A stretch of 32,000 nt of DNA from Dubosiella newyorkensis (lineage in GTDB: Bacteria > Bacillota_I > Bacilli_A > Erysipelotrichales > Erysipelotrichaceae). Below are positions 1 to 32,000 of this stretch, one piece after another (the first letter of the stretch is position 1; the number at the start of each line of letters is the position of its first letter). The translations under genes and the position numbers were made by a program. The stretch covers positions 152,396 through 184,395 of the forward strand of contig NZ_MPKA01000044.1 of NCBI RefSeq assembly GCF_001945605.1, read 5' to 3'. The notes beneath the pieces are model-generated. The model saw nothing but the letters and a program-made list of their open reading frames with translations. It was not told where the DNA came from and ran no database searches.

Positions 1-62
1 TGGCATTCCACATCATTTTTTTGTGTTCGTGTGCTACATTGAAAGAAAAAGGAGAGACGTTT

Positions 63-1997
63 ATGTCAATTGAAGCGGCCGACGCGTATGCAGAAGCAAG
101 AAAAGCGGGAAAAAAAGAAGAAGCAGAAGGGAAAGGGCTGCCCGTCCTCGATCAAATCTTACAAGATCCAAGCGAGTATGCTAAGGAAAGGATCGGAATT
201 CGAGAAATTCCTTTAGAGCAAATCGTAGGAACGAAGACAGAAGGACGAAAGGGCGCCATGACAGGGCAGTTTTTACCTCTTTTAAAGGAAGATAGCGAAT
301 TTGCCAATAAGTGGATGCGCTTATATGACGCGCAAATCGAAGAAGGCTTGCGCGACCCGATCAAAGTATACGAATATTATCATCAATATTATGTGGAAGA
401 GGGAAATAAACGCGTTTCTGTCATGAAGTTTTTAGGCGGCAATTCGATCATGGCGGATGTCACTCGAATCTTGCCAAAAAAAGAAAAGACCCAAAAAAGC
501 CAGGCGTACTACGCGTATCTCGATTTTATTCGCGAACACCATCTTAATTTTATCGACTTGCCAAAAAAAGAAGAGTATAGCCAGCTTGAAAAGCTCTTGT
601 CGCTTGGTAAAGAGGAGCGGATGAACCGAGAAAAAGAGCGCCAGATCAAAGCAGAATATGAATTGTTCAAAAAAGCGTTTGCTCAAATCAAAGACGAAGG
701 AATGCATTTGAGCGTTGGAGAAGCGTTTCTCTTGTATTTAGAAACATATGGACTCGAGGGCTTTACTGAAAAAAGCCGGCTCGAGCTTGAAAAAGAATTG
801 CTGCGCATCCAAGCGGATCTGCGCGCTTTTCCAAAAAAACTAGAAGCGAAGATCGAAACCCAGCCCCTCGATAAGGAACTGAAAAAAAGGATCCTGCTCA
901 AACCAAAAGTCAATGTTGGCTTTATTTATGTGAAAGATGAAATGCGCTCGGCTTGGACAAAGCTTCATCTCGAGGGCCAAGAGTATGTCAAGCACCTCAT
1001 GCCAGAAGAAGTGTATACGAAATCGTATTTTGACGCGAACACGTTGGAAGAACAAATCAGCCAGATCGAGAAGGCGATCGAAGACGGGGCGCAAGTCGTC
1101 TTTACAACGTCTCCGATCATGCTGCGGGCAAGCATCATGATGGCGGCCAAATATCCAAAAGTGCAGATCTTGAATTGTTCGCTCAATACACGAACGGGGC
1201 ATTTACGGACTTATTTTGCCCGGAATTTTGAAGTTCAGTTTCTTAACGGGATGATCGCAGGGATCCTCTCGGAATCGGATGAGTTAGGCTATATCGCGGA
1301 TTATCCATTTTATGGGATGATCTCTAATATCAACGCGTTCGCACTAGGAGCTAAGATGGTCAACCCTCGAGCAAGAGTATTTTTGGATTGGTCCACTGCC
1401 AAACAGACGCTGCAGACAGGCCACGAAATCAAGAACGTAGATATCACTTATATTGCAGGAGAAGAGTTCAACACGGAACTCAATTCGCCAAAAATGTTTG
1501 GCTTATACGATCTAAGCAAACAAAGATTCATGAATTTAGCAACTCGCAAATATTATTGGGGAGAATTTTATAAGCAACTTTTGACGAGTATATTGAACGG
1601 ATCGTTCCGTTTGATCGAGCGTCATGGTAACGAGTCGATTAATTACTGGTGGGGATTGAGCAATGGAATGCTGGATCTCTATTTAAAAGATAGTTTGCCT
1701 AAGCAGACAAGACGTTTGATCGAAGTGATGAAGGAACACATGTCTGAGGGAGGATTCAATCTTTTTTCCACAGAAATGAAGGATCAAAAGGGCCGCATTC
1801 GCAACCATGAAAACGAATCGATGTCTTTGCAGGAAATCGCCGACATGGATTGGCTTCTAGAAAATGTGGTCGGAAAGATCCCTAAGCTTTCTGATTTTAC
1901 AGAAGAGGCGCAAGAATTGATTGCCCAATATGGAATCTATTCTCTTCAGGAAGGAAGTGTGGATCATGGAATTGAAGATCCTAGCGATCAGCGATGA
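63..1997 (+). CDS. Cytoplasmic fusion protein with a ParB/Srx-like N-terminal domain, a K/E-rich linker and a BMP-family (PnrA/Med-like, type I binding-protein fold) domain. Function unknown.
   Basis: ORF track 21..1997. I place the start at ATG 63, with AAAGGAGAG 6 nt upstream. 'IREIPLEQIVGT...DPIKVYEY..YYVEEGNKRVSVMKFLG' resembles a ParB/Srx N-terminal fold. 'VGFIYV..VVFTTSP..GYIADYPFYGMISNINAFALGAKMVNPRARV' resembles BMP/PnrA binding proteins. The N-terminus is hydrophilic, with no signal peptide or lipobox. Confidence 0.7.
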   Translation: MSIEAADAYAEARKAGKKEEAEGKGLPVLDQILQDPSEYAKERIGIREIPLEQIVGTKTEGRKGAMTGQFLPLLKEDSEFANKWMRLYDAQIEEGLRDPIKVYEYYHQYYVEEGNKRVSVMKFLGGNSIMADVTRILPKKEKTQKSQAYYAYLDFIREHHLNFIDLPKKEEYSQLEKLLSLGKEERMNREKERQIKAEYELFKKAFAQIKDEGMHLSVGEAFLLYLETYGLEGFTEKSRLELEKELLRIQADLRAFPKKLEAKIETQPLDKELKKRILLKPKVNVGFIYVKDEMRSAWTKLHLEGQEYVKHLMPEEVYTKSYFDANTLEEQISQIEKAIEDGAQVVFTTSPIMLRASIMMAAKYPKVQILNCSLNTRTGHLRTYFARNFEVQFLNGMIAGILSESDELGYIADYPFYGMISNINAFALGAKMVNPRARVFLDWSTAKQTLQTGHEIKNVDITYIAGEEFNTELNSPKMFGLYDLSKQRFMNLATRKYYWGEFYKQLLTSILNGSFRLIERHGNESINYWWGLSNGMLDLYLKDSLPKQTRRLIEVMKEHMSEGGFNLFSTEMKDQKGRIRNHENESMSLQEIADMDWLLENVVGKIPKLSDFTEEAQELIAQYGIYSLQEGSVDHGIEDPSDQR

Positions 1998-2565
1998 AGT
2001 TTCTAAAGCGCTTTATGAGTATTTTGATCCAAAAAAGCTAGAGGGAATCGATATGATCGTTTCTTGTGGGGATCTTCCAGCGTATTATTTGACCTTTTTG
2101 GCGACAGTCTTTCGAGGACCTGTCTTATATATCCATGGCAACCATGATGTCAAGTACGCGTATAAGCCTCCTGAAGGATGCATCTGCATCGAAGATACGA
2201 TCTATGAATATAAAGGCGTCCGTTTTTTGGGGTTGGGAGGCTCTTATCAGTACAACAGCACAGAATGGCAGTTTACTGAAAAACAAATGGAGAAAAGAGT
2301 GCGCAAGCTCTGGTGGATGATCCGTAAATACAAAGGATTTGATGTGCTTGTCACTCATGCTCCGGCTTATCGTTTGAGCGATGGAAAGGATCTTTGCCAC
2401 CGGGGATTCCGTGCTTTTCGAATTTTAATGGACAAATACGCGCCAAAATTATACTTATACGGACATGTCCATATGTCATATGGGGATTTTCCGCGTAAAT
2501 TCTATTACAAGCATACGTTGTGCGTGAATGCGTACGGGTATAATGAAGTGGATTTGAGGGCTTAG
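1966..2565 (+). CDS. Metallophosphoesterase (calcineurin-like phosphoesterase superfamily)
   Basis: ORF track 1921..2565. The likely start is ATG 1966 (MELKILAISD), preceded by AGGAAGGAAG, and it overlaps the upstream stop by 32 nt. Motifs seen: SCGDL, GNHD, VTHAP, GHVH. Motif I reads D-E-V rather than D-x-H. Confidence 0.8.
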   Translation: MELKILAISDEVSKALYEYFDPKKLEGIDMIVSCGDLPAYYLTFLATVFRGPVLYIHGNHDVKYAYKPPEGCICIEDTIYEYKGVRFLGLGGSYQYNSTEWQFTEKQMEKRVRKLWWMIRKYKGFDVLVTHAPAYRLSDGKDLCHRGFRAFRILMDKYAPKLYLYGHVHMSYGDFPRKFYYKHTLCVNAYGYNEVDLRA

Positions 2566-2579
2566 GTCCTCTTTTTTTT
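2556..2579 (+). terminator. Intrinsic terminator after the phosphoesterase gene
   Basis: GAGGGC (2556-2561) / GTCCTC (2566-2571), 6 bp including one G-U pair, loop TTAG, followed by T8 (2572-2579). Confidence 0.6.
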
Positions 2580-2783
2580 GAATCTGTGACAATTTTCACT
2601 ATGTTTATACGTCGAATCCTGAAATACTATATATAAAAGAGATTGTGGTAAGGACTGCATGTTGTTTGTGGCAAAAAGAAATGATGTTGCGAATTTTAAA
2701 GAAATTATCGAAAAGTCAACAAAAAAAGAGCAGAAATTATTCAGTAAACCTGTTAAAATTATGGATAAATATGGGAATTTTGC

Positions 2784-2798
2784 TCGAAAACGCTTGCA
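2784..2798 (+). promoter_or_regulatory. Candidate cre (CcpA) operator overlapping the PTS promoter -35
   Basis: TCGAAAACGCTTGCA compared with cre consensus WTGNAANCGNWNNCW shows one mismatch (C for T at position 2). It overlaps TTGCAT at 2794-2799. Confidence 0.4.
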
Positions 2799-2822
2799 TA
2801 TCAAATAACATATAGATATACT
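2794..2822 (+). promoter_or_regulatory. Sigma-A type promoter of the PTS operon
   Basis: TTGCAT (2794-2799), 17 nt spacer, TATACT (2817-2822). It lies about 38 nt upstream of ATG 2861, which has a GGAGGAG Shine-Dalgarno (SD) sequence. Confidence 0.5.
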
Positions 2823-2860
2823 TACCTTAGTAAATCACATAGTTGAGATGGAGGAGAAAT

Positions 2861-3292
2861 ATGAAATATGTAGTTATGGTAAGCCATGGCGAATTTGCTC
2901 CAGGTCTTCATTCCGCTGTTAAAATGATGACTGGAAATCGTGACGATGTATTATCCACTAGCTTGAAAGAGGATATGAGCGCGGATGAATTCGCGGCGAA
3001 CTTCAAGGAACTTGTGAAAGATCTAAAACCAGGGGAAGATCAAGTGATCTTGCTTGCGGATATTTTGAGCGGATCTCCATTCACGAACGCTTTAAGCGTT
3101 TTGGATGAAAAAGGAATGCTTCAAGACTCGCTTGTGATCGCTGGAATGAACATGCCTCTTGCGATCACGGCTGTGCTCATGAAAGATAACTTTGACGATA
3201 TGAACGCTTTGAAAGAAACGCTGCTTAGTGAAGGAAAAGCGGGATTGACTGAATTCGTCGTTGCTGCTAACGATGACGAAGACGATCTTTAA
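2861..3292 (+). CDS. PTS mannose/fructose/sorbose-family EIIA component
   Basis: ORF track 2843..3292. Start placed at ATG 2861 after GGAGGAG. 'MKYVVMVSHGEFAPGL' carries the conserved phospho-His context of EIIA-Man. Confidence 0.85.
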   Translation: MKYVVMVSHGEFAPGLHSAVKMMTGNRDDVLSTSLKEDMSADEFAANFKELVKDLKPGEDQVILLADILSGSPFTNALSVLDEKGMLQDSLVIAGMNMPLAITAVLMKDNFDDMNALKETLLSEGKAGLTEFVVAANDDEDDL

Positions 3293-3354
3293 AATTGGGT
3301 TTAAGCGTTAGGAAGCGCTGAATCATACGATCAAAATTAGAGGAGGAAAGAAAA

Positions 3355-3846
3355 ATGATTACTTTTATGCGTGTGGATGACCGTATCATTCACGGTCAAA
3401 TCATCACTCGTTGGTCAAAAGAGTACCCTTGTGATGGAATCATCGCGGTCAACGACAAAGCGGCTACGACACCAGTTCTTGCTCAATCTTTTAAAGCAAG
3501 CACGGATAAGAAGGTGTTCGTATGGACGAAGGAACACTTCAAGGAAGTTCAAGACAAAGTTCTGAATTCTCCAAAGCGCTATTTCTTGATCACAAAGAAT
3601 CCTGTGGATATGAAAGAGATCCTCGTAGATATGGATTTCAAGCCTAGCGATGTAAAAAAATTGATCATCGGACCTTGCAATGACCGTCCAGGAGCTACAA
3701 AACTTGGTCAAAACCAAAGTATCACGCAAGAAGAAGCAGACGCTCTTGAAGCGATCTACAAAAAAGGCTATGATGTTGAATTCGCGCTTTTGAAGGAAAC
3801 ATCGATCGGTGAATGGCCAAAATTCAGATCTAAATTCGGTTATTGA
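3355..3846 (+). CDS. PTS mannose/fructose/sorbose-family EIIB component
   Basis: 'MITFMRVDDRIIHGQIITRW' is the typical EIIB-Man/sorbose N-terminus with the phospho-His. Strong RBS GAGGAGGAAAG. Confidence 0.9.
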   Translation: MITFMRVDDRIIHGQIITRWSKEYPCDGIIAVNDKAATTPVLAQSFKASTDKKVFVWTKEHFKEVQDKVLNSPKRYFLITKNPVDMKEILVDMDFKPSDVKKLIIGPCNDRPGATKLGQNQSITQEEADALEAIYKKGYDVEFALLKETSIGEWPKFRSKFGY

Positions 3847-3899
3847 TTGGGAAGAACGATAATCGGTTAGATAAATTTAAGTAAAAGGAGAAGAGTTTT

Positions 3900-4742
3900 A
3901 TGAGTTTATTTCAAGCTATCTTGATTGGTTTGGTTTCTTGTACAGCTGCTTCCACGATTGCTTGCTTAGGTACGACAGTCGGTAACTATACGTTGAACCG
4001 TCCGCTCGTTGCATCCATGATCGTTGGTATCATTCTTGGCGATGTTTCTGGATGTATCTTAATTGGTATCCCTATGCAGGTTATGTGGATCGCGCTCGTT
4101 ACACCTGGTGGAACTGTTGCATCAGACTTACGTGCCGTTTCTTATATCGGTATTCCTCTTGCCTATGTTGGCGTTAAGGCCGCTGGTATCGATCCTGCGT
4201 CCGACGAAGCGTTCCAATTGGCAAGTTCTATTTCGGCCATGACTGGTACGATCGGTATCACGTTGTTCTATGGTACAGCGATGATGAACCTGATCTGGCA
4301 GCATATTGGATGGGCAAAACTTGATAAAGGCGATTTCGAGATCGTTGGAAAAGTAGACGCTTTGATGCCTTTGATCTCTCACTTCTGCTTGTCTTTCTTG
4401 CCTGTTACTTTGCTTTGCTATTTTGGATCCGGAGCCGTTGAAGAAGTATTCAAGACGTTGGATGTATCTGTTTGGTATGTCAAGGCCCTTCTTTGCGTAG
4501 GTTCTGTTCTTCCAGCTGTTGGTATCGCGATCTTGTTGAAATCTGTGGTGAACAAAACATCTGACTTAGTATTCTTCCTTCTTGGTTTCGTTCTTGCAGC
4601 TGCAATGGGATTGACTCTTCTTGCTGCTACAGTTGTTGGTGGTGTATTCGCTTTGATCAACTACCAGATGACAATGATCAAGATCGAGGCAAACAAAGGC
4701 GGCGGAGCTGCTGTTGTCGTTGAAGAAGAGGAGGATATTTAA
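3900..4742 (+). CDS. PTS mannose/fructose/sorbose-family EIIC component
   Basis: Polytopic hydrophobic 280-aa protein sitting between IIB and IID, with RBS AAGGAGAAG. The order IIA-IIB-IIC-IID is typical of this family. Confidence 0.85.
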   Translation: MSLFQAILIGLVSCTAASTIACLGTTVGNYTLNRPLVASMIVGIILGDVSGCILIGIPMQVMWIALVTPGGTVASDLRAVSYIGIPLAYVGVKAAGIDPASDEAFQLASSISAMTGTIGITLFYGTAMMNLIWQHIGWAKLDKGDFEIVGKVDALMPLISHFCLSFLPVTLLCYFGSGAVEEVFKTLDVSVWYVKALLCVGSVLPAVGIAILLKSVVNKTSDLVFFLLGFVLAAAMGLTLLAATVVGGVFALINYQMTMIKIEANKGGGAAVVVEEEEDI

Positions 4743-4744
4743 TT

Positions 4745-5560
4745 ATGAAAAAGATTTCTAAAAAGACATTAAATTCATCCTTCTGGCGTTGGTGGTATGG
4801 AAACTTGACTTGTTTCTCTCACGAACACATGCAGACTTTTGGTTACATGTGGGCGATGATCCCTATTTTGAAGGAATTGTACCCTACTCATGAAGAACAA
4901 GCTGAAAAGCTTCAAACATACTATGCATTCTTCAATACAGAACCTCAAATTGGATGTATCGTAGTCGGTGTTACAGCTGGTTTGGAAGAAGCTCGTGCAA
5001 ATGGCGCTGAAGGAATCGATGATGAAATGATCAATGGTATCCGTGCTGGTTTGATGGGTCCATTGGCTGGTATCGGTGACTCTTTGATCGTTGGTACGTA
5101 TATTCCGATCTTGTTAGGTATCGCGGTAGGTCTTGCTGAAGGCGGATCTGTGATCGGTCCTATCTTCTACATCGTAGTTTGGAATATCACATCGACTTGG
5201 TTCCAAAAATTCGTATTCGATAAAGGATATTCTCTTGGTGGTTCTGCCGTAGAACTTCTCGTTGGTGAAAAGGCGACAGCGTTCCGTGAATCCGTTATCG
5301 TTATGGGTCAAGTTATCGTTGGTGCCATGGCCGCTTCTTGGGTCAACATCACTACTCCACTTCAAATCGCTACGAACTCTGAGGGTGAACCTGTAATGTT
5401 GCAGGCGAACTTAGATGGAGCGTTCCCTAAGATCTTGACAATGTTGTTTGTCGTATTCTGCTGGTGGCTCCAAGCGAAAAAAGGTTTAACACCAATCAAA
5501 GTCCTTCTTTTGATGGCAGTGATCGCTTTCGTTGGATCTGTTTTGGGTATTCTTGGATAG
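4745..5560 (+). CDS. PTS mannose/fructose/sorbose-family EIID component
   Basis: 'LNSSFWRWWYGNLTCFSHEHMQTFGYMWAMIPILKELY' is the typical EIID-Man N-terminal region. The gap to IIC is 2 nt. Confidence 0.9.
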   Translation: MKKISKKTLNSSFWRWWYGNLTCFSHEHMQTFGYMWAMIPILKELYPTHEEQAEKLQTYYAFFNTEPQIGCIVVGVTAGLEEARANGAEGIDDEMINGIRAGLMGPLAGIGDSLIVGTYIPILLGIAVGLAEGGSVIGPIFYIVVWNITSTWFQKFVFDKGYSLGGSAVELLVGEKATAFRESVIVMGQVIVGAMAASWVNITTPLQIATNSEGEPVMLQANLDGAFPKILTMLFVVFCWWLQAKKGLTPIKVLLLMAVIAFVGSVLGILG

Positions 5561-5575
5561 AATTAAAATCAGATG

Positions 5576-5611
5576 GAAGTGAAGATCAACACGTGTCTTC
5601 ACTTCTTTTTT
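5576..5611 (+). terminator. Intrinsic terminator after the PTS IID gene
   Basis: Perfect 10-bp stem GAAGTGAAGA (5576-5585) / TCTTCACTTC (5596-5605), 10-nt loop, then TTTTTT. Confidence 0.75.
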
Positions 5612-5636
5612 ATACTTTTTAGAAAGGGGGTCAAGT

Positions 5637-5963
5637 ATGAAACTATCAAAAAGGGAACGAGAGGCGCTTGCTTTATCCATTCAACAAGAAAATGAAATGC
5701 TGAAGCGCGTAGGAAAGATCATTCGAAATTCATTTGTGGCTTTGGCGGTTTTTCTCTTGTTGTTTTACTGGGGATATTCTGAAATCCATGATGTATTTTT
5801 TCCTAATCTTTCCGCAAGCGGCCATCAAGTGATCAAATGGATCGGGATCATAGGCTCGATCGCATCGCTAGCGATGTTGATCTTCTCATTGACAGCTCGC
5901 CATTATGGAAAGAAGAACGTCTTGAAAAAGATCGATAAGTATCAAGGAAGAACATCTTCGTAG
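5637..5963 (+). CDS. Hypothetical small membrane protein (two predicted TM helices)
   Basis: 108-aa ORF with a strong RBS (AGAAAGGGGG, 8 nt spacing). Two hydrophobic stretches: FVALAVFLLLFYWGY and WIGIIGSIASLAMLIFSL. No family recognised. Confidence 0.6.
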   Translation: MKLSKREREALALSIQQENEMLKRVGKIIRNSFVALAVFLLLFYWGYSEIHDVFFPNLSASGHQVIKWIGIIGSIASLAMLIFSLTARHYGKKNVLKKIDKYQGRTSS

Positions 5964-6044
5964 ATTTACTTTGGTCACTGTTCTTCACATATTTTTACAT
6001 ATTGTTGACATATTGAGTAGGTAGGATTTGAGTATTCTATAACC

Positions 6045-6124
6045 GAGCAAAGAAATGCTCACTTCATAATCAAATTCCCTTTCTTAAAACTTTCTTGGAA
6101 AGAACCAGCGCGAGCTGGTTTTTT
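6045..6124 (+). ncRNA. Candidate sRNA, unit A (5' hairpin, CU-rich single-stranded core, intrinsic terminator)
   Basis: A -10-like TATTCT (6033-6038) ends 6 nt before the hairpin GAGCA-aagaaa-TGCTC (6045-6060). The core has 2x CTTTCTT (6079-6085, 6090-6096). The terminator is AACCAGC-GCGA-GCTGGTT (6103-6120) plus a T-run to 6124. No conserved ORF. Confidence 0.45.
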
Positions 6125-6190
6125 CTTTTATACCGTTATTTCACATAAGTCTCCCATTCGATTGCGAAGATGAATTGTTATGATATAAAA

Positions 6191-6263
6191 GAACAGAAAG
6201 TAATCTGTTCACTTCATAATCAAATTTCCTTTCTTAAAAAAGTCGGTGTTTGCCGATTTTTTT
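6191..6263 (+). ncRNA. Candidate sRNA, unit B (shorter paralog)
   Basis: An extended -10 TGtTATGAT (6176-6184) ends 6 nt before the hairpin GAACAG-aaagtaat-CTGTTC (6191-6210). The same core follows, with one CTTTCTT. The terminator is TCGGT-gttt-GCCGA (6243-6256) plus T7. Confidence 0.4.
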
Positions 6264-6344
6264 CTTTTTTATGCTTTAGTGCTTTCACATCAAATCACAA
6301 ATTATATACATATTAAAAAAGTAGGTTTTAGGTATTCTATAACC

Positions 6345-6426
6345 GAGCAAAGAAATGCTCACTTCATAATCAAATTCCCTTTCTTAAAACTTTCTTGGAA
6401 AAAAACCAGCTCTAGCTGGTTTTTTT
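6345..6426 (+). ncRNA. Candidate sRNA, unit C (near-identical to unit A)
   Basis: Same -10-like element, hairpin and core as unit A. The terminator AACCAGC-TCTA-GCTGGTT (6404-6421) has a different loop on the same stem, followed by a T-run to 6426. Confidence 0.45.
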
Positions 6427-6471
6427 CATATTTACCTAAAAATCATGTAAGGTTTCTTTATGATAGGAATC

Positions 6472-6480
6472 TGATATAAT
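6472..6480 (+). promoter_or_regulatory. Extended -10 promoter element upstream of the glycolipid gene cluster
   Basis: TGaTATAAT at 6472-6480. No good -35. It lies only 12 nt before ATG 6493, so the true start codon may be ATG 6505. Confidence 0.35.
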
Positions 6481-6492
6481 GAGCCCGAAAGG

Positions 6493-7563
6493 ATGAAGAA
6501 TGCTATGAATCAAAGAAAATTAGAGATTACTATGTTCTCGAGTGCAGACAAGGTTGCTGGACAAGGCGTAGGGTCGGCCTATTTGGAACAAGTCAATCTA
6601 TTGAAATCGCAAGCAAGCGAGCTATTCGATATTAAGATAAATGACTGGTTCGCGAAAGCGGATATCAAGCATTTTCATACGATCGATCCTGCGTTTCTCG
6701 TTCCTATGCTCGATAAAAAAGCAGTAAAGGTGGCGTATTGTCACTTTTTACCGGATACAGTTATCGATGGAAGTTTGAAGATCCCTTCTGCTTTTCAACC
6801 TTTAACTTCTCACTATATCATTCATTTTTATAATATGGCGGATCATTTAGTCGTTGTAAATCCAAGCTTTATACCCGACTTAGTCCGTTATGGGATCCCT
6901 CGCGAAAAGATAACGTATATTCCAAATTATGTTTCAAAAGAAAAATTCCACTCTTTAGGACAAGCCAAGAAGGAAGAAACACGCCAAAAATATAATATTC
7001 CAGAAGACGCGTTCATCGCTTTAGGCGTTGGACAAGTTCAGACCCGGAAGGGAGTGCTTGATTTTTGCGAAGTCGCTCAGCTTTGTCCTGAAATCACATT
7101 CGTATGGGCGGGCGGTTTTTCATTTGGCGCCATGACAGACGGCTATGAAGAACTAAAAGCGCTTATGGAAAATCCACCCGCAAATGTGCGGTTTATTGGA
7201 ATCATCGATCGAAGCGAAATGGTTTCCATTTATAATATGGCTGATGTTCTTTTTGTGCCAAGCTATAATGAACTATTTCCTATGACGATCTTGGAAGCAA
7301 GCAATCTTGGAATTCCGCTGTTGCTTCGAGACCTGGATCTTTACCGAGATATCTTATTTGGCCATTATCTTATGGCCCAAAACAACGAGCAGTTTGCCAA
7401 AGATCTCATGGTCTTAAAAAAAGATCCGGCACTCTATCAAAAATATCAAAAAGAAAGCGAAGCGATCAGCGCCTATTACTCGAAAGAACACGTGGTCGAA
7501 ATGTGGAAATCGTTTTATTTGGATGTTTATCATCAAAAACAAAGAGAGCTAGGAAACGAATAG
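6493..7563 (+). CDS. GT4-family glycosyltransferase, CpoA/alDGS-like (probable diglycosyl-diacylglycerol synthase)
   Basis: 'ITMFSSADKVAGQGVGSAYLEQVNLLK' is the N-terminal signature I associate with Acholeplasma alDGS and pneumococcal CpoA-type glycolipid GTs. A C-terminal GT-B nucleotide-sugar domain is present. Start uncertain (6493 or 6505). Confidence 0.75.
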   Translation: MKNAMNQRKLEITMFSSADKVAGQGVGSAYLEQVNLLKSQASELFDIKINDWFAKADIKHFHTIDPAFLVPMLDKKAVKVAYCHFLPDTVIDGSLKIPSAFQPLTSHYIIHFYNMADHLVVVNPSFIPDLVRYGIPREKITYIPNYVSKEKFHSLGQAKKEETRQKYNIPEDAFIALGVGQVQTRKGVLDFCEVAQLCPEITFVWAGGFSFGAMTDGYEELKALMENPPANVRFIGIIDRSEMVSIYNMADVLFVPSYNELFPMTILEASNLGIPLLLRDLDLYRDILFGHYLMAQNNEQFAKDLMVLKKDPALYQKYQKESEAISAYYSKEHVVEMWKSFYLDVYHQKQRELGNE

Positions 7564-7576
7564 AAAGATTTGGGAA

Positions 7577-8620
7577 ATGAAAAAGACAAACTATTTTTGG
7601 AATTTTGTCCTAATTGCGCTCATTACGGTTGTCGCGTTATGGTTTGCCCTCAAAGATAATTATCATGAAGTGATCAATGCGATCTCAAAATTGAATGGTT
7701 TTGCCCTCGCTCTCATATTAGCGTGGGGCATCGTCTATACGTGTGTATGGGGTATTGTATACCGCGTCCTTGGAAAAAAGTTCGTAAAAAATTATTCATT
7801 GTTAGATGGGATCATCGTCGCCTTTACCGGTACCTTCTTTTCAGGCATCACGCCTTCGGCGACAGGCGGACAATTTGGACAAGCCTATGTTTTGAAAAAA
7901 CAAGGAATCAGCTATGCCGACGGAGCTTCTCTGTTATGGGCTGATTTTATTATTTATCAAACAACAATGATGTTGTATGTAACTCTTTTATTTTTAAGTA
8001 AATTTTCCACCTATTCAGGCCATTCTGTTTGGTTTACACTTGTCTGGGCGGGATATGCGGTCAATGTCGTCGTTATTTTAGGCTTATATACGATGGCGAT
8101 TTTTCCAAATGTATATATCCGACTCTCTCAATGGGCGGTAAAGATCCTTTCAAAGATCAAAGTCGTCAAAGATCCAGAAAAGACGCTCGAATCTTGGACG
8201 ATGCAGATGACATCCTTTACCGGAGAAATCAAAAAACTATCAAAAGATAAATTGATCATTTTAAAATGTATGCTGATCAATTTTGTCCGCTTGACTTTGC
8301 TGTATGCTTTGCCTTATGTGATCGCCGTGCTTTTAGGGATCCATTTGCCTTTGAGCAAACTCCTCGACGTGATCGCGCTTAGCTCCTTTGTGACGATGGC
8401 CAATAGCTTTATCCCTATTCCTGGAGCGAGCGGAGGAACGGAAATGATGTTTTCGATCGTCTTTTCTCCATTGTTTCACTCTCTAACAAGCGCCGTCTTG
8501 ATTTTATGGAGAGTTTCCACGTATCATATTATATTGGTGCTAGGAGGGATCATCTTCATGGTTGCCAAAGCGTACTACGAAAGAAGAAAAGACGCTCCTC
8601 ATCCAGAAAGCGAGGCATAA
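7577..8620 (+). CDS. Flippase-like / lysyl-phosphatidylglycerol-synthase TM-domain family membrane protein (UPF0104)
   Basis: 347-aa polytopic protein. The N-terminus 'MKKTNYFWNFVLIALITVVALWFALKDNYHEVINAISKLN', the 'TPSATGGQFGQ' motif and the 'PGASGGTE' motif are typical of the TIGR00374/LPG_synthase_TM family. Confidence 0.75.
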   Translation: MKKTNYFWNFVLIALITVVALWFALKDNYHEVINAISKLNGFALALILAWGIVYTCVWGIVYRVLGKKFVKNYSLLDGIIVAFTGTFFSGITPSATGGQFGQAYVLKKQGISYADGASLLWADFIIYQTTMMLYVTLLFLSKFSTYSGHSVWFTLVWAGYAVNVVVILGLYTMAIFPNVYIRLSQWAVKILSKIKVVKDPEKTLESWTMQMTSFTGEIKKLSKDKLIILKCMLINFVRLTLLYALPYVIAVLLGIHLPLSKLLDVIALSSFVTMANSFIPIPGASGGTEMMFSIVFSPLFHSLTSAVLILWRVSTYHIILVLGGIIFMVAKAYYERRKDAPHPESEA

Positions 8621-8623
8621 TAC

Positions 8624-10597
8624 ATGAATGTAGGTATTTTTACAGATTCCTATTTACCCGATATCAATGGTGTGGTCACCAGCATCGTGACGCTCAAAAA
8701 GGCGCTCGAGCAACTCGGTCACACCGTCTTTATTGTGTCCAATCATATCGGTACTCGAATTCTTTATGATCCAGAAGAAAGGATCTTACGCCTGCCTGGT
8801 GTCGAACTTAAACATTTATATGGGTATACGATGTCGAGCCCCCTAAATTTCGCAAGAGAATATCTTGAAGAAATGGATCTAGACATTATTCATACCCAAC
8901 ACGAATTTGGCGTATCGCTCTATGGAAGAATGATGGGCAAAGAACTCAATATTCCTGTTGTCTACACCTATCATACAATGTATGAAGATTATACCCACTA
9001 CATCAATCCATTCGACTTGAATCATATCGAAAAAGCCGGAAAATGGGTCGTCAAAAGCGCGTCCAGAAAGCTAGGCAATACAGTCCAGGCCGTGATCGCT
9101 CCTTCCGAAAAAACCAAAGAAACTTTATATGAATACGGCGTCCGTGCTCCAATCTATGTTGTTCCTACCGGACTGGACCTGGATCGTTTCAAACTTGAAA
9201 ACCTCGAACTAGAAAAGATCCAAAACATCCGTGAACAGCTCGGATTTCACGAAGACACAAAAACACTCGTCTTTGTAGGACGGATCGCCAAAGAAAAATC
9301 AATCGAAATACCGATCGAAGCGCTCTCCCTCCTGAACGATCAAGACATCCATTTGATCATTGTTGGAGCAGGAACCGATGAAGAGTATTATCAAGAGCTT
9401 ACTTGGAAAAAAGAGCTGGATCACCGCGTTCACTTTATCGGTAAGATCCCATCCGAACAAATTCCGTATTATTACGCCGCATTTGATGGATTCGTTTCTG
9501 CTTCTTTGACAGAAACACAAGGCTTGACTTATATTGAAGCGCTCGCGAGCGGATTGAATATATTTGGTCGCCGCGACGAAGTGCTCTACGATTTGATCGA
9601 TGAAGGAAATACAGGCTATTATTTTGACGATGCGCAAGAACTCAGTCAAAAAATCGAACACTTTTTTTCTTTGTCGCGCGAAGAACGACAAAAAAAAGCC
9701 GACCTATGTAGAGAAAAGACCATTCCTTACGCGAAAGAGCTTTTTGGACAAAAAGTCATCGCCGTCTATGAACAAGTGATCGATGATTATCGTTTGACGT
9801 TTACCGTAGAAAAGATCCGGATCCAAGATGACTTTGTGAAACTCTATTTAGAGCGCGAAAGCGATGAAGACACGATCAAGATCTTGATCCCGTTGGATGA
9901 TTTTTTTGAATTGAAGATCGGACTGCATACGAAAGTCGATGCCTATCTTGTGTCTGGTTATTTAACGATGCAAGAATATTATCAAGCGTATTCGATACTC
10001 AAACGACGAGTCTTCACGAAAGAACAGTCCGTATTTGAATTGAAACAATATGCCCATCATCATTTTGAATTGGATGAAGCCAAACTCAATCAGCTTATCC
10101 AAGAATTCCAAGAAAAAAACTGGCTCAACGATCAAAAATATGCCTATGAAAAAGCAGAATATTGGCATGATATGGGCAACTCAAGACGAAATATCGCAGC
10201 CAAGCTTTCAAAAGCCGGGATCGCACGCGATTTGATTGACGAAGTTCTTCAAAATCTAAATACAAAAAAAGAGCTCGCGAACGCCCAAGCGCTCGCTCAG
10301 CGCTTGATCCAGACGGTAAAATTGCAGTCATCGAACATGAAACGGAAAAATATCATCCATAAATTGATCCAAAAAGGATACTCAAGCGATATCGCCCAAG
10401 AAGTTGGAGAAGCTCTAGAACTCGATGACAACGATGAAGAAGCGCTTCAGCTAACCTTTAAAAAGGCTGTGCGCCTCTATTCTTCCTTGCCAGAAGAAAA
10501 ACGGCGCCAAAAAATTCGTCAATATTGCTTGCGGAACGGTTTTTCAGGACAAGAAATCGATGAAAAATTAGAAATGAGTGAAGAATTTAATGATTAA
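8624..10597 (+). CDS. Fusion protein: alMGS-like GT4 glycosyltransferase (aa 1 to about 389) joined directly to a full-length Bacillus-type RecX domain (aa about 390-657)
   Basis: The N-terminus 'MNVGIFTDSYLPDINGVVTSIVTLKKALEQLGHTVFIVS' and the E-x7-E motif 'ETQGLTYIEA' indicate a monoglucosyl-DAG-synthase-type GT4. The C-terminal part 'VEKIRIQDDFVKLYLE...WLNDQKYAYEKA...NIAAKLSKAGIARDLIDEVL...LIQKGYSSDIAQEV...KIRQYCLRNGFSGQEIDEKL' parallels B. subtilis RecX along its whole length. It is a single uninterrupted frame. Confidence 0.8.
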   Translation: MNVGIFTDSYLPDINGVVTSIVTLKKALEQLGHTVFIVSNHIGTRILYDPEERILRLPGVELKHLYGYTMSSPLNFAREYLEEMDLDIIHTQHEFGVSLYGRMMGKELNIPVVYTYHTMYEDYTHYINPFDLNHIEKAGKWVVKSASRKLGNTVQAVIAPSEKTKETLYEYGVRAPIYVVPTGLDLDRFKLENLELEKIQNIREQLGFHEDTKTLVFVGRIAKEKSIEIPIEALSLLNDQDIHLIIVGAGTDEEYYQELTWKKELDHRVHFIGKIPSEQIPYYYAAFDGFVSASLTETQGLTYIEALASGLNIFGRRDEVLYDLIDEGNTGYYFDDAQELSQKIEHFFSLSREERQKKADLCREKTIPYAKELFGQKVIAVYEQVIDDYRLTFTVEKIRIQDDFVKLYLERESDEDTIKILIPLDDFFELKIGLHTKVDAYLVSGYLTMQEYYQAYSILKRRVFTKEQSVFELKQYAHHHFELDEAKLNQLIQEFQEKNWLNDQKYAYEKAEYWHDMGNSRRNIAAKLSKAGIARDLIDEVLQNLNTKKELANAQALAQRLIQTVKLQSSNMKRKNIIHKLIQKGYSSDIAQEVGEALELDDNDEEALQLTFKKAVRLYSSLPEEKRRQKIRQYCLRNGFSGQEIDEKLEMSEEFND

Positions 10598-11525
10598 AGA
10601 TATTCATGAAGAAGGAAAGATCCATATCAAAGCGCTGATCACAAAATGCGATCGCGGACGGACCGCCAAAAACACCCCCTACCTTTCGCTGATCTTAGAA
10701 GATAAGTCTGGTATCCTCGATGCCAAATTTTGGAATTTGACCGAAGAACAAATTGGCCAATATCGCGTCGGGATGGTCGTGGAAGCCTATGGAGAAATCC
10801 TTTTTCATAAAAACGCGACGCAGCTGCGCGTCAGAAAATTGATCGTAGACGAAGAAGCCAACCTTCTCGATTACGTGCGCGAAGCGCCGATGGAAAAAGA
10901 AGCGATGGAACAAGAGATCGACACGATCATCGCCAATATGAAAGATTCAGTGATCCAGGAAGTCGTAAAAAAAGTATTAGAAAGCGTCAAGGAACGCTTT
11001 TACCTCTATCCTGCTGCGACTCGAAATCATCACAATTTCGTAGGCGGACTCGCTTACCATACGATTTGCATGGCAAGAATGGCAAAACCTGTCGTAGAAC
11101 AATATCCATTTTTAGATGAAGATCTCGTTCTCGCAGGAATCCTGCTCCACGATGTTGGAAAAGTCGATGAATTATCGGCCCCGATGTTGCCAGAATATAC
11201 GAATGTAGGCAATCTGCTCGGTCATATTTCCATTATGTCGAATCGAATCGATCGGATCGCCACTTCCTTAGGCTATGAAGACGATGAGCGAGTGATCTTG
11301 TTGAAGCACTTAGTGCTTTCCCATCATGGAAAGCTCGAATATGGATCTCCTGTATTGCCAATGATCCCGGAAGCGGAAGTATTGACGATCCTCGACAATC
11401 TCGATTCAAGAATGTATATGATGAAACAAAGCATCGACGCAAGCCAGCCAGGCACTTTTGGACCTCGCATTTACGCGCTTGACAATCGGATGATCTACCA
11501 TAGAAAGAAGGAGGAACAAGAATGA
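10590..11525 (+). CDS. yhaM: 3'-5' exoribonuclease YhaM (OB-fold plus HD domain)
   Basis: 'MIKDIHEEGK..ALITKCDRGRTAKNTPYLSLILEDKSGILDAKFWN' (OB fold) and 'LLHDVGK', 'LSHHGKLEYGSP' (HD domain). ATG 10590 overlaps the upstream stop. GTG 10578 is an alternative start. Confidence 0.85.
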   Translation: MIKDIHEEGKIHIKALITKCDRGRTAKNTPYLSLILEDKSGILDAKFWNLTEEQIGQYRVGMVVEAYGEILFHKNATQLRVRKLIVDEEANLLDYVREAPMEKEAMEQEIDTIIANMKDSVIQEVVKKVLESVKERFYLYPAATRNHHNFVGGLAYHTICMARMAKPVVEQYPFLDEDLVLAGILLHDVGKVDELSAPMLPEYTNVGNLLGHISIMSNRIDRIATSLGYEDDERVILLKHLVLSHHGKLEYGSPVLPMIPEAEVLTILDNLDSRMYMMKQSIDASQPGTFGPRIYALDNRMIYHRKKEEQE

Positions 11526-12814
11526 AGATCGGATTCGTTTCTTTAGGGTGTTGTAAAAATTTAGTGGATTCCGAAAACATCATGGGAGTCCTTCAAGAAA
11601 ATGGGCACCAAATCGTTGGCGATCCCAAACAAGCAGACGCGATCGTCGTCAATACGTGCGGATTTATCGAGTCCGCAAAAGAAGAAAGCATCCAGACGAT
11701 CTTTAAAATGAGTCAATACACCGACAAGCTGATCGTTACGGGCTGTCTAGCTCAACGGTATGAACAAGAGCTCAAAGAACAGATCCCGGAAATCAAAGCG
11801 GTCATTCCGATCAAGGATTATGGAAATCTAGCCGCCCGCTTGCAAGAGGTGCTCCACGATGAAGGAAAGGGCGCTTTTTTGAAAAGCGAAAGACCTCTAT
11901 CCGGAAATCCATGGAGCGGTTATGTAAAGATCAGCGATGGCTGCTCGAACCACTGTACTTATTGCGCCATCCCATTGATCCGGGGCGATCAAGTCAGCAA
12001 ACCAATCGAAGATGTGGTCGAGGAAGTCGAGCATCTTTCCAAACTTGGGGTAAAGGAAGTGACTTTGATCGCGCAAGACACGACAAAATACGGACTTGAC
12101 CTCTATGGAAAACTCATGCTTCCAGAGCTTTTAAAAAAAGTGGACGCGATCGAAGGGATCCACTGGATCCGGATCCTTTACATGTATCCAGATGAGATCG
12201 AGCCAGCCGTATTGGATGTGATGGAGAACTCGAACAAGATCTTGCCTTACTTTGATATACCGATGCAGCACGCCAATAACGCTCTGTTAAAAAAGATGAA
12301 TCGAAGAGGAACGAAGGAAGACGTGATCGATCTTGTCAAAGAGATCCGCTCCCGCTTTCCGGAAGCGACGCTTCGAACGACGGCGATCGTTGGATTTCCC
12401 CAAGAAAGCGATGCCGACTTTGAAGAGCTCATCGATTTTATTCAAGAGATCAAATGGGATCGATTTGGCGCTTTCACCTATTCAAAAGAAGAAGACACGC
12501 CAGCCTACTCTCTAGAAGGCGAGATCGAGCCAGAAGTTGCGAAAGCTCGATTGGATCGTTTGATGGCTGTCCAAAAGGAAATTTCTTTGAAAAAAAACAA
12601 AGCCAAGATCGGAAAGCGGATCGAAGTTCTTGTCGAAGAAAAAGAAGCGCTGAAGAAACAGTATCGCGGACGCTCGAAAGCGGACGCACCCGATGAAGTC
12701 GATGGACAAGTGATCTTCACGAGTCCAAAAGAAATTGCGCTCGGAGAATTCGTCACAGTTTTGATTACGGACGCAGCGGCGTATGATTTATTTGGAGAAC
12801 AAGTCATAGAATAA
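11522..12814 (+). CDS. rimO: Ribosomal protein S12 methylthiotransferase RimO
   Basis: 'MKIGFVSLGCCKNLVDSE' (MTTase N-domain), radical-SAM 'CSNHCTYCAIP', and a C-terminal TRAM-like region. AGGAGG RBS. 4-nt overlap with yhaM. Confidence 0.9.
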   Translation: MKIGFVSLGCCKNLVDSENIMGVLQENGHQIVGDPKQADAIVVNTCGFIESAKEESIQTIFKMSQYTDKLIVTGCLAQRYEQELKEQIPEIKAVIPIKDYGNLAARLQEVLHDEGKGAFLKSERPLSGNPWSGYVKISDGCSNHCTYCAIPLIRGDQVSKPIEDVVEEVEHLSKLGVKEVTLIAQDTTKYGLDLYGKLMLPELLKKVDAIEGIHWIRILYMYPDEIEPAVLDVMENSNKILPYFDIPMQHANNALLKKMNRRGTKEDVIDLVKEIRSRFPEATLRTTAIVGFPQESDADFEELIDFIQEIKWDRFGAFTYSKEEDTPAYSLEGEIEPEVAKARLDRLMAVQKEISLKKNKAKIGKRIEVLVEEKEALKKQYRGRSKADAPDEVDGQVIFTSPKEIALGEFVTVLITDAAAYDLFGEQVIE

Positions 12815-12836
12815 ATAGAATAGGAGTCAATAGAAT

Positions 12837-13088
12837 ATGGTAAAAGAAGAATTGATGGCGCGATTAAGCGCTGGGGTTGGCGCAAGCGAAGAAGGCGCCA
12901 AGATCTTAAAAGATGTTGAAAAGGATGGGTCTCTCGTTTCTAAGGAAGACTTTGAAACACAGTTGAAGAGCCTTGAAGAACTCAGCAAAAAATATGCCGA
13001 ATATGGAGATGAAGATATGCTCGCCTTCACAAAGAAAAAGATCGAGATCTTTGAGCGCGCGATCAATATTTTAGAAGGAGAGGACTAG
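12837..13088 (+). CDS. Hypothetical small acidic protein
   Basis: 83-aa ORF with an AGGAG RBS 9 nt upstream, tightly packed between rimO and the next gene. No family recognised. Confidence 0.55.
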   Translation: MVKEELMARLSAGVGASEEGAKILKDVEKDGSLVSKEDFETQLKSLEELSKKYAEYGDEDMLAFTKKKIEIFERAINILEGED

Positions 13089-13090
13089 CT

Positions 13091-13591
13091 GTGTACGATC
13101 GTCCAGGATTGCAGTTGTACAAAGCCCTTCCTCCGCTCGTATTTGAAAATAGTCGGTATTTGTTTTTGGTGACGATGCCTAGTGTGAAAGCAGAAGAAGC
13201 GAAGTTGTATTTTGGCGATCCATCCAATCATTTTTGGGATGTGCTTTCCGCTATTTACGATCTTCCTGTAAACACCAAAGAAGAAAAACTCGCTTTATGC
13301 CAACAAGAAAAGATCGCGATCACTTCAATCGTTGCTTCTTGTTTGAGGCATATGTCCGAAGCCGATACGATGGAAGAGATCCAACTTAATGATATCCAAG
13401 GCTTCTTAGAAGCCCATCCTACGATCGATACGATCATCTGCGTTTCCCATCGTGCCAAAGAGTTGCTGGAACGTTCCAATTATCAAGGTGGATGCGCGAT
13501 CGAATACGTTCCATCCCCTTCAGGTGCCGACTTGGATTATGAAAGTGTCGACAAACTTCTTCCGAAGTATAAAGAGGCGCTAGGAGTTTAA
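13091..13591 (+). CDS. Uracil-DNA glycosylase superfamily protein (DNA-deoxyinosine/hypoxanthine glycosylase-like, diverged)
   Basis: GTG start after GAAGGAGAGG. 'LFLVTMPSVKAEEAKLYFGDPSNHFWDVLSAIY' parallels the 'ILGSFPSxxS...YYxxPxNxFWxxL' signature of the TIGR04274-type UDG-like family. Confidence 0.55.
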   Translation: MYDRPGLQLYKALPPLVFENSRYLFLVTMPSVKAEEAKLYFGDPSNHFWDVLSAIYDLPVNTKEEKLALCQQEKIAITSIVASCLRHMSEADTMEEIQLNDIQGFLEAHPTIDTIICVSHRAKELLERSNYQGGCAIEYVPSPSGADLDYESVDKLLPKYKEALGV

Positions 13592-13593
13592 GT

Positions 13594-14091
13594 ATGAAAC
13601 TCTATTTTGCGAAAGTGAAGGTGGACGCTATCATTCCCTCCAAACGGGATGAAGATGCAGGCTACGACCTTTATCCTTGCTTTGAGGAAGGATTCATGCA
13701 GATCGAGCCAATGCATACCAAACTCGTTCCTCTTGGGATCGCGAGCGCCTTTGATTCAAATTATGTGATGCTCTTAAAGGAAAGAGGCTCGACAGGTTCG
13801 ATCGGGCTTGCTCAAAGAGCCGGAGTGATCGATAGCGGATATCGTGGCGAATATTTGGCGCCGATCACGAATTTAAATGAAAAGCCATTGCGGATCGTGA
13901 AAAAGGATGTTCTTTCTCAAATGGAGGAAGAAGAAAAAAAACAATTTGTTCTCTATCCTTATGAAAAGGCGATCGCGCAAGGGATTTTATTGGAGATCCC
14001 GAAAGTCGAAAAAGAAGAGATCCCCTATGAGCAGCTGAAACAGATCGCTTCTTTACGCCGAGAAGGACGGCTCGGCAGCTCTGGAAAATAA
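13594..14091 (+). CDS. dut: Trimeric-type dUTP diphosphatase with a central insertion
   Basis: Motifs 'DAGYDLY', 'GVIDSGYRGE', 'AIAQ' and the C-terminal 'GRLGSSGK'. The spacing between motif III and motif IV is 38 aa, against 18 aa in E. coli Dut as I recall it. Confidence 0.85.
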   Translation: MKLYFAKVKVDAIIPSKRDEDAGYDLYPCFEEGFMQIEPMHTKLVPLGIASAFDSNYVMLLKERGSTGSIGLAQRAGVIDSGYRGEYLAPITNLNEKPLRIVKKDVLSQMEEEEKKQFVLYPYEKAIAQGILLEIPKVEKEEIPYEQLKQIASLRREGRLGSSGK

Positions 14092-14102
14092 GAAGATCTA
14101 AA

Positions 14103-14129
14103 AAAGACCGGTTATATCGATCGGTCTTT
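14103..14129. terminator. Bidirectional hairpin between the convergent dut and GntR genes
   Basis: AAAGACCG (14103-14110) / CGGTCTTT (14122-14129), 11-nt loop, A-run on one side and T-run on the other. It overlaps the GntR stop codon. Confidence 0.5.
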
Positions 14130-14777
14130 TCGCATGGATATTAAAATGGAATGGATCTTTTTCAAGTGAGAAAGCATCATTTGCTCCGCTTCCTCTTCGT
14201 TCTGGTTTTGGATCGCTTCATTGATCTTTTGATGATCGAACCGAACTTGTTCACGAACGATTTCCGGTTCAAGTTTCATGACATGCGAGATCGAATAGGA
14301 AACGATCGGCAAGATCGAGCGAATCAAGGAATTGGGGGAGCATTCTATGATCTTTTGATGAAAGTAAAAATCACGATAATAGGCATCCGACTCGTGCTCT
14401 TGATCCGCTAGATCAAAGCCCTCTTGGATGCTTTCACGCATTGGCTGGGGCGATCTTGTGGCACAAGCCGCACAGGAAGGTTCGATCAAGCATCTCAACT
14501 CCATGGCTTCGATCAAACGGTCCAGTTGCGCGATGTGGTAGGCGGCCCTAAAGGTCGGATCTTGAAATTTAGAATGATCCGTTAAGAAAGTTCCTTTTCC
14601 ACGCCGGATCTCTAAAATACTTTCGTCGACTAAAAGACTGACGGCTTGGCGGATCGCTTTTCTAGATACTTGGAAGATGTCGGCAAGCTCGTATTCATTG
14701 GGAAGCTTGTCGCCTTCTTTCAGTTTATGATCAATGATATAGTGCATTAATTGATCGGAAACTTCATAACTTTTCAT
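14112..14777 (-). CDS. GntR-family transcriptional regulator, FadR subfamily (wHTH plus FCD domain)
   Basis: ORF track 14112..14825. Start placed at ATG 14777 (MKSYEVSDQL), preceded by AGGAG. 'LPNEYELADIFQVSRKAIRQAVSLLVDESILEIRRGKGTFL' is a classic GntR wHTH. Confidence 0.85.
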   Translation of the reverse strand: MKSYEVSDQLMHYIIDHKLKEGDKLPNEYELADIFQVSRKAIRQAVSLLVDESILEIRRGKGTFLTDHSKFQDPTFRAAYHIAQLDRLIEAMELRCLIEPSCAACATRSPQPMRESIQEGFDLADQEHESDAYYRDFYFHQKIIECSPNSLIRSILPIVSYSISHVMKLEPEIVREQVRFDHQKINEAIQNQNEEEAEQMMLSHLKKIHSILISMRKDRSI

Positions 14778-14801
14778 GACTCCTATTATATCAAAAATTT
14801 C

Positions 14802-14818
14802 GGGGGGGGGGGAGGGGG
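14802..14818. repeat. Homopolymeric tract G11-A-G5 (C5-T-C11 on the minus strand)
   Basis: Read directly: c ggggggggggg a ggggg t. It is intergenic, 25 nt upstream of the GntR ATG and downstream of the ade terminator. Confidence 0.95.
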
Positions 14819-14832
14819 TGAACAAAAAATTT

Positions 14833-14868
14833 CTAAAAAACCTAGATCCAAATCCATGGATCTAGGTT
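14833..14868 (-). terminator. Intrinsic terminator of the M20-ade operon
   Basis: 12-bp perfect stem AACCTAGATCCA (14839-14850) / TGGATCTAGGTT (14857-14868), 6-nt loop, followed on the minus strand by TTTTTT. Confidence 0.75.
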
Positions 14869-14875
14869 CAATACA

Positions 14876-16543
14876 TCAATCAATAAAGGTTTGCTTTTCA
14901 ACATCGTACAAACCCGTATCCATCAGGCGGATACTTGGGATTACTGGCAAGGAAAGAAAAGCGAGCGCGTTAAATGGATCGATCGTCTCACTCACACCCA
15001 TTTCGTGGGCTTCGTGCTCGAGCGAACTTGCTAAAGCCGCGACTTGGCTCGCTTTATCCATGCTCATGAGCCCTCCGATCGGAAGCGGCAAAATATGTTT
15101 CACTTCATGGTCTTTGACAAGGACATAGCCTCCATGGATGTCGGCTAAGGTTTTTGCCGCCAAGAGAATGTCTTTATCGTTGTCGCCAACGATGATCATA
15201 TTGTGAGAATCGTGACTGATCGTGGAGGCGAGCGCTCCATTTTTTAGACCATAGCCTTTAAGGATGCCGGCGCTGATGTTTCCATTTTTCCCGTGGCGTT
15301 CGACAACGACGAGCTTATTGTAGAGACCATCAGGTTCAAAATAAATCATGCCAGGTACTTCTTCTTGAAGGTGTTTTGTCAACAAGGAGTTTGGTACGAG
15401 CTCGATCACATCGTTTTTCTCTTTTTTCTTGATTTCGATCGACTCGCTCGTGATGGCTGGAATCGTGACAGTATCGAGCAGAGTGGATGGATCGATCGGC
15501 TTTAAGTGCTTTAAGGAAGCACGATGTCCATTTTTGATGACAGAATCGATCTCGACTGTTTCTGGATCGTTCAAGATCACTAGATCGGCTTGGTAGCCGG
15601 CCGCGATCGCGCCTTTCCGTTTCAGCTTATACATTTGGGCAGGATTGATCGTCGCCATTTTATAAGCGTCAAAAAGATTCACGCCACACTGGATCGCTTT
15701 TTTGATGCAGGCCGAAATATGGCCTTCTCTTAAAATATCGGCGATATGCTTATCATCGGTACAATACGCGCAGCGATCAAAAGGAATATGGTTCTTGACA
15801 AAGCCTTGGACGATCGGCTCAAGATCGTGGGCTTGGCTTCCATCTCTCAACAAGACAAAGAAACCGGCTCTTAGCTTAGCGAGAGCTTCTTCATACGCTG
15901 CGCTTTCATGGTCAGTGAGAACATCCGCGAAACGATAGGCTTCTAGCTTTTTTCCAGCGCAGCCTGGGGCATGGCCATCGATTGGCTTGTCTTTGAACAA
16001 TTCAAATTTTGCCATCATGCCAGGCTCTTCATAGATCACATCTTCAAGACGCATCGCTTCCCCTAGACCGAGCACATCCGGGTGCTTCGAATACGCTTCC
16101 ATATCTTGCAGCATGAAAGTGCCTGCCCCATTCGTGTCAAGCTCTGTGGCAGGAACCGAAGAGGGAAGCATCGTATAAATATCTAAGATCGTGTTGGCGT
16201 TGGCTTTGAGCATATATTCGAGCGCTTCTTTTCCCTTGACGTTGACGATCTCGTGCGGATCAGCCAAAATCGTCGTCGTTCCTTCTTGAAGGAGCGCTTT
16301 GGAGAGCTCTTCTGGAGCAAGCATCGAGGATTCGATGTGCATATGGGCGTCAATGAAGCCAGGCACGATATACTTTCCACTCAGATCGATCTCGATCTCA
16401 CCTTCGTATTGGCCGACGCCAACGATCGTTCCATACTGGATCGCGATGTCTTGCTCGAGCCACTCGTTGCTGAAGACATTCATGATTTTGGCGTTTTTTA
16501 ACACGATCTGCGAACGGATCGTGCCTAAAGAATATTCAAACAT
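14876..16543 (-). CDS. ade: Adenine deaminase
   Basis: 555 aa. 'IVPGFIDAHMHIESSML' metal-binding signature and overall length are typical of Ade/AdeC amidohydrolases. Strong RBS AAGGGGGA. Confidence 0.9.
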   Translation of the reverse strand: MFEYSLGTIRSQIVLKNAKIMNVFSNEWLEQDIAIQYGTIVGVGQYEGEIEIDLSGKYIVPGFIDAHMHIESSMLAPEELSKALLQEGTTTILADPHEIVNVKGKEALEYMLKANANTILDIYTMLPSSVPATELDTNGAGTFMLQDMEAYSKHPDVLGLGEAMRLEDVIYEEPGMMAKFELFKDKPIDGHAPGCAGKKLEAYRFADVLTDHESAAYEEALAKLRAGFFVLLRDGSQAHDLEPIVQGFVKNHIPFDRCAYCTDDKHIADILREGHISACIKKAIQCGVNLFDAYKMATINPAQMYKLKRKGAIAAGYQADLVILNDPETVEIDSVIKNGHRASLKHLKPIDPSTLLDTVTIPAITSESIEIKKKEKNDVIELVPNSLLTKHLQEEVPGMIYFEPDGLYNKLVVVERHGKNGNISAGILKGYGLKNGALASTISHDSHNMIIVGDNDKDILLAAKTLADIHGGYVLVKDHEVKHILPLPIGGLMSMDKASQVAALASSLEHEAHEMGVSETIDPFNALAFLSLPVIPSIRLMDTGLYDVEKQTFID

Positions 16544-16555
16544 AGTTGATCCCCC

Positions 16556-17656
16556 TTATGTGTTCTTTTTGATTTTTAAATGATTCAATACATCTATATA
16601 GAATGATACACCAGATGTCAATAAACTTTCATCAAAATTAAACGTATCGCTGTGGAGCGCTTCCTCCATGCCGCTTCCAATAAAACAGAAAAAACTAGGC
16701 GCATATTTCCCGTAGAAGGCAAAGTCTTCCGCGATCAGGACAGGCGCTTCTAGATTCGCGAACGGGATCTCTTTTTGGATATTTTCAAAGAGATTTTGAT
16801 CGTTGTAGAGAGGCGGATAATGCTGGTCGATCGAGAAGGCATAATGAATACCCATCCTTTCTTGAAGAATAGAGAGTTCTTTTTTGAGCAGGTCGACGAT
16901 TTGATCAAAAACATAAGGATCAAAATAGCGAATCGTCCCTTTTATGCTTGCGTGATTCGCCACGACGTTGAAGGCGGAGCCACTCTCTATGAGGCCATAA
17001 TGCAACAGATGATACACATCTTTTTCAAAAAGCTGTTCTTCTTGGGCTAATGTTTTGGTGATGAATTGGGCAGCCGCCTTTAAGGCGTTGATTCCTCTTT
17101 CTGGTTGAGCGGCGTGAGAAGCTTTTCCATAGATCTCGATATTGAGATCGCAGGCGCCCGCCATCATGACCCCTTTTTTCGAGACGATCTGTCCAGAAGG
17201 AAGATGGGGATAAATATGCAAGCCAAAGATCGCGTCGATCGAATATCGTTCGAATAATCCAGCATCGATCAGGAGCTGGGCGCCGCCGGGATCTTCTTCG
17301 CCTGGCTGAAAGATCAGCAAGATGTTGTAGGGCGCTTGTTCGAGCTGGTCGATGTGATCAGCGAAACCTAATAAAATGCTCATATGTCCATCATGACCGC
17401 ACGCGTGCATATTCGAGTTTTTAGATCGATAGGCGATTTCGTTTTGTTCAAGGATCGGAAGCGCGTCCATGTCAGAACGGAATGCGAGTGTCTGTTCTTG
17501 TCCGAAATCAAAATACGCGCAAATAGAATTGGGAATCAAAGATGTTAATTCGCATTTCATAGGCTCCAAGTGGTTTTTGATATAGGTGGCTGTTTGTGTT
17601 GTATCCAGTTTAAGCTCTGGAATCTGATGCAAGGCTCTTCGATAGCTTGAAAGCAT
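16556..17656 (-). CDS. M20-family amidohydrolase (N-acyl-L-amino-acid amidohydrolase / hippurate hydrolase-like)
   Basis: ORF track 16556..17764. Start placed at ATG 17656 (MLSSYRRALHQIPEL), preceded by AGAGAGG. 'MHACGHDGHMSILLG' is the M20D signature. The stop lies 12 nt before the ade start, so the two are probably co-transcribed. Confidence 0.85.
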   Translation of the reverse strand: MLSSYRRALHQIPELKLDTTQTATYIKNHLEPMKCELTSLIPNSICAYFDFGQEQTLAFRSDMDALPILEQNEIAYRSKNSNMHACGHDGHMSILLGFADHIDQLEQAPYNILLIFQPGEEDPGGAQLLIDAGLFERYSIDAIFGLHIYPHLPSGQIVSKKGVMMAGACDLNIEIYGKASHAAQPERGINALKAAAQFITKTLAQEEQLFEKDVYHLLHYGLIESGSAFNVVANHASIKGTIRYFDPYVFDQIVDLLKKELSILQERMGIHYAFSIDQHYPPLYNDQNLFENIQKEIPFANLEAPVLIAEDFAFYGKYAPSFFCFIGSGMEEALHSDTFNFDESLLTSGVSFYIDVLNHLKIKKNT

Positions 17657-17720
17657 TTGGACTACCTCTCTTTCGCAGTTCCATTGTATACTGTAAAAAG
17701 ACAATATGTGAGGAAAAGAT

Positions 17721-18470
17721 ATGGAAGTTGAACAGCTTTTAAATACAGTGATGCGAGTAGGCACGATGCTGATGTCTAGCGGGGCGGAAGTGTATCGGGT
17801 AGAGGATACGATGAACCGGATCGCAAAGAGTTTTCAAGAAGTGGAATCTGTGCAAAGCTATGTGACAGCAACAGGAATCATGCTTTCGATCAACGTCGAA
17901 GGCAAGACACGCACCCACATTGCCAGGGTGCGGAATCGAAACGTGAATGTCGATACGATCGATCAGATCAATCAGCTTTCGAGAACGTGTGTCCACCAGC
18001 ATTTGAGCACGGCGCGCATCGAAGAAGAGCTCGATCGGATCGCTAATCAAAAACGATATTCCTTTTTAACGACCACGCTTTTTGGGGCGCTTGGCGCTTT
18101 TGGGTTCGCGATCTTTTTTAAAGGGAATTGGCAGGAGATGCTCGCCTCTTTTGGTATCGGGATCATGATCCGATGCGCAGGCTGGTGTTTGACAAGCTTA
18201 AAAGTGAATGATTTCTTAAACAATTTGGTGTGCGCGATGGTGGCGGCCTGGATGTCGGTCGAGATCCACTCTTTCGTGCCGGAAGCGAATATCAATGTGA
18301 TGGTGATCTCGAGCATCATGCTTCTTGTTCCAGGACTTGCGATCACCAACGCGATCCGGGATACGATGTCGACCGATTATTTATCTGGACTTGCGCGGGG
18401 AGCGGAAGCTTTTTTATGCGCGACCGCGATCGCCATCGGGGCAGGCGTGATCTTGTATATCTGGAGGTAG
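17721..18470 (+). CDS. Threonine/serine exporter family protein, ThrE N-part (DUF1212)
   Basis: 'VGTMLMSSGAEVYRVEDTMNRI' is the typical DUF1212 start, followed by several TM helices. Confidence 0.85.
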   Translation: MEVEQLLNTVMRVGTMLMSSGAEVYRVEDTMNRIAKSFQEVESVQSYVTATGIMLSINVEGKTRTHIARVRNRNVNVDTIDQINQLSRTCVHQHLSTARIEEELDRIANQKRYSFLTTTLFGALGAFGFAIFFKGNWQEMLASFGIGIMIRCAGWCLTSLKVNDFLNNLVCAMVAAWMSVEIHSFVPEANINVMVISSIMLLVPGLAITNAIRDTMSTDYLSGLARGAEAFLCATAIAIGAGVILYIWR

Positions 18471-18473
18471 GCG

Positions 18474-18926
18474 ATGCATCAAATTTTAACAGCGGCACTC
18501 GGCTCTTTTTTAGCCAGTCTAGGGTTTGGCGTGTTATTCAATATTCGGCAAAAGAGCAAGCTGTTCGTGGCTGGCTTGATTGGAGGGGTTGGAGGATTTG
18601 TCTATGAGCTGCTTTTGGTGCTTCATGCTTCGGATCTGGCGGCGAATTTTATGGCGGCGATCGTTTTTACGGTTTTTGCGGAAATAAGCGCGCGGAAGAT
18701 GAAAACACCCGTCACTTCCTTTATCGTGTGCGCTTTGATTCCTCTTGTTCCTGGGGGGACGATGTACGATATGATGATCGAGATCATTACGAACGACCCT
18801 TATGAGGCGCTTGTTTTGTTTTTGAAGACATTGACGGTGGCGGGCGTCTTAGCGCTAGGGATCTTGATCGTTGAAACGATCACATCGTTATATTATAGAT
18901 TGAAAAGAAAGTGGAGGCGGGGATGA
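18474..18926 (+). CDS. Threonine/serine exporter family protein, ThrE C-part (DUF3815)
   Basis: 150-aa polytopic protein immediately after the DUF1212 partner, with a GGAGG RBS. This is the usual split-gene arrangement. Confidence 0.8.
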   Translation: MHQILTAALGSFLASLGFGVLFNIRQKSKLFVAGLIGGVGGFVYELLLVLHASDLAANFMAAIVFTVFAEISARKMKTPVTSFIVCALIPLVPGGTMYDMMIEIITNDPYEALVLFLKTLTVAGVLALGILIVETITSLYYRLKRKWRRG

Positions 18927-19198
18927 AAAAGATCACACGAGCGGAATTGATCGAAAGAAGCAATAAGTCGCATCCATATCCAGTAGGGGACGAGGCGCTT
19001 CAATCGTATTATCACTTTTTTGAACAGTATTCTTCTATTCACGAGGTGCGGGTTTTAGTGACGTTGATGAAACTCAATGAAGTAGATTTTGAGGGGCATC
19101 GCCTCGTGATTTTTGATACATCAAAACTTCAAAGAGCGTATCAGGAAATGGGGGAAGTGATTCCGGAAGAGTTTGCCAAATTTTTGTTTGAGCAATAA
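18923..19198 (+). CDS. Hypothetical cytoplasmic protein, translationally coupled to the exporter genes
   Basis: ORF track 18911..19198. Start placed at ATG 18923 (GGAGGCGGGG upstream), giving an ATGA overlap with the upstream stop. No family recognised. Confidence 0.55.
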   Translation: MKKITRAELIERSNKSHPYPVGDEALQSYYHFFEQYSSIHEVRVLVTLMKLNEVDFEGHRLVIFDTSKLQRAYQEMGEVIPEEFAKFLFEQ

Positions 19199-19309
19199 AT
19201 TTGGCTTGGTTTGTCCTTTTTCCGTCTTGTTTAGACAAACTATTGCATGTCCTCTTGATTTAGAACATTATGATGGTGAGTAGAGAGAATTAGATAAGAA
19301 GGTGTATAT

Positions 19310-19582
19310 ATGGAATCTACAAATCTGTCTTCGGAAGGAAGATTGCAGCTTGCTAAAATGATGCTCGAAATCGAACACAACGAATTGCCACGTTCGTATG
19401 ACGTGAATAGCGCGGTTGGCTATTATTTTGATCATCTTCGTCCACTCGTGAAAATGTTGGGAAAAGAGAGCGAGATCGATCTCGATGTGGCGATGGATCA
19501 ACTTCGAAACGGTAAAATCGAAAGCGACGCATTGCTTCGTTCTCAAACGCTGCTTCAAAAAGCGATGGAGCTTAGTGCTTAA
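19310..19582 (+). CDS. Hypothetical protein
   Basis: 90-aa ORF with an AAGAAGG RBS, followed directly by a strong hairpin terminator. No family recognised. Confidence 0.55.
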   Translation: MESTNLSSEGRLQLAKMMLEIEHNELPRSYDVNSAVGYYFDHLRPLVKMLGKESEIDLDVAMDQLRNGKIESDALLRSQTLLQKAMELSA

Positions 19583-19608
19583 AAAAGAGGGCTTTCCACC
19601 CTCTTTTT
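19581..19608. terminator. Bidirectional intrinsic terminator between convergent genes
   Basis: AAAAAGAGGG (19582-19591) / CCCTCTTTTT (19599-19608), 7-nt loop. It overlaps the tyrA stop codon. Confidence 0.7.
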
Positions 19609-20443
19609 ATTGGTCAAATTTTTTTCGCCGGTCCGTTGACTGGATAAATTCCTTCTTCATTCCATCAATGTCTTCGTTTTGAAGCAAAGTTCGAAAGTTT
19701 TGGATCGAAGCCATAAATTGATCGATCTCATCAAGCAAGATCTCTTTATTCAAAACAAAGAGTTCGCTCCACATATCTTCGTTGATCTTAGCGATCCGCG
19801 TCAAATCGCGGAAACTATCTCCTGTATATTCCACAAGGTGCGCGTTTTCATGCGTGTTCATGAGCGATACAGCGATCACGTGAGTCAGCTGGGATAAAAA
19901 TCCGATCATCCGATCATGTTCCTCTACGCTGAGGACACCGATGTTTTTACATCCAAGCTCTTTCGCGAACGCGCTGATCGCCACGACCGCTTTTGTGGAA
20001 TTGTTTTCTAGCGGAATGATAATAAAGTTGGCGTTTTCGAAGATCTTAGGATCCGCGAAACGGATCCCTCTCGATTCTCGGCCACACATGGGATGGATCG
20101 ATAAAAGCTCGAGATCAGGACGAAGAATATTTTGGAGCTCTTTCGAGATGTTTGACTTGACGCCGCTGATCTCCAACAATAAAGTTCCGGGTTTCAATTC
20201 CTTCTGGTTTTGTTCGATCCAGCTTTTGAGCTGCTTTGGATAGAGTGCAAGAAGAACCATATCGCATTTCCACAACGATCCATCCCCCTTTGTATCTCCT
20301 TCATCGATCATGTCGTGATCCAATGCGTATTCGATCGTTTCATGGTCGATATCGATCCCATAGACAATGTAGCCAAGCTGTTTGCAGCGCATCGCAAAAC
20401 TAGCGCCCATGACACCTAGGCCGACGATCCCGATCGTCTTCAT
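19607..20443 (-). CDS. tyrA: Prephenate dehydrogenase
   Basis: 'MKTIGIVGLGVMGASFA' Rossmann motif, size, and position at the end of the aro operon. Confidence 0.85.
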   Translation of the reverse strand: MKTIGIVGLGVMGASFAMRCKQLGYIVYGIDIDHETIEYALDHDMIDEGDTKGDGSLWKCDMVLLALYPKQLKSWIEQNQKELKPGTLLLEISGVKSNISKELQNILRPDLELLSIHPMCGRESRGIRFADPKIFENANFIIIPLENNSTKAVVAISAFAKELGCKNIGVLSVEEHDRMIGFLSQLTHVIAVSLMNTHENAHLVEYTGDSFRDLTRIAKINEDMWSELFVLNKEILLDEIDQFMASIQNFRTLLQNEDIDGMKKEFIQSTDRRKKFDQ

Positions 20444-21708
20444 ACAAGTTCCACCTTTCCTTTCAGTCGCTTGATATCTTCAAAAAATGTTGGGTATGAT
20501 TTTTCGATCGCTTCAGCTCCCGAGATACAGGAAGGCGATAAAGCCAACAAGCCAAAGATCGTGCAAGCCATCACGATTCGATGATCATTATGACCTTCCA
20601 TAGTTATGATTTCTTCTTTTTTATAGTTTCTTTTCCCGTTGATCGTGATCGTATCCTCATCGCTTTGGATATCGACACCCCATTTTTTTAATTCATCTTC
20701 CATCGCCTGGATCCGGTCGGATTCTTTGATACGGAGCCGTCCGGCATGGATTATCTTGGTCTGCCCAGGACAATAAGCGGCCAATACACATAAGATAGGG
20801 CCTAAATCAGGACAATCGGCTAGATCGATCACTTGTTCATGAAGCTGGCTAGGCTTGATCGTTAATGTTCGTTCCTTCCACTCGATCGAGGCGCCCGCTT
20901 TTTCTAGGATCTTTAAGATCGTTTTATCGCCTTGCTTGGAATCGGGATCGAGTTCGATAAAGGATAATGGCGCCTTCAAAGCGGCATAGACCGCAAAAAA
21001 CGCGAGCTGCGAGTAATCTTTTTCTACGTGATACGTTGTTGGCGCATATGTTTGATGGCCTTCAATCGCATAGCCATTCTCGATCGGTGTGATTTTTATG
21101 TTCGCCTTTTCAAGAGTATCGAGCGTCAAATCGATATAGCTCTTGGATTCTAGCTTTCCTTGAATATGAAGCGTGCTCTCTTTTTCCATCAAAGGAAGAG
21201 CGAACAAGAGCCCCGAAATAAATTGGCTGGATACGTTTCCAGGAAGCGTAAAGTTTCCTGACTGGAGGGGGCCTTGCGCTTTGATCGCTTCGTTTGTTTG
21301 GCTATACCACAATCCTTGGGCTTCGAACAAGTCTTGATAAATCTTCATCGGACGTTCCATCAAACGACCTTTTCCATAGAAGGTGATCGTCTCCTTGCTC
21401 AAACAAGCGACAGGTAAAAGAAAACGCAAGGTGGAGCCAGATTCATTGCAATGTAATTGGGCAGGTCGATTCAAGCTTCTAGGATCGCATCCAACCACAT
21501 GCCATGTCTCTTTTTCTTTTTTAAAGGAAGCGCCCAGCGCTTCTAAGCACTGGATCGTCGCTTCCATATCTTTGGAATGGCCAAGGCCTAAAATCGTGCT
21601 GCTTCCTTGCGTGAGCCCGGCGCAGATCAAAGCTCTATGCCCCATCGATTTCGAAGGAGGAACACAAAGCGCGCCTTCTAATCGGCTAGGTTGGATATGG
21701 ATCTTCAT
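20440..21708 (-). CDS. aroA: 3-phosphoshikimate 1-carboxyvinyltransferase (EPSP synthase)
   Basis: 422 aa. 'VPPSKSMGHRALICAGL' N-terminal signature and 'RIKESDRI' motif. 4-nt overlaps with both neighbours. Confidence 0.9.
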   Translation of the reverse strand: MKIHIQPSRLEGALCVPPSKSMGHRALICAGLTQGSSTILGLGHSKDMEATIQCLEALGASFKKEKETWHVVGCDPRSLNRPAQLHCNESGSTLRFLLPVACLSKETITFYGKGRLMERPMKIYQDLFEAQGLWYSQTNEAIKAQGPLQSGNFTLPGNVSSQFISGLLFALPLMEKESTLHIQGKLESKSYIDLTLDTLEKANIKITPIENGYAIEGHQTYAPTTYHVEKDYSQLAFFAVYAALKAPLSFIELDPDSKQGDKTILKILEKAGASIEWKERTLTIKPSQLHEQVIDLADCPDLGPILCVLAAYCPGQTKIIHAGRLRIKESDRIQAMEDELKKWGVDIQSDEDTITINGKRNYKKEEIITMEGHNDHRIVMACTIFGLLALSPSCISGAEAIEKSYPTFFEDIKRLKGKVELV

Positions 21709-22817
21709 AGGGTTTCCTCTTCAAATTCTTCTTTGGCCGCCTTTGACATCCAAGCATCCAAAAGCGTGAAGGCGATCATAGAATCGACAACGATCCGCGC
21801 GCGATGGGCGATACATGGGTCGTGACGTCCCTCGATCGTGAGTTCGATGTTTTCTTTCGTGTCGTATTCGACAGATTTTTGCGCTTTGAAGATCGAAGCT
21901 GTCGGCTTGATCACGGTATGGATCAAGATCGGCATTCCATTCGAAATGCCGCCATTGATGCCCGCATTGTTGTTGGAAGTCGTCTCGATCCTTCCATCGT
22001 GCGCATACAAGGCGTCATTGGCTTCGCTTCCTTTTTTGGCGGCAAAATCAAAGCCTAGGCCAAAGCTGACGCCTTTGACTGCCGGAATGGAAAAGAGCGC
22101 GTGCGCGAGCAAGCTTTCTAAGCTGTCAAAGAAAGGTTCTCCGATTCCTGCTGGAAAGTGAGTGATCGCGCTTTCTAAGATACCGCCTACGGAATCTTTT
22201 TCGAGGGCGGCTTGCTCGATCGCGGTTTTCATTTCTTCGCCTTTTTTTTCATTGAGTGTTGGAAATTGCTTTTCGTTGAGAAGATCGATTTGTTGATCGA
22301 GTTCTTCTGCTTTTGTTGAAAAAGCATCGTCCTCAAGAGTATAAAGGGCTTCAAGATGGGTCGCGATCTTGACGCCTTTTTGATTCAGGATCTGTTTGCA
22401 GATCGAACCAGCCGCGACGATGGGCGCGGTGAGCCGGCCAGAAAAATGACCGCCTCCTCGATAGTCTTGGTAGCCATGGTATTTTTCAAAGGCGCTCCAA
22501 TCGGCATGGGAAGGACGTAGACGATATTTCAAAGGCGCGTAGTCTTTTGAGCGCTGCGCCTTGTTTTCGATAAGGATCGTCAAAGGAGAACCGGTCGTAT
22601 AGCCGTTGAAGAAGCCAGAGACGATATGGATCGTGTCTTCTTCATGGCGTTGGGTGCCGGTTTTTCCTTTAGGCTTTCTAAGTTCCATGTCGTGTTCGAT
22701 TTGCTTTTCGTCGATTGAAAAGCCGGCTGGCAATCCATCGAGCACGATCCCGATACAAGGTCCGTGGCTTTCGCCGAATACAGTGATTTGCAAGTTCGTT
22801 CCAAAGCTATTTTTCAT
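21705..22817 (-). CDS. aroC: Chorismate synthase
   Basis: 'FGTNLQITVFGESHGPCIGIVLDGLPAG' and 'RPSHADW', 'GGGHFSGR' signatures. Confidence 0.9.
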   Translation of the reverse strand: MKNSFGTNLQITVFGESHGPCIGIVLDGLPAGFSIDEKQIEHDMELRKPKGKTGTQRHEEDTIHIVSGFFNGYTTGSPLTILIENKAQRSKDYAPLKYRLRPSHADWSAFEKYHGYQDYRGGGHFSGRLTAPIVAAGSICKQILNQKGVKIATHLEALYTLEDDAFSTKAEELDQQIDLLNEKQFPTLNEKKGEEMKTAIEQAALEKDSVGGILESAITHFPAGIGEPFFDSLESLLAHALFSIPAVKGVSFGLGFDFAAKKGSEANDALYAHDGRIETTSNNNAGINGGISNGMPILIHTVIKPTASIFKAQKSVEYDTKENIELTIEGRHDPCIAHRARIVVDSMIAFTLLDAWMSKAAKEEFEEETL

Positions 22818-23820
22818 GAATGCCTCCTTGAAGGATCTGTCTGATTTCTGGATAGGTGATCGTTTTCATTTGCCATGAGCCTGCTTTAGGGACCTCGATG
22901 ATGTTGATCGTTTCGCTTTTTCCTTTTTTATCGTGCTTGACGTAGCTTAGGATCTCTTCGGGATCGTAGTCGGGAATGGATGGGATATTCAGCTTTTCCA
23001 AGATCGCTTCCACCCGATGCTTAAGGGCGGGGTCGTTCAGAAAAAAGAGCATGCCCATGCCAATGCACTCGCCATGATAATAAGGAACATCGAAATATCG
23101 GCTTTCGAGGGCGTGGCCGATCGTATGTCCGAAATTCAAGATCGCTCTTTTTCCTTGTTCTTTTTCATCGTCTTGTACGATTTGACGTTTGAGGTCGATC
23201 GAAGCAGCGATGATCGTATCTAGATCGAGCGTGTCTTTTTCAAATTCTTGCACGAGTCTTTCATCAAGGATCAAGCCCATTTTTAAGGCTTCGACTAGAC
23301 CATTGGAAATTTGACGTGGATCGAGCGTTGTCAGTGTTTCAGGGTCGATGATCACAGCTTTTGGCTGGTAAAAGGCGCCGATAATATTTTTATAGGTGTC
23401 GAAATCGACCGCGACTTTGCCGCCAACGCTAGAATCCACTTGGGATAGAACGGTCGTAGGGATGTTGTAGAAATCAATGCCTCGCATATAGGTGCTGGCG
23501 ACAAATCCGCCAAGATCGCCGACGACTCCGCCCCCTAAAGCGATCAAAGCATCGCTTCTTGACATATGGTGTTCGATGAGTTTTTTCATGACTGTTTGAT
23601 ACGTTTCGAGATTTTTGTTGGCTTCACCATGGGGAAAGCAGATCACAAAAGCGTTAGGAAGCTGCGCCTGCAGCTTGTCGACCCATTTTTTTGGGAGGCC
23701 ATCGTCGGTGACGATCGCGTATTTTCGGTTTGGATCGAGGTAGTTTTTGATTCGATCGAGAGCGTGATGCTCTATATATATAGGGTAGCTGTGTTCTTCC
23801 AGCTGGACTTGAAGTTGCAT
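22807..23820 (-). CDS. aroB: 3-dehydroquinate synthase
   Basis: 'ALGGGVVGDLGGFVASTYMRGI' nucleotide-binding motif and 'NFGHTIGHALE' metal site. Confidence 0.9.
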   Translation of the reverse strand: MQLQVQLEEHSYPIYIEHHALDRIKNYLDPNRKYAIVTDDGLPKKWVDKLQAQLPNAFVICFPHGEANKNLETYQTVMKKLIEHHMSRSDALIALGGGVVGDLGGFVASTYMRGIDFYNIPTTVLSQVDSSVGGKVAVDFDTYKNIIGAFYQPKAVIIDPETLTTLDPRQISNGLVEALKMGLILDERLVQEFEKDTLDLDTIIAASIDLKRQIVQDDEKEQGKRAILNFGHTIGHALESRYFDVPYYHGECIGMGMLFFLNDPALKHRVEAILEKLNIPSIPDYDPEEILSYVKHDKKGKSETINIIEVPKAGSWQMKTITYPEIRQILQGGIHEK

Positions 23821-23887
23821 ATTTTCACCTCAATTTCCATGATACCATAAGAATGAAACACATTTCAGAAAATTGGTGAAAAGAATC

Positions 23888-23915
23888 AAGAGAATTGTTT
23901 TCTCTTTTTTTTTTT
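23888..23915 (+). terminator. Terminator-like hairpin plus a long T-run inside the aroB/pheA divergent intergenic region
   Basis: AAGAGAA (23888-23894) / TTCTCTT (23900-23906), loop TTGTT, then T9. The stem is AU-rich and weak. No plus-strand gene lies upstream. Confidence 0.3.
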
Positions 23916-23970
23916 ATTTATTTAATAAAAAAGCATGACAAAAAGTGTTATGATAACTCAGAGGTGGATT

Positions 23971-25044
23971 ATGAATCAATTGGAGAAGGCGCGAGCCAAA
24001 ATCGATTCGATCGATCGAGAACTCGCTCGTCTATACGAGGAGCGAATGAAGACGCTTCAAGATGTGGCTGCCTATAAGCAAGCCCATGGTCTAGCTGTCG
24101 TGGATACCTCGAGAGAAGAGGCGATCGTCCAAAAAAATCGGAAATTTATCACGGATCCCGCTTTTATGGACTCGTATGAGCGTGTGCTGCGCTTTATGAT
24201 CTCGGAATCTTGTGATTATCAGCGGGCGCTTTTAGCCAAAGGAAAAGTTGGCTATGCGGGGATCGAAGGCGCTTTTTCGCATATGGTGGCCAAGCGTTTG
24301 TTCCATGACCATACACTTGTGGCGTATTCCAATTTCGAGGATGTGTTTCAAGCCTTGGTCGATAAAAAGATCGAATTTGGCGTCATTCCTTTTGAAAATA
24401 CAAATTCTGGTCTTGTGGGCGAAGTGCTCGATGCGCTGTTGAAGTATCCGGTTTTTATTGAGCAAGTTTGGGATCAAAAGATCGAGCAGTGCTTGCTTGG
24501 GATCGAAGGTGCGACTTTAAAAGATATTGAATGGGTTTATTCGAAGGATCAAGCGCTCAACCAGTCTAGGGAATTTATTCAAAGCTTGAATGCGCAGCCA
24601 GTCGCCTATCCGAATACCGCTTTGGCCGCTCAATATGTTGCGATGCAAAGAGATAAGACGAAAGCGGCGATCGGGGCGAAAGAAAATGCGGCTTTGTATA
24701 ATTTGAATATTTTGGCGAGCCGTATCGAGGAAAATAGTGAAAATACGACACGCTTTCTTGTGATTTCTAGAGAGCGGAATCAAGAGGGCGACCGCTTTGC
24801 GATGTGTGTTACTTTTAAAAACGAAGTGGGCGCTTTAGGTAAGGTCATTGAGGAGATCTCCCGACAACATTTGAATATGTGTTCGATCCAATCAAGACCG
24901 CTCAAAGGGCATCCGTTTGAATATTTTTTCTTTATTGAGATCGAGGGCAATGTAGATCAGAGGGCGCTGGATGCGATCCGTTCCGTGTGTGATCAAACAA
25001 AAGTGCTTGGATCGTATACGATGCGAAAGGAGAATAACGAATAA
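23971..25044 (+). CDS. pheA: Bifunctional chorismate mutase / prephenate dehydratase (P-protein) with an ACT domain
   Basis: ORF track 23935..25044. Start placed at ATG 23971 after GAGGTGG. CM: 'IDSIDRELARLYEERM'. PDT: 'VGYAGIEGAFSH' and 'NTTRFLVIS'. The C-terminal part is ACT-like. Confidence 0.85.
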   Translation: MNQLEKARAKIDSIDRELARLYEERMKTLQDVAAYKQAHGLAVVDTSREEAIVQKNRKFITDPAFMDSYERVLRFMISESCDYQRALLAKGKVGYAGIEGAFSHMVAKRLFHDHTLVAYSNFEDVFQALVDKKIEFGVIPFENTNSGLVGEVLDALLKYPVFIEQVWDQKIEQCLLGIEGATLKDIEWVYSKDQALNQSREFIQSLNAQPVAYPNTALAAQYVAMQRDKTKAAIGAKENAALYNLNILASRIEENSENTTRFLVISRERNQEGDRFAMCVTFKNEVGALGKVIEEISRQHLNMCSIQSRPLKGHPFEYFFFIEIEGNVDQRALDAIRSVCDQTKVLGSYTMRKENNE

Positions 25045-26270
25045 TGAATTTCGTAAAAGATAGCGTAAATCAAGAGCCGATCGTGGATACAGTATTCGTG
25101 ATCGTCGATGCAGCAAAAAAAGCAAAAGAGAAATTTGGAGAAGACGCCGTGGTCGACGCGACGATCGGTTCTCTCTATGATGAAGAGGGCCGATTGGTGG
25201 CCTTGCCTTCTGTATTCGAGTCATTGAAAAACTTAGATAACCGTGTATTGGCCAAATACGCGGCAAGCTTTACCGGAAATCCTGATTTTAAGGATCACGT
25301 GAAAAAATGGGTGCTTCAAGATCGTTCTTCGCTCTATACGGATGTGATCGCGACGCCTGGAGGAACTGGAGCGGTCGGCATGGTCGTCAACGAGTGTCTC
25401 GATCCAGGACAGACCTTGATCATTCCTGAGATCGCTTGGGGATCGTACGCGCTCATGGCTCAAATGAATAATGTGGATGTGGCGCGCTATCATCTTTTTG
25501 ATGGAGACCGGTTTGATCTGGATTCGTTTAAAAAGACGTGCGAAGAAGTGATGAAAAAACAAGATCGGCTCGTGATCATCATCAATGATCCTTGTCATAA
25601 TCCGACAGGATATTCCTTGAGCCGGAAGGAATGGAGCGATGTGATCGAGTTCTTGAATGTTTGTTCTCAAACGCATTCGGTCGTTTTGCTCAACGATATC
25701 GCCTATATCGATTATTCGTATCGTCAAGAAAAGGCAAAGGAATATTTTGAGGTTTTTGATCAAATCAGCGACAATATCGTGGTCGTGATCGCTTTCTCTT
25801 TATCGAAATCGATGACTTCGTATGGATTGCGTTGCGGAGCGGCTCTTCTTCTAGCGAAAAAAGAAGAAGCGATCGATCAAGTCAAGACGGTATTTGAAAA
25901 GGATGCCAGGGCGACATGGTCGAATATCAACAATGGAGCGATGGCGATGTTCGTCGATGTGATGGATCATCGCCTCGAAGATTATGAAAAAGAAAAGGCG
26001 TATTATGTAGATCTTCTTAAAAAAAGGAGCGATTTGTTCTTGAAGGAGGCTAACGAGGTCGGCTTGGCGCATTATCCTTATAAGGAAGGCTTTTTCGTAA
26101 CGCTTTCGATGGACAATGATTTGCGTGATCGTTTCCATCAGGCGCTCATGGATGAACATATTTATACGGTGAAGGTCAATCAAGGCATCCGTGTCGCGAT
26201 CTGTTCGCTTTCTTTAGAAAAAACAAAGGGCTTAGCTAAAAGGATGAAAGAGATCTTAAATACGATCTAA
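25044..26270 (+). CDS. Class I PLP-dependent aminotransferase (aspartate/aromatic amino-acid type)
   Basis: 'NDPCHNPTGYS' and the PLP-lysine motif 'SLSKSMTSYGLRCG'. TAATG overlap with pheA. Confidence 0.85.
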   Translation: MNFVKDSVNQEPIVDTVFVIVDAAKKAKEKFGEDAVVDATIGSLYDEEGRLVALPSVFESLKNLDNRVLAKYAASFTGNPDFKDHVKKWVLQDRSSLYTDVIATPGGTGAVGMVVNECLDPGQTLIIPEIAWGSYALMAQMNNVDVARYHLFDGDRFDLDSFKKTCEEVMKKQDRLVIIINDPCHNPTGYSLSRKEWSDVIEFLNVCSQTHSVVLLNDIAYIDYSYRQEKAKEYFEVFDQISDNIVVVIAFSLSKSMTSYGLRCGAALLLAKKEEAIDQVKTVFEKDARATWSNINNGAMAMFVDVMDHRLEDYEKEKAYYVDLLKKRSDLFLKEANEVGLAHYPYKEGFFVTLSMDNDLRDRFHQALMDEHIYTVKVNQGIRVAICSLSLEKTKGLAKRMKEILNTI

Positions 26271-26275
26271 AAATT

Positions 26276-27568
26276 ATGAAAAAATATAAACATGTGTATG
26301 ATTACTATCGAAACGCGATTCTCGATGGGTATTTAAAAAAAGAAGACACGCTGCCAAGCATTCGAAAGTCGTGTGAGATCTTTCAATGTTCGCAAACGAC
26401 GATCGAACACGCGTATGAACAGCTCGTTTTAGATGGATATATTGAATCGATCGAAAAGGTGGGCTATCGCGTGCGCTTAGAGCCAGCGCAGATCAAAATG
26501 CATAAGGAGATCGAGAGCACGCCAGCGAAAGAATATGAAGAGGAATATGATCTTGATCTTCGGCCTCGTTCCGTTTCGCTTCAATCTTCCGAGATTCAAA
26601 CGTGGAAGCGGTATTTGAAGCAAGCGTTCAAAGCGGAGCAAATGAGTTCTTATGGAGATCCGCAAGGGGAATTTCCACTGCGGCAGGCGCTTTCTTTATA
26701 TGCCTATAAAAACCGTGGCGTGATGTGTTTGACTGAACAGATCTTAGTGGGTCCGAATTATCAGACGTTGCTGTTTGTCCTTTGCGGCATGTTCGATGTG
26801 CCTGGGATCGTGGGAATGGAGCATCCGTTTCATCCACAGGCGAAAAGGGTCTTCGAGTCCTATGGCTGGGAAATCAAGGAAGTGGATCTCGAACATTTGA
26901 ACGATATCGATATTTTATATATCAATTCTTCTTCTTCGGGGAAAAAACGGGAACCGATCTCAAACGAGGTGCGAGATCGTGTCCTAGAGCAGGCGGAAGA
27001 GCATGATTTTTTGATCATCGAAGATGATTATAATGGTGAGTTGACGTATCGTTCTAAAAACCGGCGGGCGATGTATAGCGCGGATACGAATGATCGTGTC
27101 ATTTATTGTGGGTCGTTTTCTCGACTGCTTCTTCCTTCGGTGCGAATCAGTTATTTGGTGCTGAATGAGACGTGGGATCAATATTATCGTTCGCATAAGA
27201 TGGAATATGGTCCTATGGCTAGCAAGCTAGAACAAATGGCTTTTGCGAACTATATTGCGGATGGTCATTTGGAACGGCATGTTCGAAAGCTGAAGCGGGA
27301 ATATCGGGATAAGTCGCTTTTAATGGAAGAAGAGCTTCAAAAGAAAGGGTTTGAATTCTTTTTGAATGAAGCGTATTTATCGTATTTGGTTCATTTACCG
27401 AATGTGGATCAAAAGAAGTTCAAGGAACTAGCAGAGCAGCGTGGGATCGGACTTCCTGAATTTGATGAGGGCTGGATGGAGATTTCTTTCGCGTCTTTGG
27501 ATGAGGATTCGATCGCGGATTCGATCGAGCAGTTCGATCAATTAGTTAAAGAGAGCACGCTTTCTTAA
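26276..27568 (+). CDS. MocR/GabR-like regulator (GntR wHTH plus aminotransferase-fold domain) with a degenerate PLP site
   Basis: N-terminal wHTH 'LPSIRKSCEIFQCSQTTIEHAYEQLVLDGYIESIEKVGYRV'. C-terminal AT-fold 'IIEDDYNGEL' and 'GSFSRLLLPSVRISYLV'. The latter aligns by eye with GabR 'GTFSKSLLP..RISY', with Arg in place of Lys. Confidence 0.75.
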   Translation: MKKYKHVYDYYRNAILDGYLKKEDTLPSIRKSCEIFQCSQTTIEHAYEQLVLDGYIESIEKVGYRVRLEPAQIKMHKEIESTPAKEYEEEYDLDLRPRSVSLQSSEIQTWKRYLKQAFKAEQMSSYGDPQGEFPLRQALSLYAYKNRGVMCLTEQILVGPNYQTLLFVLCGMFDVPGIVGMEHPFHPQAKRVFESYGWEIKEVDLEHLNDIDILYINSSSSGKKREPISNEVRDRVLEQAEEHDFLIIEDDYNGELTYRSKNRRAMYSADTNDRVIYCGSFSRLLLPSVRISYLVLNETWDQYYRSHKMEYGPMASKLEQMAFANYIADGHLERHVRKLKREYRDKSLLMEEELQKKGFEFFLNEAYLSYLVHLPNVDQKKFKELAEQRGIGLPEFDEGWMEISFASLDEDSIADSIEQFDQLVKESTLS

Positions 27569-27574
27569 TATCAT

Positions 27575-27604
27575 GTCCCATTGTATGAAATGGGACTTTT
27601 TTTT
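27575..27604 (+). terminator. Intrinsic terminator after the MocR-like gene
   Basis: GTCCCATT (27575-27582) / AATGGGAC (27589-27596), 6-nt loop, then T8. Confidence 0.75.
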
Positions 27605-27625
27605 ATGGTGAAAGCGCGTCTTATG

Positions 27626-27634
27626 TGTTAATAT
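27626..27634 (+). promoter_or_regulatory. Extended -10 element upstream of malQ
   Basis: TGtTAATAT at 27626-27634, about 32 nt upstream of ATG 27666. Confidence 0.35.
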
Positions 27635-27665
27635 AAGGAAAATGAAAGGGTTTTCAGGTGAGAGT

Positions 27666-29153
27666 ATGACTGTTAGACGCGCTGGATTGTTGCTTCCTTT
27701 ATTTTCAGTTCCAGGGAATCAAGGGATTGGTGATCTTGGACAAAAAACGCTCAGAATGATTGATCATATTACGGAAGCTGGTTATTCGATATGGCAGATC
27801 TTGCCCATCCAAGCGATGGGCCCTTCGCACTCTCCTTATGAGAGCGTGTCGTGTTTTGCGGGCGATCCCATTTATATCAATATTGATCGATTGAGTGAAA
27901 TGTCGCTTTTGACACAGAGCTCGATCGTCAATTGTAATAAATTTAAAGACTTTGTGAATTACGATGAAGTGCGTGCTTTTAAGGAAGTATACTTTAGGAA
28001 GGCATTTCGGAATTTCAAAAAGTTTTATGGGGATTATCAAGCGGAATTCAAGAAGTTTAAAGAAGAAGCGTTTTGGTTAGAGGATTGGACGCGTTTTGCT
28101 TTGTTCAGATCTTTGTATGAAAACGAGCCGTGGAACAAATGGGAAGAAGAGTATCGTGATTTTCCTCTTGATCATTCGAATGTGGATCTGAAAGAGCATG
28201 CCGACGAACTTCTTTATTTGGAGTTTTTACAATTTATATTTTATAAACAATTGGATGAGGTTGTCGCGTATGCCAAAGAGAAAGGGGTCCGGCTCATGGG
28301 CGACGCTCCTTTCTATCTTTTGCACGATAGTGCGGAGGTTTGGTCGGATCGAAGTCAATTTTTGTTGGATCAAGAAGGAAAGTTGTCTTATGTGGGTGGA
28401 TGCATGCCTGAGAAGTTCCGTGATCAAGAAGCAGAGAAATTTGTATTATACGATTTTAAAAAACAAAAAGCGGAAGAGTATTCTTTTTGGCAAAAGCGGA
28501 TGCGCTGGTTGGCGCGATATTATGAGATCATTCGGATCGAGCCGTTCAGCGCCATGGATACGTATTGGAGGATCCCGGCCGAAGCAACAACCGTCCGCGA
28601 TGGAAAGTGGATCATTGGTCCTCGGGGCGCTTTGATCGAGATGATCGAAAAGGCGCTCCCTTCTGTTGAGCTTGTGGCCCAAGATCTTGACGCTTTGCGT
28701 CCGGAAGTGAAAGAGCTGGAAGACCAATATGGGATTCCGGGAATGGATGTTTTATTGTCACGTCTAGATACAAAGGGTTTGAAGCGCGATGTGAAAATAA
28801 ATTCAGTCGTCTATACGACAACGCACGATATGCCAACGATCGAAGAAGAGTATGCGACTTTTGATGGCAATAAGCGGATCGCCTTGCGTCGCTTCTTTAA
28901 GAAACGAGGGTATGGATATCGAAGCTTTCATGATATGGTTTGCGCGTTCGCTCTAGAGAGCGAGGCGGATACGGTTATCTTGCCTTTGCAGGATGTTTGC
29001 GGGTATAAGGGCAATACGAGGATCGATGCGCCTGAAGTAGAGGGTGCTTCAAATTGGACGTGGAAGCTGAAGGATTTTAAGACATTTCCAGATGATTTGA
29101 TGAAGTCGAGGGAGTGGATCGAGGCTTCTGGGCGGCTTAAGCAAAATGGTTGA
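27666..29153 (+). CDS. malQ: 4-alpha-glucanotransferase (amylomaltase, GH77)
   Basis: ORF track 27642..29153. Start placed at ATG 27666 after AGGTGAGAG. 'RRAGLLLPLFSVPGNQGIGDLG' is the typical GH77 N-terminus. 'GDAPFY' and 'TTTHDMPT' motifs are present. Confidence 0.85.
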   Translation: MTVRRAGLLLPLFSVPGNQGIGDLGQKTLRMIDHITEAGYSIWQILPIQAMGPSHSPYESVSCFAGDPIYINIDRLSEMSLLTQSSIVNCNKFKDFVNYDEVRAFKEVYFRKAFRNFKKFYGDYQAEFKKFKEEAFWLEDWTRFALFRSLYENEPWNKWEEEYRDFPLDHSNVDLKEHADELLYLEFLQFIFYKQLDEVVAYAKEKGVRLMGDAPFYLLHDSAEVWSDRSQFLLDQEGKLSYVGGCMPEKFRDQEAEKFVLYDFKKQKAEEYSFWQKRMRWLARYYEIIRIEPFSAMDTYWRIPAEATTVRDGKWIIGPRGALIEMIEKALPSVELVAQDLDALRPEVKELEDQYGIPGMDVLLSRLDTKGLKRDVKINSVVYTTTHDMPTIEEEYATFDGNKRIALRRFFKKRGYGYRSFHDMVCAFALESEADTVILPLQDVCGYKGNTRIDAPEVEGASNWTWKLKDFKTFPDDLMKSREWIEASGRLKQNG

Positions 29154-29206
29154 ATTTTATCTTGATTTATGGCCCGATATTCGATAAAATATCTCATTCA
29201 CATCAA

Positions 29207-29235
29207 CTGATTTTTTGAAATGACTTCCTTATAAT
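29207..29235 (+). promoter_or_regulatory. Candidate promoter of the DUF308 gene
   Basis: CTGATT (29207-29212), 17 nt spacer, perfect TATAAT (29230-29235). Confidence 0.35.
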
Positions 29236-29262
29236 GGAACTATATTTGAGGAGGTCAGATTT

Positions 29263-29790
29263 ATGACTGGTTTAGGAACTGGCACAAAAATTTTGTATAT
29301 TGTTTTGGGAATCATCTCTTGCATCGCTGGAGTATGGTTGTTTATGTACCCTGGACTTACGGAGGGAACTCTTGGTCTAGTGATGGGTTGCATGATGATC
29401 GGCTATGGTGTCGCAGCGATCTTATCGTATTTTGCGGAAGGTGATTTTAAACAATTTTTCCGTTTCAACTTGATCTTAGGAATCGTTTTGATCGTATTTG
29501 GGATCGTTTTGTTGATGAACATCCATGGAATGATGAATTTCTTAGGAATGTTGGTCGGCGCGTTCTTGGTGATCGATGCGGCTTTAAGGATCTGGTTGTC
29601 ATTCTCTGTAAAATCTGCGGGAATCAGCAGTTGGTGGCTTATGCTTGTTTTGGGGATTTTGATGGCGATCGTTGGTTGCTACTTCTTGTTCAATCCTGGA
29701 ATGAGCGGCTATTTGTTGACCGTGCTGATCGGCGCTATGTTTATTAGCCAAGGTGCTATGGATATTAGTGTTGGTTTATTTGCAATGTAG
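29263..29790 (+). CDS. HdeD/DUF308-family membrane protein
   Basis: 175 aa with six hydrophobic helices. The repeated 'G...G...L..P' pattern ('ILGIISCIAGVWLFMYPG', 'VLGILMAIVGCYFLFNPG') is typical of DUF308. GAGGAGG RBS. Confidence 0.75.
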   Translation: MTGLGTGTKILYIVLGIISCIAGVWLFMYPGLTEGTLGLVMGCMMIGYGVAAILSYFAEGDFKQFFRFNLILGIVLIVFGIVLLMNIHGMMNFLGMLVGAFLVIDAALRIWLSFSVKSAGISSWWLMLVLGILMAIVGCYFLFNPGMSGYLLTVLIGAMFISQGAMDISVGLFAM

Positions 29791-29796
29791 TGTATA

Positions 29797-29823
29797 GAAA
29801 AGAGCTTCAGCTCTTTTTTTTTT
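29797..29823 (+). terminator. Intrinsic terminator after the DUF308 gene
   Basis: AAAAGAGC (29798-29805) / GCTCTTTT (29810-29817), loop TTCA, with the T-run continuing to 29823. Confidence 0.65.
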
Positions 29824-29841
29824 GATTGCGATCTGTCATTT

Positions 29842-29900
29842 AAAAATATTGAAAAATAATCAAAATAACAGTTGACAGATAGTTAAAAAAGAAGTATGAT
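29842..29900 (+). promoter_or_regulatory. rRNA operon promoter P1 with an A/T-rich upstream element
   Basis: TTGACA (29872-29877), 17 nt spacer, TATGAT (29895-29900). AAAAATATTGAAAAA lies at 29842-29856. Confidence 0.65.
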
Positions 29901-30039
29901 AAGCAAGCGTTGAGAAAGACGCAGGACATACGAACTTCATAGATCCATCCACAAGAAAAAACAAATTTCTTCTTGACGGAAAGGGATCAGGAGGAGTAGT
30001 ATAAACAAGCTGTTGAGGTTTCTCCTCAATCTGTCCTCT

Positions 30040-30098
30040 AAAAATATTCAAAAAATATTGAAAAAAGTGTTGACAGAACAGTTCATTCATGGTAATAT
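30040..30098 (+). promoter_or_regulatory. rRNA operon promoter P2 with an A/T-rich upstream element
   Basis: TTGACA (30070-30075), 17 nt spacer, TAATAT (30093-30098). AAAAATATTCAAAAAATATTGAAAAAA lies at 30040-30066. Confidence 0.65.
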
Positions 30099-30135
30099 GA
30101 GTGAGCGTTGAGGCAGAGAGCTTCAAGGCAGGGAC

Positions 30136-30148
30136 GATCTTTGAAAAC
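30136..30148 (+). promoter_or_regulatory. boxA-like antitermination/processing motif in the rRNA leader
   Basis: GATCTTTGAAAAC resembles the (T)CTTTGAAAAC leader motif of Firmicute rrn operons and the E. coli boxA GCTCTTTAACAA. The identical 13-mer recurs in the spacer at 31877-31889. Confidence 0.45.
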
Positions 30149-30270
30149 TTGACAGGAAAGAAAAAAACAATCGTACAAGTACGAGAGAAACAGAAATCAC
30201 GTCGATTTCTTGAGACACCTGAAAAACAATCAAGACAGATAACAGAGAAAAGAAAAAAAGAGTCAATATC

Positions 30271-31799
<1,529 letters not shown>

Positions 31800-32000
31800 A
31801 AGGAGAAAGCGAAGAAGGAAAAGGTGGAGACGTGAGGAAAGAGCCTGTCAAGTTTCCAGGGATCGTCCTGAGGATCGATCTTTGAAAACCGGAAAAAGAG
31901 AAAAAGACACAACAGAAAAGGTCTAAAGTAAAGTTGTGGAAAAAGATGACACTGAAAACAGAAGAACAGTTCATAAAAAGAAGAAATCTCGAAAACAAGC
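31800..32000 (+). other. 16S-23S internal transcribed spacer (partial). No tRNA is visible in the first 200 nt.
   Basis: It lies directly after the 16S 3' end, is purine-rich, carries the second GATCTTTGAAAAC copy, and has no tRNA-like T-arm (GGTTCGAATCC type). Confidence 0.7.

Follow-up and report, generated by a model that had tools for sequence, protein, structure and literature searches.

The window analysed here, a 32,000-nucleotide stretch of Dubosiella newyorkensis DNA, carries three consecutive units named A, B, and C, and we hold it to be moderately probable that these are three paralogous genes of an undescribed Erysipelotrichaceae sRNA family, whose RNAs of about 80 nt would work as repressors by base pairing with the translation-initiation regions (TIRs) of mRNAs. 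The core of these RNAs is called “anti-TIR” in this report, for antisense to the translation-initiation region. An earlier note on this DNA had already put forward a multicopy family of sRNAs whose core is CU-rich and anti-Shine-Dalgarno-like, and that proposal is supported by the conservation of the unit across genera and by the lack of an Rfam match, the RNAs themselves being predicted; every coordinate and count of the note that could be checked was borne out.

Exactly three matches to the 30-nt core CACTTCATAATCAAATTYCCTTTCTTAAAA lie in the 32-kb window, starting at 6060, 6210, and 6360, all of them on the + strand, where shuffled sequences lead one to expect none, and the start-to-start spacing is exactly 150/150 bp, as expected from head-to-tail units in 150-bp phase; the occurrence at 6210 also confirms that unit B has kept the motif. 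Over their whole length, units A and C match at 115/150 positions, with the stretch 6032-6101 being identical to 6332-6401 at 70/70 positions and the flanks 5981-6020 and 6281-6320 matching at 24/40, precisely as had been counted before. This 70-nt identical tract takes in the non-RNA bases 6032-6044, and judging from the sequence, it looks like a recent duplication or gene conversion within this species. Independent metagenome contigs that belong to this species (L071, L072, L075, and L134) have the identical three-unit array, and the four contigs compared for polymorphism within the species showed few differences among them. A blastn search against plasmids and phages for a mobile-element origin gave no match. 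Peptide coding was considered and rejected on both strands: the sole + strand open reading frame through the core (MLTS*) needs the loop sequence specific to this species and is itself not conserved, and on the - strand, “MK*” results from complementing the base of the stem.

Each unit has the same anatomy, and all of its features lie on the + strand. In unit A, a promoter box at 5975-6012 consists of the direct repeats TCACT (5975), TCACA (5985), TTACA (5995), and TGACA (6006) with a period of 10-11 bp, the last of them overlapping the -35 position (Tandem Repeats Finder, TRF, calls a period-11 repeat at 5987-6015), and it is followed by the -10-like hexamer TATTCT at 6033-6038 and by the predicted sRNA A of about 82 nt (6045-6126), made of a 5′ hairpin (6045-6060), an unpaired anti-TIR core (6060-6098), and a terminator (6097-6126). 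Its fold, in which the core stays unpaired, has -25.2 kcal/mol (z -4.36), and the RNA scores 79.3 bits with our covariance model R1. Unit C repeats this plan with a promoter box at 6285-6312, namely TCACA (6285), TCACA (6295), and (T)ACATA (6307/6308), situated 60 nt from the hairpin G as in A, the same TATTCT hexamer at 6333-6338, and the predicted sRNA C at 6345-6428 with its hairpin (6345-6360), core (6360-6398), and terminator (6398-6427), which folds with -24.3 kcal/mol (z -4.75) and also scores 79.3 bits. Unit B is the divergent paralogue: anchored upstream alignment places a single canonical TCACA half-site at 6141-6145, 50 nt 5′ of the hairpin G, where A and C have their proximal repeat, and an extended -10, TGtTATGAT, stands at 6176-6184. 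The predicted sRNA B (6191-6270) consists of a 5′ hairpin (6191-6210), a core (6210-6239) that is the U variant without the second CUUUCUU, and a terminator (6236-6263, the same interval matched by the terminator scan) plus a U-tail; it folds with -20.5 kcal/mol (z -4.99) and scores 56.9 bits.

The details on which the first description of the units relied are also correct. The 5′ hairpins read GAGCA-aagaaa-TGCTC in A and C and GAACAG-aaagtaat-CTGTTC in B, each one stopping one base before ACTTCAT; the terminal stems are AACCAGC/GCTGGTT in A and C, with the loops GCGA and TCTA, respectively, and GTCGG/CCGAT in B, with a T-run after all three; and 6 nt separate the end of each -10-like hexamer from the hairpin G. 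Both minimum-free-energy and centroid folds of A, B, and C give the 5′ hairpin, the unpaired core, and the terminator (z -4.4 to -5.0 against shuffles), which is the architecture of the csRNAs, with two stem-loops, the second one being the terminator, around an unpaired region.

This unit is not confined to the window. An exact scan with the 21-mer TTCATAATCAAATTYCCTTTC retrieved 70 loci, in 56 of which hairpin, core, and terminator are complete, and a metagenome scan added at least 120 further loci of the same family. Its carriers comprise at least 12 named Erysipelotrichaceae genera, among them Dubosiella, Ileibacterium, Faecalibaculum, Holdemanella, Faecalicoccus, Floccifex, Absicoccus, Allobaculum, Faecalitalea, and Catenisphaera, each genome having between 1 and at least 8 copies; the absence of the motif from related genomes, which the earlier note would have taken as a sign of neutral duplication, is thus the opposite of what is seen. 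The covariance model built from the copies recovered homologs with covarying stems: R1 gives 71 family copies between 36 and 84.5 bits, set apart from the matches at or below 35.7 bits (n = 17, of which 14 are chance matches antisense to TIRs and 3 are weak ones of 16-17 bits), and its search of the examined loci added no further divergent copies. Most copies, whatever their genus, have exactly the same 38-nt core, while across these genera the adjacent glycosyltransferase (GT) gene has 72-75% DNA and 61-75% protein identity. Such an invariance over 38 nt is longer than a pairing seed typically needs, and protein binding or the overlap of several constraints may lie behind it.

The 5′ stem covaries. 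It is paired in 80.6% of cells, compared with at most 39% when the partner is slid, and double-sided changes amount to 30 cells against 9.1 ± 5.3 in shuffles, with 0/500 shuffles reaching 30. Structure is therefore kept while sequence changes, as had been suggested from the three units alone, and this holds for the whole family: the innermost pair (15-28) is UA in 20 copies, CG in 19, AU in 4, and UG in 5, and Floccifex-type copies have the entire stem swapped for GGGUU/AACCC. Between the two stem-loops, the core is accessible, with a median unpaired probability of 0.93 (n = 62 copies). Three points go beyond the earlier note, namely the start-codon antisense in the core, the direct-repeat promoter box, and the conserved synteny.

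The core CACUUCAUAAUCAAAUUCCCUUUCUUAAAACUUUCUUG is a single strand of 30-38 nt, and its complement, AAGAAAGGGAAUUUGAUUAUGAAG, amounts to a Shine-Dalgarno (SD) sequence, a 9-nt spacer, and AUG. Within it, CCCUUUCU is complementary to the SD sequence AGAAAGGG and copies part of the 3′ tail of the bacterium's own 16S rRNA (CCUCCUUUCUA), and the CAU placed 9 nt away from CCCUUUCU is complementary to AUG, so that the combination of anti-SD and anti-start elements of the csRNA type is present, with AGAAAGGG-N9-AUG as its complement. The same AGAAAGGG stands at 5621-5628 in the window, where it serves as the RBS of the ORF beginning at 5637, as the earlier note had read it. We regard the core as an anti-TIR because its exact matches outside the family, 14 in Clostridia, Bacteroidales, and others, are antisense to real gene starts (for example, L019, L066, and L067). 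Being complementary to both the RBS and the start codon, the core therefore most likely blocks the translation of target mRNAs, as the streptococcal csRNAs do.

The targets themselves were sought in three ways. In a sliding RNAduplex scan of the window, the real core did no better than shuffled cores; among 1,682 candidate starts, TIRs with long complementary runs were not enriched (63 observed vs. 68 ± 56 in shuffles); and an energy ranking of 482 SD-bearing TIRs returned suggestive neighbours only. This lack of a statistically outstanding target is one of three points in favour of a protein-binding or sponge RNA, whose invariant 38-nt strand would be recognised by a conserved RNA-binding protein and would titrate or deliver it; the other two are the identity of the core where neighbouring genes have about 73% DNA identity, which exceeds the usual need of seed pairing, and the multicopy tandem arrangement, which suits a titrating RNA. 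An SD complement followed by a 9-nt spacer and a start-codon complement would, however, be unexpected for a protein site, natural TIRs of unrelated bacteria match the core perfectly in antisense, known protein-binding motifs, such as repeated GGA-type ones, are missing from the core, and the csRNAs offer a precedent for the base-pairing reading (PMC3091779). We consider a sponge unlikely, and base pairing with mRNAs is what we infer as the mode of action.

As for the gene neighbourhood, the upstream neighbour of the array is a gene for a 108-aa protein with two transmembrane (TM) segments (5637-5963, +) and no Pfam match, which in most genera lies directly 5′ of the sRNA, and in most genera the small-TM gene, the sRNA(s), and the GT gene follow one another on a single strand. 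The right boundary of the array, outside it, is the extended -10 of the GT4 glycosyltransferase gene, TGATATAAT (6472-6480, +), and in full-length sequences this element, [TC]GATATAAT (GGTATAAT or GGCTATAAT in L006 and L022), is found 5′ of the GT start codon in all genera compared. Given the conserved position 5′ of the glycolipid genes, there is room left for a cis role, either as a leader or attenuator of the glycolipid GT operon, where transcripts from the box promoters would mostly end at the terminators and read-through would determine GT expression, or as a set of terminators insulating the GT genes from the phosphotransferase system (PTS) operon, and the three consecutive terminators would agree with a cis role. 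The sRNA unit is nevertheless not an obligatory leader because the downstream gene is convergent in 28/68 copies with a called downstream gene (unfiltered table) and because a conserved promoter of the GT gene itself, TGATATAAT, is located 3′ of the last terminator in nearly all genera. Many copies, moreover, sit in unrelated gene contexts, some of them far from any small-TM gene; no alternative antiterminator pairing is seen, with the core unpaired in the ensemble; and an insulator has no need for an invariant 38-nt single strand. A cis function as the main role is thus quite improbable in our view. The conserved place of the units between a mannose-type PTS operon and membrane-glycolipid genes hints, all the same, at a link with envelope or carbohydrate physiology.

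The small-TM gene deserves attention as a candidate target, alongside yhaM-like genes and MATE transporters, and it is given only that status because the overall count of complementary TIRs is not enriched over shuffles. With the core, its TIR in the window (UUUUUAGAAAGGGGGUCAAGUAUGAA, 5614-5641, +) makes 11 contiguous pairs (rank 14/482), that of the D. muris orthologue makes 16 (rank 3/482), and that of M10-2 stands at rank 37/482. These ranks among the best matches, together with the conserved adjacency of the small-TM gene and the sRNA, could be taken to mean that the RNA is a neighbour-specific repressor, similar to a type I antitoxin, of the adjacent two-TM gene through its TIR, with the dispersed copies being secondary. 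We judge this to be very unlikely, given that Holdemanella, Faecalitalea, and others have the TIR of this gene at no better than ranks 112-442 of 482, that a protein of 105-127 aa is large for a type I toxin, and that there are copies far from any small-TM gene.

The signals around the RNA are those of a generic trans-acting sRNA gene with its own promoter and its own intrinsic terminator, with flanking genes and orientations that vary. A -10 signal, TAnnnT, lies 4-9 nt 5′ of the hairpin G in 50/63 unique copies, the 3′ hairpin is followed by at least 4 T in 60/61 scored copies, and the predicted RNA length has a median of 82 nt. Further upstream, units A and C share the box TCACA-N5-TNACA-N8-ACATA, located 60 nt 5′ of the hairpin, whose only matches in the window are those at 5985 and 6285, with 0 expected. 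Across 1.46 Mb of related DNA, 43/45 TCACA-N5-TCACA sites precede a copy of the sRNA; the core follows within 115 nt in 24/25 cases in 558 kb and in 19/20 cases in an independent 900 kb, with TCACA pairs at other spacings reaching only 0-5 occurrences, and the association of the box with the sRNA genes is thus near-exclusive. The repeats at 5975/5985/5995/6006 and at 6285/6295/6307 have the geometry of OmpR/PhoB-type promoters, for which the binding protein is putative, and the proximal TCACA of all three units keeps a distance of 50 nt to the hairpin G, a geometry common to other genera. The TATTCT of A and C is a weak -10 and no -35 was found, and a simple promoter scan of the region returned no complete -35/-10 promoter; this null result is compatible with activator-dependent promoters, without being positive evidence for them. 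A possible lead to the regulator is CssR of Bacillus subtilis, which controls the htrA and htrB promoters with their TTTTCACA octamer repeats. The window encodes no two-component system genes, and the NarL-type two-component system beside the Holdemanella PTS operon was rejected as the regulator because it is absent from the window.

All these signals also bear on the reading of the minus strand as the functional one, where every copy reads AAGAAAGGGAAUUUGAUUAUGAAGUGA, that is, a strong SD, an optimal spacer, and AUG AAG UGA, which could be a two-codon mini-ORF or a ribosome-loading site; many terminators also have an A-run on their 5′ side and are possibly bidirectional. This is highly improbable, since the conserved -10 and the repeat box are on the plus-strand side at fixed distances and no conserved promoter exists on the other side, terminators without an upstream A-run keep the plus-side T-run (Holdemanella, Absicoccus, and Faecalitalea), and the UGA is the complement of the hairpin stem base. 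Finally, a recent neutral and functionless duplication of a terminator or 3′UTR, to which the 70-nt A/C identity including the non-RNA bases might point, is already refuted by the covarying stems and invariant core of at least 12 genera, and its probability is practically negligible.

Returning to the reading as anti-TIR repressors, we propose that A, B, and C would be transcribed independently, each one giving an RNA of about 80 nt with a 5′ hairpin, a single-stranded core, and a Rho-independent terminator. Most likely, the core would pair in trans with certain mRNAs at their SD and start codon, thereby blocking 30S binding and repressing translation, with the several copies being additive in dose. 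Units A and C would most likely be activated by a response regulator of the OmpR/PhoB type, a putative identity that comes from the promoter geometry, which would bind the TCACA-N5-TCACA-N8-ACATA repeats of 10-11-bp period standing in for a -35 element, while unit B may have kept one half-site and gained its extended -10. A more far-reaching proposal, which we put forward only as a speculation with a small chance of being right, is that the RNA mimics the reading head of the ribosome and works as a global TIR competitor, possibly sharing ancestry with the csRNAs. One strand would then join the copy of the 16S 3′ tail (CCUUUCU) with an initiator-tRNA-like U-CAU-AA, both spaced as on the 30S initiation complex, and a two-component signal would bring up to 8 or more copies into play against a whole class of TIRs.

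Holdemanella, Faecalibaculum, Dubosiella, Ileibacterium, and Allobaculum are abundant gut commensals of the Erysipelotrichaceae. In the full-text literature, we found neither a characterised regulatory sRNA of this family of bacteria nor a description of an RNA with this core sequence. The sRNA family would offer the Erysipelotrichaceae their first easily testable post-transcriptional regulon, and the TCACA repeats would provide a compact cis-element for finding the two-component system that acts on them and the other members of its regulon. It would also give an independent case for asking whether multicopy anti-TIR sRNAs are a recurrent solution in Hfq-independent Firmicutes, and a clean seed alignment is available for a new Rfam family.

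Concerning known RNA families, Rfam searches at gathering score of the window and 18 related loci matched only 16S rRNA and one T-box, in agreement with the failure of the earlier note to recognise a known family, and permissive searches gave sub-threshold matches only. The best sub-threshold model in every tested copy (n = 4) was that of the csRNAs, RF02379, at 19-24 bits, the gathering score being 57 (unit C, 23.4; unit A, 19.2; Dubosiella L016, 24.4; Holdemanella L010, 20.0 bits), and the copies are not members of it at these scores. The csRNAs have two stem-loops around unpaired anti-SD and anti-AUG elements, are multicopy and sometimes tandem, and have a response-regulator direct repeat (PMC3091779, PMC8186281); in their promoters, the CiaR direct repeat NTTAAG-N5-TTTAAG lies about 10 bp 5′ of the -10 (PMC3091779). 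The RNAs described here are similar to the csRNAs ccnA-E in their size class of about 80-150 nt, in the stem-loop pair around anti-SD and CAU, in having several copies per genome, some of them in tandem, and in a promoter where a direct repeat of the response-regulator type replaces a good -35. They differ in that the csRNA model consensus has UUCAUAAUAAUCUCC and the Erysipelotrichaceae family has UUCAUAAUCAAAUUCCC, with a core far more invariant than csRNA cores; in the box, which is here TCACA-N5-TCACA-N8-ACATA with a 10-bp instead of an 11-bp period and further upstream; and in the hosts, the csRNAs being CiaR-dependent RNAs of Streptococcus and the present ones belonging to Erysipelotrichaceae of the class Erysipelotrichia. 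The CiaR box TTAAG-N5-TTTAAG itself has 0 matches in the window with one mismatch allowed and 0 exact matches in 196 loci. The likeness can be due either to homology or to convergence on the universal TIR. If the csRNA ancestry were true, the module of a stress two-component system with a multicopy anti-TIR sRNA would be older than the split between Bacilli and Erysipelotrichia, and the TCACA box beside the man-type PTS operons of Holdemanella and Faecalitalea would echo the CiaR control of manLMN.

Two other groups of Firmicute sRNAs are comparable. LhrC1-5 of Listeria monocytogenes are also multicopy, four of them head to tail; these RNAs of about 110 nt are induced by the envelope-stress two-component system LisRK, and their three CU-rich UCCC motifs, in loops and single strands, pair with SD regions, to our knowledge without a complement of the start codon. 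In the present family, there is one UCCC (UUCCCUUU) per RNA versus three, and sequence, length, and host also differ; the LhrC Rfam model gives no match even at E ≤ 10 in the tested copies, which are not assigned to it. RsaE/RoxS and other C-rich sRNAs of Bacillales are Hfq-independent, occlude the SD, and are controlled by the response regulator ResD/SrrA, and RsaE is single-copy with CCCC motifs in its loops; we know of no anti-AUG element in it. What is shared with RsaE/RoxS is the Firmicute anti-SD sRNA with a single-stranded SD complement and predicted response-regulator control, while the RF01820 score of 12.3 bits, with 79 as the gathering score, and the lack of CCCC in the core place the copies outside that family. 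Taken together, and as far as sequence comparison can tell, the units of the window would belong to a new sRNA family whose functional type is already known, namely the response-regulator-driven, multicopy, anti-TIR sRNAs.

The 529-nt gap between the ORF of a 108-aa membrane protein (small-TM; 5637-5963) on its left and the GT4 glycosyltransferase ORF (6493-7563) on its right holds three head-to-tail units, A, B, and C, whose predicted RNAs lie at 6045-6126, 6191-6270, and 6345-6428 on the plus strand. They stand in the exact 150-bp phase described in the earlier note, with the 30-nt core CACTTCATAATCAAATTYCCTTTCTTAAAA starting at 6060, 6210, and 6360, exactly 150 nt apart, and occurring nowhere else in the window. 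Our recount also agrees with that note on the 70/70 identity of units A and C (6032-6101 vs. 6332-6401) and on the 24/40 matches of their upstream flanks, and gives 115/150 matches over the full length; the hairpins, the terminator stems and loops, and the -10 hexamers, as judged by sequence and folding, are likewise as it gave them, and so is AGAAAGGG as the ribosome-binding site of the neighbouring gene. In all three predicted RNAs, folding leaves the core unpaired between the 5' hairpin and the terminator, with z-scores of -4.4 to -5.0 against dinucleotide shuffles. The observation on the units is confirmed, and their interpretation as sRNAs is supported by the comparative evidence. The tract shared by A and C begins 13 nt before the predicted RNA does (6032-6044 vs. 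6332-6344) and takes in the variable hairpin loop. The 70/70 identity within the species is probably due to a recent duplication or gene conversion and not to selection alone. The species has the three-unit array in four independent metagenome contigs as well; metagenome assemblies with the array bear pet names (Connie, Belle, Kit, Cinder), as in the locus L134, Connie_p2__coassemble_392, and the bacterium probably lives in the gut of companion animals.

When one genome per species was scanned for exact matches to the 21-mer TTCATAATCAAATTYCCTTTC, 70 loci came back, 56 of them with a complete unit, in Dubosiella, Ileibacterium, Faecalibaculum, Holdemanella, Faecalicoccus, Floccifex, Absicoccus, Allobaculum, Faecalitalea, Catenisphaera, and other Erysipelotrichaceae. 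The covariance model R1, built on hairpin plus core, scored 71 copies at 36-84.5 bits, with antisense chance matches to translation-initiation regions (TIRs) reaching at most 35.7 bits. Counted per genome, and as lower bounds throughout, Dubosiella muris and strain M10-2 have 8 copies each, OPF54 has 7, a Faecalibaculum MAG 4, Ileibacterium valens a tandem set of 3, and the other genomes 1-2; a metagenome scan gave at least 120 loci with the family. The 38-nt core is identical between genera in which the adjacent glycosyltransferase (GT) gene has diverged to 72-75% DNA identity and 61-75% protein identity. The array units thus belong to a conserved multicopy family, as had been proposed, and are not a local duplication.

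Across the family, the 5' stem is kept while its sequence varies (GAGCA/UGCUC, GAGCC/GGCUC, GAGCU/AGCUC, GAGUC/GACUC, GAACAG/CUGUUC, and GGGUU/AACCC in Floccifex-type copies), which extends to the whole family the claim of structure conservation despite sequence change; it pairs in 80.6% of alignment cells, vs. at most 39% for slid partners, and two-sided stem changes occupy 30 cells vs. 9.1±5.3 in shuffles. The core is predicted to be single-stranded (median unpaired probability 0.93), a TAnnnT hexamer lies 4-9 nt upstream of the hairpin in 50/63 unique copies, and 60/61 copies scored have a stable 3' hairpin with a run of 4 or more T behind it, giving a predicted RNA of median 82 nt (range 66-98).

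Upstream, units A and C carry TCACA-N5-TNACA-N8-ACATA, starting 60 nt before the hairpin G; the 32-kb window has no match to this pattern besides these 2, and 0 are expected. On its upstream side, unit A has a fourth repeat, and unit B has one half-site at the proximal position plus an extended -10. In most genera the syntenic copy has the same box, the proximal TCACA lying ~31 nt upstream of the -10. The core follows TCACA-N5-TCACA at a distance of no more than 115 nt at 24/25 sites in 558 kb of genome loci and, in an independent set of metagenome loci (900 kb), at 19/20 sites, with 0-5 occurrences of repeats at other spacings. Direct repeats that recur every 10-11 bp and extend to the -35 position are the hallmark of OmpR/PhoB-type response regulators, and a protein of this type may bind the A and C promoters. 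The dispersed copies of the Dubosiella clade have a different conserved promoter, GAGCRTT-N3-ATTGGCA-N17-TTTAAT, with GAGCRTT as a conserved upstream element; in Dubosiella muris, OPF54, and M10-2 it takes the fuller form AAAAAG-GAGCRTT-N3-ATTGGCA-N17-TTTAAT with a proper -35 (related loci L016:7560-7620, L024, L007, L060, L038, L002, L041, L070, and L052), and the Allobaculum copies have a third type. With several promoter types among copies, the paralogues appear to respond to different inputs.

Several loci contain a second promoter that has the same box, here as ACACA-N5-TCACA, at the same ~32 nt distance to its -10 (TAGAAT), preceded by a conserved AGCGTTTTCAAG, divergent from a man-type PTS operon and with no ORF downstream (minus strand, L027:3961-4183, L034:1556-1779, and L057:3996-4219; also L039:4019-4240, L042:7424-7645, L044:4117-4338, and L064:3394-3615). 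It may drive a second small RNA that shares the regulon, or reflect response-regulator control of the PTS promoter; in S. pneumoniae, manLMN is repressed by CiaR (PMC8317062).

The gene order in the window is man-type PTS (IIA, IIB, IIC, IID), small-TM, array, GT4, LPG_synthase_TM protein, and GT4-RecX fusion, and most genera share the segment small-TM, sRNA(s), GT gene. The units are unlikely to act as an obligatory cis-leader, because a conserved extended -10 that belongs to the GT gene itself, TGATATAAT (6472-6480), lies downstream of the last terminator, and because 28 of the 68 copies for which a downstream gene was called (unfiltered table) face a convergent one. Orthologues (MxxxKLRITMYSSADKV; 6493-6507) suggest that GT4 truly starts at the ATG at 6505, not 6493. 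The fusion (8624-10597; 657 aa) joins GT4 (Glyco_transf_4 + Glycos_transf_1) to C-terminal RecX three-helix domains and is conserved in related loci (MRVGLFTDAYYPDINGVV...). A homopolymer, G11-A-G5 (14802-14819; minus strand C-rich), just upstream of a minus-strand GntR/FCD regulator gene start, is a possible slipped-strand/phase-variable site or assembly artefact. In the Faecalibaculum MAG locus L009, a T-box leader unrelated to the family (3611-3814, minus strand; RF00230, 110.9 bits) adjoins a tandem sRNA pair.

The best-supported reading of these sequences is a trans-acting anti-TIR family, whose RNAs would occlude both the SD and the start codon. The CU-rich core had been called anti-SD-like, and its complement CCAAGAAAGUUUUAAGAAAGGGAAUUUGAUUAUGAAGUG does read as an SD (AGAAAGGG), a 9-nt spacer, and AUG, the core's CAU standing in the context U-CAU-AA. 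The window's own 16S rRNA 3' end is GGAUCACCUCCUUUCUAAGG, so that the core's UUCCCUUUCUUA has CCUUUCU in common with the ribosomal anti-SD tail. The remaining 14 of the 70 scan loci, in unrelated bacteria and with the T variant, lie antisense to real gene starts, which makes the core the reverse complement of a natural TIR. The core's extreme invariance may reflect a protein partner. Neither in the window nor among ~1,700 candidate starts of related loci did target scans show enrichment vs. shuffles. The adjacent small-TM gene has one of the best natural TIR matches to the core, with 11 contiguous pairs in the window and 16 in D. muris, and a YhaM-like gene (Holdemanella) and MATE-type transporters (three genomes) also match well; we regard these candidate targets as leads only. 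A weak lead for a PTS target is GGAUAUUUAAUUAUGAA at the IIC/IID junction (4733-4749, minus-strand match; TIR of the IID gene at 4745), which is complementary to UUCAUAAUCAAAUUCCC of the core except for 2 mismatches, only 0.81 matches this good being expected by chance in the window.

In agreement with the statement that no known RNA family was recognised, no Rfam 15 family reached threshold in the window and 18 related loci. A literature search for the core sequence found no description, and the sRNA sequence was not found in known plasmids or phages. LhrC gave no match, and RsaE scored 12.3 bits vs. 79 needed. The top sub-threshold model was consistently csRNA (RF02379), at 19-24 bits vs. 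57 needed; its CiaR box was found neither in the window, with one mismatch allowed, nor as an exact match in any of the 196 loci. For csRNAs, SD/start-codon occlusion has been proposed (PMC3091779) and some targets have been verified (PMC4507080, PMC8186281). In summary, the sub-threshold score and the absent CiaR box point to a family of sRNAs that is new but of a functional kind already known, and that would work like the csRNAs without belonging to them.
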